Made by a program: the position numbers and the translations under genes. The notes beneath the pieces were generated by a model. The model was not told the DNA's origin, searched no databases, and saw nothing but the letters and a program-made list of their open reading frames with translations. A DNA stretch of 64,000 nucleotides, from assembly GCA_965649295.1 (NCBI GenBank), contig CBFGKH010000008.1:1-64000 (forward strand), written 5' to 3'. The stretch comes from a candidate division WOR-3 bacterium (GTDB taxonomy: Bacteria; Hydrothermota; Tepidihabitantia; Tepidihabitantales; Tepidihabitantaceae). Shown here in pieces: positions 1 to 64,000 of this stretch (positions within the stretch are counted from its first letter, which is position 1; every line of letters starts with the position of its first letter).

Positions 1-1
1 G

Positions 2-2695
2 AGGAGTGAGAATGCACTACCGACAGACAGTTCTCTGGCAGAAGGCGATGCAGGCGGCGCAAGAGGTTTACCGCCTGGCACCCCGGATACCCAGGGAAGA
101 GACGTACGGCATGAGGTCGCAGATTACGCGCGCATCGGTATCGATTCCGGCGAACATTGCCGAGGGCTGGACGCGCGAGACGAACAGAGACAAGGCGCAG
201 TTCCTGGCAATCGCTCAGGGCTCGCTCGCGGAGGTGGAGACACTGCTGACGCTTTGCGAGAGCTTCGGATGGTTCCCACCGGAAGAGACGGGACACCTGC
301 GCAACCTGCTGGACGAGGTAAGTCGGATGCTGACGTCAATGCGTCGGAAGCGTCGCAACACCTGACCTCCCACTCCTCGCTCCTCTTCGCTCGCTCCTTC
401 CGCGGAGCGCAGGGGCTTGCCGAAGATGTGCGCCACTATGGCGAGTGGATGCGCAATGAAGCCGAAAAGCGAATCGGTCATCTCTACCCAAAGGTTAAGG
501 TCACGGCCGAAATGGCCAAAGACCGGCCTGATCTGAAGCAATATGTTGGCAAGGAACTCACAGTCATCGCCTGGCTCTGGGCGCGCACGGTCAAAAGCCC
601 TAATCCTGCTTTCAGGAACGTAGACGTGCCGCTGGTCTCCAACTTCATGCTCTCGAAAAAGCGAGGCAAAGAAGCCTACGTCGAGCCGGTGATAGAAGGC
701 AACGGCTACCGCTTCACCGTAAAGACAGGCAAGCCCAAAGACGCCAAAGCGGCGAAAAACGGGACCAAACTCGCCCGCGGCGCCAACTTCCGCTGCATCA
801 TGTCAGGCGCAACAATCCCCGGTGACTACATCAAGAAAGAGGGCAGGTCTGGCCGCATGGGAGCGCGGCTGATGGCAATCGTCGCGGAAGGCAAACGTGG
901 GCGGGTGTACCTTTCGCCCACGCCCGAGCACGAGGCCATGGCAGGCAGTGCTCAGCCGACGTGGCGACCTGAGCAACCTCTGCACGGCAAGGCTCGCGAC
1001 CAAATGCCGCTATACGGCATGGAGACTTTCGCCGACCTCTTCACCCCCCGCCAGCTTGTTGCCCTGACGACTTTTTCGGACCTGGTGCAAGAGGCACGCG
1101 AGCGGGTGAAGCGTGACGCAGTCGCCGCCGGGTTGCCGGACGACGGCATCCCATTGCGCGACGGCGGAACCGGAGCAACCGCCTACGCCGAGGCGATCGC
1201 GGTGTATCTGGCGTTTGCCATCGACCGGATGGCTGACTTCAATTGTAGCCTAAGCAGTTGGAAGCCCAGCGGTCAACAGCAGATGCATCTGTTCGGGAGG
1301 CAGGCCGTTCCGATGGTCTGGGACTATGCAGAGGCGAATGTTTTCTCCGATAGGGCAATTTGCTGGCATAATGCAGTCGAGATGACAGCCAGCTCGCTTG
1401 AAGTCACGGCTGTCGGGGAGCCAACCACGACATCTGTTCGACAACTCGACGCGGCTGCATCCCTTCCTGTTGCAGGTCCACTGCTCTTGAGCACCGACCC
1501 GCCCTACTACAACAACATCGGCTATGCCGACCTCTCGGACTTCTTCTATGTCTGGCTGCGCCGCTCGTTGCAGCTGGTGTTTCCCGACCTGTTCGCTACA
1601 GTCGCGGTACCCAAAGCAGAGGAACTGGTCGCCACACCATATCGCACCGGCGGCGATGCTAAAAAGGCCAGAGACAACTTCGAGGATGGATTCCGACGGG
1701 CATTCACCCTGTTCCGGCAGAATCTCGACCCGCGGTTTCCTATGACTGTGTACTACGCTTACAAGCAGTCTGAGGAGGATGACGAGGATGGTGCTCGGTC
1801 GTCATCTGGCTGGGAAACAATGCTGGAATCATTGGTGTCCACCGGCTTCGAGGTAACTGCTACCTGGCCGGTCCGGGCGGCGCAGAAGTGGCGAATGGTC
1901 AGCATGGGAACGAATGCGCTCGTTTCTTACGTAGTAATGGCGTGCCGTATCCGTCCTGACGATGCGCCAATTGCTACACGGAAGGAGTTTGTCTCCCAGT
2001 TGAGAAAGGAACTGCCCGATGCCCTGGCTAAGCTGCAGCAGGGGAACATTGCGCCGGTGGACTTTGCGCAGGCGGCAATCGGGCCGGGAATGGCGGTCTT
2101 CTCGCGGTTCGCTAAGGTAATCGAGGCTGACGGCTCGCCAATGACCGTGCGCGTCGCGCTCCAGATTATCAATCAGGAGCTTGATGCCTATCTTGCCGAG
2201 CAGGAGGGCGAGCTGGATAGGGAAACGCGGTTCTGTGTAGCGTGGTTTGGCCAGCACGGAACAGACGAAGGCGAGTTCGGCCAGGCCGATGTGCTGGCCC
2301 GGGCGATGAATACCGCGGTGAACGGCTTGGCCGAGGCCGGCGTCCTTATCGCCAGGGCAGGCAAGGTGCGGCTGCTCGGACGCGATGAGTTGCCCGAGGA
2401 CTGGGACCCGGTGAAGGATAAGCGCCTGACCGTCTGGGAATGCACCCAGCAGTTGATTCGCGCGCTGGAGCAGGGCGGCGAGCAGGCCGCGGCCGCGCTG
2501 GTGAAGAAGCTCGGCACGGGCAAGAGCGAGGAGGCGCGGGCGTTGTCTTACCGGCTGTATTCTATCTGCGAGCGGAAGCAGTGGGCCAAGGAGGCGTTGG
2601 CATACAACGGCCTTGTCATTGCCTGGCCCGAAATACTGAAGCTGGCCGAGTCGAGCAGGCCGGCCGAGACCGGCAAGCTGTTCGGAGAGGAGTAA
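2..2695 (+). CDS. DUF1156-family adenine-specific DNA methylase, 5'-partial; frame is open from position 2
   Basis: GAQGLAEDV..YG.WMR..AEKRIGHLYP block, TVIAWLWARTV, catalytic TDPPYY, C-terminal GNIAPVD..QAAIGPGMA. No stop codon in this frame between 2 and the ORF-finder start at 254. Confidence 0.88.
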   Translation, partial: RSENALPTDSSLAEGDAGGARGLPPGTPDTQGRDVRHEVADYARIGIDSGEHCRGLDARDEQRQGAVPGNRSGLARGGGDTADALRELRMVPTGRDGTPAQPAGRGKSDADVNASEASQHLTSHSSLLFARSFRGAQGLAEDVRHYGEWMRNEAEKRIGHLYPKVKVTAEMAKDRPDLKQYVGKELTVIAWLWARTVKSPNPAFRNVDVPLVSNFMLSKKRGKEAYVEPVIEGNGYRFTVKTGKPKDAKAAKNGTKLARGANFRCIMSGATIPGDYIKKEGRSGRMGARLMAIVAEGKRGRVYLSPTPEHEAMAGSAQPTWRPEQPLHGKARDQMPLYGMETFADLFTPRQLVALTTFSDLVQEARERVKRDAVAAGLPDDGIPLRDGGTGATAYAEAIAVYLAFAIDRMADFNCSLSSWKPSGQQQMHLFGRQAVPMVWDYAEANVFSDRAICWHNAVEMTASSLEVTAVGEPTTTSVRQLDAAASLPVAGPLLLSTDPPYYNNIGYADLSDFFYVWLRRSLQLVFPDLFATVAVPKAEELVATPYRTGGDAKKARDNFEDGFRRAFTLFRQNLDPRFPMTVYYAYKQSEEDDEDGARSSSGWETMLESLVSTGFEVTATWPVRAAQKWRMVSMGTNALVSYVVMACRIRPDDAPIATRKEFVSQLRKELPDALAKLQQGNIAPVDFAQAAIGPGMAVFSRFAKVIEADGSPMTVRVALQIINQELDAYLAEQEGELDRETRFCVAWFGQHGTDEGEFGQADVLARAMNTAVNGLAEAGVLIARAGKVRLLGRDELPEDWDPVKDKRLTVWECTQQLIRALEQGGEQAAAALVKKLGTGKSEEARALSYRLYSICERKQWAKEALAYNGLVIAWPEILKLAESSRPAETGKLFGEE
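12..365 (+). CDS. Four helix bundle protein (23S rRNA intervening-sequence protein family), nested in the methylase frame
   Basis: Motifs LWQKAM, P.EETYG..SQI.RA.VSIPANIAEG, F..IAQGSLAEVET; GAGGAG RBS at 1-6 before ATG 12. Confidence 0.9.
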   Translation: MHYRQTVLWQKAMQAAQEVYRLAPRIPREETYGMRSQITRASVSIPANIAEGWTRETNRDKAQFLAIAQGSLAEVETLLTLCESFGWFPPEETGHLRNLLDEVSRMLTSMRRKRRNT

Positions 2696-2698
2696 CCT

Positions 2699-5600
2699 GT
2701 GGCTTTGAGCAATCAGCAGCGGGTCGGCGCGGCATTAGACCTGCTTGTCGCCGGTCTGGCGCCTTTTGTTGAGCGGGAGATGAAGGCAGTGCTGGGCGAG
2801 TCGTGGGTCGAGTTCGCAAAGGACTCCCTGCACGAGGACCAGTATCCGAAAAAGGGCAGGGGCGTGAAGTGGGACGCTCAGGCTCTGTTGACGGTGATGT
2901 GGGACAAATGGAACGAGGTGTTCAAGCGGGTGCTCGGCCATTCTGAGCGTTCGCTGGTGAGTGAGCTGCGCGAGGTGAGAACCAAGTGGGCGCACCAGGA
3001 AGCATTCTCTTACGACGACACCTATCGCGCCCTCGACAGCATCGCCCGGCTCCTGCAGGCAGTCTCAGCCGAGCAGGCAGCCGAGGTGGAAAAGCAGCGT
3101 GACGAGGTGCTGCGGGTCAAGTTCGACGAACAGCGCCGTAGCGTGTCGCGGCGGATGGAACCCGGGATTGGGGGCACGCCGCTGGCTGGCTTGAAGCCGT
3201 GGTGCAACGTGGTTACACCGCATCCGGATGTTGCCTCAGGCAACTACCTCAAGGCCGAGTTTGCGGCCGACCTCTGGCAAGTCTATCAGGGGGGGGCGTC
3301 GGCCGAGTATCAGGACCCGGCCGAGTTCTTCCGCCGGACGTTCCTGACTCAGGGCCTGACCGGGCTGCTCCTGCCCGCGGTCAGGCGGCTGAGCGGCGGC
3401 ACCGGGATTCCGGTTGTCCGGCTCAAGACCAACTTCGGCGGCGGCAAGACCCACTCCCTGCTGGCCCTTTACCACCTGTTCTCCGGCGTGGCCGCGTCCG
3501 AGTTACCCGGAATCGACGCAGTCCTGAGCGAAGCAGGACTGACCCTGCCGAAAAACGTGAAGCGGGCGGTCATCGTCGGCACCAAGATTGCTCCGGGCAC
3601 CGAACACAAGAAACCGGACGGGACCATCGTCCGCACGCTCTGGGGCGAGATTGCCTGGCAACTGGGCGGCAAGGAGGGGTACAAGCTCGTCGCTGACTCA
3701 GACAAGACCGCGACCAATCCCGGCGATGCCCTGCACAAGCTCTTTGCCAAGTACGCGCCCTGCCTCATCCTGATTGACGAATGGATTGCCTATGCCCGGC
3801 AGTTGCACGACAATGCCGACCTGCCCGCTGGTACGTTTGACGTGCAGTTTACCTTTGCCCAGGCATTGAGCGAAGCAGCCAAGGTCGTGGACAAGACAAT
3901 GCTGGTGGTCAGCGTGCCTGCCTCAGACAACGAAATCGGCGGGGACCAGGGACGCCGGGCACTCGACAGCCTGCAACACGCCCTGCAGCGCGTCGAAGAG
4001 CCGTGGCATCCTGCCAGTCAGGTAGAGGGGTTCGAGATTGTCCGGCGCCGATTGTTCCAGCCAATTACCGGCCGGGAGCAGACCGCAATGCGCGATGCAG
4101 TGGCCCGCGCCTTTTCCGAGATGTACCAGGCCCAGCCTCAGGAGTTCCCGTCGAACTGCCGCGAGGCAGCCTATGAGCGGGACATGATCGCGGCCTATCC
4201 GATTCACCCGGAGTTGTTCCACCGGCTGTACAACGACTGGTCCACGCTCGACCGGTTCCAGTGCACCCGCGGCGTGCTACGCCTGATGGCCTCAGTTATC
4301 CACACGCTCTGGGAAAGGCAGGATCCGAACCTGTTGATAATGCCGGCCAATGTGCCGATTGACGACCCGGTCGTGAAATCGGAGCTGACCCGCTATCTGG
4401 AACAACAGTGGGACGCGGTTATCGACAACGACGTTGACGGCACACACTCGCAACCGCTGGCCCTCGACCAGGAGAACCCGAACCTCGGCCGCTACTCAGC
4501 CTGCCGCCGTGTCGCTCGTACTATTTTCCTCGGCACCGCACCGCTGTCCCAGGCCCCGACTAGGGGCATCGACGACCGGCGTATCAGGCTCGGCTGCGTC
4601 CAGCCGGGCGAGAGCCCCGCAATCTTCGGCGACGCGCTCCGGCGTCTGACCGACCGGGCAACATATCTCTACGTTGACGGCAACCGTTACTGGTACTCGC
4701 TGCAGCCGACTGTTGCGCGTCTGGCCGAGGACCGGGCCGGGCAGCAGAAGCCCGAGGACATACATGCCGAAATCGAGAAACTGCTCAAGGCTGACGCACG
4801 TCAGCTTGGTGACTTTGTGAGCGTGCACGCCTGCGTATCAAGCGCTGACGTGCCCGATGAAGAAGGCGCGCGCCTCGTCATCCTCGGCCCGGCGTACACG
4901 CATTCGGCGAAGGCCGAAGACAGCCCGGCTCGTATCGAGGTCGCTGCCATCCTGGACAAACGTGGCAACAGCCCGCGCGAATACAAGAACACGCTCGTCT
5001 TCCTCGCGCCGGACGCGGTCAAGCTCAGGGACCTTGAGACAGCAGTCAGACAGGTCCTGGCATGGGAGTCGATCAGTCGTGACCGCGAGGAGCTCAACCT
5101 CGACCAGTTCCAGTTGCGCCAGGTCGAAACCAAACTCGAGCGTACCCGGGAAACGGTCAAGGTTCGGTTGCCGGAGACTTACCAATGGCTGCTCGTGCCA
5201 ACCCAGCACGACCCCAAGGACAAAGTCGAATGGCAAGAGTTACGACTGCAGGCACAGGACTCTCTTGCGCCGCGGGCGTCGAAGCGGCTGATTCGGGATG
5301 AAGCCCTGTTGACCCAGATGGGCGGCTCGCGTTTGCGCGTCGAGCTCGACCGAATCCCACTGTGGAGAGGGAACCACGTGGCAGTTCGTCAGTTGGCCGA
5401 GGACTTCGCCAAGTACTTGTATCTGCCGCGCCTGCGCGATTCCAAGGTCTTAGTCGAGGCCATCGCTGATGGCGTGGCGCAGCTATCTTGGCAAAGTGAC
5501 ACTTTTGCCTACGCGCAGGCCTGGGACGAGAAGACGAAACGCTATCTCGGACTAACCGCCGGCACGCGTTGCCGTGTGTTGTTGAATGACAGTAGTGTCG

Positions 5601-5980
5601 TGGTCAAGCCGGAAATCGCCAAGGCACAGTTGGACGAGGACGCCCGGAAGCGTGGAGAGACGCCCATCCCCGCGACCGGCGAAGGTCTGGCGCCAGATGA
5701 AACCGGGGCCAGGGGCGAATCAAAGCCAGCCGAGGTAAAAGCGAAGCAAAGGCGGTTCCACGCCACGGTGAGCCTTGACGCAAACAGGATGGCCCGAGAC
5801 GCTGGCCAGATTGCCCAGGAAGTGCTACAGCACATCACCACGCTGCCTGGTGCCGATGTAACGGTGACCCTCGAAATCAGCGCCACCGTACCTGACGGCG
5901 TCCCCGACAAGACTATCCGCATCGTCACTGAGAACTGCCGCGCCCTGAAGTTCGGCACATTCGATTTCGAGGAGGAGTGA
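2699..5980 (+). CDS. Swt1-like HEPN plus DUF499 AAA+ ATPase (restriction-like defence system component)
   Basis: N-terminal RTKWAH (RxxxxH), EFAADL, Walker A TNFGGGKTH, Walker B LILIDE, YPIHPEL; adjacent to DUF1156 gene. Confidence 0.88.
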   Translation: MALSNQQRVGAALDLLVAGLAPFVEREMKAVLGESWVEFAKDSLHEDQYPKKGRGVKWDAQALLTVMWDKWNEVFKRVLGHSERSLVSELREVRTKWAHQEAFSYDDTYRALDSIARLLQAVSAEQAAEVEKQRDEVLRVKFDEQRRSVSRRMEPGIGGTPLAGLKPWCNVVTPHPDVASGNYLKAEFAADLWQVYQGGASAEYQDPAEFFRRTFLTQGLTGLLLPAVRRLSGGTGIPVVRLKTNFGGGKTHSLLALYHLFSGVAASELPGIDAVLSEAGLTLPKNVKRAVIVGTKIAPGTEHKKPDGTIVRTLWGEIAWQLGGKEGYKLVADSDKTATNPGDALHKLFAKYAPCLILIDEWIAYARQLHDNADLPAGTFDVQFTFAQALSEAAKVVDKTMLVVSVPASDNEIGGDQGRRALDSLQHALQRVEEPWHPASQVEGFEIVRRRLFQPITGREQTAMRDAVARAFSEMYQAQPQEFPSNCREAAYERDMIAAYPIHPELFHRLYNDWSTLDRFQCTRGVLRLMASVIHTLWERQDPNLLIMPANVPIDDPVVKSELTRYLEQQWDAVIDNDVDGTHSQPLALDQENPNLGRYSACRRVARTIFLGTAPLSQAPTRGIDDRRIRLGCVQPGESPAIFGDALRRLTDRATYLYVDGNRYWYSLQPTVARLAEDRAGQQKPEDIHAEIEKLLKADARQLGDFVSVHACVSSADVPDEEGARLVILGPAYTHSAKAEDSPARIEVAAILDKRGNSPREYKNTLVFLAPDAVKLRDLETAVRQVLAWESISRDREELNLDQFQLRQVETKLERTRETVKVRLPETYQWLLVPTQHDPKDKVEWQELRLQAQDSLAPRASKRLIRDEALLTQMGGSRLRVELDRIPLWRGNHVAVRQLAEDFAKYLYLPRLRDSKVLVEAIADGVAQLSWQSDTFAYAQAWDEKTKRYLGLTAGTRCRVLLNDSSVVVKPEIAKAQLDEDARKRGETPIPATGEGLAPDETGARGESKPAEVKAKQRRFHATVSLDANRMARDAGQIAQEVLQHITTLPGADVTVTLEISATVPDGVPDKTIRIVTENCRALKFGTFDFEEE

Positions 5981-6526
5981 TTCGCCCGGCGGCCATAGTC
6001 CGGTGAAGCTGTAGCCCACCGCCCAAGAATCTAGCCGAAGCCAAACAGGCGCTAGAACTAAGCTAGTAGCATTTCTACTATCCTAAACTCTTGGCTGCCG
6101 CGGCGATTGTCGGTGATTGGAAGTAGGGCACTATTGGTGTGGCGGGTGAAGACAGAATCGAGCCACTGCAAGTGGGCAAGTGACGACCAAGTAGAGAGTT
6201 ATCGAGATAGCGCCGGAAATCGGCCAGTTCTCGCCAGCAGTTCGGAAACCCGTATTATATAACCATACAAGGGGCAGCGGTCTGACCGAAGGTGGGCCGT
6301 CTTTTGTGACTGGTGTTCCGTAGTAACAACCTTGAAAGGGAGGTGACTGTGAATTGCACCAACGCGCAGGCTGTCGGCAAGACAAACCCTTTCCCCAAGC
6401 GAGCAGACGAGGCATATGGCGGTCAAGCAATAAGAAGAGTAGTTCAGTGTTTCGCCGGTCAGATGATTGGGCATTTGTATCCTGGCCCTTCTGGCATCGA
6501 AGGGCTGTTTTGGCGAGGAGGCGGAT

Positions 6527-7138
6527 ATGCGGGCGCAGGGCAGTAAGGACAGTGAAGAAAGTAGAGAACTGAGTTCCGCAGCAGTGAATGAGGCAGTGAA
6601 ACGGGTGCTGGCCGGCGATGTTGAGGCGTATTCGGTGGTCTATCTGGCGACTGATGGCCGGTTGCGGGCGTTTGTGCGCTCGCGGTTCTGGGCCTATGGT
6701 CCGGAGTTTGCCGAGGAGGTGGCGGTGCGAACCCATGAGCGGGCCCTGGCACGGTTGGTCGAGTTTGATGCCAGCCGTTCGTCGTTTCCAACCTGGCTTT
6801 GCTGGCAGGCCCGCAATGTGGCCGGTCAGGTGCGCCGGGAGTGGTTTGACCCGCGGCTGGTGTCAAGCGATGAAGAGTCCGAGCGGGCCGTCGCTTCGGT
6901 GCCGGGCCCAGAGGAGTTGCACGATTCGGCCGAGCGTGGCCGCCTGCTTGCGGAGGAGTACCGCCGACTGGAGCAGAAAGGCCGGCTGAGTATTGCGCTA
7001 CACGATATCGAAGGGCTTTCGTTCACCGCGGCGGCCAAGCGGGCTGGGATGTCACGCTGGCGGCTGTCGCGGCTGCGCGAGAGGGCCCTGGCCCTGTTGC
7101 GAAAAAGACTGCGCCGAATTGGCATCAACGGTGTATAA
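6527..7138 (+). CDS. Divergent ECF-type sigma-70 factor
   Basis: AGDVEAY, FDASRSSFPTWL (region 2) and IEGLSF..AA...GMS (region 4 HTH); GAGGAG RBS before ATG 6527. Confidence 0.72.
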   Translation: MRAQGSKDSEESRELSSAAVNEAVKRVLAGDVEAYSVVYLATDGRLRAFVRSRFWAYGPEFAEEVAVRTHERALARLVEFDASRSSFPTWLCWQARNVAGQVRREWFDPRLVSSDEESERAVASVPGPEELHDSAERGRLLAEEYRRLEQKGRLSIALHDIEGLSFTAAAKRAGMSRWRLSRLRERALALLRKRLRRIGINGV

Positions 7139-7225
7139 CGAGGTGAAGGGAGCCTGATTGGTCGGCTCCCGGTGTTAGCAAGGGTTCGGATGGTGCGGGA
7201 TACCCGCACATAACAAGGGGGTGCT

Positions 7226-7597
7226 ATGAGCAATCCGACGAAGCGCATCGCCCGCTGGAATGCGAAGTACAACACCGAGCGGGTGAAGGAGACGCTCGAT
7301 TCTCTCCGACCGGATATGCTCCAGTCGGTGGTGGCGACGTTTCCGCAACTGGCCGACATGGAGACGCAGGTGAAGCAGGTGCTGGACGGGCTGGGACTGC
7401 CAACGGTGAACTATCCGTTCTACCTGGCGTATGGCCGCGAGCTGTTCCGGCTGACGCGCCAGGGCATCTCGGGTGAGTCGGTGGCAATCGAGGCTCAGGT
7501 GCTGCTCGAAAAATGGGTGGCACGCGGACTGGTACGGTCGGCGCTGGAGAAAATCCGCAAGGATGTCTTCAACATCACCGCTCCCATCACGCCGTAA
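7226..7597 (+). CDS. Small alpha-helical protein resembling the SIRV2-type archaeal virus major capsid protein
   Basis: AAGGGGG RBS; basic N-terminus KRIARWNAKYN, VKQVLDGLG, YLAYG, SG in the order recalled for the rudivirus coat protein; followed by a terminator. The CDS is well supported, the homology call is by eye. Confidence 0.65.
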   Translation: MSNPTKRIARWNAKYNTERVKETLDSLRPDMLQSVVATFPQLADMETQVKQVLDGLGLPTVNYPFYLAYGRELFRLTRQGISGESVAIEAQVLLEKWVARGLVRSALEKIRKDVFNITAPITP

Positions 7598-7614
7598 CGC
7601 GACGAGCTGGTCTA

Positions 7615-7652
7615 GGGGCCGGAGGCGGAGAGTTCCGCCTCCGGCTCTTTTT
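7615..7652 (+). terminator. Rho-independent terminator
   Basis: GGGGCCGGAGGCGGA-gagt-TCCGCCTCCGGCTCT followed by a T run. Confidence 0.88.
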
Positions 7653-7657
7653 CGTCG

Positions 7658-8653
7658 CTATTCGGCGCTAGCAGCAACCTCGGTCCAGACGCGCAGGAAG
7701 TTGCCACCAGCGATGCCGGCAATTGCCGCTTCCGGGTAGCCAAGCTTGCCGAGGGCCCTAAGCAGGTCTGGCAGTCTTGTACAGTCTTCAAGACCGTTGA
7801 GGTTGCCGCTGTAGCCGTCGAAGTCAGAGCCAATCGCCACATGGTCGGGGCCGATGAGTTGGACGATGTGGTCAATGTGGCGAACGACGTCGCTAATGTC
7901 GGCCCGCGCGCCCTCGGCCGGCCCGAGAAAGGCCGGCACAAAGACCGCACCGACGACCCCGCGATTGGCAGCAAGGTGGCGAAGCTGTTCGTCGCTGAGG
8001 TTACGGCGCGATTGGGGCTGGTGGATTGCTGCTGCGCCCGAGTGAGAGGCAATGACCGGCTTGGTGGTGGCGGCGAGAATGTCAAAGAAGGCCTTTTCTG
8101 AACAGTGCGAGACGTCAACGATAATGCCGAGCCGGTTCATCCGCCGTACTGCTTCCCGGCCCAAGGCCGAGAGGCCGTTGTGGGGCTGGTGCTGGTCCCA
8201 GCCGCCGTCAGCCAGCTCGTTGGAGTTGCACCAGGTAACAGTAAGGATGCGGACGCCAAGGGAGTAGAGGCGGTCAAGATAGGCCGGCTCACCGCCAAGC
8301 GCATGACCGCCTTCGACCGCAGCAATGGCCGCAACCTGGCCAAGAGAGATGTCAGCCGGCCCCAGCCCGCGCCGCAGCCCAGCCCCCGGGTCAGCACAAA
8401 GCTCGGCGAGCGCACCGAGGTGACGCTCGACATAACCGCGCCGCTCGGCCGGGCCTATTTGGGGGTCAACCCAGACCGCAAAGACCTGACCGTTAACCCC
8501 GGCCTGCCGCAGCCGCGGCAGGTCAACATGGCCGGTGCTACTGCGCTGGCGCAGGTCGCGTTCGCCGCTAACATGGGCCAGCAGCGAGTCACAATGGAGG
8601 TCAACTAGCAGGGGACACTTCACGTTCTGGTTTGGCGTTCTGCCGCCAGCCAC
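7658..8653 (-). CDS. Membrane dipeptidase (peptidase M19)
   Basis: VDLHCD, VEGG, VDVSH, IASHS, RNLSDE, IGSDFDG. Confidence 0.92.
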   Translation of the reverse strand: MAGGRTPNQNVKCPLLVDLHCDSLLAHVSGERDLRQRSSTGHVDLPRLRQAGVNGQVFAVWVDPQIGPAERRGYVERHLGALAELCADPGAGLRRGLGPADISLGQVAAIAAVEGGHALGGEPAYLDRLYSLGVRILTVTWCNSNELADGGWDQHQPHNGLSALGREAVRRMNRLGIIVDVSHCSEKAFFDILAATTKPVIASHSGAAAIHQPQSRRNLSDEQLRHLAANRGVVGAVFVPAFLGPAEGARADISDVVRHIDHIVQLIGPDHVAIGSDFDGYSGNLNGLEDCTRLPDLLRALGKLGYPEAAIAGIAGGNFLRVWTEVAASAE

Positions 8654-11085
8654 TAGCGCAAGGGCAGGGTGCCAGAACGGTCCGGGACCATATTCTCGTT
8701 GCCGGTGACCGGCCGGACGTCGTAGATGGCAGCGCTGCCGTCGCTCGTGACGTAGAGCAGGGTGAAACGGATGTCGCTGGCAACAAAGCTCTCAACATCG
8801 TCCATGTAGCTGAAGATGGTCAGGTGCTCGCGGTCGTCGCGCAGAATCCAGCAGGCCAGTGCCGGCAGATAGTCGGTGATGTAGTGGCGGCCGGAGAATA
8901 TCTCGCGCGATACCTCGCGGTAGTCGGCAAGCCGGGTGTTGAGCAGTGCCGAGTCATGGCCCGGCGGCGCAATGTCGCGGAACGGCCAGAGCAGGGTTCG
9001 GTAACCAGCCAGCATCGAGTCGGGAATGGCGGCCGACATCTCCCAGAGTGCACGCTGCAGCCGCGAGCCCGGCCAGGCAATGCCGGGCAGCGGTCGGAGC
9101 GTGTCCTGATTGGCATACCAGTATTCGCGATCCGGGTAGGCAATGGTCAGGGCCGAGTTGAGGATGCCAAGGTTGCGGGCATAGACAATCTCGCCGTCAA
9201 GGGTGATGCGGTTGGCCGAGAAACCGGAGCCAAACTGCTGGCAGAATATCAGGGCGTTCTTTGGTTTCAGGGCGCGAACGTTGCGCAGCAGCTTGCCGTT
9301 GACCCAACCGTAGTTCTGGTAGCAGCGCCAGATGCCGGGCAGACCGGCGATAAAGAAGACGATGATGATGCCCAGGCTGCGGCTGACCAGTCGCCAGGCA
9401 GCGCTGTCGTCATAGGGCAGGGCAAAGACGCGACGCAGCAGCGCTGGCAGGCTCTGGGCACCGCGCACAGTGAGAATGACGAGCGGGCCGGCTGCCTCGT
9501 AGAGAAAACGCGGCCCAAAGCAAACATTGTGGAACCAGTAGAAGAAGAAGGCGACCACCAGCGCCAGATAGACGCTCGCCAGCAGCCAGTCGCGGCGATT
9601 GGCGGTGCCGCTGGCAAAGAGGATGAGCGCAGGCAGGATACCAGGCAACGGCCACTCGAAAAGAAACTTGTTCAACAGGTTCATGTCGTGGCCGGTGTTG
9701 ATGAGTCCGCGCAGCGGGGTATGGATATCGCCCCAGCCCGACCGACCAAAACCGACCTCATGGCCCCGGCCCCACTTGACAACATAGCCAAAGAGCAGGG
9801 GATGGCCGTTGGTAAGGTAGTTGTAAATGAGGACCAGGCTGGCCACCGCGCCGGCCACCAAAAGCATCACTAGAAACCGGCTGAGCAGCCCCGGCCGCCG
9901 CACCACCAGCAGGATGGCATAGACAAAGAACGGTACCGCGATGGCGATACTCGAGTAGGTGCGGACATTGGCAGCGCAGCCCCAGAACAGTCCGCCCAGC
10001 GCTGCGTCCCACCAGCGGCCGGTGCGGACTGTTCGGAAGAAGAAGAGGAGAAAGAGGGTGACAAAGAGCAGGGCGCTGCTGTGGTTCATGAACTCGCCGG
10101 ACATGTTGACGATGAAGGGCGTCACCGCCGCGAGCGCGGCCGAAAGCCGGCCAGTGCGCTCATCGTAAACCTCGCGACCAAGGAAGTAGATTGCGCCAAC
10201 GGTTATCGCTCCGAGCAGCGGGTTGATAATCCAAGGCGCACCGATAAAGACCCCGAGCATCAAAAGCAGCGAGTGCAAGAAGGTGTATTGGGAATACCAG
10301 CGTCCTTCCGGCCCTGGCCAGTTAGGGACGTCAAAGCCCGAAGCCGGGTGACCGGTCTGCGGCGGGATGTTGATGATGTGGGTGTAGTCGAAGAAGTCGG
10401 GAAACGGCGGCGCCGGCAGCCAGAGCCGACCCGAAGCAAATATCTTCGCCTGAAAGAGCTGCGATATTGAGTCCTGGATGTGGGGGATGTGCTCGAAGAT
10501 GAAGAAGGAGACGATGTTGGCCAGTAGAAACATCGTCCCGGCAACGAGAGCAATGAATGACCAACGCGGCAAGGACTGAAGCCAGTCGTAGAATCGGCCC
10601 AGCGCCCGGTCGAGGAAACCAAGCTGCTGGTAGAGCCCGGCCAGGAGCAAAATTAGGCCGCCGGTGGCGGTGATAACGATGAAGACCATCCACGAACCGG
10701 TGTCCTGCGGCTTGAGATTGGTCGGGTCCCACGGCGCCAGACTGATGGCAAGATAGAACAGGGCAGCAACAAACGGAGCCGCAATCCGAAAGTCGCGCCA
10801 AGGCGCGGCCAGGGCGCGACGGAACCGCGGGAAGCCAAGGCCGATGCCGAGCAGAACCAGCGGCAGCCCGATCAGTACTAAGACGAGCGGAAAGTAAACA
10901 TACTCGTAGCGCGGCGTGCCGGGCAAATGGACAAAGACGCGACCGTAGGCAGCAAAGATGAACCGGTCGCTCTGATTGGCAAGTTGGGCCACTACCATTA
11001 GCAGCAGCCCGCCGATGATAAAGAAGATTCGCGCCGGCAGCGGCAGGCTGCGGTCGCGCAGTTCGACAGCGCTGGCGGTGGTCAT
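8653..11085 (-). CDS. Polytopic membrane GT-C glycosyltransferase (ArnT/PMT-like)
   Basis: Many TM segments; PHIQD..SQLFQAKIFASGRL luminal loop, FGPRFLYE. Confidence 0.7.
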   Translation of the reverse strand: MTTASAVELRDRSLPLPARIFFIIGGLLLMVVAQLANQSDRFIFAAYGRVFVHLPGTPRYEYVYFPLVLVLIGLPLVLLGIGLGFPRFRRALAAPWRDFRIAAPFVAALFYLAISLAPWDPTNLKPQDTGSWMVFIVITATGGLILLLAGLYQQLGFLDRALGRFYDWLQSLPRWSFIALVAGTMFLLANIVSFFIFEHIPHIQDSISQLFQAKIFASGRLWLPAPPFPDFFDYTHIINIPPQTGHPASGFDVPNWPGPEGRWYSQYTFLHSLLLMLGVFIGAPWIINPLLGAITVGAIYFLGREVYDERTGRLSAALAAVTPFIVNMSGEFMNHSSALLFVTLFLLFFFRTVRTGRWWDAALGGLFWGCAANVRTYSSIAIAVPFFVYAILLVVRRPGLLSRFLVMLLVAGAVASLVLIYNYLTNGHPLLFGYVVKWGRGHEVGFGRSGWGDIHTPLRGLINTGHDMNLLNKFLFEWPLPGILPALILFASGTANRRDWLLASVYLALVVAFFFYWFHNVCFGPRFLYEAAGPLVILTVRGAQSLPALLRRVFALPYDDSAAWRLVSRSLGIIIVFFIAGLPGIWRCYQNYGWVNGKLLRNVRALKPKNALIFCQQFGSGFSANRITLDGEIVYARNLGILNSALTIAYPDREYWYANQDTLRPLPGIAWPGSRLQRALWEMSAAIPDSMLAGYRTLLWPFRDIAPPGHDSALLNTRLADYREVSREIFSGRHYITDYLPALACWILRDDREHLTIFSYMDDVESFVASDIRFTLLYVTSDGSAAIYDVRPVTGNENMVPDRSGTLPLR

Positions 11086-11148
11086 CGCCGCTGATTATAG
11101 GGCGAATCGCCGCGGCGGTCTAGTCAGCCCGACCCAACGCCCTACCCC

Positions 11149-11177
11149 TTGACAGACAAAAGCAAGCCGGGTATAAT
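11149..11177 (+). promoter_or_regulatory. Consensus sigma70 promoter
   Basis: TTGACA-17 nt-TATAAT. Confidence 0.8.
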
Positions 11178-11183
11178 GATTCG

Positions 11184-11353
11184 GCAATCATGTCAAGGGC
11201 GCGGGCGCCACGACTGTTGCCAAAGATTCTCCAGAGGGCACGCTGGAAGCGAAAAACCTCAGGCTCGGTCGCATAAAATTGTGACCGCTTCCGCGACCTG
11301 TCGTGACCCTCTGTTTGATTGTGGCCGGCATCCGGTTTGACCGGTGCCGGCCA
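11184..11353 (+). ncRNA. Candidate structured small RNA, family not identified
   Basis: Perfect promoter upstream, several complementary segments, closing GC hairpin, and the downstream yjbQ has its own promoter. Confidence 0.4.
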
Positions 11354-11373
11354 GTTGCTATCCTCACAAGTTC

Positions 11374-11790
11374 ATGGTGCACACCGAGCTCATCACCGTC
11401 TCGACCAAAGGATTCGGTGACACGCTTGATATAACCGCTGCGGTCGCAACAGCGGTCAGCCGGTCAAAGGTGCAGACCGGGATTGCCTGCGTCGCCATCC
11501 CGGGCTCGACTGCTGCCATCACCACCATCGAGTTCGAACCCGGAGCGGTCGCTGACCTGAAAGCCGCATTGGAACGACTGGCGCCGGCGAACGGCGATTA
11601 TCAGCACAATGCGACTTGGGGTGACGGCAATGGCTACGCCCATCTGCGTAGTGCGCTGATTGGTGCCAGCCGGTCCTTGCCAGTCCGGTTCGGGCAACTG
11701 GCCCTGGGAACCTGGCAGCAGCTTGTCCTGCTTGATTTTGACAACCGGCCGCGTCAGCGGCAGTTGATCGTGACCATCGTCGGTGAATAA
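11374..11790 (+). CDS. yjbQ: YjbQ/UPF0047 family protein
   Basis: GSTAAITTIEFEPG, H...WGDGNGYAHLRS, LGTWQQLVLLDFD. Confidence 0.9.
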   Translation: MVHTELITVSTKGFGDTLDITAAVATAVSRSKVQTGIACVAIPGSTAAITTIEFEPGAVADLKAALERLAPANGDYQHNATWGDGNGYAHLRSALIGASRSLPVRFGQLALGTWQQLVLLDFDNRPRQRQLIVTIVGE

Positions 11791-11943
11791 AGAGAGAGTC
11801 ACGAACAGCTCTGTGTCGCGGCAATGTCATTGACCGAGCCGGTTTTTGATACCGAGCTGCCGTGCTCTCAAACTGTTAGACGCTCGGCCGGCGGGTAGGG
11901 TTCGCGATGGAATATTCAGAGAAGAATATATAGCCAGGTTACT

Positions 11944-13191
11944 ATGAATCGGCAGCTTAGCCAGTTACTGGTCATTGGTGGTGGGGCTGCCGGCCTCTGT
12001 GCTGCTGCCGTCGCTGGCCGACTCGGCGTTCCGGCAATTGTGCTCGAACGCACCGACCAGCCTGGCCGCAAGCTCGCCTTGACCGGCGGGCGCAAAGGTA
12101 ACTTCACCCACGTTGAGTCACCGCGCCAGATGGTAAGACGGTTTGACTGCGACCCTACCTGGCTGCTGCCGATTCTACGGCGGGTTCCCTATCAGCGGGT
12201 GATTAGCTTCTTTGCTAGCCTCGGCATTGCCGCTCGGACCGATGAGACGGGCTGCGTCTGGCCAGTACGGGTTGATGCTGCCGGTCTGCGCGACGCCCTG
12301 TTGCGCGAGATAGCCCGCACTGGCGGGATGGTTCGCACCGGCGCCCGGGTGAGCGCCATCCAGCCGAACCCTTGGCAGGTGCAGCTGGCCGACGGCGAAA
12401 AGGTTGCTGGCGAGAACATCCTGCTGGCAACCGGCGGTGCCAGCTACCCTCAGACCGGTTCTACCGGCGATGGCCTGCTGCTGGCCCAGCAACTGGGCAT
12501 CAGAACCACTCCCTGGTTTCCGGCCCTGGCCTCATTACGGACTGCCGATAACCTTGGCGGTCTTGCCGGTATCAGTCAGCCGCTGGTAGCGATGACGCTG
12601 CTCGTGGCGGGTGAGCCGATTCGCAGCGGTCGCGGCCACTTTATCTTTGCCCATGACTACGTATCTGGTTCGAGCGTGCTCAATCTCGCCGGTTACGCGG
12701 CCCGGGCACTGGCACGCGGACAACCGGTCGAGCTGGTGATTGACTGGCAGCCAGACCAAAATCACGAGGAGCTAGTCAACATCCTGCTCGCGGCCCGAAA
12801 CGACCACCCGCGGCAGTTGCTCGGGAACTTTCTTGGACGATTTGTTGCCCGCCGACTGGCGCTCGTCCTTCTTGACCGAGCCGGCGTTACCCCTTCTCGG
12901 CTACTGGCCCAGTTGTCACGGGCTGAGGCGGTGCGGATTGCTGGGGCGCTCAAGGCAACCCGCTTCGCCGTAATTGGAACCGAGCCAATCGAACGGGCAA
13001 CTGCGACCGGTGGTGGAATCCAACCAACCGAGATTGACAATCGGACAATGCAGGTAAGGCGGCTGCCCGGGCTCTACTGTGCCGGCGAGGTGCTCGACCT
13101 CTGGGCCGAGACCGGCGGCTACAATCTCCACTTTGCCTGGACCAGCGCCATCATTGCTGCCGAGGCGATTAGTGGCCGCCGGCTCGGCTAG
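11944..13191 (+). CDS. HI0933/YhiN-BaiN family flavoprotein
   Basis: GGGAAG, GRKL.LTGG..GN.T, ATGGASYP.TGSTGDG, GLYCAGEVLD...TGGYNL. Confidence 0.9.
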   Translation: MNRQLSQLLVIGGGAAGLCAAAVAGRLGVPAIVLERTDQPGRKLALTGGRKGNFTHVESPRQMVRRFDCDPTWLLPILRRVPYQRVISFFASLGIAARTDETGCVWPVRVDAAGLRDALLREIARTGGMVRTGARVSAIQPNPWQVQLADGEKVAGENILLATGGASYPQTGSTGDGLLLAQQLGIRTTPWFPALASLRTADNLGGLAGISQPLVAMTLLVAGEPIRSGRGHFIFAHDYVSGSSVLNLAGYAARALARGQPVELVIDWQPDQNHEELVNILLAARNDHPRQLLGNFLGRFVARRLALVLLDRAGVTPSRLLAQLSRAEAVRIAGALKATRFAVIGTEPIERATATGGGIQPTEIDNRTMQVRRLPGLYCAGEVLDLWAETGGYNLHFAWTSAIIAAEAISGRRLG

Positions 13192-13197
13192 CCCGGC

Positions 13198-14550
13198 TCA
13201 GCGGACGACAACGAACTTGCGACTGTAGCGCTCGCCGTTGCCAAGGAGTAGCTGGAACAGATAGACACCGCTACTAGGTGCTCTCACCGCTAGCTTTTGC
13301 TCTCCGGCCTCGAACCGTTGGTCGGCCGTCTCCCAGACCACTCGCCCTGCCGCATCAACAATCAGGATTCGACAGTCGGTGGGACAGGCCAAGCTAAAGC
13401 TAACCTGCAACTGCCCACTGCTGAGCACTGAGGTCAATCTTAGCGGCCGCACGAGGAGCGGACCGGTTGCCTCGCTGGTGGCCACGCCATTGGCAGTGGT
13501 GACAAGCATCGAGTCAACTGTCGTGTTGCCAGAGATGTCACTGGCGCGAACCAGTACCCAGTAATCACCGTCCGGATAGGCGTTCGTCTGCCAAGCACCA
13601 GCGGCGTCGGTCAGTTCAATCAGGCTGTCACCATCGGTGTTGGTGACGATGAAGTAATACTCACGCCGGACGTAGTCGCCCAGCGACCGACAGGTGTTGT
13701 CACGTTTGTAAACAACCCGGGTGAGCATCGTGTCGCTCGTGCTGCCAAGCCGGCCCGAGAACTGAACGCTCGTGGTCCAGGGCACGACGGTCGCACCGCC
13801 GCTGCTGCGGATTGAGTAGTCAATCTGAAACGGAGCGAGCTTGTCCCAGACTGTGTCGTGCGTCGTATAGCCGGTTCGATCGTAGCAGCGACAGATGATG
13901 TCAACCGCGCCGTTGAGGGCGTTGGGCGAAAGATAGCTGCTCGAATTGTCCCGGCAGAAGGCGAACCGCTGTCCGGTTCTTGCGTTCTGGAATACCGGCG
14001 ATACCAGATCGATATTGGGCCGTAGTGAGAGCAGCGGGTTCTCGATGAACCACCAAGTTACATCCGGAAACCGCATCCAGTAAGCACCGGTGTCGGAGAT
14101 GCGGGCGAAATGGAGATGGTCAAAACCGGTCACTGGCCAGGGCACCAGATAGCCAATCAGCTCGCCCTCTGCTACCTCGTCGCCGGGCTCCTTGTGCGGC
14201 CGCTCCGGGTCAATATGGGCATAGAGCCAGCCTGGTGCGCGACCAGTGAACTCCGGACTCGTATCGCAGATGGCCAGCCGGTAGTGATACTCGGCTGAAA
14301 TCGTGCCCCAGCCCTTGACCCAGCCGTGCCGCACCGCATACACCGGCGCACCACTGATACCGGGCGTGATGATATCAATGCCGTTGTGAAAGTAGGGACC
14401 ACCGCCGTAGTCCTGAATGTTGCCCCAGTTGTTGCCCAGTGGCGGATGAGAGTCAAGCGGCGGCACTGGCCAGGGGACCGCGCCAGCCGTTGCCACGATG
14501 GCAGCAATCAGCACCAGCGAACGAATGATGCTCAAATGGCCTCCTGTCAT
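13198..14550 (-). CDS. Secreted M23-like peptidase with T9SS-like C-terminal domain
   Basis: Signal peptide, HNGIDI and HLHF M23 motifs, tail DAAGRVV...SGVYL...SRKFVVVR; start may be TTG 14535. Confidence 0.78.
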   Translation of the reverse strand: MTGGHLSIIRSLVLIAAIVATAGAVPWPVPPLDSHPPLGNNWGNIQDYGGGPYFHNGIDIITPGISGAPVYAVRHGWVKGWGTISAEYHYRLAICDTSPEFTGRAPGWLYAHIDPERPHKEPGDEVAEGELIGYLVPWPVTGFDHLHFARISDTGAYWMRFPDVTWWFIENPLLSLRPNIDLVSPVFQNARTGQRFAFCRDNSSSYLSPNALNGAVDIICRCYDRTGYTTHDTVWDKLAPFQIDYSIRSSGGATVVPWTTSVQFSGRLGSTSDTMLTRVVYKRDNTCRSLGDYVRREYYFIVTNTDGDSLIELTDAAGAWQTNAYPDGDYWVLVRASDISGNTTVDSMLVTTANGVATSEATGPLLVRPLRLTSVLSSGQLQVSFSLACPTDCRILIVDAAGRVVWETADQRFEAGEQKLAVRAPSSGVYLFQLLLGNGERYSRKFVVVR

Positions 14551-14573
14551 TCTAGTTCCGACACCGAGTCTGC

Positions 14574-15172
14574 TCAAGCCCGCCGGGGTCGGCACTGGGC
14601 AATAAGCCAGGGAAACGCGCTCTCAATACGGACAACGTCAGCAGCACTGACCAGCAATCTCGCCAGCGAGTGGCGATTGTAGTGCTGGATATGCTCGGGA
14701 TGGTCGCCCCAGCGGGATAGATACTTGCCACGCAGCAGATTGCCGAGACGAAACCAAGGCTCGTGTGGCACCGATACGACGATGGCCTGCCGCGCGACCC
14801 GGCTGAGTTCGCTCAGGGCCGCCGCCGGCCGGTCCAAGTGTTCAAGCACTCCAGGCACAGCACCAGGTCAAAACTCGCATCCGGATAGGGCAGATGGAAG
14901 ATGTCCTCAACCGAGAACTGCCGGCCGGGGAAGTTGGCCGCGCACCAGGCGACCGAGTCAGGATTGAGGTCAAATCCAACGAGCTGCGCAGGCAGTAGGT
15001 TCCCTAGCCGCCTGATTGTCTCGCCCTCACCACAACCGGCATCGAGCACCGACTGCGGTGCCAGTTCGGCAATAATCAGCCCCAGCTTGCGGTAGAACCG
15101 ATCAAATGTCAGCCGGACTACCGGATTGGTCGTCTGAAACTTCTGGTAGTTGCGAGTAGCGGGCGGCTGCAC
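14574..15172 (-). pseudogene. Class I SAM-dependent methyltransferase split by a 1-nt frameshift (pseudogene or sequencing error)
   Basis: VLDAGCGEG...FDLVLCLE in one frame continues as VLEHL in the next; GAG-GTG reads GAGTG at about 14849. Confidence 0.85.
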
Positions 15173-15179
15173 TGTAGTA

Positions 15180-16319
15180 TCAGGCCGAAAGTCGCTGGTG
15201 AACGAGGATTACCGTGCGAATGACGTATTCGATCTCGTCCTCGGTCAGTGCCGGATAGAAAGGCAAGCTGATAGTGCGTCGGCCGATTGCTTCCGCGTTT
15301 GGAAACATTCCCTCGTGACAGCCGTACTCCTGGCGGTAGAACCGGGTCAGGTGCACGGGTCGGTAGTTGACAACCACACCGATGCCAGCTTCCTGCAGGA
15401 GCCGAATCATCTCATCACGCCGACCGTCCGGTGCCCAGATGGTGAAAAGATGCCAGGCATGCTTGGCACCGGCCAGTATTTTCGGAAACTCGATACCAGC
15501 GGCAGTGAAGGCGGCCGCATAACGCCGGCCAATCTCATTACGCCGTTGCCAGCGTTCTTCAAGCCGGTCGAGCTGTGGCAGCAGCAACGCCGCAAGAATG
15601 TCGGGCAGATTGGCCTTATACCCGGGAAAATCCATGTCCCAGTGCTCGTACCGTTCGTGCCGACTGAGTGCCGACTTGCTCATTCCGTGCAGACGGGCAA
15701 CACTCAGGTATTCAGCAAGCGCGGCATCGCGCGTCACGACTGCCCCACCCTCACCGCAGGCCAGATTCTTCGTCGCGTAAAAACTGAATGCCGCGGCATC
15801 GCCAACCTGGCCGGGCCGGGCCCCGTCGCGCTCACCCTCAACGCAGTGGGCAGCATCTTCGAGCAGACGCAGACCATAGCGGTCAGTAAGCTCCCGCAAT
15901 GCACGAATATCAGCCAGCTGACCATAGAGATGGACCGGTACCACTGCCCGAATCCCTGACTCGCGCCGAAGAATCGCCTCAACCTGTTCCGGGTCAATCA
16001 GGCCCGTACGCGGCTCGACATCACAAAAGACCACTCTTGCCCCGACGTGAACAACAACGTTGGCCGAGGCGACAAACGTCATTGCCGGCACAATCACCTT
16101 GTCACCGGGCCCAATGCCCCACGCCTTCAGACTGAGAAAGAGCCCGGCGGTGCAGGACGACAGGGCCACGCAATGCTCGACACCAAGTCGCGCCGCAAAC
16201 CGGGTCTCAAACTCTCGCGCCTTCGGCCCAGTGGTCAGAAAAATACTGTCAAGGACACTGGCCACCGCCTCCTTCTCAGCCTGACCCAGTGAATGACGGT
16301 AGAACTCAACCTTCATCAC
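15180..16319 (-). CDS. DegT/DnrJ/ArnB family sugar aminotransferase
   Basis: SSCTAGL, PVHLYG, EDAAH, FSFYATKNL..GEGG. Confidence 0.93.
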   Translation of the reverse strand: MMKVEFYRHSLGQAEKEAVASVLDSIFLTTGPKAREFETRFAARLGVEHCVALSSCTAGLFLSLKAWGIGPGDKVIVPAMTFVASANVVVHVGARVVFCDVEPRTGLIDPEQVEAILRRESGIRAVVPVHLYGQLADIRALRELTDRYGLRLLEDAAHCVEGERDGARPGQVGDAAAFSFYATKNLACGEGGAVVTRDAALAEYLSVARLHGMSKSALSRHERYEHWDMDFPGYKANLPDILAALLLPQLDRLEERWQRRNEIGRRYAAAFTAAGIEFPKILAGAKHAWHLFTIWAPDGRRDEMIRLLQEAGIGVVVNYRPVHLTRFYRQEYGCHEGMFPNAEAIGRRTISLPFYPALTEDEIEYVIRTVILVHQRLSA

Positions 16320-17083
16320 TACACCTCTCGCTTGGCGGCAACCAGCGCAATGCTGCCACCGATTCGGAACTGAAAGAGTAGAGAAAAGACCCGATCAAGG
16401 CTGAGCACTGCCAGCCCTAAATCGTTTAGTACCGGCGCAACTGCCAGACCAGTGGCATCCCGGGTGGCCGCGCGGCCAGCGGGAAAGAGAAACCGCCGCA
16501 GAAGCAGTAGCGGCACCAGTGAGAAGAAGAATGCCCCTGCGCGGAGGACGACAAAACCGGCCGCCTGCACCAGTTGCCGCAGCTCGGCCAGCTCATAGCG
16601 CCGACAGTGATGCGCCACCACGTCACTCTGATTCCAGAGCCACTGGTGGGCCGGCACAGTCATAATCAGCCTGCCGCCCGGCCGCAGTACTCGATAGATT
16701 GACCCTAGCGCAGTCCGCTCGTCAGCCACATGCTCAAGCACATCAAACAGGCCGACCGCATCGAACGCCGCGTTGAACGGCAGGCTCGTCACGTCACACT
16801 GATACCTTTCAACGATTCCCTTGCGTCCGGCTAGCGCCAGTGCCTCGGGGTAGAGGTCAGCGACTGCCACGGCAAAACCACGCTGGTGCAGTCGAGCCGC
16901 AACACCGCCGGTTCCAGCACCAACCTCCAGCACCCGGCTTCCGGGCCTGACATACCGACTGAACAAGGCGACTATCAGGTCGGCCCGGGCCCGAAACCAG
17001 TAGTGCCTGGCCTCAATCTGGTCCAGCCGTTCAAACCAGACTGGGTTATAGCCGCCGGCCCCGAGCGAACAATCACTAACCAT
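16319..17083 (-). CDS. Class I SAM-dependent methyltransferase
   Basis: HYWFRAR, VLEVGAGTG, FDVLEH, TVPA..WLW...D...HH.RRY. Confidence 0.88.
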   Translation of the reverse strand: MVSDCSLGAGGYNPVWFERLDQIEARHYWFRARADLIVALFSRYVRPGSRVLEVGAGTGGVAARLHQRGFAVAVADLYPEALALAGRKGIVERYQCDVTSLPFNAAFDAVGLFDVLEHVADERTALGSIYRVLRPGGRLIMTVPAHQWLWNQSDVVAHHCRRYELAELRQLVQAAGFVVLRAGAFFFSLVPLLLLRRFLFPAGRAATRDATGLAVAPVLNDLGLAVLSLDRVFSLLFQFRIGGSIALVAAKREV

Positions 17084-17448
17084 CAGCGGGAGCGGCTGGT
17101 GACAATTAGCCCAGCGATAACGAGTAAGAGTCCGACCACCTTGGCCAGCGTCAGCGGCTCGCCAAAGAATAGTGCCGAGAAAACCAGCACCAGGACAAAA
17201 GCCAGGCCCATAAACGGATAGGCGAAGCTCAGATCAAACCTAGTCAGCGCTGCCATCCATGACAGGGCAGCAAGCAGCGCCGCTCCCAACCCGCTCAGCA
17301 CCCAGGGATTGGCCAATAGGCGTAGCAGGAAGACAAGCCTTGCCCCCAACCCTGCCGGCAGGGCACCGGCCCGCGCCACCTGCCACTTGACCACGAGCTG
17401 ACCATAGACCGTCAACAGAACCGTCAGCAAGATATAGAGTATCGGCAT
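17083..17448 (-). CDS. Small DMT/EamA (ArnE/F-like) flippase subunit
   Basis: 121 aa, 4 TM segments, DLSFAYPFM, LFFGEPLT. Confidence 0.8.
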   Translation of the reverse strand: MPILYILLTVLLTVYGQLVVKWQVARAGALPAGLGARLVFLLRLLANPWVLSGLGAALLAALSWMAALTRFDLSFAYPFMGLAFVLVLVFSALFFGEPLTLAKVVGLLLVIAGLIVTSRSR

Positions 17449-18260
17449 CAGCTAGCCGGTACGAACTTAGCCTTGTCGTAAAGCAGAAACTTCATAAACC
17501 GATACTCGGCCTCACTGCGCGCGGGCAGATATTGCCGGCTGGCAAGACAGAAGAAAGTCCGGTGGTCATCGCTCTGCCGACCAGCAAGGTCGTCAACCAG
17601 CACCGGCTCAAACTGGTCCGGACCAATCCCGGTCAGACGCCGAAACTCCTCACTGAGCTCGGCAAAACGTCTGACCTTCTCCGCCGCTGAGCGTTCGGCA
17701 AACTGTGGACCAACCTTGTCGGTGATGTCCTTGGCTGGCGTGCCGGCATAGACGTGATTCTCTTCCATGTCGTGGGTGATAACTCCGCCGACGAGCAGCA
17801 TTGAACGTCGCCGGGCATGAATTGGCGAGACAATGCAGTGGCCGACAAACCAGACATCGTCCTCAACCACCAGCTCACGGGCACTGTTCCAGCGACACCC
17901 GGCGAGCGTATCACCGAACTTGATGTGTGACCAGAGCTGCGACTGCGCCCCGATGCCGACGTTGTTACCGATCGTCGTCCCGCCGATCGAGTCAATGATG
18001 GTTGACTGACCAATCCAGCAGTTGTGGCCGATGCGGCAGGGCTGGTAGCCATAAATCAAACCGCCACGATGAATCTTCACGTAGTCACCAATGGAAAGCT
18101 CCGGCACATCAATGTAGAGGTCATCGCCGAGCTCGGTGCCGAACCCGATTATCACCCGACGACAGTTCGGGCCGAAAGTCACATTCCGACCAAATCCGAC
18201 TCGGTCAGCAATAACGAATTCAGTCTCGCTGCTTATGGCTCGAAACCGTTGCTCGCTCAT
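17448..18260 (-). CDS. Hexapeptide-repeat acyltransferase
   Basis: IGHNCWIG, IGNNVGIG, VEDDVW, YAGTPAK. Confidence 0.8.
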   Translation of the reverse strand: MSEQRFRAISSETEFVIADRVGFGRNVTFGPNCRRVIIGFGTELGDDLYIDVPELSIGDYVKIHRGGLIYGYQPCRIGHNCWIGQSTIIDSIGGTTIGNNVGIGAQSQLWSHIKFGDTLAGCRWNSARELVVEDDVWFVGHCIVSPIHARRRSMLLVGGVITHDMEENHVYAGTPAKDITDKVGPQFAERSAAEKVRRFAELSEEFRRLTGIGPDQFEPVLVDDLAGRQSDDHRTFFCLASRQYLPARSEAEYRFMKFLLYDKAKFVPAS

Positions 18261-19207
18261 TGCCGCCTCACCTTCTCAAGCCTGATGCAGTCGCTGACAA
18301 CATATAGTGGCCGACGTTTGGTCTCGTTGAAAGTCCGGCCCAAATAGATACCGATGATGCCGAGGATCGAGATAATAATCCCCGCCAGAAAATAGACCGA
18401 CGCAATCAAGCTCGACCAGCCAGCAACACTCACTCCGTGCCGCAGGGCCCGAATAACCACATAGACGCCATAGCCAAAAGCCACTAGCGAGATTAGAAAG
18501 CCAACTCGCACCACCAAACGGAGCGGCTTGTCCGAATGGGCAATCACAATATCCTGGGCCAGCCGCCAGAGTCGCCGCAGATTATAGGAACCGCGACCAG
18601 CAGCCCGCTCGCCATGCTGCACCGAAATGCTCGTGCGCGGAAATCCAAGCCAGTCAACGATTCCGCCAAAGAACCGCAGTTGCTCACGCACTTGGCGATA
18701 GTTCTGGACCACCCGACGCGAGACAATCCGAAAATTGCCGACCTGGCCGTCATAACGAGTCTCGGTTAGATAGCTGAAGAGCTTGTAGAAAAACCACGCT
18801 GCCAGCCGCTTGAAAACCGAGTCGCGGCGGCGGCCCCGCCGCGCAACGACCACATCATAGCCTTCCTGCGCTTTGGCATAGAGATTCGGTATCTCCTCGG
18901 GCCGGTCCTGCAGATCACTGTCCATCACCACCACCCAATCACCGTCGCAGTAGTCAAGGCCGGCAGTGATACCATAATGCTGACCAAAATTGCGGCTGAA
19001 ACGCAGCGCCTTGATGTGCTGGTCACCCTGGGCAAGATTGCTAATAACCGACCAGGTCTGGTCTCGCGACCCGTCGTCAACGAAGACTAACTCGTAGTCG
19101 TCGGTCAGTGGCTGCAGCGACCGGCTGAGCCGCCGGTACAGCTCCGGAACAACCGCCTCTTCATTATAGACCGGCAAGATAACGGAGATGTGGGCCACTG
19201 GCTGCAA
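18257..19207 (-). CDS. GT2 polyprenol-phosphate glycosyltransferase (ArnC/GtrB-like)
   Basis: PVYNEE, VDDGSRD, FSRNFGQ, MDSDLQDRPE, two C-terminal TMs, KRRPLYVV. Confidence 0.92.
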   Translation of the reverse strand: MQPVAHISVILPVYNEEAVVPELYRRLSRSLQPLTDDYELVFVDDGSRDQTWSVISNLAQGDQHIKALRFSRNFGQHYGITAGLDYCDGDWVVVMDSDLQDRPEEIPNLYAKAQEGYDVVVARRGRRRDSVFKRLAAWFFYKLFSYLTETRYDGQVGNFRIVSRRVVQNYRQVREQLRFFGGIVDWLGFPRTSISVQHGERAAGRGSYNLRRLWRLAQDIVIAHSDKPLRLVVRVGFLISLVAFGYGVYVVIRALRHGVSVAGWSSLIASVYFLAGIIISILGIIGIYLGRTFNETKRRPLYVVSDCIRLEKVRRQ

Positions 19208-19325
19208 GAATACTACTGTGCCCAGACCGAATCAAGGACGCAACAACCAAAGCCCAGCCTTACACTCAGGGGCGGGGCCAGTTAGGACTCACACGACCAG
19301 CACAAACCGTAGCTCGCAGGAACGA

Positions 19326-20384
19326 TTATTCTCGCGTTCCTCGGGCCAGTTCCTGGAAGTAGGCGTTCCAGAACGGGTCAACAATCGGGTGTTCCAGCTT
19401 CTGCTCGCAGCCTGCCTCAACCAGCACCATTCCCTTACGCGTCACCTCACCGATGTCCGCTGCCGGTATCCGCTTCTTGGCCAGCACAGCCAGCACCTTC
19501 GCCGCCTGTTTCGGCCGTACTGTTGCAATAAGAGTTCCTTCGCTGATTGACTTGTAGGGATCAATGCCATACAGCCGGCAGATTTCGATAACACCGGGCA
19601 ACACCGGTATCTTCTCCTTTTCCACCCTGACGCCAAGGCCACAGGCCTGCGCCAGCTCATAAAGCCCGCCCCAGATACCACACTCAGTTGCATCGTGCAT
19701 CATCGTCACGCCCCGCTCCCGCACGCCCACGCTCACTGCGGCCATGGCATCATCAACAACACTCATCTGCCAAAACAATCTCTGCGCCCGCTTGGCAAAT
19801 GCCGTACCGAACTCCTGCTCTAGCCTAGCCGTAGCCATCACCGCAAAGATACCCGCGGCCTCGACGGCTGGCCCCTTAGTAACGATGATGCGGTCACCAG
19901 GTCGAACAAACTCTGGCGCCACGTAGTCCCCCAGTCCACCCTCAGCAATTGCCGTCGCGCCGCCGACCATCGGAAACGCACAGTTGCCGTAGCGAGCAGT
20001 GTGTCCGGTCACGATCGTCACTCCATAGCGCCGGCACTCGCGATGAATTGTCTTCCAAACAATCTCCAGCTGCTCCTCGGTAGTCTCCAGCGGCAGGTTC
20101 AAGTCAATTGTAAGATAACGCGGTGGCAGTCCACTCGTCACCACGTCCGATAGTAGGATGTGAATCGCAAACCAGGCCGCCCGTTCCCAGCCGCACCAAG
20201 GCGCAATCGCCACCGGATCAGTGGTCAAGGCAAGGGCCCGGTTGCCGACACGAACAATGCCACAGTCAACACCGTGCCTCGGGCCCACGAGGAGATTGCG
20301 GCTCGGCGCGCCGAGCCTAGGGTAGATTAGCTCCTCAAAGACCTTCTGGGATATCTTGCCAATTTCTGGTAGTCTTGCTTTCAT
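19326..20384 (-). CDS. AIR synthase-related (HypE/ThiL-like) protein
   Basis: GVDCG, TTDP, TGHT, MHDATECG, ISEGTL. Confidence 0.85.
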   Translation of the reverse strand: MKARLPEIGKISQKVFEELIYPRLGAPSRNLLVGPRHGVDCGIVRVGNRALALTTDPVAIAPWCGWERAAWFAIHILLSDVVTSGLPPRYLTIDLNLPLETTEEQLEIVWKTIHRECRRYGVTIVTGHTARYGNCAFPMVGGATAIAEGGLGDYVAPEFVRPGDRIIVTKGPAVEAAGIFAVMATARLEQEFGTAFAKRAQRLFWQMSVVDDAMAAVSVGVRERGVTMMHDATECGIWGGLYELAQACGLGVRVEKEKIPVLPGVIEICRLYGIDPYKSISEGTLIATVRPKQAAKVLAVLAKKRIPAADIGEVTRKGMVLVEAGCEQKLEHPIVDPFWNAYFQELARGTRE

Positions 20385-20487
20385 GGTCCAATTCTAGTTC
20401 AACTTCCTGCTCCAGCAATAACCAGCTCTAGCCGATAGCGTTGCTGCCCAGCGGCAACACATCGCCAGACCAGTTGTTGGTAAGGTG

Positions 20488-21150
20488 CTACTGGTTTTGC
20501 TGCGATGGAGTCTTGTCGGCGACTGACTGTTCCAGTCGGGCCGGCCTAGCTCCAAATGCCGCCTCCGGCCGCACTACTCCACCCGAGACCACGAGCTTCA
20601 GTCCTTCCTCAATTGACATTCCGGTCTCGGTCGTGTCCTCAGCCGGAACAATGGCTAGCCAGCCGGTGGTCGGATTCGGTGCTGTCGGGAAGAAGACCCA
20701 GAGCGCCTCGCGCCCGTCCGGCAGCACAAACTTCTCATCGGTGGTGACAAACCCCAGTGCATAGAGCCCCTTGCTTGGATACTGGGCCAGCACCGTCTTG
20801 CGCAAGGAGCTGCGCTTGACAAAGACCGCATCGGTGAGCTGCCGAGCCGAACCATAGACCTCGCGTACCACCGGGATGCTGCGCATTATCTTGTCAAACC
20901 AGCCCAACGCATACCGACCCAGCACGCCCGAGGCAATCGCGCCAACCACCAGTATCACTATCAGCAGAAACAGAAAACCCATCACTGTCGCCACCCAGTC
21001 CGGCAGCGGTTCAATCAGCGGCGCATGCTCCAGTAACGGCCGGAAAAGTCCGCCCGCCCAGGTGACGATGACATAAAACAGCAAAATCGTCACGCTTACC
21101 GGCAGCAGTGCCGCAATGCCAGTCAGGAAATAGTAGCGCAGTTGCTTCAT
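20488..21150 (-). CDS. DUF502 membrane protein
   Basis: YFLTG, IPVVREVY, VFFPTAPNPTTG, GLKLVVSGG. Confidence 0.9.
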   Translation of the reverse strand: MKQLRYYFLTGIAALLPVSVTILLFYVIVTWAGGLFRPLLEHAPLIEPLPDWVATVMGFLFLLIVILVVGAIASGVLGRYALGWFDKIMRSIPVVREVYGSARQLTDAVFVKRSSLRKTVLAQYPSKGLYALGFVTTDEKFVLPDGREALWVFFPTAPNPTTGWLAIVPAEDTTETGMSIEEGLKLVVSGGVVRPEAAFGARPARLEQSVADKTPSQQNQ

Positions 21151-21195
21151 TGGCTTCAGTCTAGCGTTGCCCTTCGGCTGATGTCAATCAGACTA

Positions 21196-21831
21196 CTAGC
21201 CGGCGGTCTCGCTGCTTCGTGCCTTGTCCCCAGCTGCTGTCTTTACCTCTTGGTGGTCCTTCTGGCCGGCTCCAATATCATTGGCGCCTTTGGCTCTACT
21301 TGGTGCCTTCGTGTCTCGGCAGTGAACCCCAATTTCGTCAGTCAGTCGCGCGCGGCAGCGACCAAGGAACTCGTGGCAGACCCCGCTCCGGTAATCAGGG
21401 TATGTCCAATCCAGCGGTTCAAAGCGGCCATGCTGGTAACGTAGCGTCAGCTCGGCATAGATGCCGTCGCGCAGATAGATGCGGTGCGCATGGGCCTTGG
21501 TGGTAGCTAGCACCAGCGAGTGAAGCGTCAGCAGCCCAGGATCAATATTCACGGTTCGGCAGCCAGCAACTGCCAGGGCCTGTTCCAGTTGGCCGCAAGC
21601 AAGTTTTAGCTCGGCCAGTCGCTCCTGAGCAACCATCCCAGCGATACCGATCCAGCGCCGGATTAGTCCCGACCCAAACTCGGCTTTGTAGTAGTCTGTG
21701 AAGTCAAACGGTATGTCCTGGCTGCGTAGCTCAATCTGGCCAAACCTCTGGCTGATCGCTTCTTCGGCAATCATCAGCCGCTGGGCACTAGCGCCAAGCA
21801 GACCAATGACAAGTTTGGCGAACGGTGTCAA
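21196..21831 (-). CDS. DUF4416 family protein with repeat-derived C-terminal tail
   Basis: FDFTDYY..EFG, RTVNIDPG, HRIYL.DGIYAE, WTYPDY. Confidence 0.88.
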   Translation of the reverse strand: MTPFAKLVIGLLGASAQRLMIAEEAISQRFGQIELRSQDIPFDFTDYYKAEFGSGLIRRWIGIAGMVAQERLAELKLACGQLEQALAVAGCRTVNIDPGLLTLHSLVLATTKAHAHRIYLRDGIYAELTLRYQHGRFEPLDWTYPDYRSGVCHEFLGRCRARLTDEIGVHCRDTKAPSRAKGANDIGAGQKDHQEVKTAAGDKARSSETAG

Positions 21832-22508
21832 GGGTCGGACGGCGGCACCGGTTCGGCGGCTCCGTCCCGGACGCTGTAATCAACCGCCAGGGTCTCAAAC
21901 CTGGTTGCCGCTGACTCGGCCTCAGCCTCGCGGCCGGCCATGAACTCACCGAACTCCTCCATCCGCGGCAGGTCATCAAGACTCTCTAGGCCGAAGTAAC
22001 GCAGAAACTCCCGTGTCGTACGATAGAGAAACGGATTGCCGGCCCGATGCGCCCGGCCGGCCGTCGAGATCAACCGCCGCTCCAGCAGCGTCAGCAGTGG
22101 CCCTGAACAGTCAACCCCCCGCAGTTTCTCAATCTCCGGCCTGGTGACCGGTTGGTTGTAGGCGATAATCGCCAGCACCTCGAGTGCGGCCCGCGACAGC
22201 CGCTGCACCTGCTGCGACTGATACAGCCGCCGCACAAAGTCAGCATAGGCAGCAGTCGTGTACAGTTGATAGCCCTGCGCCACCTTGTGTACCCGAAACG
22301 TCCGGCCGCTCTCGGCATAGACCCGATTCAGCTCTTCCACCAGCCCTGCCACCGCATCAATCGGGATTCCGGCAATGCTGGCAATGCGGGCCGCGCCCAG
22401 CGGTTCATCGGCCGCAAAGAGCAGCGCCTCGACCACCAGGGCCGGATCAGTTGGTGCGCTGGTTGGAACGGTCGGAACTGGCGCGGCCGACCCCTGAGGC
22501 TCGCTCAT
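21828..22508 (-). CDS. scpB: SMC-Scp complex subunit ScpB
   Basis: [45 protein letters not shown]. Confidence 0.95.
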
Positions 22509-23716
22509 TTGGTCAGCCGGAACCGGGCCAAAAGCGCCGCGGTAGCAACCTTCAGGTCCTTGCGCTCCATAAAGCAGGTGAGTCTGGTCTCCGACGTTGC
22601 GAACGCGTCAAGGTGAACGCCAACACGATGCAGCGTCTCAAGCGTGCCGAGGACAATCTCACTGTCGCTACCCACGCCGGGCCCGACAACCGATACCGAG
22701 CAGAGCGAGTCCTTCACCTCCAGCCGAGCAGCCCGCACCTCGCGCAGCAGCCGGCCAAGCACCGTCCGGGCCGTTTCCAGTTGCGACTCGGGAATGATAT
22801 ACGAAAGGTCAAACACGTCGCCGTGATGCACCCCGTGATTGAACAGTAACACCGGCACCCGCGCCGACGCCAGCCTCGTCACAACCTGATGAAGGCACTT
22901 CTTCTTGCGGGGCACATCGGCCAAGGTCAGCCGGACAAGCTTGTGACTGTGGGTCATTGCCCGGACAAAGGCCTTCTCCATCTTCTCCAGCTTGCTCACC
23001 ATGGTTCCACTCTCCTCGCTGAACGACGACCGAATCACTAGCTCAACCCGATACTTCTCAGCCAGGGCACAGGCCCGCGGATGAATTACCTCTGAACCTG
23101 ACCCGGCCAATTCTGCCAGCTCGGTAAACGAGATCCGTGGGACTGGCCGGGCCTGCGGAAACTCGTTCGGGTTCTCGGTATGAATGCCGGCAACGTCCTT
23201 GTACAGCTCGCAGCGATCTGCCTTCAGGGCTGCGGCCAGCGCCACGGCCGTGACATCGGAACCGCCACGACCAAGCGTAGTAATCTCACGGTCAACCGAT
23301 ACACCCTGGAATCCGGCAACAATCGGAATCTGACCGGCCCGCAAGGCCGCCTTCAGTCGGTCGCCACGAATCTCCTGAATCCGAGCATCAGAATGAAACC
23401 GGTCGGTAATAATCCCCACCTGCGAGCCAGTAAACGACACCGCCTCCTCGCCCTGCTGCATGATTGCCAGCGAGACCAGGGCCATTGTCTGCCGCTCCCC
23501 AGCGGTCAGCAGCATGTCCAGTTCTCGTCGCTGGGGATTGGGCGTTATCGCATATGCCATTCGCGTCAACTCATCGGTAGTCGCGCCCATTGCTGATACG
23601 ACCACCACGACTCGGTTGCCCGACCGCCGGGTCTCGACAATCCTCCTGGCGACATTGCGAATGCGGTCAATGTTCGCCACCGATGTGCCGCCATACTTCT
23701 GAATAACCAGCGGCAT
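22505..23716 (-). CDS. lysC: Aspartate kinase
   Basis: [24 protein letters not shown]-terminal ACT domains. Confidence 0.92.
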
Positions 23717-24904
23717 CTAGCAGCCCTGTCCCAGCCAGCGGCCGATGCGCTCAGCTGCCCTCACCAGTCGCTCCTTCGGTGCCACCAGCGCAAACCGGAC
23801 ATAGCCCTCACCGGCCTGGCCGAAACCCACGCCCGGGGCGCAGACCACCCGACAATTGGCCAGCAGTTCTTTAGTGAACTCGAACGACGCCGAAACGCGG
23901 CTGCCACCTGGTTTGTGGTAGCTGCCCGGCACCCGCGCCCAGACATAGAAGGTAGCCTCCGGCTTAGGCACTTCCCAACCCAACCTGGCCAGCGTGTCGC
24001 AGAATTGGTCTCGTCGCTCAAGATAGACCGCCCGATTGGCCGCTGCCAGCCGGGCGCCAGCCCGCAGCGCATAGGCTGCAGCGTCCTGAATCGCCCCGAA
24101 CGGCCCAGAATCGGTATTCTGCTTTATCTTCAGTAGTGCTGCCACCAACCCGGCATTGCCCACCGCAAACCCAATCCGCCAGCCCGCCATGTTGAACGTC
24201 TTCGACAGGGAGTGAAACTCGATGCAGCAGTCCTTGGCGCCCGGCACCTGCAGAATGCTCGCCGGCCGCTCCCGACCGAAATAGAGCTCAGAATAGACAT
24301 TGTCGTTGACGACAAAGAAGCCGCGCTTACGGGCCAGCCTTACCACTTCGGCGTAGAACGACAACGGTGCCACTGCCGCGGTTGGATTGCTGGGATAGTT
24401 GATGCAGAGGAGCTTGATACTCTGCAGCCGCTCCAGCCACCCCAGCTCGGGCAAAAAACCGTTCTCCTCCTTCAACGGCAGCATCACCGGTGTTGCACCA
24501 GCCAGCCGCGCTTGATTCGGATAGACCGGATAGGCCGGGTCACCGATTGCCACGGTGTCACCGGTGCCGCAAGTGCCCCAAATGAGATGGCCAACACCCT
24601 CTTTCGACCCCAAGAGCATCACCACCTCAGTTGCCGGATCAAGCTCGACCCCAAACCGCTTCCGGTACCAGCCAGCAGCCGCAGCCCGACACGACAGCTT
24701 GCCAGCATAGGTCGGGTAGCGATGATTCTCGGTCTTCTTCAGGGCTTTGGCGAACGCGGCCAGAATCGGCTTTGGCGTCGGCAGGTCTGGACTGCCCTCA
24801 CCAAGGTCAATAATATCACCACCAACCGACGCCTTCAGGTCATCAAGCTCTTTGAATAGATACGGCGGAATCCGACCCAGCCGCGCCGCAGCGGCGTTGC
24901 GCAT
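23717..24904 (-). CDS. Class I/II PLP aminotransferase (LL-diaminopimelate aminotransferase-like)
   Basis: IPPYLF, GSKEG, NYPSNPT, EFHSLSKTFNMAGWRIG; upstream of lysC. Confidence 0.85.
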   Translation of the reverse strand: MRNAAAARLGRIPPYLFKELDDLKASVGGDIIDLGEGSPDLPTPKPILAAFAKALKKTENHRYPTYAGKLSCRAAAAGWYRKRFGVELDPATEVVMLLGSKEGVGHLIWGTCGTGDTVAIGDPAYPVYPNQARLAGATPVMLPLKEENGFLPELGWLERLQSIKLLCINYPSNPTAAVAPLSFYAEVVRLARKRGFFVVNDNVYSELYFGRERPASILQVPGAKDCCIEFHSLSKTFNMAGWRIGFAVGNAGLVAALLKIKQNTDSGPFGAIQDAAAYALRAGARLAAANRAVYLERRDQFCDTLARLGWEVPKPEATFYVWARVPGSYHKPGGSRVSASFEFTKELLANCRVVCAPGVGFGQAGEGYVRFALVAPKERLVRAAERIGRWLGQGC

Positions 24905-25057
24905 CACTGCGTTGTTATAGCCCAAAACCCACAAAATGTCAAGCTATTAGCGCTTTATGGGTATAACATTCGCTACCCATCCGGTCAAGCCCGCGGCTTT
25001 GGCTGGAACCTATTGACACGATTCTTGGCCTGCCTAGAATGGTATTAGGAGGTGCCC

Positions 25058-26062
25058 ATGCGCCACCTACTGATTGCCGTCTCCGTCCTGCTTGCGTTCG
25101 GCTTGACGCTGGCCAACCCGGTGATTGAGGTCTATTTCAGCGAGCTACAGACCGCTCCAGACTCGCTGGAACGAATCGAACTTCGCGCCATCAACACCCA
25201 ACGACCATTCCCAATCGACCTCTACAACTGGCGATTGTCAACCGATGCCGGTCTCTGCACCGTCAACGCTCACCTTGTCCTTACCGACTCAACAAGCTAT
25301 GTCGTTCTCGACGAAACCAACCTGAGTCCGGGTCTGACCCTTGGCGACTTTACCGATTCACTCGTCCTGTTCGACGAAACGGGTACGCCGGTTGACGCAA
25401 TCGGCTATCCGCTCCGCTCTACCTACTTCCACTGCCTCGCCCCACCAGCCGGCGCCTCAGCCGCTCTCTACTACAGCCGGCGCTGGGTTGGCGGCGAGCC
25501 GGCTGACTACTTCGCCTGGTACACCGACCCAAGCCCAACCTTTGCTGCACCCAACGACGACACGATCGGCGGCATCCGCGGCACTGTGTGCGACGACCGC
25601 GGCCTACCGGTCAGAACTGCAATGGTCACTGCCAATTGTCCGGCCGGACAACTGACCGCCTGGACCGACTCCCTTGGTCGCTATGAGTTTCATCCCACTG
25701 GCCCGGGCACATTCTTCATCCGCGCCCAGCACTCGACCTGTATCCCGGGCTGCTATCCAGAATCGGTCACTGTCGCCGCCAACACCTGGGCCGAGAACAT
25801 TGACATTCTTCTCACCCGCCTCGGCATCAGTGCTGTTGCCACAACCAATCCGCTTGCTTCCGACATCAGTCAGCATGGCCGCCGCCTTGCCGTCACCGGC
25901 AGCGGCCATCTGACGGTCTTTGACCAGTCCGGTCGCTCCCTCCTTGCCGCTACTGGCACCGGCAACTGGCAACTAGACATCAGCCATCTTCGCTCCGGCA
26001 TCTACTTTGTCCGACTTTTACGCGGCCGCAGCACGCTCTGTCGCAAGTTTATCATCTACTAG
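25058..26062 (+). CDS. Secreted protein with carboxypeptidase-regulatory-like domain and T9SS-like tail
   Basis: AGGAGG RBS, signal peptide, GIRGTV.D..G.PV...V, TDSLGRY, tail L.SGIYFVRL....RKFIIY. Confidence 0.72.
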   Translation: MRHLLIAVSVLLAFGLTLANPVIEVYFSELQTAPDSLERIELRAINTQRPFPIDLYNWRLSTDAGLCTVNAHLVLTDSTSYVVLDETNLSPGLTLGDFTDSLVLFDETGTPVDAIGYPLRSTYFHCLAPPAGASAALYYSRRWVGGEPADYFAWYTDPSPTFAAPNDDTIGGIRGTVCDDRGLPVRTAMVTANCPAGQLTAWTDSLGRYEFHPTGPGTFFIRAQHSTCIPGCYPESVTVAANTWAENIDILLTRLGISAVATTNPLASDISQHGRRLAVTGSGHLTVFDQSGRSLLAATGTGNWQLDISHLRSGIYFVRLLRGRSTLCRKFIIY

Positions 26063-26068
26063 TAACGG

Positions 26069-26094
26069 TCGCGGCGGCCACCTGGCCGCCGCGA
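26069..26094. terminator. GC hairpin between convergent genes
   Basis: TCGCGGCGGCC-acct-GGCCGCCGCGA. Confidence 0.6.
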
Positions 26095-26123
26095 TGCTCC
26101 TCTCTGCCTCGTTCGTTACTCTC

Positions 26124-26681
26124 TCACCACTTCACTATCAAGTCTCGATCCGGCCAGAACCGGCGGCGCGTGAAATAGTAGTCAACCAGCGACTCGCACC
26201 AGACCACGCTGTCCGGCTCGTAGCTTAGGTCCACATCCTCAAATTCTAGCGGCACGGTAACTCGGAACTCAGCCGTGTCAATCGGCGCCTGCCAGCGGCG
26301 CGTGCTCGTGACAATGTAGCGGGCTTGGCGACTGCCCAGCCGCTGCCGATAGTAAGCTGAAAACGAATCCTCGCCGTTCGGCGAAAACCGCATCACAAAC
26401 GTCACTGCTGTATCGTTGGGAGTGTAGGCGTGCCCGATAATATCCACCGAATCCGGATAGGGACAGTCAGTATCAATGTAGAACGGATAACTCATCAGCG
26501 CGGTCAGCGGCTTTGTGGCCCTGACCTTGAAATAGTACGTCCCCCTCACTTCCATCATTCCCGGCCTCACCTTCATCCAAACCGCCTCACGGGCAAAATG
26601 CACCGGTTCTGGCTGCCGGCCGGTTGGCGCCCGACCGCAGGCGAGCAATGATGCTAGCGCCAGCACCATGCGGCGAATCAC
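26124..26681 (-). CDS. Hypothetical lipoprotein (DUF4424-like)
   Basis: Lipobox LLAC; YIVTS...W..PI..AEF and FWP.RDL.V.W. Confidence 0.6.
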   Translation of the reverse strand: MIRRMVLALASLLACGRAPTGRQPEPVHFAREAVWMKVRPGMMEVRGTYYFKVRATKPLTALMSYPFYIDTDCPYPDSVDIIGHAYTPNDTAVTFVMRFSPNGEDSFSAYYRQRLGSRQARYIVTSTRRWQAPIDTAEFRVTVPLEFEDVDLSYEPDSVVWCESLVDYYFTRRRFWPDRDLIVKW

Positions 26682-27168
26682 AGCCCCTAAGGGTAGAGCC
26701 CGCCGTTCGCCCTGTAAAGCCGGGCGCCGACCCGGCCAGAATCAGAACTGCTATACCCAGCAGTTGCTGTGGCGGCGCTCGCCTTTCGGCGTCAGCCACA
26801 GCAACGGGGCGAGCTTCCTACCCAGCACTCGCCAGGGCTCTTCCAGCGGCCGTCCGGCGGGCTGACATCCGCGTCGTAGACTACTGCGACGCACCACCCT
26901 TGCGTATCCCCGGTACTTCACGATACCTCCCCTCATTCATCCCAGGTCTCTAACCGGCCAACGTTGCTGGCAGTCGGCAGCCGAACACCAACCGTTCCCG
27001 CATTCGGGTGCTCGACTGGTGCTCGGTTGTCGGACTAGGTGGAAAGCGGCTGCGCATTGCCATTCCCCCGGCGCAGACCTGCTACCCATTACCAGCATCT
27101 CTTCCTCCTCAAAAGCAATAAGACCCGCGGCCTGGCTCCTTGGGAACCCAGACCGCGGATGCGCTTAG

Positions 27169-27197
27169 ATTATACAGCATCCCGCCCATCTGCGCAA
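27169..27197 (-). promoter_or_regulatory. Sigma70 promoter with extended -10, driving a long structured leader
   Basis: Minus strand TTGCGC-17 nt-TATAAT. Confidence 0.65.
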
Positions 27198-27272
27198 GTC
27201 CTAGTTCAATTGTCGTCACCCCATCGCTGGCTTGGCTTGACCGGGGCGGCGACCGGTTCTATCGTCTCTAGC

Positions 27273-28190
27273 GTGGTTGTGCTTACCAACTGCGAGGGCC
27301 GCGTCGGTGTCAATGCGGCAGTTCGGGCGCTATTGGCCGGTAAGTCGGCGCTGGACGCGGTCGAGCTCGGCATTCGTCGGGTTGAGGCCTGTCCGACTGT
27401 CAATTCAGTCGGGCGCGGCGGGCTGCCAGACCTGCTCGGGCAGGTGACCTGTGACGCAGCGGTGATGGACGGTAGCAGCCTGACTGCCGGCGCGGTTGGC
27501 TGTCTTAGCGGCTACCTGCATGCGGTTACGGTTGCCCGGGCAGTGATGGAGCGGCTGCCTCATGTCTTGCTCGTCGGCGAGGGCGCAAACCGGTTTGCGG
27601 CCGAGATTGGGGCTGAGCAGGCCGAGCTTTTGACCGCAAGCAGTCGGGCGCGGTATCGCCGCTGGCTCGAACGGCACGTGCCAAAGTCCGAGTGCCGGAG
27701 GCTGAACGAGGTTCCGCTTGCCGGCTATGCCTGGCGGTCAACGCGCAAGGCCGGCGGCACGGTTGTGATGTTGGCGATTGACCGTCAGGGCAACCTTGCC
27801 GGTGCCACGAGCACGTCGGGCTGGGCCTTTCGCTATCCGGGCCGGCTTGGCGACTCGCCGGTGATTGGGGCCGGACTCTATGTTGACAATCGCTACGGTG
27901 CCTGTGGCTGCACCCATGTCGGCGAGATGACCATCCGCTGCGCGACTGCCCGTTCGGTGGTGCTCTATATGAAGCAGGGTGTGAGTGTCGAGGAGGCAGT
28001 GGCGGCGGCGATGGCCGACCTCGAGGAACTGCGGGCCGGCTTTACCGGCGCGGTGATGATTCACGCGCTTGACCGGGATGGCCGGGCCAGTGTGCTGAGC
28101 CGAACCGATGTCCGCGAGAAACGGGTTGACTACTTCTGGCCCGGTCAAGGCCGGGTGCGGCGGCTAGTGGCCCCAATCGCCAGCCGGTAG
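27273..28190 (+). CDS. Isoaspartyl peptidase / glycosylasparaginase (Ntn hydrolase T2)
   Basis: SVGRGGLPD, DAAVMDG, PHVLLVGEGA, GT nucleophile, TSTSG...YPGRLGDSP; GTG start after a promoter. Confidence 0.9.
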   Translation: MVVLTNCEGRVGVNAAVRALLAGKSALDAVELGIRRVEACPTVNSVGRGGLPDLLGQVTCDAAVMDGSSLTAGAVGCLSGYLHAVTVARAVMERLPHVLLVGEGANRFAAEIGAEQAELLTASSRARYRRWLERHVPKSECRRLNEVPLAGYAWRSTRKAGGTVVMLAIDRQGNLAGATSTSGWAFRYPGRLGDSPVIGAGLYVDNRYGACGCTHVGEMTIRCATARSVVLYMKQGVSVEEAVAAAMADLEELRAGFTGAVMIHALDRDGRASVLSRTDVREKRVDYFWPGQGRVRRLVAPIASR

Positions 28191-28193
28191 CCG

Positions 28194-28955
28194 ATGATTC
28201 GCGAGCCCTTCACCAGTTTCCACAAGCATTACGACCGTTTCATGACCAAGTATGTTGACTATCGCGGCTGGGTGCACTATCTCGAACGGATATTCCGCCG
28301 CTTCGGCTGCTCACCGAGCTCGATTCTCGACCTAGCCTGCGGTACCGGCATTCCGACATTGCTGCTCGCCGAGCGCGGCTACCGGTTGACCGGGGTTGAC
28401 CGCTCGCCCGAGATGCTGGCTGAACTGGAGGCCAAGCGCGGCAACCTGCCGGTGAAGACGGTTCGGGCCGATATCCGCGACTTCACCGTGCCGGTGCCGC
28501 ACGACGTTGCTATCTGTCTTTATGACAGCATGAACTACCTGCTCACCGAGGACGACCTCATTCGCTGCTTCGGCTGTGTGCGCCGGGCAATCGTGCCGGC
28601 CGGGCTTTTTGTCTTTGATATGAACACCGAGTTCGGCTTGGCCGAATACTGGGGCAGCCGAAGCACGATTCGCGAGGTGGGCGGGGTCTATTCGGTTTGG
28701 GAGAACTCCTACGATACTGAGACGCGGGTCTCGACCCTGCACCTTACCTATTGGGAGCAGCCGGAGCCGGGCAAGGTCGGCCAGAAGTTTGAGGAGATTC
28801 ATCAGGAGCGCGCCTACCGGATTGACGAGGTTAGGCGCTGTCTCGAACAGACCGGATTTGAGGAGAGCCACTTCTTTCAGCACGGCTCGTTTCTGCCGGT
28901 GGCCCAGTTCACGACCCGGATGATGGTCGTCGCCCGCTCACCCCTCGACCACTGA
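28194..28955 (+). CDS. Class I SAM-dependent methyltransferase
   Basis: ILDLACGTG, GVDRS.EML, DSMNYL, FVFDMNT. Confidence 0.9.
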   Translation: MIREPFTSFHKHYDRFMTKYVDYRGWVHYLERIFRRFGCSPSSILDLACGTGIPTLLLAERGYRLTGVDRSPEMLAELEAKRGNLPVKTVRADIRDFTVPVPHDVAICLYDSMNYLLTEDDLIRCFGCVRRAIVPAGLFVFDMNTEFGLAEYWGSRSTIREVGGVYSVWENSYDTETRVSTLHLTYWEQPEPGKVGQKFEEIHQERAYRIDEVRRCLEQTGFEESHFFQHGSFLPVAQFTTRMMVVARSPLDH

Positions 28956-29021
28956 CGAACCGGCCTTCCGTCCACTTCTGTTTGCTTGACTGCACCGGCG
29001 GGCAACCTAGAATGGCGAACG

Positions 29022-30275
29022 ATGCGGTTCATTGCCGACCTCCACATCCATTCCCGTTTCTCCCGCGCCACCAGCCGCGAGATGGATATTCCCTCGCTCG
29101 CGGTTGCGGCCCGCACCAAGGGCATCAAGCTGGTTGCCACCGGCGACTTCACCCATCCCGAGTGGTTCCGGCTGCTCCGAGAACAGTTGCAGCCGGTCGG
29201 CAACGGCCTCTTTGTCCACGACGACACTTACTTTATTCTCAATGTTGAGCTGAATGGCATCTACAGCCAGGGCGGCCGGCTGCGCCGGATTCACAACATC
29301 GTCTTTGTGCCGAGCTTTGAGACTGCCGCTGCCTTGACTAAGTGGCTGGACGGCTACGGCAAGCTTGCCGCTGATGGCAGGCCGACAATCAGCCTATCTT
29401 CGCGCGACCTACTGGCCAAGCTCCTTGAGATTGACGACCGCGCCTTTCTGGTGCCGGCCCATATCTGGACACCCTGGTTTTCGCTTTTCGGCTCCAATTC
29501 GGGGTTCGACTCGATTGAGGAGTGTTTTGGCGACCTGGCCGGCGAGGTCTTTGCGGTTGAAACCGGCCTTTCCAGCGACCCGCCGATGAACTGGCGGCTC
29601 TCGGCCCTTGACAGCCGGACGCTGGTTTCGAACTCTGATGCCCACTCGCCGAACCGGCTCGGCCGCGAGGCAAACATCTTTGACTGCGAGCTGGCCTACG
29701 ATGCCATCCGCGACACCCTGAAGCAGAAGGACCCCAAGCGGTTCCTCGGGACGATCGAGTTCTTTCCCGAAGAGGGCAAGTATCATTACGACGGCCACCG
29801 CGCCTGTAATGTCAGCCTGGCACCGGCAGACGCGCTCGCCCACGACAATCTCTGTCCAATCTGCGGCCGGCAACTGACCATCGGCGTGCTCCACCGCGTC
29901 GAGGAACTTGCCGACCGCCGGCCTGGCCAGGTACCGGCCAATGTCATACCCTACCGCCATCTCGTGCCGCTCGAAGAGATTATCGCCGAGGCGCTCGGGG
30001 TGGGCCGCGACACCGCGGCGGTTACCAAGCTCTATCAGGCAATGGTTCAGGACCTGGGGCCGGAGTTTACCATCCTGCTCGACGTGCCGACTACCGAGAT
30101 TGCTCGCCACAACGAGCAGGTGGCCGAAGGCATCGAGCGGATGCGGCGCGGCGAGGTCACTGCCATCGCCGGCTACGACGGCGTCTTTGGCATCATCAAG
30201 GTTCTGCCCGGACCAGTACCGTCCCATCCGACCAGCACTGGCGAGCCTGGCCAGCAACTGGGACTCTTCCGATGA
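29022..30275 (+). CDS. Endonuclease Q family protein (PHP domain plus Zn finger)
   Basis: ADLHIHSRFS, TGDFTHP, PAHIWTPWFS, SNSDAHS, GKYHYDGHR.C, CP.CG..LT.GVLHRV. Confidence 0.9.
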   Translation: MRFIADLHIHSRFSRATSREMDIPSLAVAARTKGIKLVATGDFTHPEWFRLLREQLQPVGNGLFVHDDTYFILNVELNGIYSQGGRLRRIHNIVFVPSFETAAALTKWLDGYGKLAADGRPTISLSSRDLLAKLLEIDDRAFLVPAHIWTPWFSLFGSNSGFDSIEECFGDLAGEVFAVETGLSSDPPMNWRLSALDSRTLVSNSDAHSPNRLGREANIFDCELAYDAIRDTLKQKDPKRFLGTIEFFPEEGKYHYDGHRACNVSLAPADALAHDNLCPICGRQLTIGVLHRVEELADRRPGQVPANVIPYRHLVPLEEIIAEALGVGRDTAAVTKLYQAMVQDLGPEFTILLDVPTTEIARHNEQVAEGIERMRRGEVTAIAGYDGVFGIIKVLPGPVPSHPTSTGEPGQQLGLFR

Positions 30276-30808
30276 GAAAAAATCTCTGGGCGCCGTGGCG
30301 GGCCGAGTACATCTACTGCGCCGGCGGCAACAAGCCGTCGGCTGACCGGCGCCACTGCCTGTTCTGTCGGCTCTGGGGCGCCAAGGACGACGAAGCGAAC
30401 CTGATTCTCTACCGGGGCCAACGGGCCTTTGTCGTTATGAACCGGTTTCCCTACAACAACGGCCATCTGATGGTGGCACCGGTGCGCCACGCCGACACAC
30501 TGGAGAAACTGCTGCCCGGCGATACTGCCGAACTGATGCAACTGGTCAGCCGCTCCTTGACAATTTTGCGCCGGACTTTCAACCCGCACGGCTTCAACCT
30601 CGGCGCCAACCTCGGTCAAGTTGCCGGCGCGGGCGTGGCCGGCCACGTCCATCTCCACATCGTGCCGCGCTGGAACGGCGACACCAACTTCATGCCCATT
30701 CTGGCTGAGACCAAGGTCATCAGCGAACACCTTGCCGACACCTACCACCGCCTGCGGCCGGGGTTTCAGAAGAACCACAAAGAACACAAAGACACTAAGA
30801 GGACATAG
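30272..30808 (+). CDS. HIT family hydrolase
   Basis: LWAPWR, N.FPYNNGHLM, HVHLHIVPRW.GDTNF. Confidence 0.93.
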   Translation: MRKNLWAPWRAEYIYCAGGNKPSADRRHCLFCRLWGAKDDEANLILYRGQRAFVVMNRFPYNNGHLMVAPVRHADTLEKLLPGDTAELMQLVSRSLTILRRTFNPHGFNLGANLGQVAGAGVAGHVHLHIVPRWNGDTNFMPILAETKVISEHLADTYHRLRPGFQKNHKEHKDTKRT

Positions 30809-30872
30809 GGCCGACGTGGGGCCGAAGCAGAACGGCTTGGACAGAATCACAAAGAGCACAGCGACACTAAGA
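30771..30872 (+). repeat. Two 30-nt direct repeats (left arms of the GxxExxY cassette)
   Basis: AGAACCACAAAGAACACAAAGACACTAAGA (30771-30800) vs AGAATCACAAAGAGCACAGCGACACTAAGA (30843-30872), 26/30 identical. Confidence 0.85.
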
Positions 30873-30877
30873 AGATA

Positions 30878-31288
30878 TTGATTACCAGCGAGCAGTCAGG
30901 GTTCGCGCCAGTCCCGGCCGAACTCGAAAGAATCGCCAGCGAAGTTGTTGACGCGGCCTATCGCGTCCATCGCGCTCTCGGCCCGGGATTGCTTGAATCG
31001 GTATATGAGGTGTGTCTTGCTCACGAATTGCGCAAGCGCGACCTCTGCGTCGCCACGCAGGTCGCTGTTCCCATCTGCTATGACGGAGAGAAGCTCGATG
31101 CCAGTCTGCGCCTCGACATGCTCGTCAACGACGCTCTCGTCGTCGAGGTCAAAGCCGTGGACCGACTCGCGCCGATTCACTCGGCGCAGCTCATCACCTA
31201 CCTCAAACTGAGCAACAGACGCCTCGGCCTGCTTATCAACTTCAACTCAACCCGCATCAAGGACGGAATCAGTCGTGTCGTCCTCTAA
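30878..31288 (+). CDS. GxxExxY protein (PD-(D/E)XK-like fold)
   Basis: VHRALGPGLLESVYE, RLDMLV...VVEVKA, QLITYLK, GLLINF. Confidence 0.93.
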   Translation: MITSEQSGFAPVPAELERIASEVVDAAYRVHRALGPGLLESVYEVCLAHELRKRDLCVATQVAVPICYDGEKLDASLRLDMLVNDALVVEVKAVDRLAPIHSAQLITYLKLSNRRLGLLINFNSTRIKDGISRVVL

Positions 31289-31316
31289 CCTTTGTGGCTT
31301 TGTGTTCTTCGTGGTT
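31289..31316 (-). repeat. Inverted copy of the upstream repeat (right arm of the GxxExxY cassette)
   Basis: Reverse complement AACCACGAAGAACACAAAGCCACAAAGG matches 30773-30800 at 24/28. Confidence 0.85.
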
Positions 31317-31338
31317 ATCTTCCTTTTGGAGGTGACGA

Positions 31339-32076
31339 ATGATTAAGGCCGTGGTCTTTGACGTTGACAACACCCTCGTTGACTTCATGAAAATGAAAAA
31401 CGCGGCAGTGGACACGGCAATCGAGGCGATGATTGACGCCGGGCTCGACCTCACCCCCCGTCAGGCCCGCCGCCAGATTGACGCCATCTACAAAGAGAAG
31501 GGCATCGAATACCAGCAGGTCTTTGACGACTTTCTCACCGCGGTGCTCGGCGAAATTGACTACCGGATTCTCGCCAACGGCATCCTTGCCTACCGCCGCG
31601 CCCGCGAGGGCACGCTCCTCGCCTACCCCCATGTCCGTATCGCCCTGCTCAAGCTCAGCCGGATGGGCCTGCGGCTCGGCGTCGTCTCTGACGCGCCCAA
31701 ACTGCAGGCCTGGATGCGGCTCTGCTCGCTCGGCGTTGACGCCTTCTTCGACGCAGTCGTCACCTTTGACGACACCGGCGTACGCAAGCCCGCGCCCGAA
31801 CCGTTCCAAAAGGCGCTGGAGCTACTGGCCGTGAAGCCGGAAGAGGCGGTGATGGTCGGCGACTGGGCCGAACGCGACATCGTTGGCGCAAGCCGCATCG
31901 GCATGCACACTGTCTTTGCCCGCTACGGCGACACCTTTGGCACCAAAAACACCGGCGCCGACTTTGAGATTGACGACATCCTCCAGCTCATCCCGGTTAT
32001 CGAGAAGCTCAACCGGTCTGGTGCCCGACCGGGCCGCCGCGAGGCCCGGCCCAAGTCCCGCAAGCGGCCGTGGTGA
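31339..32076 (+). CDS. HAD-superfamily hydrolase (subfamily IA)
   Basis: FDVDNTL, VVSD, KP.PEPF, MVGDW..RDI.GA. Confidence 0.92.
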   Translation: MIKAVVFDVDNTLVDFMKMKNAAVDTAIEAMIDAGLDLTPRQARRQIDAIYKEKGIEYQQVFDDFLTAVLGEIDYRILANGILAYRRAREGTLLAYPHVRIALLKLSRMGLRLGVVSDAPKLQAWMRLCSLGVDAFFDAVVTFDDTGVRKPAPEPFQKALELLAVKPEEAVMVGDWAERDIVGASRIGMHTVFARYGDTFGTKNTGADFEIDDILQLIPVIEKLNRSGARPGRREARPKSRKRPW

Positions 32077-32089
32077 GCGATGCGTCTGA

Positions 32090-32176
32090 TTCAACACCAA
32101 GACACACCCTGCCTGAACCAGACCAGCCTGCTGCCTGCTCAGCCCCGGTTGGTGTGCTTGGTGCCTTGGTGGTGAA
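32090..32176. repeat. Imperfect inverted repeat of CACCAAG units without cargo gene
   Basis: TTCAACACCAAGACAC ... GTGCCTTGGTGGTGAA. Confidence 0.6.
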
Positions 32177-32178
32177 CA

Positions 32179-32550
32179 ATGGCCGTCTTTGGCGTCGGCA
32201 CTGACTTGGTCAAGGTCGGCCGGATTCGGGCCGCGCTCGAACGCTATCCAACCCGATTCCGCACCCGCATCTTCACCCCGGCCGAGATTCGGTTCTGCGA
32301 AAGCCTTGGCAACAAGTGGCCGTCCTATGCCGGCCGGTTTGCCGCCAAAGAGGCTTTCTCCAAGGCGCTCGGCACTGGCCTGCGCGGCGCCATCAACTGG
32401 ACCGATGTCGAAATCGTTGACAACGAGCGCACCCGGCCCACAATCCGCGTCACCGGCCGCGCGGCTGAGATTCTCGGCAGCCGCCGCGTCCATCTCAGCA
32501 TCTCCCATCTCGACGACTACGCCACCGCTGTCGTCATCATCGAAGAGTAG
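32179..32550 (+). CDS. acpS: Holo-ACP synthase
   Basis: GVGTDLV, AGRFAAKEAFSKALGTG, HLSISH. Confidence 0.96.
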   Translation: MAVFGVGTDLVKVGRIRAALERYPTRFRTRIFTPAEIRFCESLGNKWPSYAGRFAAKEAFSKALGTGLRGAINWTDVEIVDNERTRPTIRVTGRAAEILGSRRVHLSISHLDDYATAVVIIEE

Positions 32551-32648
32551 TTCCCGGCTAGCGGACTGAGCGGTAACCACAAGGTCCGTCTTTCTCCGAA
32601 ACAGCTCTTCTTGCGTCCCTCTTGGTGACTATCCTGTTGGGACGCTCG

Positions 32649-32900
32649 GTCGCAAAGGCCGCCATAAGCCCGGCCGCGAAGCTGCCGGCAGGCACTCTCG
32701 CAAGCATCGGCGATAGCTCAAGTGGAAGCCCCCTCGAAAGCAGACGGAGAGACCCGGGGCATAGGGCCGTTGCAAGCTCAATCAGAATCTCTGCCGAAGG
32801 CCCGGTCGGAAAGACAGTCGCAAACGCGTCCCCGAGCGCGGTCGCAAGCCCATCCGCAGACACCTTCAAAGACCACTCCGGAGACCATCCCCGGGACGCC
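32649..32900 (+). repeat. Degenerate 12-nt periodic array, about 21 units, consensus near GTCGCAAGCnCn
   Basis: Units such as gtcgcaaaggcc, ctcgcaagcatc, gttgcaagctca, gtcgcaaacgcg and gtcgcaagccca all fall in one 12-nt phase. Confidence 0.65.
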
Positions 32901-33179
32901 CTAGGGTGGTTGGTGCCATTGGCGATATCTGGTTGACAAATTGCCGCTTAGACCAGCTTTGGCCATCACCGGCCCGTGGCCTAACTCTATACTTCGCCGT
33001 CACGCCGCCAGCAAAGATTCCCTGCACAAAACCAGCCCGCTGTTTGTATAACAGGTGGGTCGCCGCAGTCGGCCTGCCCATTGACTTCACTTCGCGGCGT
33101 TCTAAGACTACGTTTGCAGGTATGCAATAACAACGATGAAATTGCAGCCGACTACAAACCGTGATTCCGGGGGCCGACG

Positions 33180-33965
33180 ATGATGAAACACCAGACGGTG
33201 TTGGTTGTACAGCACCTTGAGCGCGTTGCAGGGGCAGCGTTGGAAGAATTCCCCGAAGCCCTGCGCGACTTCCTCCGGGGCAAGAATGGAGTCTATGCGC
33301 TATACAACGGTGACCGGCTGTACTACGTCGGACTGGCCCGCAACCTGCGTTCGCGCCTGCGCAGGCATCTTCGGGACCGCCACGCAAAAAAGTGGGACAG
33401 GTTTAGCATCTACCTGACAGCCGGCGATGAACACCTCAAGGAACTGGAGTCGCTGGTGCTGCGCATAGCCGCGCCGAGGGGCAATCGGGTCGTCGGCAAG
33501 TTTCGCGCTTCCGAAGACCTGAGCAGCAAGTTCCGTCATGGCCTAATGGCCAGCCTGAGTCGCAAGGTAGACGAGATCACGGACTGGGCCGAAACAGCCG
33601 CCAATCCTGTGGCGGCGCGAGCCGGACTCAAGGCGGCCGCCACGCGGCGGTCGGGGCAAGAGGTCGATGAGAGCCGCAAGGCCATTCTTGCCTCCTATAC
33701 TAAGAAGCGGTTCCACATCAGGCTCAGCCACAAGGGGCAGCAGTACATCGCGCACGTTCGCAGCAACGGTACCATAGTTTTCAGCCGTGAGAGCGCCGAC
33801 TGGGCCCGGCTACGCAAAAGCGTATACTACTCCCCAAGCTCGGCCGCGCGGGCCGTTGTCGGTCACGCAGTGAACGGCTGGGCCGCGTGGCACTTCTGGA
33901 GTACAAAAGGCGAGCTTGTGCCGTTGGACGCGCTTCGTAAAGGCCATGCAACGCCGAAATTCTAG
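33180..33965 (+). CDS. GIY-YIG nuclease with C-terminal RAMA-like domain
   Basis: GVYALY...LYYVGLA.NLRSRL..H, ELESL; C-terminal SPSSAARAVVG..VNGW..W. Confidence 0.78.
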   Translation: MMKHQTVLVVQHLERVAGAALEEFPEALRDFLRGKNGVYALYNGDRLYYVGLARNLRSRLRRHLRDRHAKKWDRFSIYLTAGDEHLKELESLVLRIAAPRGNRVVGKFRASEDLSSKFRHGLMASLSRKVDEITDWAETAANPVAARAGLKAAATRRSGQEVDESRKAILASYTKKRFHIRLSHKGQQYIAHVRSNGTIVFSRESADWARLRKSVYYSPSSAARAVVGHAVNGWAAWHFWSTKGELVPLDALRKGHATPKF

Positions 33966-34186
33966 CAACACGCAGCAATCAGGAGGGGTTGAGGAATGAA
34001 GACTTCTTGGCATGTTGCCACCGCGGCTGCTTCTCGCTGCTCAAGTGCTGGCTAGGGCGTTTTTCTTCTGTCTTGGCGATTATCAGATAACTATCAGTCT
34101 GACAATGCGTTAGACCGGCTGCCCCGCCTTGGGGCCACTGCTAGCGATATTGACAGCCAGCAGGCTGGCTATATTCTTGCGCCGCG

Positions 34187-36604
34187 ATGGCTAAGATAAC
34201 CACGGTCAAATCGAAGGCCAAGAAGGCCGCTGCTGTGGCTGAGACGAGCCCGAACCCGGTCGAGGAGCAGAAGGCCACAAAGCGGCTGCGTGACCTCTTG
34301 ATTGTCGAGTCGCCAACCAAGGCGCATACGATTCAGCGGCTACTGCACAACCGGTTGCGGGTGCTATCGTCCCGCGGCCATATTGCCGACCTGCCCAAGT
34401 CCCGGCTCGGGGTTGATATCGAACACGGCTTTGAGCCGGAGTACATCCGGATTCGGGGCAAGGCACCCATCATCAATGAGCTGAAAACGGCAGCCCGGGC
34501 CGCGCGGACTGTCTTTATCGGCTGTGACCCGGACCGCGAGGGAGAAGCGATAGCGTACTCGGTCGCGTTCGAGGTCAGCAATGGGGCAGCAGGAGAAAAG
34601 GCAGAAGCAAAGAGCCAAGAGCCAAAAGGCAAAGCGCAAGCAGCCGGGCCAGAGATTAGGCGGGTGCTGTTTTACGAGATTACTCCCAAGGGGCTGAAAG
34701 AGGCATTTGCCAACCCCACCGATATTGATATGAGGAAGGTCGAGTCCCACCGAGCCCGACGGGTGCTCGACCGCTTGGTCGGCTATCTTGTCTCGCCGCT
34801 TTTGTGGAAAATTGTCCGGGGCGGATTGTCAGCCGGCCGGGTGCAGACCGTTGCCCTGCGCCTGATTGTTGAGCGCGAGCGGGAGATTGCCGCTTTCCAG
34901 CCGCAGGAATACTGGGTTGTCCGCGCCCTCTTTGCCCGGGCGAGCGGGGAGACGTTTGAGGCCCAACTGGCCAAAATCGGCGGCGCCGACTTCAAGCTCA
35001 CGAGCGAGGCCGAGGTGGCAAAGATTGGCGCTGCCCTTGAGCAGGCCGACTGCCGCGTCAGCGCTGTCCGGGAGCGACAGCGGCCGCGCCGGCCATTGCC
35101 GCCCTTTATCACCGCCACGCTCCAACAGGACGCTGCCCAGCGGCTCGGCTTTGCTGCCCGGCGGACAATGCGGGCAGCCCAGGAGCTATTTGAGGGGATT
35201 GACCTGGGTAAGGAGACCGCCGGTCTTATCACCTATCCGCGCACCGACTCGTTCCGGGTGGCAGACGAGTTTGTCGCGGCGACGCGCGATTTCATCGCCA
35301 AGGACTACGGCCCCAATTACCTGCCAGAGAAGCCACGCCACTACCCTGACCGCAAAGGCACCCAGGGCGCCCACGAGGCAATCCGACCAACCAGTATCGA
35401 GCGCACACCCGCCGCGGTGAAGAAGTATCTGACTCAGGACCAGTTCCGGATTTATGACCTTATCTACCGCCGGTTTCTGGCCAGCCAGATGGCCGATGCC
35501 ATCTATGAACTGACCGAGGTCGAAGTGACTGCTGGCGAGTACCTGTTCCGGGCCGATGCCGTGCGCCGGAGGTTTGCCGGTTGTGAGGAGGTCTATGGCG
35601 ACCCGGACAAGGAAAAGACCCTGCCACCGCTCGTTGCCGGCGAAGCGGTAAAGTTGGCCGAGTTCCGGCCTGAACAGAAGTTTACCCAGCCGCCGCCGCG
35701 CTACAGCGAGGCAACGCTCATCAAGCGGCTCGAAACCAACGGCATCGGCCGGCCCTCAACCTATGCGACGATTATCTCGGTGCTCTTTGACCGGAAGTAT
35801 GTCGAGCGCAAGGAAGGCCGGCTCTACCCAACCGAGCTCGGCATGACGGTCTATGACGTGTTGATACCCCGTTTTGCCAATGTCTTTGAGCTTGGCTTCA
35901 CCCGCGAGATGGAACGCGAGCTCGACGGTATCGAGGAAGGAACCGAGGACTGGCGAACGGTCGTCAACCGGTTCTATCTGCCCTTCAAAGAGGATTTGGA
36001 CAGAGTTACCGAGGGCGCTGCCGATATCCGTCAGGACCTGAGCCGCGAGCTCGACGAGCAGTGCCCGGTCTGTGGCGCTAAACTGGCCGAGCGCTGGGGC
36101 CGGTATGGCAAGTTCATTGCCTGCTCGAAATACCCGGACTGTAAATACATCAAGAAGGAACCGGCTAAGACCCTTGACGAGAAGTGCCCGGAATGTGGCC
36201 GGCCCCTGGTCGAGCGGCAGGGCCGGTTTGGCCCGTTTGTCGCCTGTTCTGGTTACCCGGAATGCAAGTACATCAAGAAGGAGACGAGCTCCCCGCCAGC
36301 CGACAACAAATGCCCGCGCTGTGGCAAGCCGCTCGTACCCAGACGCGGCCGCTTTGGTTCGTTTCTCGGCTGCTCGGGTTATCCGGAGTGCAAGTATCTC
36401 GTGCGGGTCAAGGGTGCTGAACCGAAGCCGCTGGACGAGAAGTGTCCGGTGTGCGGCAAAGGACTGGTCGAGCGGCAGGGCCGGTTCGGCCCGTTTGTCG
36501 CCTGTTCTGGCTACCCAAAGTGCCGCTACATTCGGAAAGAGCGGGCGCGGGGGAAAGCCGCAACCGACCAAGCCAGCGCGGCGGCGAAAGGAGCGCAGGA
36601 ATGA
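34187..36604 (+). CDS. topA: DNA topoisomerase I with four C-terminal Zn ribbons
   Basis: IVESPTKA, DPDREGE, SAGRVQ, GLITYPRTDS, GIGRPSTYA, 4x CP.CG...GRFG.F..CS.YP.C. Confidence 0.97.
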   Translation: MAKITTVKSKAKKAAAVAETSPNPVEEQKATKRLRDLLIVESPTKAHTIQRLLHNRLRVLSSRGHIADLPKSRLGVDIEHGFEPEYIRIRGKAPIINELKTAARAARTVFIGCDPDREGEAIAYSVAFEVSNGAAGEKAEAKSQEPKGKAQAAGPEIRRVLFYEITPKGLKEAFANPTDIDMRKVESHRARRVLDRLVGYLVSPLLWKIVRGGLSAGRVQTVALRLIVEREREIAAFQPQEYWVVRALFARASGETFEAQLAKIGGADFKLTSEAEVAKIGAALEQADCRVSAVRERQRPRRPLPPFITATLQQDAAQRLGFAARRTMRAAQELFEGIDLGKETAGLITYPRTDSFRVADEFVAATRDFIAKDYGPNYLPEKPRHYPDRKGTQGAHEAIRPTSIERTPAAVKKYLTQDQFRIYDLIYRRFLASQMADAIYELTEVEVTAGEYLFRADAVRRRFAGCEEVYGDPDKEKTLPPLVAGEAVKLAEFRPEQKFTQPPPRYSEATLIKRLETNGIGRPSTYATIISVLFDRKYVERKEGRLYPTELGMTVYDVLIPRFANVFELGFTREMERELDGIEEGTEDWRTVVNRFYLPFKEDLDRVTEGAADIRQDLSRELDEQCPVCGAKLAERWGRYGKFIACSKYPDCKYIKKEPAKTLDEKCPECGRPLVERQGRFGPFVACSGYPECKYIKKETSSPPADNKCPRCGKPLVPRRGRFGSFLGCSGYPECKYLVRVKGAEPKPLDEKCPVCGKGLVERQGRFGPFVACSGYPKCRYIRKERARGKAATDQASAAAKGAQE

Positions 36605-37029
36605 AGGCAGTAAAGAACGGCTCCTACTGGCTGCTCAAGCTCGAACCCGGCGAGGAGGTCATCACCACCCTCGCCCACTTTCTTCGCCAGAACCGGGTGC
36701 GGTCTGGGCTGGTGACTGGCATCGGCGCTGCCAAGAACATCGTGCTGGGTTGGTTCGACCCGACTAGCCGCAGCTATCGCCAGCGCCGGTTTCGCGGCGA
36801 TTATGAGCTTGCCGCCCTGGTCGGCAACACCGCTTGGGCTGGTTCTGACCCGGTTGCCCATATCCACGCGGTCATTGCCGGGCCGCGGCTGAGCTGCTAC
36901 GCCGGCCACCTCTTTGCCGCCGAGGTCACCGTGACCGCTGAACTTACGCTGGTCAGCGGTACCAAGCGACTTTACCGGGCTCTCGACCCCCGGTCTGGCC
37001 TCAAGCTGCTCGACCTCGGGACCGGCTAG
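36601..37029 (+). CDS. PPC/DUF296 domain protein
   Basis: L.PGEE, GIGA, HIHAVI, AGHL. Confidence 0.88.
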   Translation: MKAVKNGSYWLLKLEPGEEVITTLAHFLRQNRVRSGLVTGIGAAKNIVLGWFDPTSRSYRQRRFRGDYELAALVGNTAWAGSDPVAHIHAVIAGPRLSCYAGHLFAAEVTVTAELTLVSGTKRLYRALDPRSGLKLLDLGTG

Positions 37030-37154
37030 TCCGAACCTACTGCCTTTCTCCTTGACTTTTCTTTGTCATGTTGATACACTGCTAACGTCTGCAAAATCTG
37101 TCCTAATGACGGCCCAGCCGGAAGGCCGGCTGCGAAAACCCGCAGGAGGAACTG

Positions 37155-37397
37155 ATGGCTCTGATTGATGATGTCAAAAACATCATTGTAGAACAGCTCC
37201 ATGTGACGCCCGAGAAGGTCACCGACACTGCCCATTTTGTGGACGACCTCGGTGCCGACTCGCTCGACATTGTTGAACTCGTAATGGCCTTTGAAGAGAA
37301 GTTCGGGGTTGAGATTCCCGACGAAGATTCGCAGCAGCTCGTCACCGTCGGCAAGGCGGTCGAGTACCTCGAAAAGAAGCTGGCTGAGAAGAAGTAG
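37155..37397 (+). CDS. acpP: Acyl carrier protein
   Basis: [19 protein letters not shown]. Confidence 0.97.
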
Positions 37398-37415
37398 CTT
37401 CTTTTGCCCAGCCGC

Positions 37416-38675
37416 ATGAGCGCAGCCGCTCCCCACCGGCGCCGGGTCGTGGTTACCGGCCTCGGTGCGGTCACCCCCATCGGTAACGACGTTCCCACCT
37501 TCTGGCAGAATCTTTTGGCCGGCCGCTCCGGCATCAGCCGCCTGAGCGCGTTCGACCCGACCGACCTGGAGGTGCAGATTGGCGCCGAAGTGAAGGGGTT
37601 TGACCCAAGCCAGCGGATTGACCCGAAACTGGCCCGCCGCACCGACCGGTTCACCCAGTATGCGCTGGCCGCAGCGGCTGAGGCCGTGGCCGATGCCCGG
37701 CTCGACTTCAGTAAGGAGAACCGGGACCGGTGTGGGGTAATCGTCGGCTCGGGCATGGGCGGGATTCAGACCTGGGAGGCGCAGCATACCCAGTTTCTGG
37801 AGAAAGGGCCGCGCCGGGTCTCACCGCTCCTGATTCCGATGATGATTCCCGACATGGCCTGCGGCCAGATTGCAATCAGCTATGGCCTGCGCGGCCCCAA
37901 CTACGACACCACCTCGGCCTGTGCCAGCGGTGCCCACGCCACCGGCGTCGCCTTTCGCCATATCGTTGCCGGCGACTGCGATGTCTGCATCGCCGGTGGC
38001 AGCGAGGCGGCGATCAGTCGCTTCACCGTCGCGGCCTTTGCCAACATGGGCGCCCTGTCCAAGCGCAACGACGCCCCCGAACAGGCCTCGCGGCCGTTTG
38101 ACCGCGACCGTGACGGCTTTGTCATCGCCGAAGGTGCCGGCATCTATGTTCTCGAAGAACTCGATCACGCCGAGCAGCGGGGAGCACCAATCTACTGTGA
38201 GCTGGCCGGCTACGGCGCTACCGCCGATGCCCACCACATCACTGCGCCTGACCCCGAGGCTGCCGGCGCCATCAACGTGATGCAGGCCGCCATTGCCGAG
38301 GCCGGGCTTCGACCAGCCGATATTGACTATATCAACGCTCACGGCACCTCAACCCCGCTCAACGACGCCTCTGAGGTACGGGCCATCAACGCCGTCTTTG
38401 GCGAACATGCCGCCCGCCTCGCCGTCAACTCGACCAAGTCAATGATCGGTCACGGCCTCGGCGCTGCCGGCGCGATGGAGTTCGTGGCGATGGTCCTGCA
38501 GGTGAAACACCAACAGGTGCACGCGACCGTCAACCACCAGCACCCGGATGACGGCGTGACCCTCGACTTTGTCAAGGACGGCCCCCGTCCTTGCGCCATC
38601 CGCGCCGCCATCTCCAACTCATTCGGCTTCGGCGGCCACAACGCCTGCCTCTTGGTCCGGAGGTTTGAGGCATGA
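37416..38675 (+). CDS. fabF: Beta-ketoacyl-ACP synthase II
   Basis: RRVVVTGLG, SACASG, YINAHGTST, STKSMIGH, SNSFGFGG. Confidence 0.96.
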   Translation: MSAAAPHRRRVVVTGLGAVTPIGNDVPTFWQNLLAGRSGISRLSAFDPTDLEVQIGAEVKGFDPSQRIDPKLARRTDRFTQYALAAAAEAVADARLDFSKENRDRCGVIVGSGMGGIQTWEAQHTQFLEKGPRRVSPLLIPMMIPDMACGQIAISYGLRGPNYDTTSACASGAHATGVAFRHIVAGDCDVCIAGGSEAAISRFTVAAFANMGALSKRNDAPEQASRPFDRDRDGFVIAEGAGIYVLEELDHAEQRGAPIYCELAGYGATADAHHITAPDPEAAGAINVMQAAIAEAGLRPADIDYINAHGTSTPLNDASEVRAINAVFGEHAARLAVNSTKSMIGHGLGAAGAMEFVAMVLQVKHQQVHATVNHQHPDDGVTLDFVKDGPRPCAIRAAISNSFGFGGHNACLLVRRFEA

Positions 38676-39451
38676 ACTTTGCCGTCTGCCTAAAGCAAGT
38701 GCCGTCCACCGAAACCAAGATTCGGGTCAACACTCAGACCGGCTTTATTGACACAAGCGAAGTTGACTGGGTTATCAACCCCTTTGACGAGTATGCACTG
38801 GAGGTCGCCTTGCGGGCCAAGGAGCAGCACGGCGGCACCCTGACTGTTGTCAGTCTCGGCCCGGAGCGCGTCAAAGTCGCCCTGCGCACCGCCCTGGCCA
38901 TGGGTGCGGACAATGCGGTGCAGCTCACTGACCCGGCCTTTACCGGCATTGACGCGCTGGCCATTGGCCGGCTGCTCGCGGCTGCGATTAGGCGCTCGCC
39001 GTTTGATGTCGTTCTCTGCGGCAAGCAGGCGATTGACGACGACCAGGCCGCAGTGCCGGCAGCGGTCGCCCACTTTCTTGGCATTCCCCATGTCTCGTTT
39101 ATCGTCGAGGCCGGATTCGGCACTCCGGGCGTGGTGGTTGCCCATCGTGAAATCGAAGGCGCCACCGAGATTGTCGAGGCCCAACTTCCCTGTCTTTTGA
39201 CGGTCGGCAAGGCCCGGGTCGAGCCCCGGCTGCCCGGCCTCAAAGGAATGATGGCCGCAAAGAAGAAGGAGATTCCGGTACTCGATGCCGCTGCACTGGG
39301 CATCGGCCCGGAGCTGCTCACGCGCCGGCTTGAGTATATCGAGGACCGCCTGCCGCCCGGCCGCAAGCCCGGCCGCGTCCTCGACGGCGACCCAGCCGAG
39401 ACTGTGCCGGAAGTGGTGCGGCTGCTGCACGAGGAGGCCAAGGTCCTGTGA
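38672..39451 (+). CDS. etfB: Electron transfer flavoprotein beta subunit
   Basis: VCLKQVP, NPFDEYALE, ALAMGAD, GKQAIDDD, PRLP. Confidence 0.93.
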   Translation: MNFAVCLKQVPSTETKIRVNTQTGFIDTSEVDWVINPFDEYALEVALRAKEQHGGTLTVVSLGPERVKVALRTALAMGADNAVQLTDPAFTGIDALAIGRLLAAAIRRSPFDVVLCGKQAIDDDQAAVPAAVAHFLGIPHVSFIVEAGFGTPGVVVAHREIEGATEIVEAQLPCLLTVGKARVEPRLPGLKGMMAAKKKEIPVLDAAALGIGPELLTRRLEYIEDRLPPGRKPGRVLDGDPAETVPEVVRLLHEEAKVL

Positions 39452-39487
39452 CCGGCAGCCCAGCATTGTCCGGCGAAAGCGACGAAG

Positions 39488-40132
39488 ATGTTTGACCGCA
39501 AACTCTCCCGCGAGCGCCTGCTGATTGGTATCGGCGGCAACACCGGTGCTGGCAAGTCAACTGTCGCCAACGAGCTGCGCCGTTACGGCGCGAAGATAAT
39601 CGAGGCCGACGCGCTCGGCTGGACCCTCTTGGCCAAGGGCACGCCCCAGACCAAGGCCCTGGTCAAGGCTTTTGGCACCGATATTCTGGGCAAGACCGGC
39701 CGGATTGATCGTCGGGCACTGGCCCGCAAAGCCTTTGCTTCACGCTCCAATCTCCTCAAGCTGAACAAGATTACCCACCCGGCCCTGATTGAGAAGATTC
39801 GGCGGGAGATAGACCGCCACAAGAAAGGTCTCGTTGTGGTTGATGCCGCCCTGCTCTTCACCTGGGGTCTCGACAAGGAGATGGATGTCTCCATCCTTGT
39901 CACTGCTCCGGAGCGCACTAAGCTCGCCCGCCTGCGCGAGGCTGGCCTTTCCGAGGAAGAGGCCCGCGCCCGGCTGAAGCTGCAGGAGCCTGATGCCAAG
40001 GTCTGGCGCCGGGCCGACTTTGTGCTCGAAAACTCTGGTTCCTTTGCCGAACTGAAGCGCAAGTCCCGCGCCCTTTGGAACTTCTTCTACAGCGCCAAGT
40101 TCGAGAACTTCAAGCGCGGCGCTAAAGAGTAG
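39488..40132 (+). CDS. coaE: Dephospho-CoA kinase
   Basis: IGIGGNTGAGKST, IDRRAL, LNKITHP, VDAALL. Confidence 0.92.
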   Translation: MFDRKLSRERLLIGIGGNTGAGKSTVANELRRYGAKIIEADALGWTLLAKGTPQTKALVKAFGTDILGKTGRIDRRALARKAFASRSNLLKLNKITHPALIEKIRREIDRHKKGLVVVDAALLFTWGLDKEMDVSILVTAPERTKLARLREAGLSEEEARARLKLQEPDAKVWRRADFVLENSGSFAELKRKSRALWNFFYSAKFENFKRGAKE

Positions 40133-40153
40133 CGCTGCTCGGCCGCTTCGGCC

Positions 40154-41203
40154 ATGAAACTCAATCAAGTACCGCTGCACGAACTGGAGATTGAAGCCGG
40201 GCTCGTCCGCGCCAGTACGCCCTACATTCTCGAATACTCCGAGGTCGCCGCGCTCGTCGCCGACTTCTTTGCCACCTACCGCCAGCTCGTCAACCGCCAG
40301 TCGGTTTCACTCGGACCACGGCAGCGGGAGGCCAATGCCGAAAGCTACGAGCTATTGGCGGCTGACAGCCGGGCCGGTCGAATCCACTTCGTCTATGACG
40401 CCGATGAGACACGGATTGGCATCGAGCTCGCTCCGGCTGAGGCCCAGATGGTCTATCGCCTGCTGCGCGAGCAACTGATTGTCCGGCCCGACCTCGAGCA
40501 AATTCGCCGGGTGATGTCGGCCAACCTGGCCGAAACCGTCGCCGCGATTCTCTGGCAGATTGGCGCCATCAAGGTCAGTCTCGGCGACCTGCGCCCCTAT
40601 TTCCGGGTTGACGAGGGCCGCAACTCCAGCCCAATTTACATTGACGTCAAGGGTCTAGCCAGCTATCCAGCGGTCAACGACTTTGTGCTCGGCTCGGCCG
40701 CGCTGCTGCTGCGCAACCTTGAATTCGACTCCATCTGCGGCATCGAAGCGGGTAGTATTGCCATTGCCGCAGTGCTCGCCAAGAAGCTGGCCAAGCCAAT
40801 GTTCTACGCCCGGCGTCAGCGCCGCTATCCCGAAGCCAGCCTCTTTGAGGGCGCCAAGAGTCATGAGCTGTTCCGGCGGCGCGTGCTGCTGGTTGACGAC
40901 ACCCTGGTGCACGGCTGGACCAAGGCCCGAGTTATCAGTGCCATCCGCGAGCAGGGCGGGGTAGTTGACTCCTGCTTTGTTATCTTTGACCGGCAGCAGC
41001 ACGGCGCCGAGGAGCTGGCCGCCGCCGGTGTTCGCCTCTACTCGCTGACCAATCGGGAAGCTGCTTTTTCGGCCAAGGTGCCGCGCGAAATCAGCCTGCT
41101 GACCGACCAGGAGGCGGCTGAGGTCGCCGCCTACTTTGAGGACCCGGCAGAATGGCACCGTCGCCGCGGCCTGGTCTTCCATCCGCCCGCCCGCCAGCTC
41201 TGA
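40154..41203 (+). CDS. Orotate phosphoribosyltransferase-like protein with an extra N-terminal region
   Basis: SPIYID, GIEAGSI, PRPP loop VLLVDDTL..G.T, C-terminal DP..W. Confidence 0.72.
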   Translation: MKLNQVPLHELEIEAGLVRASTPYILEYSEVAALVADFFATYRQLVNRQSVSLGPRQREANAESYELLAADSRAGRIHFVYDADETRIGIELAPAEAQMVYRLLREQLIVRPDLEQIRRVMSANLAETVAAILWQIGAIKVSLGDLRPYFRVDEGRNSSPIYIDVKGLASYPAVNDFVLGSAALLLRNLEFDSICGIEAGSIAIAAVLAKKLAKPMFYARRQRRYPEASLFEGAKSHELFRRRVLLVDDTLVHGWTKARVISAIREQGGVVDSCFVIFDRQQHGAEELAAAGVRLYSLTNREAAFSAKVPREISLLTDQEAAEVAAYFEDPAEWHRRRGLVFHPPARQL

Positions 41204-41296
41204 CCGGTTCATCAACTTGACAGCCGGCCAGGTTCTGCCATCATAGTAACGGACGAATGATGGACTCGCCTGCTACGCCGGCTCTTAGTGGAGGGG

Positions 41297-42166
41297 ATGG
41301 TGCGCTGGCATTATAACTGTCCTCAGTGCGAGAAGCCGTGCACTGCCGAATGGGAGGAAATCGGCCTTCAGGCTCAGTGTCCGGTCTGCGGCAACGTCCA
41401 CTACCCACCCACTCCCCACGAAGACCGCTTTGCCTGGCTGGAAAGCGACAAGTGGACCCAGGAAATCGAAGAGGCGGTGCTGGCGATTCGCGGCACAATC
41501 TGCGCGGTGCCGGGTTGCTATCGCGAGCACGAAACCCTGGCCCACCGTATCCCGCTCTCCCGCGGCGGCCGCACTTCGGTTGACAACCTGATGCCCCTCT
41601 GCAACGCCCACGCCCAGTCGCGAGGCGAGCGTGACTGGGACGAGTGGCTGAACGAGGTAAAGCAGCAGGCACAGCCAAAATCCGAGTTCGAGATTACAAT
41701 CACTGCCCGCGACGACGGTGCGGCTGACGAGACCGCGCCCACCGCGGTTCCGGCCGGTTACACGCAGCCGATTCTGGCGATGACGGCCGAGCAGGCCCAA
41801 AGCCTGCTACCCGAAGACATCGGGCCAGAACCAAGACTACTGGTGACGATGCCTTTTCGCTACGGCTCAGCCAGCCGGCTCGAGCTCGACTACGACTGGC
41901 GAGCTGGTGCCAGCGGCACCTGCCGGCTCTATCTGCTGGCCTGGCCCCACGGCGAGCAACCCGAGGTCGCGTATCTGGGTGGACCAAAGTTTGCCGGCCT
42001 CTACGGCGTCAAGGAACACCTAGTTGTCGAGGGCGAGACCGGTTCAACCGTCATCGAGCTCTTCCTGCCGGAAAGCCCGAAAGGCCGCTGGTGTGCGGCT
42101 GTGGCCTTGATTGACGAGGGCTGCAAGTTCCGGCTCGGCGAGTTTGTGCTCGCGGCGACAACGTAG
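41297..42166 (+). CDS. Zn-ribbon plus HNH-like domain protein
   Basis: CPQC/CPVC, CAVPGC, H.IPLSRGG...VDNL.PLC..H. Confidence 0.7.
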   Translation: MVRWHYNCPQCEKPCTAEWEEIGLQAQCPVCGNVHYPPTPHEDRFAWLESDKWTQEIEEAVLAIRGTICAVPGCYREHETLAHRIPLSRGGRTSVDNLMPLCNAHAQSRGERDWDEWLNEVKQQAQPKSEFEITITARDDGAADETAPTAVPAGYTQPILAMTAEQAQSLLPEDIGPEPRLLVTMPFRYGSASRLELDYDWRAGASGTCRLYLLAWPHGEQPEVAYLGGPKFAGLYGVKEHLVVEGETGSTVIELFLPESPKGRWCAAVALIDEGCKFRLGEFVLAATT

Positions 42167-42222
42167 GCCGAACTATCGCCTAGGACCATCGGTCAGCCGC
42201 AAAGAGCGGCTGTATCTTTTTG

Positions 42223-43479
42223 CTAGTCGCGGAACAGGGCGCGGACCTCAGGACCAATTATGTCTGCCGGCACTTCGGACTGATTGCCGGTGGCGAGGTC
42301 CTTGAGTGAATAGACCCCTCTGGCCAGCTCGTCCGGGCCGACGATAACACAGCAGGCCGCGTTGTCGGCATCAGCCGTCTTGAACTGCCGGGCCGGCTTG
42401 CGGGCATCGTAGTCAATCCGGCAGGGAATCCGTTCGGCCCGCAGCTTGTCGGCCAGGGCCCGGGCTGCCGGCAGCTCTTTCTCGGTCAGCCAGACAACAT
42501 AGCAGAGGTGGCGCCGCGGCCCGGCTGGTGCTGGTGGCAGGGCAAGCAGAGTCCGTTCGAGCCCCAACGCAAACCCGATGGCTGGCGTATCCGGCCCGCC
42601 AAACGAGCGCACAAGATAGTCATAGCGGCCGCCGCCACCAAGGCTGTCCTGAGCGCCGATTGCCGCCGAGGTGTACTCAAACGTGGTCCGGTTGTAGTAG
42701 TCAAGCCCGCGCACCAAGCGGTCGTCAAGGACAAACTGAAGGTTGCGGGCCATAAGCGCTGCCTGCACCGCCTGAAAATGGCCCGCGCAGTCCGGACAGA
42801 GAAACTGGCTCGGCCGCGGTGCCGGCGCGACGAGCTGCTGGCACGACTGGACCTTGCAGTCAAAGACCCGCATCGGGTTGGCATCGAGCCGAACCTGACA
42901 GTCTTCGCAAAGCTCGGCCCGCTTGTCAGCAAGGAAGGCGACAAGCTTCTCCCGATACTGGGGCCGGCAACTGGTGCAGCCAATCGAGTTAATCCGCGTC
43001 ACGATGCCGGTGATGCCGAGCAGGGAGAAGAACTCGGTGGCACAGTAGATGACCTCGGCATCGGTCTCGGGGCTCGCCTCGCCAATGGCCTCGACTCCGA
43101 GCTGGTGAAACTCCCGATACCGGCCTTTCTGTGGCCGGGAATAGCGAAAGTAGGAGCCGGTATAGCAAAGCCGACAGGGCAAGCGTAGGTTATTCTCCAA
43201 GATGGCCCGGACAACGCCCGGCGTGCCCTCAGGCCGCAGGGTCAGGTCCCGATCGCTGCGGTCGCGGAACCGGTACATCTCCTTGGTCACGACATCTGAG
43301 GTCTCGCCCGACGACTTGACAAAGACCTCGGTATGCTCAAAGGTCGGCGTAATTATCTCCTGAAAGCCGAACCGGCCGGCGACATGGCGGAATAGGTCCT
43401 CAGCCTGACGCAGCCTTACCGAATCCGGCGGTACAAAGTCAAGCGTGCCCTTGGGTCGGGTCTGTTTTGCCGCACTCAT
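42223..43479 (-). CDS. hisS: Histidine--tRNA ligase
   Basis: TPTFE, LRPEGT, RPQKGRYREF.Q, LVRGLDYY, GGGRYD, GLER. Confidence 0.97.
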   Translation of the reverse strand: MSAAKQTRPKGTLDFVPPDSVRLRQAEDLFRHVAGRFGFQEIITPTFEHTEVFVKSSGETSDVVTKEMYRFRDRSDRDLTLRPEGTPGVVRAILENNLRLPCRLCYTGSYFRYSRPQKGRYREFHQLGVEAIGEASPETDAEVIYCATEFFSLLGITGIVTRINSIGCTSCRPQYREKLVAFLADKRAELCEDCQVRLDANPMRVFDCKVQSCQQLVAPAPRPSQFLCPDCAGHFQAVQAALMARNLQFVLDDRLVRGLDYYNRTTFEYTSAAIGAQDSLGGGGRYDYLVRSFGGPDTPAIGFALGLERTLLALPPAPAGPRRHLCYVVWLTEKELPAARALADKLRAERIPCRIDYDARKPARQFKTADADNAACCVIVGPDELARGVYSLKDLATGNQSEVPADIIGPEVRALFRD

Positions 43480-43829
43480 CAGGGACGAAAGAGCTTGGTC
43501 GAAAGCTCAAACACGGTGAGCCCGAGCAGGATGCCGGTCAGATTGGCGAGCAGGTCAACGAGGCTGAAGTTCCGGTCCGGCAGCTCTTTCTGGACATACT
43601 CCAGCCCCACCGCGACCGGCACTGTCAGCAGCAAAGAGACAAACGGTGCCGCTGCTTGGGCCGCCACGCCCATCACCGTGAAAAGGGCGGTATGAATCAC
43701 TTTGTCATAGCCGCGCTGAATCACATCCGGCGGTCGGCGCAGCGGAACGGTCAGTAGCACGCCAGTGACGATAATCCAGAAGACTAAGAACAGCCAAGCC
43801 CGGAGTCGGTGGGCGCGCCGCACGTTCAA
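43479..43829 (-). CDS. VanZ-like membrane protein
   Basis: DKVIH, EYVQ...PDR.FS..DLLAN..G. Confidence 0.8.
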   Translation of the reverse strand: MNVRRAHRLRAWLFLVFWIIVTGVLLTVPLRRPPDVIQRGYDKVIHTALFTVMGVAAQAAAPFVSLLLTVPVAVGLEYVQKELPDRNFSLVDLLANLTGILLGLTVFELSTKLFRP

Positions 43830-44449
43830 GTCTCGCCGCGGATTATTTCTTTCACCCGCATCAGCCGGGTGAGGTCGCCGCGCTCAGCCTCAGCCAGCTT
43901 CAGGTTGATGAACTTGACCGTCTCCTCAATATTGGGAATGAGTACGAATTCGAGGGCATTGACCCGCCGCCGGGTGCGCTCGGTCTCATCGGCGAGCAGC
44001 TCCAGCGTCTTCTCCTTCTCGGCGAGTATCAGCAGTGAGTCAAGCAGCCGGTCAAGCTCTTCTAGGGCAAAGTCGAGTTCGCCAGAGGTGAAGTTGAAGC
44101 CATAGCAGCGAGTGTTACCCACCAGTTCTTTCGCAAATACCGGCACCCGGACATTCATCACCGGTCGGGTAGTAGCGTTGACCGTGACCCGCTTGGCCGG
44201 CAGCATCACTGCTGCCGCCAGCTCAGCCGGGCCGTAGGCAGCCCGGGCCAAGGCAAAACGGCCGAGAATGCGGGCCATATCTGCCTCAACTCGAGCCCGG
44301 TGCTCGCGAATCTCGGCCACCAAGGCCAGAATCCGGCGCAGCAGCTCTTCCTGCTTGTCCTTGAGCAGCTTGTGCCCGCGCCGGGCAATCGCCAAGCGCT
44401 TCTTCAGGCGCAGTAGCTGCATTCGGGTTGCGCCGACAGCTAGCTTCAT
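43826..44449 (-). CDS. V/A-type ATP synthase subunit D
   Basis: TRM.LL.LK.RL..A.RGHKLLKDK, ET..TRRRVNALE...IP. Confidence 0.93.
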   Translation of the reverse strand: MKLAVGATRMQLLRLKKRLAIARRGHKLLKDKQEELLRRILALVAEIREHRARVEADMARILGRFALARAAYGPAELAAAVMLPAKRVTVNATTRPVMNVRVPVFAKELVGNTRCYGFNFTSGELDFALEELDRLLDSLLILAEKEKTLELLADETERTRRRVNALEFVLIPNIEETVKFINLKLAEAERGDLTRLMRVKEIIRGET

Positions 44450-44499
44450 TGCGGCGTGATTGTATCCCTGGCTGGGGGCTGAGTCAAACTGACGTCTGA

Positions 44500-45858
44500 C
44501 TAGAGGATAAAGAGCCTGGTGCCGAGCAGCACCGCCGTGACCCGGCCGTGCAGAGTGCGACCGATGAACGGCGTGTTTTGGGACCGGGAACGGATTCGGT
44601 CAGCCGAATAGACCCAGCTCGCCCCAAGGTCAAGCACAACCAGGTCTGCCACTGCCCCCTCGCGGATGAGTCCTACCGGCAGGCCGAGAATCTGGGCCGG
44701 CGCGACCGTCAGCTTGGCGATGTAATCAGCAAGGCCGAGCTGCTCTGTCATTACCAGTTCCTCGTAGCCGAGGCTGAACGCTGTCTCCAAGCCGATCATG
44801 CCCGGTGGCGCGGCATCCCATTCTGCGTCCTTCTCGCCCGCAAGATGGGGTGCGTGGTCGGTAGCAATTACGTCAATTGTGCCATCACCAAGGCCCTTGA
44901 TGATCGCCCGGCGGTCGGCCTCAGTTCGCAACGGCGGGTTGACCTTGCAGTTTGTATCAAAGTCGGCAATCGCATCTTCAGTGAGCGTGAAGTAGTGCGG
45001 ACAGGTTTCGGCTGTGACCTGAATCCCCCGGTTCTTGGCCCAGCGGATAATCTCAACCGTCGTGGCCGCCGAGACATGGGCGATGTGGAGCCGGCCTTGG
45101 GTGGCTTCCGCCAGCATGATGTCCCGAGCGGCTTGGGCTGATTCGGCAACTGCCGGCACCGCCTTCAGCCCCAGCCGCGCGCAGACCCGACCCTCATTGG
45201 CAATCCCCTCGACGAGTTCGAGTAGCTCGCAATGGGAAATAATCGGCACATCGAACGCCTTGGCATACTCAAGGCAACGTCGCAGCAGTTGGGGATTGGC
45301 AACCGGTGCGCCGTCGTCCGAGAATGCGACCGCACCGGCAGCGTGCATCGTCCCCAGCTCAGCCAGTTCTTTTCCCTGCCTCGCCTTGGAGCAGCAGCCG
45401 ATGGGGTGAATTCGGGCCAGACCGGCCATCTCTCCCCGCTCAATCGCGAACCGTACCCAGGCAGCATCGTCAATCGGCGGCTCGGTGTTGGGCATCGGAC
45501 AGATGCGCGTAAAGCCACCTGCCAGCGCTGCTGCCGCGCCGGTGGCAATCGTCTCCTCATCCTCGCGGCCCGGCTCACGCAGATGGCAGTGCATGTCAAG
45601 GAAGCCGGGTGAAAGGTACTTGCCCGCGCAGTCGAGTTTCTCCCCTCCGTTCGCCTTCAGATTCAGCCCGACCGCCCGAATCTGGCCGTCCTCAACCAGC
45701 ACATCGGCACGCCGCGTCGTCCGGTCAACCGGGTCAATAACGGTGCCGCCAACGAGCAGCAACCGAGAGACCGCGCGCGGCCTGAGGCTCGTATTACTGG
45801 TGCCAGCGCTTGCCGCCGGCGATTTGGGCCCGGGCTTGGGAATTGACTGTCTAGTCAT
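44500..45858 (-). CDS. pyrC: Dihydroorotase
   Basis: DMHCHLREPG, MPNTEP, FSDDG, KVNPPLR, ATDHAPH. Confidence 0.95.
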   Translation of the reverse strand: MTRQSIPKPGPKSPAASAGTSNTSLRPRAVSRLLLVGGTVIDPVDRTTRRADVLVEDGQIRAVGLNLKANGGEKLDCAGKYLSPGFLDMHCHLREPGREDEETIATGAAAALAGGFTRICPMPNTEPPIDDAAWVRFAIERGEMAGLARIHPIGCCSKARQGKELAELGTMHAAGAVAFSDDGAPVANPQLLRRCLEYAKAFDVPIISHCELLELVEGIANEGRVCARLGLKAVPAVAESAQAARDIMLAEATQGRLHIAHVSAATTVEIIRWAKNRGIQVTAETCPHYFTLTEDAIADFDTNCKVNPPLRTEADRRAIIKGLGDGTIDVIATDHAPHLAGEKDAEWDAAPPGMIGLETAFSLGYEELVMTEQLGLADYIAKLTVAPAQILGLPVGLIREGAVADLVVLDLGASWVYSADRIRSRSQNTPFIGRTLHGRVTAVLLGTRLFIL

Positions 45859-46795
45859 CTCGTTCCGGTTCTGACTGCTCGCCACCCGCCAAGAGGAAGA
45901 GCACCGCCATTCGCACTGCCACGCCGTTAGTCACCTGATTCATAATCAGCGCCTGCGGGTGGTCGGCCACCGCAAAGTCCATCTCCACACCCCAGTTGAC
46001 CGGGCCCGGATGGGTCACGACCACCTCTGGCCTCAGCCTTGCGAGACGCTCGGCAGTCAGACCATAAAGCTCGCGGTACTCACGCAGTGATGCCAACGTA
46101 CCGGCACCAATCCGCTCCTGCTGGATGCGCAGCATGTTGACAACATCAACCTCATAGAGAATTCGGTCGAGCCGGTAGAAAACCTCGCAGCCGAGACTCT
46201 CGCAATAAGGCGGAATCAGGGTTGGCGGACCGCAGACCGCCACGTGCGCCCCCAGCTTGCGAAAACAGTGGACGTTCGACCGGGCCACCCGCGAGTGGGC
46301 GATGTCGCCGACAATCAGTATCCGCCGGCCGCGCAACGTACCGAGCCGCTGCTGCAGCGTGAAGGCGTCGAGCAGAGCCTGGGTGGGATGTTCGTGAGCA
46401 CCGTCGCCGGCGTTGACCACAAAGGCGCGGATGTGGCGGGCGAGAAAGTGCGGCGCGCCGGCTGACGGATGGCGGACGATGATGCCGTCCACCCGCATTG
46501 CCTCAATATTACGGCAGGTATCGAGCAAAGTCTCGCCTTTGGCCACCGAGGAGGTGGCCTTGCTGAAGTTGACGACCTGAGCGCTCAGTCGGCTGGCAGC
46601 CAGGGTAAACGATGTGGCGGTGCGGGTTGAGGCCTCAAAGAAGAGATTGCAGAAGGTGCGGCCGCGCAAGGCCGGCACCACCGGTATCGGCCGGTCGAGC
46701 ACCGCCCTAAACACCCGGGCCTGATCGAGAATCGTCTCAATCTCGGAACGGTCAAGTCCTTCGATGCCAAGAAGGTGCCTTGACCGCAGTTTCAT
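45851..46795 (-). CDS. pyrB: Aspartate carbamoyltransferase catalytic subunit
   Basis: FFEASTRT, NAGDG.HEHPTQALLD, HSRVARS, HPGP. Confidence 0.96.
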   Translation of the reverse strand: MKLRSRHLLGIEGLDRSEIETILDQARVFRAVLDRPIPVVPALRGRTFCNLFFEASTRTATSFTLAASRLSAQVVNFSKATSSVAKGETLLDTCRNIEAMRVDGIIVRHPSAGAPHFLARHIRAFVVNAGDGAHEHPTQALLDAFTLQQRLGTLRGRRILIVGDIAHSRVARSNVHCFRKLGAHVAVCGPPTLIPPYCESLGCEVFYRLDRILYEVDVVNMLRIQQERIGAGTLASLREYRELYGLTAERLARLRPEVVVTHPGPVNWGVEMDFAVADHPQALIMNQVTNGVAVRMAVLFLLAGGEQSEPERDD

Positions 46796-47322
46796 TGTCG
46801 GGTGAGAAAAACGCCCTCGCGGCTGTCGGTCTCCATCAGATAGATGTCAACGATGTCGCCCGGCCTAGTCCGCAGTACTCGGCCGACATAGTCGGCCTGA
46901 ATCGGCAGCTCGCGATGGCCACGGTCAAAGAGCACGGCCAGCCGGATTGCCCGGGGCCGGCCAAAGTCCAGTAGTTCGCTCAGCGCCGCCCGCACTGTGC
47001 GGCCGGTATAGAGGACGTCGTCAACCAGCACCAGGGTCCGGCCGTTGATGTCAAAGTCAATCTCCGAACCGCGGACAATCGGAGTCTCCGCCACCAGTTG
47101 CAAATCATCACGATAGAGGGTGATATCAATGCTGCCGACCGGCACCTTGACCCGACGGTTACGGTTCATCCGTGCCGCAATCCGCTGGGCCAGCGGCACA
47201 CCGCGGCGCTTGATTCCAACCAGCGCAAGGTCTTGAATCTGGCGATTGGCCCGGCTTATCTCCTGGGCCAGCTTGGCAACTAGCTTGGTGATTTCCTGGT
47301 TGCCGGCGATGCGGCGCGTCAT
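46792..47322 (-). CDS. pyrR: Pyrimidine regulatory protein / uracil PRTase
   Basis: DITLYRDD, LVDDVLYTGRTVRAAL, DRGHRELPI. Confidence 0.96.
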   Translation of the reverse strand: MTRRIAGNQEITKLVAKLAQEISRANRQIQDLALVGIKRRGVPLAQRIAARMNRNRRVKVPVGSIDITLYRDDLQLVAETPIVRGSEIDFDINGRTLVLVDDVLYTGRTVRAALSELLDFGRPRAIRLAVLFDRGHRELPIQADYVGRVLRTRPGDIVDIYLMETDSREGVFLTRQ

Positions 47323-47546
47323 TTGACAAGCAGCGCGACCGGCACGATGACGCAGTAGCCGAGCACGAGCAGTATCGGCGCAAGCGTAATCGAGCCCCGG
47401 GCAAGGCTGATATAGCCGACACCGATTACGAGGATGCCCAGCCCGAGCAAAAGATAGTTCTTCTTCGTCAGAGCAATCATCGGTCGCGCCGGCTTCTTCG
47501 GTGCCTTCGGCTGGACCGGTTTCTGGGGCTTGCGGTCGGGTTTCAT
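47319..47546 (-). CDS. DUF3098-like small membrane protein
   Basis: KKNY.L..LG, ITLAPILLVLGY. Confidence 0.75.
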   Translation of the reverse strand: MKPDRKPQKPVQPKAPKKPARPMIALTKKNYLLLGLGILVIGVGYISLARGSITLAPILLVLGYCVIVPVALLVK

Positions 47547-47594
47547 CGCTAACTGTGCTCCTTAGCGGTTATGTTAGCCCGCAGCAGGACAAAG

Positions 47595-48086
47595 TCAAGG
47601 AAGCGGGGCAGAACCCGCAGGCGGCGATGGGTTTTGAGGTTTGTCCTCCGCTGGGTCATCGAGCCGCAGCCGGTCGTCTGGTTGCTGCGGCGCAAAGCGC
47701 TGTTCAAGGTAGGCGATTATCGGGCTTGGGTCTTCGGGCAAGAGCAGATGGACCCCGCGAAAGTTGTTCAGGTAGGTCTTGTGCGCAAACGGTGAGAGCA
47801 CGATGCCGCCGGTTGTCCGATACCACTTCCGAAACTGCCCCCAGTCGTAGTGAGTGCGAAAGAGCCGCTTGTCAATATCAATACCCCCGTCGCTGAACCG
47901 CACCGTAATCGGCAGAAAATAGGCGTTGAGGGCAACAAAGAGAATCAGGGCTGCCAGCAACGCCAGCACCAGCCCGAAATAGACGAGCGAGAAACCAAGT
48001 AGCAGCACGATGAAGGCAACAACCGCAACCGTCTTACCCGGGTTCTCGCGGGCCCGGTGAACGCGCCAGATCAGTTCCGCCGGCAC
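47595..48086 (-). CDS. Hypothetical membrane protein
   Basis: Two TM segments then a soluble domain; start overlaps the upstream gene's stop. Confidence 0.65.
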   Translation of the reverse strand: MPAELIWRVHRARENPGKTVAVVAFIVLLLGFSLVYFGLVLALLAALILFVALNAYFLPITVRFSDGGIDIDKRLFRTHYDWGQFRKWYRTTGGIVLSPFAHKTYLNNFRGVHLLLPEDPSPIIAYLEQRFAPQQPDDRLRLDDPAEDKPQNPSPPAGSAPLP

Positions 48087-49789
48087 TAGCGCAAGACTAC
48101 AACCTTGGCGGTGCGACCGGTCGCTGGCGAGACGAAGAAATAGACGCCGGGCCGTAGCCGCGATGCATTCGCAGTACGAGAAAACAGACGACCAGCGTCA
48201 GCCCAGCCAACCCAGCGGCCAATGGCATCAAAGACCACTGCTTGGTCAGTGCCAAGCTGGTGAGTAGTGCCTTGTTCGACCACTCCAGTCATTGTATCGC
48301 CAATGGCGAACGGCTGGGGCGTGATAGCGGTTGCGCTGTCGGTTGAACGCAGCAGCGTGTAACGGATGTAACAGTCCGGCGAAACCACACCCACAGGCAC
48401 CAGCCACTGAAACCGACCGCCGTCCGGCAGCGACTCGGCAATCACCGTCCACGGCCCGGAATCGCCGGTCGTTGAGAGCTCCAATCTAACCCAGGCCCCA
48501 GCCGTGTCCGGCCGGCTGCTCCACCAGTCAACGAACTGCACCGAGCCAGCGGCAAACTTCTCCCGGCCGCGCGGAAAGACCGGCCGGATAGAAAGAACAG
48601 TTGCGCTCGTGGTCTCGGCAAAGACGTGCAGCACATTGTTGTCACTAGGCCAGGAACCTTCACGGGTGACAAAAGCGATATCGGGCCGGCCGTTATGGTC
48701 AAAGTCCCAGCCAGTGACAAGAGCAGAGTAGGTACCCGGTGATGGTGTCGTGATCGTCGCCGCTTGGGTCCAGCTCGCACCGCCATTACCGAGCCAGACC
48801 GTGGTTGCGCCACCGCCCAGCGCCACGACATCGCCATAACCGTCGCCGTTCATGTCACAGATACGCGCCGCCCGCAGCGAGCCGGCGGTGGGCAAACCGG
48901 TCGAGATGTTCTGCCAGCGGCCCAAGCCCAGATTGTAGTCCCAGACCTCGATACCCCCGCTGGAAGTGGCATACACCACCTCGCAACAGCCATCATTGTC
49001 AATGTCACCGGCAGAAATCCCGTTCAGCCCATAATCTGACCGTGGCAGACCAGTGGAGCCATCAACAAAGTTGCCGGTGCCATCCCCCAAATAGACCGGT
49101 GGCCCGGCAGAACCAGCGACAATATCGGCATTGCCGTCGCCATTCACATCACAAAACCGAAACTCCATTGTGCTGTTGATACGGTTGCCAACCAGGCCGA
49201 AGGACTGGGTCCAGGTACCGTCCCGATTGTTCAGAAATACCCGCAGCCCCACCCCCGAACCGAACGAACATGAACCGATATCGAGGTCGCCGTCATTGTC
49301 AACGTCGGCAAAATCGGTCGTGAACATGCCCCAGACCGTTCCACCCGGTATTAGCCCATCATCCCAGGCGGTCCACATCCGACCAGTACCATCGCCCAGC
49401 GCAACCTCAAGCATATCGTCACCAAGGTCGCCCGACGCATAGTTGTGATGCATCCCATAACCGACATCCCAGCGCCCGTCCCAGTTCACATCACCCACGG
49501 CAATGCCGCCGTAGCCAAACTCACCGTATTGATAAATGCTCCAGTTGCCGCGGCCGTCACCAAACCAGACCATCACCCCGTGCTCATCGGTCCCGACGTA
49601 CGGGCTGCCATGGTCGCCAATGGAGAGAATATCAACGTTACCGTCGTTATTGATGTCGGCAAACTCAAGCTCGGTACGGCCGCCTTCCCAGTTCGGCGGA
49701 CGCAGACCATTGGGCCGCTCGGCATAGCCAAGCTGGCCAGAGCTGGCCCCAACAAGCAGGCAGAAGAGCAGAACTGAAACCAATCGCAC
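48086..49789 (-). CDS. Secreted FG-GAP/VCBS repeat protein with T9SS-like tail
   Basis: Repeated D.N.DG..D motifs, signal peptide after AGGAGG-GTG 49789, tail FDAIGR...LRPGVYF...KVVVLR. Confidence 0.85.
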   Translation of the reverse strand: MRLVSVLLFCLLVGASSGQLGYAERPNGLRPPNWEGGRTELEFADINNDGNVDILSIGDHGSPYVGTDEHGVMVWFGDGRGNWSIYQYGEFGYGGIAVGDVNWDGRWDVGYGMHHNYASGDLGDDMLEVALGDGTGRMWTAWDDGLIPGGTVWGMFTTDFADVDNDGDLDIGSCSFGSGVGLRVFLNNRDGTWTQSFGLVGNRINSTMEFRFCDVNGDGNADIVAGSAGPPVYLGDGTGNFVDGSTGLPRSDYGLNGISAGDIDNDGCCEVVYATSSGGIEVWDYNLGLGRWQNISTGLPTAGSLRAARICDMNGDGYGDVVALGGGATTVWLGNGGASWTQAATITTPSPGTYSALVTGWDFDHNGRPDIAFVTREGSWPSDNNVLHVFAETTSATVLSIRPVFPRGREKFAAGSVQFVDWWSSRPDTAGAWVRLELSTTGDSGPWTVIAESLPDGGRFQWLVPVGVVSPDCYIRYTLLRSTDSATAITPQPFAIGDTMTGVVEQGTTHQLGTDQAVVFDAIGRWVGWADAGRLFSRTANASRLRPGVYFFVSPATGRTAKVVVLR

Positions 49790-49938
49790 ATGGCCTCCTG
49801 GTTGCCTGCCCATTATGCGCCAATGCGACCAACGTCGCAAGCCCGGAGCAAACCGCTCGCCGAAATCACTGCCAGTGCCCCCAGAATCTCAGCCTAGACC
49901 GATTGTGCAAGCAAGAAACGCTATCTCTGAGCGCTGGG

Positions 49939-50409
49939 CTATTCTGTTTCACCTTTCAGGTATTCAACCAGCGGAGTAATCTCATCCTGCCTCACCCGGT
50001 CGAAATCGGCGGCCTTCATCAACTTCATCACTGCCCGTTCGAGCAGGCTCAGCTTGCTGAGCACAAGCCGGCCAGGCAGGGCAAAGAAACGGATGTTACG
50101 CCGCACATCCTCGGGCACCGCCCGCTCAAAATCAGTGACTATCCGGCGGTCACCCGGTGGCCGGGCGGTCACCGCAAAGAAGGCCTGTCGCCTGCCAACC
50201 AGCCGCGGCGCCCACTCCTGCACCAGCCCAGCGATCTTCAGCCGTCCGGCATAGAACGGACAGCCGAACACCACGGCATCATAGGCGGCAAGGTCCAGCC
50301 CCTTTGCCTGCTTCAGCTCCGCAACATCAGCACCGATCGCGGCCCCAATCCACTCGGCATACTGCCGCGTGCTGCCGTACTTGGAGTAATAGACGACGAT
50401 TGCCTTCAC
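49939..50409 (-). CDS. Flavodoxin-domain protein (HemG-like)
   Basis: VVYYSKYGST.QYA..I, YDAVVFG. Confidence 0.85.
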   Translation of the reverse strand: MKAIVVYYSKYGSTRQYAEWIGAAIGADVAELKQAKGLDLAAYDAVVFGCPFYAGRLKIAGLVQEWAPRLVGRRQAFFAVTARPPGDRRIVTDFERAVPEDVRRNIRFFALPGRLVLSKLSLLERAVMKLMKAADFDRVRQDEITPLVEYLKGETE

Positions 50410-50499
50410 GCTGCTCCTTTTTCACGCCAGTATGCCCGAACTAGCGATCCGAATCAACTACCTGTCGCGGCGCAAGCGCAGAAGGGTGGTATGTTGCCT

Positions 50500-50529
50500 T
50501 GGTACTTAAAGTCCGTGGACATAAATGCA
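50500..50529 (+). promoter_or_regulatory. C-box operator upstream of controller gene 1
   Basis: GTACTTAAAGTCC-GT-GGACATAAATGCA, matching the GACT-N3-AGTC / central GT layout of R-M controller operators. Confidence 0.7.
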
Positions 50530-50550
50530 GCAAAGCTGAACATATGGAAG

Positions 50551-50763
50551 ATGACCAGCATCCAACGTCGCTTCGGTAAGCGGCTGCGTGAGCTGCGGCA
50601 GCTGCGGAGACTCTCGCAAGAAGCGCTGTCGTTCGAGGCCGGACTTGACCGTTCCTACGTTGGGCAAGTCGAGCGTGGCGAGCGCAATATCTCCATTCAG
50701 AACATCGAGAAACTGGCCCGGGCGTTACGGGTAAAGATTGCAGAGTTATTCCGGGGCGTCTGA
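50551..50763 (+). CDS. XRE HTH controller (C-protein-like)
   Basis: FG..LRELR....SQE.L...AGLDRSYVGQVERGERNISI.NI.KLA.AL. Confidence 0.88.
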   Translation: MTSIQRRFGKRLRELRQLRRLSQEALSFEAGLDRSYVGQVERGERNISIQNIEKLARALRVKIAELFRGV

Positions 50764-50791
50764 TGGCGGAGCTGTTATCATCCCAGCGCCG

Positions 50792-51301
50792 TCATAGCCG
50801 CAGCGGATCAATTAGCAGCTCGCGGTAATCAGGCGCTTGTTTCTTCGCATCACCAAGGGTTATTTTGCATTCTCTACGGAAGCGCTCTCTCGGTTGTTCC
50901 CAAATAACGATAGTGATACTAGTCCTCTGCGGATTGGCAAAATAGTCGCCGAAATCTAACCAAAGTAGGTAATCAGCGGCTATGTCCTTCTTGCCGAGAT
51001 TCTGAAATGCGCTGGCACCTGTCGCCTTCACCTCCACCCGAAGCTCACGTCCGTCAATAGACACCAGCAGGTCCGCCACGCGGCCACCCGGCTGGACAAT
51101 GGCACCATTCAGTCTGTCTGCCACCAGTCCTTTGGTAAGCGCCCGTTCTGCAATTGACTCGGTGAGAATGGATGGAATCTTGGGGAATTGAATGTAGGCC
51201 GCGAGCGGCTGTGTCCGCCGCAAACCTTCCAGGTGTGCAAACTCAGCCCGCAGTAGCTCGATGAGCTGCGCAATCTCGTGGCTGGATAGCAGCCGACGCA
51301 C
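50792..51301 (-). CDS. Putative PD-(D/E)XK restriction-type endonuclease
   Basis: ADLLV......VEVKATG; lower GC; GTG 51301 follows TACGAT (ORF track start 51334 overlaps the operator). Confidence 0.55.
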   Translation of the reverse strand: MRRLLSSHEIAQLIELLRAEFAHLEGLRRTQPLAAYIQFPKIPSILTESIAERALTKGLVADRLNGAIVQPGGRVADLLVSIDGRELRVEVKATGASAFQNLGKKDIAADYLLWLDFGDYFANPQRTSITIVIWEQPRERFRRECKITLGDAKKQAPDYRELLIDPLRL

Positions 51302-51333
51302 TGTGCATCGTAACGCTGGCCCTATCGAGTACA

Positions 51334-51350
51334 ACGGACTTTAAGTACCA
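51334..51350 (-). promoter_or_regulatory. Second copy of the C-box, upstream of the nuclease
   Basis: Exact 17-nt inverted repeat of 50500-50516 (TGGTACTTAAAGTCCGT). Confidence 0.75.
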
Positions 51351-51392
51351 CAATCGTTGACAGACTCTCTGTCTGCCTTACAGTACCTGGCG

Positions 51393-51785
51393 ATGATTGG
51401 TAACGCAGTGCCGAGCCGAATCTGGCGGTGGGTCGACCGCGTACTTTGCCCAGTTACCGACGATATCGGCTGCGAGGAGAAAGACGACTATCTACTGCAC
51501 TACGAAGGCTGGGGTGGTTTCTGCGTCGTTCCGGTGTGGGACCCGGAGTTGCCCGACAACGAAAACGAAGAGAATGCACTGGCATATGCCGAAGAGCTGA
51601 GTGGCGACGTCATAGCGGAGTGGCAGCGTGAGCACAGGACTACGCACCGGCTAGTTGAGTGCGGTCATGTACCCAATGCTGCTTACGGCTTGACGTGGGC
51701 GTTGTTTGTCCGCGTCAGGCGCAGGCGGAAAGTCGGCAACCGAACACCCAAACCACGGCAAGTTCGGGCAGACGCGGCCCACTAA
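51393..51785 (+). CDS. Hypothetical protein
   Basis: ATG after TTGACA-16-TACAGT; acidic ORF with no recognised motif. Confidence 0.5.
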   Translation: MIGNAVPSRIWRWVDRVLCPVTDDIGCEEKDDYLLHYEGWGGFCVVPVWDPELPDNENEENALAYAEELSGDVIAEWQREHRTTHRLVECGHVPNAAYGLTWALFVRVRRRRKVGNRTPKPRQVRADAAH

Positions 51786-51802
51786 GACAGCCACCGCCAA
51801 GC

Positions 51803-52021
51803 TTAGCGAAGCTCTTTCACTAGCCCTGCGACTCGCACGCCCAGTGTCTTGGCCAGCCTGACTAGGTTCTCGATGCCAATGTTCTTCTCGCCACGCTCGA
51901 TGCGGCCGACATAGGTGCGGTCCATATCGGCCATTTCGGCGAGCTTCTCTTGCGACCAGCCGCGTTTGAGCAGGTAGTAGCGAATCCGACGGCCCACGAG
52001 TTTCTTTGGGTCTCTGTCCAC
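51803..52021 (-). CDS. XRE HTH controller (C-protein-like), copy 2
   Basis: G..IR......GWSQEKLAE.A.MDRTYVGRIERGEKNI.IENL..LA..L. Confidence 0.88.
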   Translation of the reverse strand: MDRDPKKLVGRRIRYYLLKRGWSQEKLAEMADMDRTYVGRIERGEKNIGIENLVRLAKTLGVRVAGLVKELR

Positions 52022-52041
52022 TGACGGATTATCGCCTGCGT

Positions 52042-52069
52042 GCCCTATCAGGCAACGCCCTTTTAGGGC
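52042..52069 (-). promoter_or_regulatory. C-box-like double operator of controller 2
   Basis: Minus strand GCCCTAAAAGGGC-GT-TGCCTGATAGGGC, then GATAAT 6 nt before the GTG. Confidence 0.65.
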
Positions 52070-52232
52070 GCGGCCAGAATCTACTCACAGAGGATCGGTC
52101 ACCGCTGCCAACCGGCGCTTGTGACAAAACCAGGGGACAGACGCGCAGCAGCAAGAACTAGACAGGACTCTGGCTGGCCCCGCGTCGTGCGGCGCTTGCC
52201 CGCGTCAAGGCTGGGCAGTATGCTTTGCCGCA

Positions 52233-52628
52233 ATGCTGGCCGGTAAGAGACTACGGCGCCTCACTTGGCCGGACGTATTGCTGCTGGTCGGGCTGGTAGC
52301 CCTGCCGGTCTGGTCGCTGGTGCAGGCCCGGCATACTGTCAACGGCCCAGCAGCCGCCTATGTCTTCGAGGCCGACAGGTTGCAGGGTGTCTATCCGCTC
52401 AACCGGAGTCAGACAGTGCGCGTGAGCGGGCCTGATGGCGGCCACGTGCTGATTGAGATTGCCGAAGGTCGGGTGCGAGTGGCTGAATCAAGCTGTCCTG
52501 AGCAGTTGTGTGTGCGCACTGGCTGGGTGACGCGGCCGGGGCGGCCGATTGTTTGCCTGCCGAACAAGGTGCTGGTCGAAGTACGACGTGCGGCCACCAA
52601 ATCCGACGTGGATGCCGAGAGCCATTAG
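52233..52628 (+). CDS. NusG domain II (DUF1312) exported protein
   Basis: N-terminal TM, VRV.ESSCP.QLCV..GW....G.PIVCLPNKV. Confidence 0.9.
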   Translation: MLAGKRLRRLTWPDVLLLVGLVALPVWSLVQARHTVNGPAAAYVFEADRLQGVYPLNRSQTVRVSGPDGGHVLIEIAEGRVRVAESSCPEQLCVRTGWVTRPGRPIVCLPNKVLVEVRRAATKSDVDAESH

Positions 52629-52636
52629 AGGGCGCT

Positions 52637-53878
52637 GTGCCGAGTGACGAGCTTGCAGCGGTTGAGCTTGATGGCGGTGGAACTGCCACGATCCGGCGGC
52701 TGGCAGCACTGGTTGCGGCTGCCAGTGTGCTGCAGGTGGCAGAGTCGCTGCTACCGCATCCGTTGCCCGGCGTCCGGCTGGGGCTGGCGAACGTGATGAC
52801 GCTGGTGGCAATGGTCGGTCTGGGCACGCAGGCAGCAATTGCGCTGACGGTTGCGCGGACGCTGGTCAGTGCCATCCTGCTGGGCACGCTTTTCGCGCCG
52901 GCTTTCTGGCTCAGTTTTGCGGGTGGGTTCGCCAGCACCAGTGTGATGGCTGGATTGTATCTCTGGTCACGACGGTTTCCTGCTGTGGGCTTTGGTCTGG
53001 TTGGCATCAGCGTGGCTGGTGCGGTTACGCACATAATGGTGCAGGTGGCGCTGGTGTATCTGGTCTTCGTTCGCAATCCCGGTGTGCTCCTGCTCTGGCC
53101 ATGGCTCGGCCTGGCCGCGGTGGCAGCCGGCGTCCTAACCGGCCTGATTGCTGCCCAGGCAATAGAGCAATTGCAGGCTGGTGACCAAGAAAGGCTGGCA
53201 ACTGCAGCCAGAGTCGCAGCCAACGGCCCGGATGCTGAGGGGCGACCGCTGCCAGGCCGATCCTGGATGGCGACCGGGGCACGAACCTGGGCCGAGCGAA
53301 TCGCACCGGAGTGGAAGATTGTCCTCGTACTGGCGCTCGGGATTGGTGTGGTCGTCTGGGAGGACTACGTGTTCTATCTTGTGGTTCTGCTGCTTCTCCT
53401 TGGGCTGGCGTTTGCCGCCGGCATCAAGGCCGGGCCGCTGTGGCGCAATGTTGGCCGGCTCTGGCCCCTGGCCCTATTCGCGCTGGTCGTGCCACTCCTC
53501 TTCACAACAACCGGCCGGGTATTGCTGGTGCTGGGGTCGTGGCGGCTGACAGCCGACGGACTTCGACAGGGCTTGGTTTTCGTCTGGCGACTGGTCCTGC
53601 TCTATTCTGCCACCACCCTGCTTGCGGCGACGACGCGGCCCGGTCGGCTCGCCGCTGGCTTGGGGCGGCTGCTCGGGCCGCTACGCTGGTTCGGTATCAG
53701 ACCAGGGCGCTTAGGTGCGCTGCTGGTTCTCGCTTGGGATGGTTTTGGCTGGCTCTGGGCTGAAGCCGGTAGCATAATTCGCACTCTCGGCCGCGCAACA
53801 ACACCGACCGGTTTCATACGCATACCCGGAGCAGTGGTTGCCCGACTTTACTGGCTGGCACTGGCCCGGACACGATAG
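52637..53878 (+). CDS. Gx transporter (HepS component I-like) fused to an EcfT/CbiQ-like domain
   Basis: ES..P.P.PGVRLGLAN, S.AGG, GISV.GA..H...Q; C-terminal half PEWKI, T.DGL..G....WRL, TT.P..L..GL..LL.PL..FG. Confidence 0.75.
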   Translation: MPSDELAAVELDGGGTATIRRLAALVAAASVLQVAESLLPHPLPGVRLGLANVMTLVAMVGLGTQAAIALTVARTLVSAILLGTLFAPAFWLSFAGGFASTSVMAGLYLWSRRFPAVGFGLVGISVAGAVTHIMVQVALVYLVFVRNPGVLLLWPWLGLAAVAAGVLTGLIAAQAIEQLQAGDQERLATAARVAANGPDAEGRPLPGRSWMATGARTWAERIAPEWKIVLVLALGIGVVVWEDYVFYLVVLLLLLGLAFAAGIKAGPLWRNVGRLWPLALFALVVPLLFTTTGRVLLVLGSWRLTADGLRQGLVFVWRLVLLYSATTLLAATTRPGRLAAGLGRLLGPLRWFGIRPGRLGALLVLAWDGFGWLWAEAGSIIRTLGRATTPTGFIRIPGAVVARLYWLALARTR

Positions 53879-53880
53879 CG

Positions 53881-54441
53881 ATGGCCGACTTGCAGCCAAA
53901 CCTTGAGCAGGAGCTGGTCCGACAAGCCCAGGCCGGCGACCTGGCCGCTTTTGAGAAACTGGTAAGCGAGCACCAGCGTCCCCTGTTCAACTATCTCTAT
54001 CGAATGTGCGGCAATCGCGCCGATGCCGAGGAGCTGACGCAAGCGGCGTTGGTCCGCTCCTGGGAATCGCTGGCCGGCTTCCGTGGCCGTTCAAGCTTCA
54101 AGACTTGGCTGTTTCGCATCGGGATGAATCTATTCTACAATCACCGAACCCGGCAGCGGCCAACTGAGGAGCTCGATGAACAACTGCCCGCCGGCCAAGC
54201 AGCCGAGCCACACGAACAACATGCTCAGCGAATCCGCGAGCAGGTTGTGGCTGCGGCACTGGCAAAACTGCCCGCGGACCAGCGGTCAGCACTGGTTTTG
54301 GCGGTGTATGAGCAGTTGAGCTATCGCGAGATTGCTAGGGCAATGGGCAAGACTGAGCGGGCAGTGGATTCGCTGCTCGTGCGAGCAAGGCAGAACCTGC
54401 GCCGGATATTGGGACAGGCTCGCGAGCAGGGACTTGTCTAG
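53881..54441 (+). CDS. ECF RNA polymerase sigma factor
   Basis: GDLAAFE.LV, DAEELTQ, F.G.SSFKTWLFRI, LSYREIA. Confidence 0.92.
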   Translation: MADLQPNLEQELVRQAQAGDLAAFEKLVSEHQRPLFNYLYRMCGNRADAEELTQAALVRSWESLAGFRGRSSFKTWLFRIGMNLFYNHRTRQRPTEELDEQLPAGQAAEPHEQHAQRIREQVVAAALAKLPADQRSALVLAVYEQLSYREIARAMGKTERAVDSLLVRARQNLRRILGQAREQGLV

Positions 54442-54486
54442 CGGCGCAGGATATGGCAGAAAAGTGTGTCTAACAAGGTGAAGACG

Positions 54487-54912
54487 ATGCGGTGCAAGAA
54501 AGCAGAGAGCCTCCTTTCGGCATACCTTGATGCCGAGCTTGCCTGGCAGTCGCAAGATGCGCTGGAGCAGCACCTTAGCGGCTGCCCGGCCTGCCGAACA
54601 AAGCTTGAAGAGCTGCGGGCTGACCACGCGTTACTAAAGTCGGTCCCCCCGCCCGAGCCTAGTGCTTTCCTAGCAACAAGGGCGATGGCCGAAATCAGGG
54701 CCGGACGTGCCCAACGTCAGCATCTTGGGTTGTGGCGCGCCTTGAGCACAATTGCCGCGGCCCTGTTGATTGCAATAAGTGCCGGCGTCGGTACTTTTGT
54801 TGGCGTGGGACTGGCTGACCAGAGCAGCCACCACGATAGTGGCGGGCTGCTTGAAATTGGCACGACCGACCCGGTGGTCGAGCTTGCCCAGACAGTAGTT
54901 GGAGGCGAATGA
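54487..54912 (+). CDS. zf-HC2 anti-sigma factor
   Basis: LSAYLD.EL, HLSGCPAC, one TM. Confidence 0.9.
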   Translation: MRCKKAESLLSAYLDAELAWQSQDALEQHLSGCPACRTKLEELRADHALLKSVPPPEPSAFLATRAMAEIRAGRAQRQHLGLWRALSTIAAALLIAISAGVGTFVGVGLADQSSHHDSGGLLEIGTTDPVVELAQTVVGGE

Positions 54913-55382
54913 TGCGCGGCCGCTGGATGATGGTAGTGGCGGTAGCCTCGCTGGTTCTGAATGTGATGGTTGTCGGCAGCTTCCTGTTTCTGCGGTTTCG
55001 GCGCCCACCGCGACCACCATTCCATCGAATGGGGCCGGACCTGCGGCAGCGGGCTGACTGTATCTATGCCGAGTCGCGACCTGAGGCCGAACGGCTGATG
55101 CGCGAGAACGAACGGCTGCGGGCAATGCTGGCCGAGGAGATTCTCCGTAAGGATTCAGATGAACGCCGGCTTGATTCGCTCAGCAATGAGGTCGGCCGTA
55201 TTCACGGCCAGATGACCGCGCTGGCCTATCGCAATGCCCGGCGTGTCGTCAGCCTGCTGCCCGAACCCGAACGGCGCCGATTCATTGAAGATTTGCAGCG
55301 GCCTGGGCCGGGGCCCGGCCTGCGCTGGCGGAGGCACCGTTTCCACTGCCCGCCTGGACCGCCGCCTGACGACGGAAATTGA
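54909..55382 (+). CDS. Periplasmic heavy-metal sensor / Spy-like protein
   Basis: SLVLN signal anchor, helical core, LLPEPERRRF. Confidence 0.72.
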   Translation: MMRGRWMMVVAVASLVLNVMVVGSFLFLRFRRPPRPPFHRMGPDLRQRADCIYAESRPEAERLMRENERLRAMLAEEILRKDSDERRLDSLSNEVGRIHGQMTALAYRNARRVVSLLPEPERRRFIEDLQRPGPGPGLRWRRHRFHCPPGPPPDDGN

Positions 55383-55407
55383 TGCCCAGACCCAAGGAGT
55401 AGAACCA

Positions 55408-55929
55408 ATGAAGCGACTCATTACCACCCTAGCAGTAATCCTCGTGGCTGGCCTGGCTGTAGCCCAGCCGATGCATAATTGTCCGGGCTGTCCGTCTGCC
55501 GAGCCGCGACCACCCGTACCGGCCCCGATGATGATGGAACCAGCCCCGGATAACGAGCTGCCCGAGCTGACCGCTGAGCAGCAGGACCGGATGGATGTGG
55601 CCAAACAGAACCATCTGCGGACGATTCTGCCAATCGAGACCGACCTGCAGATAAAGGAGCTGGAGCTCGCCGCACTCTGGCGGGCCGAAAAGTTCGATGC
55701 CCGAAAGATCACGGCCAAAGTTCGAGAGATAAGCGAACTGCGTGGCCGGCTGGAGCTCGAACGGGTCAATCACTTGTTGGCAGTCCGCGAAATCCTCACT
55801 CCTGAACAGCGCAAGGGCTTTATGCCGATGCTGTTCGGCCGTGGGCCCCGTGGTCCGCTGCCGGGCCGGGGCCGAATGCGCGGCTGTGGGCCAGGCCGCG
55901 ACTGCCCGGGCGACTGTCACGACGACTAA
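55408..55929 (+). CDS. Spy/CpxP family periplasmic chaperone
   Basis: AAGGAG RBS, signal peptide, LTAEQ and ILTPEQ (LTxxQ) motifs. Confidence 0.85.
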   Translation: MKRLITTLAVILVAGLAVAQPMHNCPGCPSAEPRPPVPAPMMMEPAPDNELPELTAEQQDRMDVAKQNHLRTILPIETDLQIKELELAALWRAEKFDARKITAKVREISELRGRLELERVNHLLAVREILTPEQRKGFMPMLFGRGPRGPLPGRGRMRGCGPGRDCPGDCHDD

Positions 55930-55959
55930 CTAGTCCCTCAGCACTAGCGGCTCGGTCAC

Positions 55960-55988
55960 GGGCCGGGGGAAACCTCCTCCCCCGGCCC
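55960..55988 (+). terminator. GC hairpin after the spy gene
   Basis: GGGCCGGGGGA-aacctcc-TCCCCCGGCCC; no clear U tract. Confidence 0.5.
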
Positions 55989-56044
55989 AATTGCTGCTGA
56001 CAAAGCCTTGACTTTGTTTCTAGTTACGGCATATTGAGGCGGTA

Positions 56045-57562
56045 ATGACACGCCTGCCAGAACACGAATACAAACTCATCACCGCCCTTACTGTCGCGCC
56101 ATCCCAGTCGGTTTCCGACCTCGTTGCCGCAACCGAGCTCGACCAGTCGCTGATTATGGCTGGTGCAACCCGACTGGCCGGAGCCGGTCTGCTAACGATA
56201 ACTGAACAGGAGTACGAGGAGTTTTCCCTGACCGACGCTGGTGTCGCCGCCGTGGCTGCCGGTCTGCCCGAGCGCCGAGCGCTCACCGCCATCCAGGCCA
56301 ATGGCGGCAGCGTCGCCTTTGCTGAGCTGGGACGGTTGCTCGGCCAGGCCGATACTCGAACCGAAGTAAAGTGGCTGACAAAGAAGGGCTGGTGCCAAAA
56401 AGACGGAGGCATGTTGCGGCTGAGCGATAAGGCGGCCGCTGCCCTGAACCAGCCTGGCGAGGACGAGCGCCTGCTAGCGGCCCTGGCCGAGCGCGGTCGG
56501 GCCACCGAGGAAGAGCTGGCCCTGGCTGGCGTTGATGTCGCCGCTGGTCTGGCCCTGCTCGCCGGCCGCAACGAACTACTCAAGCGGCGCAAGCGAACAG
56601 TAAGAATCCTCAGCCTGACTCCGGCCGGCTATGAACTCGTCGCCGGCGGCATTGAGCCGGCCGCTGAGGTAAACCAGCTGACACCGGAACTGCTGGCGAG
56701 CGGCCGCTGGCGCGATGTCATCCTCCGTCGCTACGACGTGACCCTGCCTACCGCGCCCCGCTACCCGGGCAAGCCCCATCCGCTCCAGCGGGTGATTGCT
56801 GAGATCCGTCGCGCCTTCTTTGAGATGGGATTCGAGGAAGTCGCCTCGCCAATGATTGACACGGCGTTCTGGGTCTTTGATGCTCTTTTCCAGCCCCAGG
56901 ACCACCCGGCCCGCGAGATGCAAGACACTTTCTATCTGCGGGTGCCAGAGCGGGGCCGCCTACCCAGCGACGATGTTGTAAATCGCGTCGCTCGCACCCA
57001 CGAAGACGGCTGGGAGACCGGCTCAACCGGCTGGCGCTACCGCTGGAGCCGCCAACGAGCCGAGCAACTGGTCCTGCGCACACACACTACCGCTGCGACC
57101 ATTCGGGCCCTGGCCGCGAATCCCAATCCGCCGCGCAAGATATTCTGCATCGGGAAAACCTTCCGGCACGAGAACATTGACCAGACCCACCTGCCGGAGT
57201 TTATGCAGATTGACGGCATTATCATTGATGAACGGGCGACCTTTGCCGCCCTGCTTGGCACGCTGGCGGCGTTCTACAAGAAGATGGGCGCTGAGGAAGT
57301 GAGGTTCCGTCCGTCCTTTTTTCCCTACACCGAACCCAGCGCCGAAGTCTTTGCCCGGATGGGTTCACTTGGCTGGGTTGAGATGTGCGGGGCCGGGGTT
57401 TTCCGGCCCGAAGTAACGAGACCATTGGGCTGTCGGGTGCCGGTTCTTGCCTGGGGCGGCGGAGTCGAACGCATCGCCATGCTGCGCTTCGGCATCAACG
57501 ACATCCGGCAACTATACTGGTCAGACATCAACTGGCTGCGCGAGTCGGCCCTGGCCCGCTGA
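56045..57562 (+). CDS. pheS: Phenylalanine--tRNA ligase alpha subunit, archaeal/eukaryotic type
   Basis: 505 aa with long N-terminal extension (GLPERR), FDALFQPQDHPAREMQDTFY, LRTHTT, FPYTEPS, GAGVFRPEV. Confidence 0.95.
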   Translation: MTRLPEHEYKLITALTVAPSQSVSDLVAATELDQSLIMAGATRLAGAGLLTITEQEYEEFSLTDAGVAAVAAGLPERRALTAIQANGGSVAFAELGRLLGQADTRTEVKWLTKKGWCQKDGGMLRLSDKAAAALNQPGEDERLLAALAERGRATEEELALAGVDVAAGLALLAGRNELLKRRKRTVRILSLTPAGYELVAGGIEPAAEVNQLTPELLASGRWRDVILRRYDVTLPTAPRYPGKPHPLQRVIAEIRRAFFEMGFEEVASPMIDTAFWVFDALFQPQDHPAREMQDTFYLRVPERGRLPSDDVVNRVARTHEDGWETGSTGWRYRWSRQRAEQLVLRTHTTAATIRALAANPNPPRKIFCIGKTFRHENIDQTHLPEFMQIDGIIIDERATFAALLGTLAAFYKKMGAEEVRFRPSFFPYTEPSAEVFARMGSLGWVEMCGAGVFRPEVTRPLGCRVPVLAWGGGVERIAMLRFGINDIRQLYWSDINWLRESALAR

Positions 57563-57568
57563 ACCACC

Positions 57569-59362
57569 ATGCCCCTTGTCTCAATCCCTACCCGGCAACT
57601 GACCAAGCTGGTTGGCCGCGAGCTTAGTCGCGAGGAACTGGGCCAAGCGCTCGAGGCCCTAGGCAACAACGTCGAGGGCTTCACCTCGGTACGGCAGTTC
57701 CGCTGCCGCAAGTGCGGCGAACTCACCGAGGCCCTTGCCCACGAGAACTTCAACAACGTCTGCGATAGTTGCGGCTCTTCCGACCTGACCGAGGTCGGCA
57801 CAACCGAAGTCGTCCGCATCAGCCTGCTGCCGGTGCGACCGGACATGTTTGACGCTGCCGGCTTGGCGCGGGGCCTGCGCGGCTATCTTGGCATCGAAAC
57901 CGGACTGCCCCCTTACCAGTTCCCCGATTCGGGAATCAGTGTGCGGGTTGAGCCTGGTCTGGAGAACATCCGGCCGCATATCGTAGCTTGTGTTGTTCGT
58001 GGGGTGGTGATGGACGACGAGCTGGTCAAGACCATAATGAAGATGCAGGAGAACCTCCACTGGGCGCTGGGCCGTGACCGCCGTCGTGCCTCGATTGGGG
58101 TCTATGACCTGGACACGGTTCTGCCCAATTTCGTCTATCGGCCGGTCTCGCCGGACGGTGTCCGATTCGTGCCGCTGTTCGGGATGCCGGGCGACGAGCA
58201 GTCGGTCACGCCGCAACAGATTCTTCAACACCATCCCAAAGGGACCGCCTATCGGCACCTGCTCGATGGCCTGCCGTACTACCCACTGCTCTGCGACAGC
58301 CAAGACCGCGTCCTCTCCCTGCCACCGATTATCAACAGCGATGCGACCCGGGTCCGACCGACAACCCGCAATCTGTTCATTGATGTCACTGGCCCGGATA
58401 AGCAGGCCATTGTCAAGACCCTGGCGGTTATCGCTGCCAGTCTTGCCGACCTGGGAGCGAAACCAGAACGAGTCAGGATTATCTATCCTGATGGCCGCGT
58501 TGAGAGCACCCCGGACATGACACCGCAGCCGGCAACCCTTGACACTGCTGCTGCTCTGCGCGTGCTTGGTTGCGAACTCGAACCGGCCCAGATTGTCACC
58601 CTGCTGGCGAAGCTACGCTATGGTGCCAAGGTCGAAGGCGGACGAGTGGTGCTGGCAATCCCTGCCTACCGTGCCGACATCATGCACGAATGTGACATTA
58701 TCGAGGATGTCGCTATCGGCTACGGCTATGAGAATATCAAGCCCTATCTCGTGCCAACCATGACCGTCGGCGCTCACCAGCCGATTGAGGAACTCGCCGA
58801 CCTCTGTCGGCGCGTCCTGACCGGGCTCGGATTCCTTGAAACGATGACGCTGGTCTTGACCAACGAACGCGAGCACTATGAGTTATTGCGGCAGCCGGTG
58901 CCAGCGCAACACATTCAGCTCGCCAACCCGGTAACAGTTGAACAGACGATGCCACGCGGTCAACTGCTGACCGGCCTACTGAACACGTTTCGCATCAACG
59001 TCGCCCGAGAGATGCCGCAGCTAATCTTTGAAGTTGGCGACTGCTGTGAGCTTGCCGCTGCTGCCGAGACAGGCATCAGTACAACCCGCAAGCTCGGCGC
59101 CGGTATCGCCGGCCCTAAGGCCGGCTATGCCGATGCCCGCGCCACCTGCGAGGCGTTGGCGCGAGAGCTTGGTCTCGGCTGCCGATTTGAGCCATTGGAA
59201 GCAGCCGAGTTTATCCCTGGCCGCGGTGCCAGGGTAATGGCCACCAAGAACGGCGCTGAATTCGAATGGGGCCGGGTGGGCGAGATTCACCCGGAAGTAT
59301 TGGGAAACTTCGGTATCAACCAACCGGTAAGTGTTTTCGAGGTTGATCTTGGCCGATTGTAA
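57569..59362 (+). CDS. pheT: Phenylalanine--tRNA ligase beta subunit, archaeal/eukaryotic type
   Basis: 597 aa, RPDMF, QENLH..LGR.R..ASIGVYD, LSLPPIINS, YRADIMH..D..EDVAIGYGY, GEIHPEVL. Confidence 0.93.
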   Translation: MPLVSIPTRQLTKLVGRELSREELGQALEALGNNVEGFTSVRQFRCRKCGELTEALAHENFNNVCDSCGSSDLTEVGTTEVVRISLLPVRPDMFDAAGLARGLRGYLGIETGLPPYQFPDSGISVRVEPGLENIRPHIVACVVRGVVMDDELVKTIMKMQENLHWALGRDRRRASIGVYDLDTVLPNFVYRPVSPDGVRFVPLFGMPGDEQSVTPQQILQHHPKGTAYRHLLDGLPYYPLLCDSQDRVLSLPPIINSDATRVRPTTRNLFIDVTGPDKQAIVKTLAVIAASLADLGAKPERVRIIYPDGRVESTPDMTPQPATLDTAAALRVLGCELEPAQIVTLLAKLRYGAKVEGGRVVLAIPAYRADIMHECDIIEDVAIGYGYENIKPYLVPTMTVGAHQPIEELADLCRRVLTGLGFLETMTLVLTNEREHYELLRQPVPAQHIQLANPVTVEQTMPRGQLLTGLLNTFRINVAREMPQLIFEVGDCCELAAAAETGISTTRKLGAGIAGPKAGYADARATCEALARELGLGCRFEPLEAAEFIPGRGARVMATKNGAEFEWGRVGEIHPEVLGNFGINQPVSVFEVDLGRL

Positions 59363-59371
59363 GGAGGCGAT

Positions 59372-59947
59372 ATGCCAAGGTGTCCACATTGCGGTGAGCC
59401 GGTAGGGGCCAACCAGGAACGCTGTTTCGCCTGTGGCCAGCCCATCCGCAGTCGGGACCTGCGGATTGAGCAGGGCACCAACCCGCTGGTCTTTATCATT
59501 GGCGGCGCAGCCGTGCTGGTCGCCATCGTCGCCGCGGTCATCGTCACGATCAACGCCAACCGCCGCCACGCTCAAGAAATGGAGGCACTGCGGCTGAAGC
59601 AGATTCAGGACTCAGTTCGCAAGGCGAACCGGGCGATGCTCGATTCAGCCCGCGAGCAGCGGCGAACCGAGGCCGAGCAGAGCCTGCTCGCCCAACTTGC
59701 CGATGTCGAGGCGCGATTCAACGAGGTTCGCAGTCAGGTCATAAAAAAGCAACCTTCTTCCCAGCAGCAGTTCATTATCAACAAGTTTCAGGCCGAGATT
59801 GTCCGACTGCGCGGGCTGGCGAATACGATTGGGTCGGCACCGCCTGACAAACGTCGCCAACTTCAGGAAGAACTGCGCGATGGCACGCGGAAGCTACGCG
59901 GCCTGGTCACCGACCTAAGCCGCGCTCCCAAGAGTAAGGACCAGTAA
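59372..59947 (+). CDS. Zinc-ribbon, TM and coiled-coil protein
   Basis: CPHCG...CFACG, one TM, helical C-terminus; AAGGAGG RBS. Confidence 0.75.
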   Translation: MPRCPHCGEPVGANQERCFACGQPIRSRDLRIEQGTNPLVFIIGGAAVLVAIVAAVIVTINANRRHAQEMEALRLKQIQDSVRKANRAMLDSAREQRRTEAEQSLLAQLADVEARFNEVRSQVIKKQPSSQQQFIINKFQAEIVRLRGLANTIGSAPPDKRRQLQEELRDGTRKLRGLVTDLSRAPKSKDQ

Positions 59948-59968
59948 CGCTAGCTAGCCTGCGCCCGC

Positions 59969-60475
59969 TCAGAAGGGCGCGAAATGGGCCTCGTGCCAGT
60001 AGGATTCGAGCAACTGGCTTTGCTGGCGGCGGATGGCGGCGGCGTGGTTCTCTTCCCACCGAACAAGAGCACTAAAGAACCGTTGCGCTTCCGGCTCCTC
60101 GACCTGCCCCAGCAGGTTACGGTATTGGGTGATGCTGGCGAGCTCAAGTTGGAGCCCAACGGCCAGCGCCGTCATCTCCCAGTGAGCCTCAGCAATGCGC
60201 GCTCGCAGCTCAGCGGAGAAGATTGGGTTTTCACCGCCAAGCTCTGCGCCAGCAGCGTTCAGCAGCCAGTTCGGCTGACGACCGGCAATCAGCTCACCGT
60301 ATTGCTGTTTGAGATATTCAAGGTGCTGAACTTCCTCGCTGGCAAGCTGCTGAAAGACATCCCGTCCTTTAGGATCAATCGTCTTGGCTGCGGCCGCTGT
60401 ATAGAATTCGTTGCCGGCCTGCTCGGCCAGGATTGCCTGCTTCAGCCCGGCAATCAGCAGCTCAGGATTGCCCAC
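59969..60475 (-). CDS. Ferritin-like (rubrerythrin-type) protein
   Basis: AI..E..G..FY, LA.EE..H, E..SI..Y, L...E..H. Confidence 0.85.
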   Translation of the reverse strand: MGNPELLIAGLKQAILAEQAGNEFYTAAAAKTIDPKGRDVFQQLASEEVQHLEYLKQQYGELIAGRQPNWLLNAAGAELGGENPIFSAELRARIAEAHWEMTALAVGLQLELASITQYRNLLGQVEEPEAQRFFSALVRWEENHAAAIRRQQSQLLESYWHEAHFAPF

Positions 60476-60857
60476 TTTCTGGTTGCACCTCGCGCTTGAG
60501 CAGTTCGTCGATCTTGCCGAGCAGCTCCTCAGGCTTAACCGGCTTGTGAACAAATGCATCGGCGCCCGCCTGATAGGCTGCGACCTCGTCCTTCTCGCTG
60601 GCCCGGGCCGAGCATACCACAATCGGCAGATGCTTTTTCTGGGTGCGCCGCAGCATCGTGCAGGTCTCATAGCCATCCATGCCCGGCATCAGAAGGTCCA
60701 TCACCACCAGGTCTGGTCGGTCGTTCTGAACCATCTTCAGGGCAATCCTGCCGTCGGGCGCAATGGAGACCCGATAACCTGCGCTCGTAAGCAGTTTCTC
60801 CATGTAGATCTGAATCGGCCGTTCGTCCTCCACTACCAGGATGTGCTTCTGCTCCAT
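60462..60857 (-). CDS. Single-domain response regulator
   Basis: ILVVEDE, PDLVVMDLLMPGMDG, GAD....KP. Confidence 0.93.
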   Translation of the reverse strand: MEQKHILVVEDERPIQIYMEKLLTSAGYRVSIAPDGRIALKMVQNDRPDLVVMDLLMPGMDGYETCTMLRRTQKKHLPIVVCSARASEKDEVAAYQAGADAFVHKPVKPEELLGKIDELLKREVQPESGQS

Positions 60858-60998
60858 GGGTTCAGGATAAGGCCCGCCAGCAGCAAGTCAAGCCCACGCA
60901 GCGTGGATTGGTGCTGAGCAACCCCGTGCTGGCAGCCAGCCGATTGACGCCCGGCCTACTGCCGGCTACGCTATCTTGCCACCAACAAAGGAGAACCC

Positions 60999-61937
60999 GT
61001 GCGATTCATCTTATTGCTGAGTACGCTCACCGCGCTGGTGCCGGCAGCAGAGATTCTGGTCTGGAACTACGACACCCTTGACCGTTTTTATGACCCCATC
61101 CGCAACGATTCGGTTGACTGTGCCTACTGGGTTGCCGAGCAGCTTCGGGCTGACGGCCACGCTGTTACCGTCCAGCCCGGTGCAGCGCTACCGCCATCCC
61201 TTACTGGGTTCGATGCTGTCTTCTGTCTGATGGGCTGGTACCGGTGCTGAGGCGACAACTGCACCATCGCTCAGGCTGAGCGAACCAAGCTGATTGACTA
61301 TCTAGAGGCCGGTGGCCCGGTCTATGCGGAAGGTGGCGACATCGGCTATTCTAATGCCACCACCAATATCTGGCCCTACTTCGGTGCCAGCTACCTAGCT
61401 GACGGCAATGCGGTCGGTAATGTCAGCTCCCTGACTGGCCGGCCCGGCACTTTCGCTGCCAGACTCCGCTTCGGTTATCCCTACAGCCAAGGTCCAGACA
61501 GCTATGTTGACGAGCTTGGTGCAGCCGCCGGCCAACTACTGCTGGCCGACCAGAGCTCGATCGGTCGCGCGGTGGTGCACCAGACCCCAACCTATCGTTC
61601 AGTCGTCGCCGCCACCATTGCCGGTGCCCTGTTGCCGACTGACCGTGGCGAGTTCATCAGTGCCTGTGCCCGCTACCTGGTAGAGGGACTCGGCATTGCC
61701 GACTATCAGCCCGCCAGCCGGCAGCAGCGCGCCGTACTGCCAACCAGCTCCGTTGCGGCTGGCAGCGAGCTGCGTCTTTGGGCGCCAGCAGACGCCGGCC
61801 AGCTCTACGATGTGACCGGTCGAGTCATCGGCACAATTCGGGCCGGCGCCACAACCATCGCCACTCAGGGGCTACCCAACGGTGCCTACTTGGCCTTGTT
61901 CGGCGGCACGACTCTTCGCTTCGTAGTAGCAAAGTAA
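60999..61937 (+). CDS. Secreted protein with in-frame TGA at 61248-61250 (probable selenocysteine) and T9SS-like tail, 312 aa
   Basis: ORFs 60999-61250 and 61572-61937 share a frame with no other stop between them; WYRC-U-GDNC; signal peptide and LYDVTGR...LPNGAY...RFVVAK tail. Confidence 0.75.
61267..61283 (+). promoter_or_regulatory. SECIS-like hairpin
   Basis: TCGCTCA-GGC-TGAGCGA starting 16 nt after the TGA, with a G-led loop. Confidence 0.55.
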
Positions 61938-61988
61938 CAAATGCCGCCAGCCCGGCATCGGTCGGGCTGGCGGCGCCTGCGCTCAAAA

Positions 61989-63110
61989 CTACAACGGTTT
62001 TTCCATCACCCGGTAGCGCTTATAGACCTCGGCGCCAAGCTCACGGTCAAAGTCATTAATCAGTCGGTTGTCCTCAAGATTCCAAGAAAGCTCGCACCAC
62101 TGGTAACCCTTCTTGCGGCCATAAAGCTCGGTCTCATAGAAGAGCAGTACCGGCAGCCCGAGCCGGCGATACTCCTGCTTGAACCCAAAGACGAGTGCCC
62201 GCACTCCGGTAATCCGATTCTTGTAATAGAGGAACTTCAGTATCTCCAGTGGCCCAAACCGACCCCCGAGCCGCGCGAGAATCTGGTTCATATCCGGCAA
62301 GGTGATAGAGAGACCGGCTGGCTTGCCGTCGTAGAACGCCAGCAGCACCATTCCCGGGTCAGCAAAACTCTTCAGGTTCTTAGCCAGCAGGTCCATCTCC
62401 TTATCGGTCATCGGTGAGAAACCCCAGTTCTGCTCCCACGAGGCGTTATACAGCTCCTTGATTATCCGCATCTCATTCGCCAGGTCCTTCATATTCACCG
62501 GCCGCACTGTAATCCGCGGGTTCTCCCGCAGTTTCAGGGCCAGCGTGACCAGCCGTTCTGGCATCGGTTTCGAACTGTATTTGATGAACGCCAGCAGGTC
62601 CTTGGCTTTAGCCAGCCCCCAGTTCTCGGCCAGTTTGAGGTAGTAAGGCGGGTTGTAAGGCATCATCAAGACCGGTGGCCGGTCAAAACCCTCAAGCAGA
62701 AAACCCCACTCATCATTCGACGACGGCGACATCGGCCCGCGCAGCACCGTCATGCCCTGAGACTTGACCCAGTCGGCTGCGGCATCAAAGAGAGCGTTCG
62801 CCACCTCTTGGTCGTCAACCGTCTCAAAGAACCCAAACGACCCGAGCTTCTCGTTCCAGAGGTTGTTGTAGTTGTCGTCAACCTGGGCGCTAATCCGGCC
62901 CACCACCTGATTGTTACGTCGGGCCAAGAAAAGCTCGCGCCGGGCGTGCTCCCAGAACGGATGATGCTGGTCAAGAATTGCCCGCACTTCCTTTTTCAAG
63001 GGTGGCACCCAGTTGGGGTCGCCGCGATAGAGCCGGAACGGCAGGTCAATGAACTGCCGGAGGTCGGCTTCGGTCTGGACGGGGGTGATGGTAACCACAG
63101 CTAGCTGCAC
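61989..63110 (-). CDS. GNAT-fold N-acetyltransferase (YghO-like)
   Basis: DPNWVPPL, GRISA, FGFFE, MPYNPPYY, NWGFSP, ELSWNLEDN. Confidence 0.85.
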   Translation of the reverse strand: MQLAVVTITPVQTEADLRQFIDLPFRLYRGDPNWVPPLKKEVRAILDQHHPFWEHARRELFLARRNNQVVGRISAQVDDNYNNLWNEKLGSFGFFETVDDQEVANALFDAAADWVKSQGMTVLRGPMSPSSNDEWGFLLEGFDRPPVLMMPYNPPYYLKLAENWGLAKAKDLLAFIKYSSKPMPERLVTLALKLRENPRITVRPVNMKDLANEMRIIKELYNASWEQNWGFSPMTDKEMDLLAKNLKSFADPGMVLLAFYDGKPAGLSITLPDMNQILARLGGRFGPLEILKFLYYKNRITGVRALVFGFKQEYRRLGLPVLLFYETELYGRKKGYQWCELSWNLEDNRLINDFDRELGAEVYKRYRVMEKPL

Positions 63111-63198
63111 CTACTCTAATCCCGAGCATACCAGCTTGTCAACACTGGCCTAGGCCAGTCAGCTTGACCCCGGTCAGCCAAAACCTATACTCAGGAAG

Positions 63199-63819
63199 AT
63201 GCCGGCCATCAGAAATGAACCGTCCCACCGCCTGCTTATCAATCTAACCGCAACCGAGCTTGAGCGACTGGCCCGCCGCGCGCGGCTGCCGGTCCCCAAG
63301 CCTGTATCCCGCGCCCGACTTATCAACCTAATCGCGTCTGGGCTCGTCACCGACGACATTGTTGAACACCTACACCGGCTCTTTCCCCGTCCCCGGTCGC
63401 GACCGGCACCAAACCGGCTCGACCGACTGCTGCCGCTGCACGGTGCCGCAACGGTCCAGACCAGCACCAAGTCCGGCAGCGGGCTACTGCTCCTTGACTT
63501 TGGTAACAACTGCCGGGCGGTTCGGCTCAGTAGCACCGCCCTGTTCCTTGAGAACCGCTGGCCGGTCTTTGCCACCGACGCTGGCCTGGTTCCCCGCACT
63601 CGGCTCTACGCCGCCTTTGTCAAACCGGGCCGGCTCCATCCGGCTGCCGAAGTCGCGCCTGGTCGGTCCCGGCCGTTCATCCTTGACGAAGGCGAATACC
63701 AGTTGCGCAACGGCCGGCTGCGGATGGAACTTGTCCACGCCGGGCCAATCTCTTTTCTGGTTGTCTTCCTGCGTGCTAGCGGCGAGCGCACCGACTATCT
63801 CTTTGAGCCAATTGCCTGA
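63199..63819 (+). CDS. Hypothetical protein
   Basis: ATG 7 nt after TTGACC-16-TATACT; no recognised motif. Confidence 0.55.
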   Translation: MPAIRNEPSHRLLINLTATELERLARRARLPVPKPVSRARLINLIASGLVTDDIVEHLHRLFPRPRSRPAPNRLDRLLPLHGAATVQTSTKSGSGLLLLDFGNNCRAVRLSSTALFLENRWPVFATDAGLVPRTRLYAAFVKPGRLHPAAEVAPGRSRPFILDEGEYQLRNGRLRMELVHAGPISFLVVFLRASGERTDYLFEPIA

Positions 63820-63849
63820 GTCTCGGCCTAGTTCGCTGCGAAAGGGCTG

Positions 63850-64000
63850 ATGCTCGGCCTACTGCTCCTGGCGGTTGCGCCATCCATCGCCCTCTTCATC
63901 TTCTTCTACGCCCGCGACCGCTACCGCAAGGAACCCTGGCGTAACCTTATCGTGACCTTCCTTTACGGCGCCCTTTCCCTAGGCCCGGCTGCTCTCACCT
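63850..64000 (+). CDS. PrsW family intramembrane protease, 3'-partial
   Basis: MLGLLLLAVAPSIALFIFFYARDRYRKEPW...F..G, typical PrsW N-terminus. Confidence 0.8.
   Translation, partial: MLGLLLLAVAPSIALFIFFYARDRYRKEPWRNLIVTFLYGALSLGPAALT

Follow-up and report, generated by a model that had tools for sequence, protein, structure and literature searches.

The window analyzed here, which comprises the first 64 kb (64,000 nucleotides) of contig C8 from a candidate division WOR-3 bacterium, begins inside a gene for a DNA methyltransferase (Table 1). The frame that is open from position 2 passes SSLLFARSFRGAQGLAEDV into the methylase and meets its first stop codon at 2693-2695, and the amino-methylase motif DPPY is located at 1496-1507 in the hmaB body. 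A second gene, with an ATG at position 12 and a TGA at 363-365, lies within this frame. The four-helix-bundle (4HB) protein that it encodes matched PF05635 above the cut-off (E 2.5e-35), TIGR02436 (E 3.7e-35), and the PDB entry 2GSC (E 5.9e-20), and its mean pN/pS value against 35 homologs was 0.28. The host-frame codons across 11-364 encode an insert rich in G, A, D, R, and S, and nucleotide similarity to the closest insert-free relative, G018, begins only at position 401. A 4HB coding sequence nested in a stop-free methylase frame, as described in the initial annotation, was seen in the sequence, in the ORF list, and in the profile matches, and we confirm that the 4HB gene is nested within the open frame of hmaB, the methylase gene of a probable Hma defense system. 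Gene callers retain just one of 2 overlapping frames, and conserved nesting of genes longer than 100 codons is, to our knowledge, rare in bacteria.

Table 1. Features at the left end of the window
Feature	Position	Strand	Description or basis
Visible end of purine-rich left arm (GAGGAGT-type heptamer), cut by contig start	1..11	+	Sequence
Host frame: hmaB-type DUF1156 DNA methyltransferase, 5' end open	2..2695	+	ORF list; 75% identical to insert-free P0002
Nested four-helix-bundle (4HB) gene (23S rRNA IVP / S23p family)	12..365	+	117 aa; +1 frame relative to methylase
Pyrimidine-rich right arm, imperfect heptamers; host-frame reading TSHSSLLFARS	366..398	+	Sequence; co-variation
hmaB conserved body	401..2695	+	blastn 83-86% to insert-free allele of relative G018
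hmaC (DUF499 AAA+ ATPase)	2699..5980	+	Pfam PF04465 and PF18731; PADLOC HmaC 1077 bits

The nested gene is bracketed by complementary heptamer arms, which we found at 1-8 and 371-384 as first described, together with 2 further units. The sequence GAGGAGTG (1-8) is the reverse complement of 371-378, and the right arm consists of the heptamers CACTCCT (371-377) and CGCTCCT (378-384) followed by 2 imperfect units that extend to 398. A Shine-Dalgarno-like GAGGAG is located 5 nt upstream of the 4HB start codon. In the minimum free energy fold of positions 1-420, the first 8 bases were paired with the right arm (8 bp visible), and this fragment, whose left arm is truncated at the start of the contig, folded no better than shuffled sequences (z +0.49). 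Complete left arms built from this type of heptamer were present in the related loci L047, L067, and L026; those of L047 and L067 gave the best pairing with the right arm of the window.

Because the locus is situated at the start of contig C8, the left junction and approximately the first 200 codons of the methylase gene are out of view. The N-terminal half of the methylase was absent from all 19 contigs in tblastn searches with 2 homologous N-halves as queries. On contig C6, an hmaA gene with 87% identity to hmaA of G018 is broken off after 408 codons by the contig end, and the gene order in G018 is hmaA, one accessory gene, hmaB, and hmaC, a pattern that fits an assembly gap better than a loss. 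The 5' part of hmaB probably falls in the gap between contigs C6 and C8; the hmaB body and hmaC are located on C8 and the 5' part of hmaA at the end of C6, with the linkage inferred from G018. A full-length insert-bearing homolog (L047) scored as HmaB with PADLOC. The hmaC gene starts 4 nt past the end of hmaB, and its product contains an N-terminal Swt1-like HEPN domain. Further downstream, a 223-aa ORF with no Pfam match (6467-7138) precedes a 123-aa ORF (7226-7597) with a weak match to a Sulfolobus virus coat protein model (E 7.1e-5, below the cut-off).

Taken by itself, the open host frame in the window was mildly unusual, with P values of 0.014-0.066 under 4 synonymous null models, and a fraction of 0.018 of the 2826 genome windows of equal length were open in the same frame. 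A single-locus chance of about 1.4-6.6% is indecisive, and the case for overprinting rests on the homologs. These were collected with a DNA pattern search in which the 4HB motif was joined to the downstream methylase motif while the frame was left free. The search identified 36 metagenome and 20 genome loci, 56 in total, with record titles from Proteobacteria, Chloroflexota, Acidobacteriota, Armatimonadota, Deinococcota, Spirochaetes, Planctomycetes, and others. Of these 56 loci, 55 shared the +1 frame for the 4HB gene. Two checks suggested in the initial annotation, a survey of how often such inserts preserve the host frame and an examination of insert length modulo three, were run on this set: the methylase frame was single and unbroken in 46 of the 48 loci with both flanking motifs, and the length of the intact inserts was always a multiple of three. 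The host frame was open to the contig edge in 5 further loci, and all 44 distinct nested coding sequences that were scored were open in the host frame (44/44).

Five of the 56 loci were not intact. L022 was without one left-arm heptamer and was otherwise near-identical to the intact loci L026 and L034, while L028 and L055 contained small indels and L017 and L046 an upstream rearrangement. Such loci may represent assembly errors or dead copies. It was also noted that the one-heptamer difference between L022 and L026/L034 shifts the methylase frame, reflecting either an assembly collapse or a 7-base slippage.

The arms were purine-rich on the left side and pyrimidine-rich on the right side across the loci, and the heptamer word changed on both sides together. 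The mean duplex energy of cognate arms from 39 distinct loci was -36.0 kcal/mol, compared with -27.0 +/- 1.0 kcal/mol for permuted pairs (0 of 5000 permutations), and the median rank of the cognate pairing was 5 among the 39 distinct pairs, with poor pairing in L013, L017, and L056 (rank 36-38 of 39). The complete cassette in L047 formed a long closing stem (z -3.96). Long arms showed repeats of 3 heptamers (L026, L031, and L032), whereby the host frame is kept. The arms run into the host codons and the junction is not fixed. A Shine-Dalgarno-like word preceded 25 of the 38 distinct nested start codons. A search of L047, L040, and L067 against Rfam, introns included, gave no match at the gathering threshold.

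A second PF05635 gene was identified in the same genome, outside the window (G000:C8 about 96740-97150; L012:2241-2648, minus strand). This gene is free-standing, located between the genes for a Cys/Met PLP enzyme and threonine synthase, and the frame that stays open in the nested copies is here interrupted by 2 stops. Its flanking repeats differ from those in hmaB and extend into the first codons of the threonine synthase gene, and the idea that the heptamer is specific to the genome was therefore unsupported.

A comparison with 120 homologous proteins placed the insertion site in a variable loop between IEIPP and W-x-GAQGLAEDV. The distance from IEIPP to the D is usually 36 codons in these proteins, versus 164-206 codons in the unbroken insert-bearing loci. 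The site falls between the FAGGG/DLNP motifs and DPPY, and a break at this position would part the SAM-binding from the catalytic motifs of a methylase. Both halves must be joined in a single chain for the enzyme to work, as the insert comes between the SAM-binding motifs and DPPY. The insert-bearing methylases retain the N-terminal and catalytic motifs, with about 66-78% identity to insert-free ones, and in P0085, a full-length methylase, the insert resembles the host-frame peptide of the window. Residues 194-335 were unstructured in an AlphaFold model of L047, although this weak model counts for little (pTM 0.44; low confidence around the catalytic motifs too; insert backed by 3 of 80 rows), and a Foldseek search with it gave no match at E ≤ 0.001. 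Other inserts were observed in the same hmaB loop, including a stretch of about 130 aa of unknown nature in P0094 and a Y1 transposase-like domain in P0059; P0046, P0064, P0089, and P0090 were grouped with these 2, and the group includes short G/E/R-rich stretches.

A profile of the host-frame peptide matched 503 cluster representatives at E ≤ 0.001. Among the best 150 of the 503, 95 matches of at least 240 aa each were annotated, whereas the remaining 55 were shorter and many of them look like stray ORFs over free-standing genes. The 95 proteins comprised 82 DNA methylases, 1 HmaA protein, 4 hybrid histidine kinases, 2 Ser/Thr kinases, 4 others, and 2 unassigned proteins, and the methylases were of the DUF1156/HmaB (13), type II/IIG/PglX/MmeI-like (54), and type III Mod-like (15) types. 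These matches are at the protein level and cover the host-frame peptide. A word-index search with the insert region recovered only 2 proteins among 1348 candidates. The kinases that carry the host-frame peptide are P0140, P0162, P0212, P0244, P0149, and P0220; the insert splits the HATPase domain in P0140, P0212, and P0244 and lies between the catalytic loop and DFG in P0220. In several other proteins, such as the DNA polymerase III alpha subunit P0261, the insert is located near the C-terminus, and these cases may mark disruptions. We also noted an apparent arms-only remnant in the HisKA region of P0212, an HmaA helicase fragment (P0126) containing the host-frame peptide of the same 4HB clade, and a 4HB gene from outside the hmaB clade that occupies the equivalent frame within a type IIG restriction-methylase gene (L076:2-3139, minus strand) of G021, a genome of the same family.

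To assess selection in the 2 frames, codon tests were performed on 18 representatives with less than 80% identity (median 68%), omitting L028, L035, L046, and L055, in which the coding sequence is cut or shifted. The pooled counts, which overstate significance because the loci share ancestry, gave 0 host-frame stops versus 50.9 expected, and 99 versus 81 expected in the unused frame. Despite the shared ancestry, the synonymous sites were far diverged (pS 0.51-0.76). A wobble T was found at none of 350 sites where it would create a host-frame stop, compared with 228 of 1223 sites elsewhere in the nested genes, whereas the corresponding counts in 12 GC-matched free-standing genes were 41 of 223 stop-making sites and 164 of 755 others. 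Stops in that frame were present in 29 of 30 other 4HB genes from the phylum of the window (206 stops in total), and the sole open case was the type IIG-nested gene in L076.

The composition of the host-frame peptide was also constrained. A wobble T was used at 51 of 625 sites where it gives Cys, Trp, Tyr, or Phe in the host frame and at 145 of 480 sites where it gives Ser, whereas both controls were flat (98/423 vs. 55/257 and 721/3796 vs. 338/1853). The 51 Cys, Trp, Tyr, and Phe residues observed compare with 100.6 +/- 5.6 in within-gene permutations kept free of stops, with values below the permutation mean in 16 of the 18 loci (2 vs. 5.4 in the window). No such depletion was seen in the free-standing genes (98 observed vs. 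88.5 expected) or in L076 (5 vs. 4.7), and a broader test of hydrophobicity was weak, with mean z scores of -0.7 (GRAVY) and -0.5 (FWYCLIM). The conserved frame is that of the 4HB gene, with identities of 0.62-0.79 versus 0.31-0.48 for the host-frame peptide. Both frames are under selection: the 4HB protein is under purifying selection, and the host frame is stop-free and constrained in composition. An explanation of the +1 nesting by unavoidable stops in the other frame was rejected, as a stop was forced in only 3 of the 18 representatives. It is more likely that +1 is preferred because the alternative frame yields a poor peptide, with 27% Arg and 16% W/C/F/Y versus 2.4%.

The insert-bearing methylases were scattered in a FastTree phylogeny of 144 rows inferred from a stretch that may be mosaic: the 34 rows with an insert required 22 changes, 17 of which were forced by strong branches. 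In a tree based on few columns, and with free-standing controls from one phylum, the 42 hmaB-nested 4HB proteins, including that of the window, formed one group with a support of 93, apart from the 29 free-standing proteins. Together with the onset of similarity to G018 only at position 401, these patterns suggest that one or two nestings may have been followed by loop exchange between hmaB alleles or by repeated loss. No nuclease, recombinase, or other mobility enzyme was identified in the cassette. The cassette had originally been called mobile; its patchy distribution on the tree supports that term, and the route of spread that we propose, homologous exchange of the loop between conserved flanks among hmaB alleles, is inferred.

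We consider it probable, on the strength of the sequence comparisons, that the methylase frame is read through across the nested 4HB gene, which provides the best explanation of the locus. Ribosomes would read the methylase frame straight across the insert to produce a full-length methylase, which would gain about 130-170 residues as a predicted disordered, soluble loop and would presumably be active with it. The 4HB protein would be made separately from the internal start. The arms may pair in the mRNA and cover the internal ribosome-binding site until a ribosome in the methylase frame opens the stem. By analogy with its relative Avd, one guess is that the 4HB protein binds this stem.

Of the 2 routes in the initial annotation, which had placed an IVS-like cassette in a variable loop of the methylase, readthrough is thus the one retained, while the constraint on the host frame speaks against the stem-loop being mainly removed or bypassed. 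If the cassette were cut from the mRNA with re-ligation, or bypassed by the ribosome, the insert-free methylase would be the working form and readthrough a back-up. The co-varying arms, the long closing stem, and the multiple-of-three length of every intact insert are in line with such a process, and a cassette of the same build is cut by RNase III in 23S rRNA (PMC4990558). However, with the insert removed or bypassed, selection would no longer act on the host frame against stops or against Cys and the aromatic residues, and a removed insert should gather host-frame stops, whereas 0 were found against the 51 expected and the peptide is constrained in composition. It is this absence of stops together with the depletion of Cys, Trp, Tyr, and Phe that favors readthrough over excision. 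Furthermore, the excision of IVSs as described leaves the rRNA fragmented (PMC4990558), no Rfam family, introns included, reached the threshold in the 3 loci searched, and the arms enter the host codons without a fixed junction. We regard excision or bypass as unlikely.

It is quite unlikely, in our view, that the frame is kept open only against polarity on hmaC or to hold ribosomes, with the insert-bearing HmaB being inactive. The 4-nt spacing between hmaB and hmaC would fit such a role, and a methylase role for HmaB is unproven: as reported, HmaB is absent from about 15% of Hma-like systems, and its over-expression left T4 infection unaltered in one assay (PMC11232893). On the other hand, the N-terminal and catalytic motifs persist in the insert-bearing methylases (about 66-78% identity to insert-free ones), the depletion of Cys, Trp, Tyr, and Phe points to selection at the protein level, and what appears to be the same nesting extends to methylases of the PglX, type IIG, and type III kinds as well as to kinases.

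A plain disruption of the window locus, with the upstream half lost or out of frame and the remaining frame open by chance, is very unlikely. The absence of the upstream half from the assembly, the single-locus probability of 1.4-6.6%, and the 5 broken loci among the 56 would allow it, but the 4HB gene of the window groups with the hmaB-nested copies and shares their site and frame, hmaC and the downstream part of hmaB are intact, and contig C6 ends within an hmaA gene 87% identical to that of the relative. There is hardly any chance that the insert is an intein-like element spliced from the protein: it resembles inteins in being stop-free, in frame, and patchily distributed at one methylase site, but the host-frame peptide has a single invariant column in 18 sequences and no Pfam family match, Hint/intein domains included, conservation tracks the 4HB frame (0.62-0.79 vs. 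0.31-0.48), and Cys is depleted.

Beyond readthrough in hmaB, we put forward a broader and more doubtful proposal: the cassettes may be widespread nuclease-free mobile genes overprinted in protein genes and spliced neither as RNA nor as protein, with synonymous sites tuned for a harmless loop. The 4HB protein might then recognize the heptamer hairpin, drive the spread of the cassette, and be translationally coupled to the host gene, and the arms could act as 7-base slippage switches for defense methylases and signaling kinases. With dozens of natural replicates, the family allows selection on both frames to be measured, and it would represent a third route, besides introns and inteins, by which an insertion can persist in a protein gene. 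It offers a direct approach to what the very common PF05635 protein does and to how loop modules are exchanged among anti-phage methylases (Hma, BREX PglX, type IIG, and type III). Some of the long "disordered insertions" annotated in methylases and kinases would be the shadows of a real second gene.

In a literature search limited to the main text of openly available papers, no 4HB gene was described as lying within a protein-coding gene. The insertions reported for the Hma system HmaA-HmaB-HmaC are whole genes between the hma genes (PMC11232893), whereas the present insertion is inside hmaB. PF05635 has been linked to Avd, the accessory protein of diversity-generating retroelements (DGRs) (PMC10053308). 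The 4HB protein of the window shares a homologous fold with Avd and has weak matches to the bAvd and DivGenRetAVD models, but it does not reach their curated cut-offs (32.9 vs. 40 bits and 32.2 vs. 80 bits), and the neighbors seen here are Hma genes.

Two other systems are closer. The ORF-bearing IVSs of 23S rRNA, as described in PMC4990558, share with the cassette the PF05635 family, a similar size (428-444 nt in the IVSs), complementary terminal arms, and heptamer repeats before the start codon that vary in number; closing-stem arms as in the IVSs were seen in the complete homologs, with 8 bp visible in the window. They differ in that the host is an rRNA, excision is by RNase III, and the ORF is reported to be decaying and probably not expressed (PMC4990558), whereas the present cassette is located inside hmaB, its host frame is open and compositionally constrained, and the 4HB gene is under purifying selection. 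In the ShiLan domain and the Pacc40 gp60 insertion, an HNH gene lies out of frame within a phage DNA methylase gene whose own frame has no stops; the reported distribution is patchy, a signature of splicing is lacking, and a loop is predicted in the host protein (PMC11855218). The HNH endonuclease explains homing in that case (PMC11855218), whereas the present cassette has no nuclease (only PF05635 and bAvd-like matches), carries heptamer arms, and appears to occur in several unrelated families of cellular genes. The overprinted cassette combines these 2 known kinds of element, the ORF-bearing IVS and the out-of-frame methylase insertion.

Follow-up and report, generated by a model that had tools for sequence, protein, structure and literature searches.

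We propose that positions 60999 to 61937 of the window (the whole 64,000-nucleotide stretch of DNA analyzed here) make up one gene, the product of which would be an exported selenoprotein with selenocysteine (Sec) at an internal TGA codon, a reading to which we assign a probability of ∼0.92. Its putative function is redox chemistry. As judged from the comparison of homologous sequences, the internal "stop" TGA almost certainly encodes Sec. The protein represents a new selenoprotein family, absent from NCBIfam and from the 119 families catalogued in a 2026 review.

Organization of the gene

A GTG-started open reading frame (ORF) at 60999-61250 ends with the TGA at 61248-61250, and the frame is then open up to the TAA at 61935-61937 (Table 1). 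The initial annotation had described a signal-peptide ORF that halts at this TGA in a frame open to position 61937, the context W-Y-R-C-U-G-D-N-C around the codon, and a 7-bp hairpin (loop GGC) 16 nt downstream; all these elements were recovered where they had been placed. Most of the 17 aligned homologues carry GGAG or GGAGG at equal spacing before the start codon. Two related contigs of 21,276 and 12,069 bases (∼88.5% and 90.6% identical, respectively) cover the whole gene, and the start codon is ATG in related contigs (60999 G>A, runs X1-X3). Since none of the 40 differences listed, of 163, falls within 61218-61303 of either contig, the TGA is likely to be present in both of them.

A scan for sigma-70-like sites found no such promoter on the plus strand, and no T-run follows the intergenic hairpin at 61943-61974 on that strand. 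There was no RNA run containing the window stretch among the sequencing runs listed, and four DNA runs contain small shares of it. When neighbor genes were compared across 22 loci, no conserved operon partner emerged: the widely common neighbors were the two halves of the selenoprotein gene itself and overlapping-frame artefacts, one downstream gene was common to 3 of the 22 loci, and one upstream gene to 4.

Table 1. Features of the selenoprotein gene and its surroundings (positions in the window).
Feature	Position	Strand	Details and basis
Shine-Dalgarno sequence	60990..60993	+	GGAG, 5 nt upstream of GTG; sequence reading
Complete selenoprotein gene (probable)	60999..61937	+	GTG start, Sec codon 84, 312 codons plus TAA; read-through translation, full-length homologue alignment across TGA
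N-terminal signal peptide (predicted)	60999..61049	+	MRFILLLSTLTALVPAA, residues 1-17; sequence inspection
Class I glutamine-amidotransferase-like (flavodoxin-like) alpha/beta domain (predicted)	61050..61688	+	∼residues 18-230; AlphaFold2 model, Foldseek
C83-U84-G85-D86-N87-C88 motif (putative redox or ligand motif)	61245..61262	+	loop following strand 73-77; translation, homologue alignment, predicted model
UGA selenocysteine codon (almost certain)	61248..61250	+	residue 84; TGA in one column across every close homologue read
SECIS-like hairpin	61267..61283	+	7-bp stem, GGC loop at 61274-61276; UCGCUCA-GGC-UGAGCGA, begins 16 nt past UGA
C-terminal beta-sandwich, type IX secretion system (T9SS) type A sorting domain (predicted)	61731..61934	+	∼residues 245-312; seven strands in model, homologue matches
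GC-rich hairpin, 12 bp	61943..61974	.	between selenoprotein gene and convergent gene 61989-63110 (-); terminator-like score, minus strand

A single TGA codon is conserved in homologous genes

All 17 strong matches, which come from 16 of 61 related genomes, contain exactly one TGA, and it falls in one alignment column. The TGA was also present at the site in 11 of 11 loci from a genome collection (6 new and 5 duplicates of earlier loci) and in 50 of 50 instances from the 49 metagenome loci extending over the site; a 50th metagenome locus is cut before it, and the metagenome loci were counted without de-duplication against the genome loci. Across 272 genomes of the phylum, the matches listed include 46 that bear the TGA, in 39 genomes, and none that is stop-free at better than E 1e-43, bar one C-terminal piece whose N-terminal piece, TGA included, lies on a different contig. 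The homologue comparison proposed with the initial annotation thus returned a conserved TGA rather than a sense codon at this position, with a W in a single protein record (P0153, see below).

The residues next to the codon are conserved to different degrees. U84, G85 and D86 are invariant in the 17 aligned homologues, and the vicinal C83 is retained in 16 of them. The distal C88 is found in 14, with Q or S in the remaining three, and many metagenome copies have N or S in its place. The Cys-Sec-Gly-x-x-Cys motif put forward initially therefore holds for its vicinal Cys, but the distal Cys is non-essential.

If the TGA were a true stop, an 83-residue secreted peptide gene would stand ahead of a frame that is dead or translated on its own (a pseudogene or a split gene). 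Gene callers treat these loci in this way: the best 150 database representatives include no full-length orthologue, and most matches are truncated pieces, with 75 C-terminal pieces that begin just past the Sec column and 1 N-terminal piece that ends at Cys83. P0152, from the 21,276-base contig, is a C-terminal piece only, which fits a stop at the TGA position, and the window's downstream frame has no convincing start close to the TGA. However, a nonsense mutation would not share one column in dozens of loci that are 33-53% identical and have both gene halves conserved. Moreover, neither a Shine-Dalgarno sequence nor a start codon shows conservation past the TGA, the sorting tail encoded in the downstream half requires the upstream signal peptide, and the hairpin and the synonymous constraint described in the next section are located exactly after the TGA. 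A true stop is very improbable on this evidence, and Sec insertion is the preferred reading.

A conserved hairpin follows the TGA codon

In 21 of 22 homologous genes, a hairpin with 6 or more base pairs starts 13-16 nt past the UGA, whereas the frequency of comparable hairpins in the remainder of these genes predicts ∼0.12 per gene. It occurs in two registers 4 nt apart, with the loop starting 19 or 23 nt past the UGA and with a leading G in both (GUN, or GGC/GUC). The consensus described for bSECISearch is a stem-loop directly 3' of the UGA that has a G early in its apical loop, the loop lying 16-37 nt downstream; the hairpin agrees with it in loop distance and in the leading G. The loop of the hairpin is only 3 nt long.

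Compensatory changes were observed within the stem. Pairs at synonymous sites changed from C-G to A-U (L025) and from C-G to U-A (L088), and in the window's register C-G/U-A and A-U/C-G changes couple synonymous sites to R/Q and Q/P substitutions. Synonymous-codon identity peaks at 0.73 for codons +6 to +11 past Sec; the preceding six (0 to +5) reach 0.64, and the other 6-codon windows range from 0.24 to 0.64. The conserved hairpin that the initial annotation had asked about is thus kept, with compensatory changes. A few metagenome copies (L092, L104) form only ∼4 bp at the hairpin position.

As the two registers of the hairpin are offset by 4 nt, counting pairs in a single alignment is a weak measure. 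In single-register alignments, 87.5% of the cells were paired in the 6-bp register vs. 85.3% after shuffling, with 112 of 500 shuffles reaching the observed value, and 71.4% vs. 64.5% in the 7-bp register, with 0 of 500 shuffles reaching it; these counts are not probabilities, as the sequences are related. Taken over its full 81 nt, the stretch has an unremarkable folding energy (z = -0.12), so it is the local hairpin, with its conservation, that carries the argument. No Rfam model for the hairpin was found at E <= 10, where the two matches (mir-326 and mascRNA) are due to chance.

The genome encodes the selenocysteine machinery and uses TGA as a stop

The genome contains selA (575.6 bits) and selB (345.3 bits), both over the curated cut-offs, as well as two selD genes, each carrying one TGA, and tRNA-Sec (72.9 bits), likewise over their cut-offs. 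The search for selA, selB, selC and selD suggested at the outset was therefore positive throughout. Among the relatives, selA is present in 57 of 61, including all 16 genomes with the selenoprotein gene.

TGA is not reassigned in this genome. It serves as an ordinary stop: among the 60 window ORFs with a length of 200 aa or more, TGA is the stop codon of 24, TAG of 30 and TAA of 6. We considered that the internal TGA is read as Trp or Gly, through a reassigned code or near-cognate read-through, instead of as Sec. Such a reading would explain the W at the Sec position of P0153, a full-length JGI protein (311 aa, 50% identical) represented by the protein record alone. This W may, we assume, go back to a TGA that was given a sense reading when a gene caller applied a table-4 model to a 1013-base contig, although a genuine TGG codon is also conceivable. 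Insertion of a standard amino acid is hardly credible given that (i) TGA terminates the 24 long ORFs mentioned above; (ii) each homologue has a single TGA, in one column; (iii) the genome has the full Sec machinery; and (iv) the site adjoins a Cys and aligns with a Cys of a CxxC motif in paralogues. These points favor decoding of the TGA as Sec.

The protein is predicted to be exported and to have an amidotransferase-like fold

By inspection, all 17 homologues have a basic and then hydrophobic N-terminus that ends in A-A/A-x. The 312-residue protein had no match in Pfam, and at E <= 1 none in NCBIfam besides the weak T9SS tail, with neither a glutamine amidotransferase (GATase) nor a selenoprotein model among the matches. 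The suggestion that it lies outside the usual selenoprotein families was thus borne out in the Pfam and NCBIfam searches.

The AlphaFold2 model has a pLDDT of 76, with values <50 for residues 81-85 of the Sec loop. Foldseek matched it to the trimerisation domain of GH42 (5e9a), STM3548 (2gk3), TrpG (1i7q_B) and IFT52 (5fms), with E values of 1e-08 to 1e-05 for GH42 middle domains, TrpG, PabA and STM3548. In the homologue alignment the expected GATase nucleophile elbow has no Cys, the strand-end motif being Y-A-E-G-G-D. The protein is predicted to have the fold of class I glutamine amidotransferases, but apparently not the Cys-His-Glu triad of these enzymes, and it has no match to their sequence models.

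The T9SS-like tail reported initially is recognizable in the family, although the window protein's own tail falls below the threshold. TIGR04183 was matched at E <= 0.01 by 12 of the 17 aligned homologues (best 8.9e-09), but weakly by the window protein (E 0.084, 12.9 bits vs. a cut-off of 23). PDB sequence-profile matches were restricted to the C-terminal sandwich and comprised FlgD Ig-like and gingipain C-terminal domains. The genome has 92 T9SS tail matches. It also contains two PorU-like genes of full length, whose scores of 369.5 and 340.4 bits fall short of the 420-bit cut-off.

Paralogues carry CxxC in the corresponding loop

No orthologue with Cys at the Sec site was found among the database proteins or in the 272 genomes of the phylum. 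In the hmmalign alignment, Cys occupies the Sec column in seven non-query sequences, five of them within CxxC, and all seven are paralogues. The second Cys of W-C-x-[GS]-C is at this column in P0009, P0014, P0021, P0054 and P0065, and a Cys of P0022 is there as well; in other paralogues the column is filled by S, V, G, D, N, P and further residues. The Cys counterpart anticipated by the initial annotation hence exists at the aligned column within CxxC, but in a paralogous subgroup only.

The five CxxC paralogues share the amidotransferase-like domain (profile E 3e-62 to 2e-37) and have a signal peptide and a T9SS tail, as predicted for the 312-residue protein. Their corresponding loop reads W-C-x-[GS]-C-G..PPG, with the Cys aligned with Sec. 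They differ in having CxxC rather than C-U and no TGA, and in many cases they greatly exceed the 312-residue protein in length and contain Ig-like, CARDB or NIDO domains. A W-C-x-x-C motif before a helix is a typical feature of dithiol oxidoreductases, as in thioredoxin.

A second Cys-Sec selenoprotein family was found among distant relatives (L039-L047 and L050). These are T9SS proteins of ∼637 residues with the motif D-T-T-N-G-C-U-x-x-x-C. They resemble the 312-residue protein in phylum, amidotransferase-like domain, predicted T9SS tail, a Cys-Sec pair with a Cys four residues on, and a conserved hairpin past the UGA, which in the second family has a GGUC loop, 17 nt past the UGA. In contrast, their Sec belongs to a separate N-terminal domain and precedes the amidotransferase-like domain by ∼150 residues; the loop of the latter reads C-C-G-x-Y-P-N-N.

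Comparison with known selenoproteins

Mammalian thioredoxin reductase ends in Gly-Cys-Sec-Gly, and its selenenylsulfide shuttles electrons to the substrate. The vicinal Cys-Sec followed by Gly is common to both proteins, but fold and compartment differ: in thioredoxin reductase the motif occupies the flexible C-terminal end of an electron-supplying flavoenzyme, whereas the 312-residue protein has Cys-Sec in an internal loop, is predicted to be secreted, and has neither a flavin domain nor a known electron donor.

A selenoprotein family with the motif GxUxG, listed under the CTP synthase (PyrG) domain, likewise has a fold of the class I glutamine-amidotransferase type. In our reading of that motif, Sec replaces the amidotransferase catalytic Cys, whereas in the 312-residue protein Sec is predicted to lie one strand earlier and the equivalent elbow is A-E-G-G-D. 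The model of the GxUxG family does not match the 312-residue protein, which is predicted to have a signal peptide and a T9SS tail.

The CU-motif selenoproteins, for which our list was drawn from Table 1 of the 2026 review (MbdU and KCU-star being among those listed there), share the Cys-Sec dipeptide. In the preprint by Haft and Gwadz (bioRxiv 10.1101/2022.07.06.499078), the CU/CC motifs of SaoB, SaoL, SaoC and HgcA are taken to point to heavy-metal binding, extracellularly exposed proteins included; genes of this group are also truncated in databases and some members are exposed outside the cytoplasm. SaoB, SaoL, SaoC, HgcA, MbdU and KCU-star have other folds. The 312-residue protein has no SAO-like neighborhood and is predicted to be exported by the T9SS. 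No match to the NCBIfam models of these six families or of CopZ form 2 was obtained at E <= 1.

Discussion

The following scheme would account for expression and export. When a ribosome arrives at the UGA (61248-61250), SelB with Sec-tRNA(Sec) would bind the hairpin at 61267-61283 and insert Sec as residue 84, as in the established bacterial pathway; failing Sec insertion, just an 83-residue fragment with no sorting tail would be made. As domain homology suggests, the 312-residue precursor would pass the inner membrane via its signal peptide, and the C-terminal sorting domain would direct it through the T9SS to the cell surface or the extracellular space.

The working part would be the vicinal Cys83-Sec84 pair, usually plus Cys88, in the loop past strand 73-77. 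The invariant strand-end residues W22, Y24, D25, D28, Y109, E111 and D114 should converge on this site, because the fold topology implies it. We infer both the placement of the Sec loop in the fold and the function proposed, because of the low pLDDT of residues 81-85. The Cys-Sec pair is most likely a selenol/thiol redox centre, and its selenenylsulfide could exchange with extracellular substrates of the disulfide or polysulfide type.

The second possibility, after redox, is that in a real selenoprotein the Cys-Sec pair binds soft metals or metalloids (Hg, Cu(I), As, Se) with high affinity, the protein being a surface scavenger or sensor. The heavy-metal binding argued for CU/CC motifs in the preprint cited above points in this direction, as do the invariant acidic residues close by in sequence, the absence of an obvious extracellular electron donor, and the absence, in the loci compared, of a conserved neighbor gene that could be a redox partner. 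Against a metal site stand the lack of a match to the NCBIfam models of CU families, the classical W-C-x-x-C before a helix in the paralogues, and the gene neighborhoods, with metal-resistance or transport genes beside the gene in 0 of 22 loci. We consider a metal site unlikely, though far from negligible, and retain the redox centre as the preferred reading.

On a more tentative note, and at clearly less than even odds, Cys-Sec on an amidotransferase-like scaffold might be the catalytic centre of an undescribed extracellular selenoenzyme, for example one that reduces polysulfide, elemental sulfur or metalloids at the cell surface, or acts on them as a transferase. Together with the second Cys-Sec family, which is independently placed and found in sister lineages, this could mean that this class of uncultured bacteria routinely runs selenium-dependent surface chemistry via the T9SS.

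Most of the bacterial selenoproteins catalogued in the 2026 review combine a thioredoxin-like fold with a redox motif. The family described here sets Sec on a different scaffold, and would be exported through the T9SS to a place with no obvious electron donor. It is not rare in the lineage, as the 39 of 272 sampled phylum genomes and the 49 metagenome loci indicate. Since databases contain it mostly as truncated pieces, the family is missed when genes are counted, secretomes predicted or selenoproteomes surveyed in these bacteria. The finding of no Cys orthologue suggests that selenium is indispensable for the protein's role, and the family is a good candidate for the discovery of a new selenium-dependent reaction.

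Probable recoding of an in-frame UGA codon

The initial annotation described a signal-peptide ORF that stops at a TGA codon with the frame remaining open to a downstream TAA, and the same coordinates were found here. Under table 11 the frame ends at this TGA, beyond which it is stop-free until the TAA. The read-through product begins with MRFILLLSTLTALVPAA, has a beta-rich C-terminus and places residue 84 in the context G-W-Y-R-C-U-G-D-N-C; both this context and the hairpin noted initially downstream of the TGA are present. The gene combines a conserved UGA, a conserved hairpin and the recoding machinery of its genome, and we consider it very probable (about 0.92) that it is a real selenoprotein gene. 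No neighbour gene is conserved around it in the 22 loci compared.

Features of the selenoprotein locus and of related loci
Feature	Position	Strand	Remark
Reading frame	60999-61937	+	one internal TGA only (translation); read-through product of 312 residues
GTG start	60999	+	read from sequence
GGAG	60990-60993	+	5 nt before the GTG
In-frame TGA	61248-61250	+	codon 84
TAA stop	61935-61937	+	
Perfect 7-bp hairpin, GGC loop	61267-61283	+	16 nt 3' of the TGA
12-bp GC-rich hairpin	61943-61974		between the selenoprotein gene and the convergent downstream gene
131-residue ORF	60462-60857	-	upstream, opposite strand; resembles a response-regulator receiver domain (translation by eye)
235-residue ORF	59969-60676	-	other frame; overlaps the 131-residue ORF
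selD (L008/L009 pair)	G000:C1:318451-319377	-	TGA context A-A-G-U-A-A-K
selD (L008/L009 pair)	G000:C1:355394-356299	-	TGA context C-A-G-U-A-S-K; directly adjoins selB
selB	G000:C1:356367-358244		
Second-family example	L041:1123-3075	-	six-frame genome search

The window comes from contig 8 of a genome (G000) that totals 2.28 Mb in 19 contigs. The sel genes that the initial annotation proposed to look for were all found above curated cut-offs: selA (575.6 bits), selB (345.3 bits), tRNA-Sec (72.9 bits) and two selD genes with one in-frame TGA apiece. The organism is able to read UGA as selenocysteine. TGA also serves as an ordinary stop: in a crude tally that includes some non-genes, the 60 window ORFs that are 200 residues or longer use TGA 24 times, TAG 30 times and TAA 6 times as their stop. 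Among 61 related genomes selA is present in 57, including 16/16 with the selenoprotein gene, a co-occurrence that discriminates little because the trait is near-universal in the lineage.

Conservation of the UGA codon

A six-frame search of the 61 related genomes yielded 28 matches. Seventeen are strong (E 4e-209 to 5e-50) and lie in 16 genomes of several genera and five family labels; those from genomes other than the window's are 40-52% identical. Each of the 17 has exactly one TGA, all in a single column of their alignment. U84, G85 and D86 are invariant; Cys83 is found in 16/17 (Thr in L034) and Cys88 in 14/17 (Gln in L037, Ser in L038 and L049). A scan of a species-genome collection gave TGA at the Sec site in 11/11 loci, six of them new and five duplicating earlier loci. 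Metagenome contigs contributed 50 loci, 49 covering the Sec site, and 50/50 instances are TGA (two tandem copies lie in L092), with no TGC, TGT or TGG at this site; this set overlaps the genome loci, some contigs being clearly identical sequences. The conserved TGA that the initial annotation proposed to look for was recovered in all three sets. The tandem pair in L092 reads G-W-Y-R-T-U-G-D-N-S and G-W-F-R-C-U-G-D-N-A, each copy having its own TGA.

A profile search of 272 genomes of the phylum gave, among the matches listed, at least 46 TGA-bearing matches in 39 genomes, all within the window's own class (families f1, f2, f3, f6, f13 and f14). The stop-free matches listed are C-terminal pieces or far weaker paralogues (E 2e-43 or worse), and 86 further, weaker matches lie beyond those listed.

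A candidate SECIS hairpin in two registers

Hairpins with 6 or more base pairs (G-U counted) begin 13-16 nt after the UGA in 21 of 22 genes, with ~0.12 expected per gene from the density elsewhere in the same genes; the stem in L034 has one mismatch. The folding free energy of the 81 nt around the window hairpin is ordinary (z = -0.12), and therefore the hairpin by itself proves nothing. In most genes, which encode T-V-G-[S/P/T]-T-E here, the structure is CCGUCG-GUN-CGACGG. In the window gene and in members that diverge more, it reads U[C/U]GCUC[A/C]-G[G/U]C-[U/G]GAGC[G/A]A, lies 4 nt further on and covers codons for [I/V/L]-A-[Q/P]-[A/S/G]-E-[R/Q].

Both registers show compensatory changes; a conserved hairpin was among the checks that the initial annotation proposed. 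In the first, C-G becomes A-U in L025, L064 and L083 and U-A in L088, all at synonymous sites. In the second, pair 2 is either C-G or U-A and pair 7 either A-U or C-G, each switch coupling a synonymous third position with an R/Q or Q/P amino-acid change. For the 6-bp register 87.5% of cells are paired vs. 85.3% in shuffles (112/500 shuffles reach the observed value); for the 7-bp register pairing is 71.4% vs. 64.5% and covariation 0.190 vs. 0.109 (0/500 reach these values), these counts coming from a single codon-register alignment of related sequences, so that shuffle fractions are not probabilities. Since neither structure fits the other register class, the counts stay modest. As an independent within-gene control, synonymous-codon identity among same-residue pairs was 0.64 for codons 0 to +5 and 0.73 for codons +6 to +11 after Sec, and 0.24 to 0.64 over the other forty-two 6-codon windows.

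The loop opens with a G, 19 or 23 nt 3' of the UGA, a position and base that fit the bacterial SECIS consensus as described for bSECISearch. No Rfam model matches the hairpin, and in both L092 copies and metagenome locus L104 the site has a stem of only ~4 bp.

Database proteins at the Sec column

In 1.84 billion representative proteins, a profile search found 129 matches at E <= 1e-30. Among the best 150 matches, 75 are C-terminal pieces that begin to align 1-48 profile positions past the Sec column, one is an N-terminal piece ending ...G-W-Y-R-C, 52 span the column, 18 start later and 4 are of other kinds. With hmmalign, 31 of 151 sequences have a residue at this column: Cys 8 (including the query), Ser 6, Leu 3, Pro, Val, Gly, Asp and Asn two each, and Thr, Glu, Phe and Met one each. 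Five proteins (P0009, P0014, P0021, P0054 and P0065) form a coherent Cys subgroup, W-C-x-[G/S]-C-G..P-P-G, in which the second Cys of CxxC aligns with Sec. A Cys counterpart of the kind sought initially therefore exists, though in paralogues; no orthologue with Cys at the Sec site was found in the genome, metagenome or protein searches, which suggests that sulfur cannot replace selenium here.

Among 5.8 billion proteins, a word-based search found five matches at E <= 1e-10, four of them C-terminal pieces. The fifth, P0153, is full length (311 residues, 50% identical) and has W at the Sec site. This could be a TGA translated under the table-4 model, which metagenome gene callers can choose for a short contig, so that TGA becomes W; it may also be a true TGG variant.

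Predicted fold and export

The read-through protein has no Pfam match, and the NCBIfam search gave nothing beyond a sub-threshold T9SS tail. The AlphaFold2 model from the 17-sequence alignment (pLDDT 76, pTM 0.66) has an alpha/beta domain (residues ~18-230) followed by a seven-strand sandwich. Foldseek matches to the first domain point to a class I glutamine-amidotransferase-like fold; among them are middle domains of GH42 beta-galactosidases (5e9a, E 1e-08), STM3548 (2gk3), the IFT52 N-terminal domain and TrpG (1i7q_B, target-normalised TM 0.69). The usual nucleophile position reads A-E-G-G-D, and the protein therefore does not look like a catalytic amidotransferase.

The Cys-Sec pair is modelled in a loop (pLDDT < 50) after strand 73-77. 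In the alignment and model, the invariant residues W22, Y24, D25, D28, G79, R82, U84, G85, D86, Y109, E111, G112 and D114 lie at or just past the ends of strands 18-23, 73-77 and 108-111. In doubly wound alpha/beta folds such strand ends form the functional crevice, and by analogy with this fold class these residues probably cluster in one crevice.

The T9SS-like tail proposed initially is supported in the family, 12/17 homologues matching the type A sorting domain in the C-terminal sandwich, and less firmly in the window protein, whose tail scores under the cut-off; family homology supports the predicted export signals. T9SS sorting tails are matched 92 times in the genome, often within open frames 1000-2700 residues long, and two full-length PorU-like genes score under the curated cut-off. 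Its predicted secreted or surface proteome appears unusually large for the genome size. A Sec-free amidotransferase-like domain follows a subtilase (Peptidase_S8) domain in the fusion protein P0046 and a Peptidase_C25 domain of gingipain type in P0095, so that secreted proteases in these bacteria apparently often carry it as an accessory module.

A probable second Cys-Sec family among distant relatives

Ten weaker, seemingly stop-free matches from the 61-genome search (L039-L047 and L050; 9 genomes, family f5) are, judged by sequence, probably selenoproteins themselves. Immediately before each of their ~445-residue open frames stands an in-frame TGA that is conserved and belongs to the motif D-T-T-[N/D/S]-G-C-U-x-x-x-C-x-A-R-V-L-A-D-[D/N], in an N-terminal domain ~150 residues ahead of the amidotransferase-like domain. 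The UGA is followed at a distance of 17 nt by the hairpin GGCGAG-GGUC-CUCGCC, in which L047 and L050 show a compensatory G-C to A-U change. Read through, the protein is ~637 residues long; it carries a signal peptide, ends in a T9SS tail and otherwise matches nothing in Pfam or NCBIfam. Further members seem to be present in families f13 and f14, where many open frames are 441-456 aa long.

Possible function and novelty

Sec84 would be inserted at the UGA in a SelB-dependent way, and the protein would be exported by the Sec pathway and then by the T9SS, presenting a surface-exposed Cys83-Sec84 centre, often with Cys88. We give about even odds that the pair is a redox centre. The CxxC paralogues favour a selenenylsulfide redox reading, as does the resemblance of C-U-G to the Gly-Cys-Sec-Gly centre of mammalian thioredoxin reductase. 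A binding role is less likely; it is favoured by the case that Haft and Gwadz (bioRxiv 10.1101/2022.07.06.499078) make for CU motifs as marks of heavy-metal handling. A function that is neither redox nor binding seems less likely still.

A 2026 review lists 119 prokaryotic selenoprotein families (PMC13188914, Table 1), and no T9SS-sorted or amidotransferase-like C-U-G-D protein is among them. Its sole amidotransferase entry is the CTP-synthase-related family NF004836, whose motif is GxUxG and whose model does not match the window protein. The initial placement outside the usual selenoprotein families agrees with this absence and with the lack of an NCBIfam family match. The main texts of the deep-Sep (PMC12013277) and BSepDB (PMC13326102) papers do not mention secretion or T9SS; their supplements or the BSepDB database could hold an unnamed prediction of the gene. 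Full-text literature searches gave nothing relevant joining selenoprotein with type IX secretion, or selenocysteine with Por_Secre_tail. The family is uncatalogued, and both its scaffold and its destination are unusual for a selenoprotein family.
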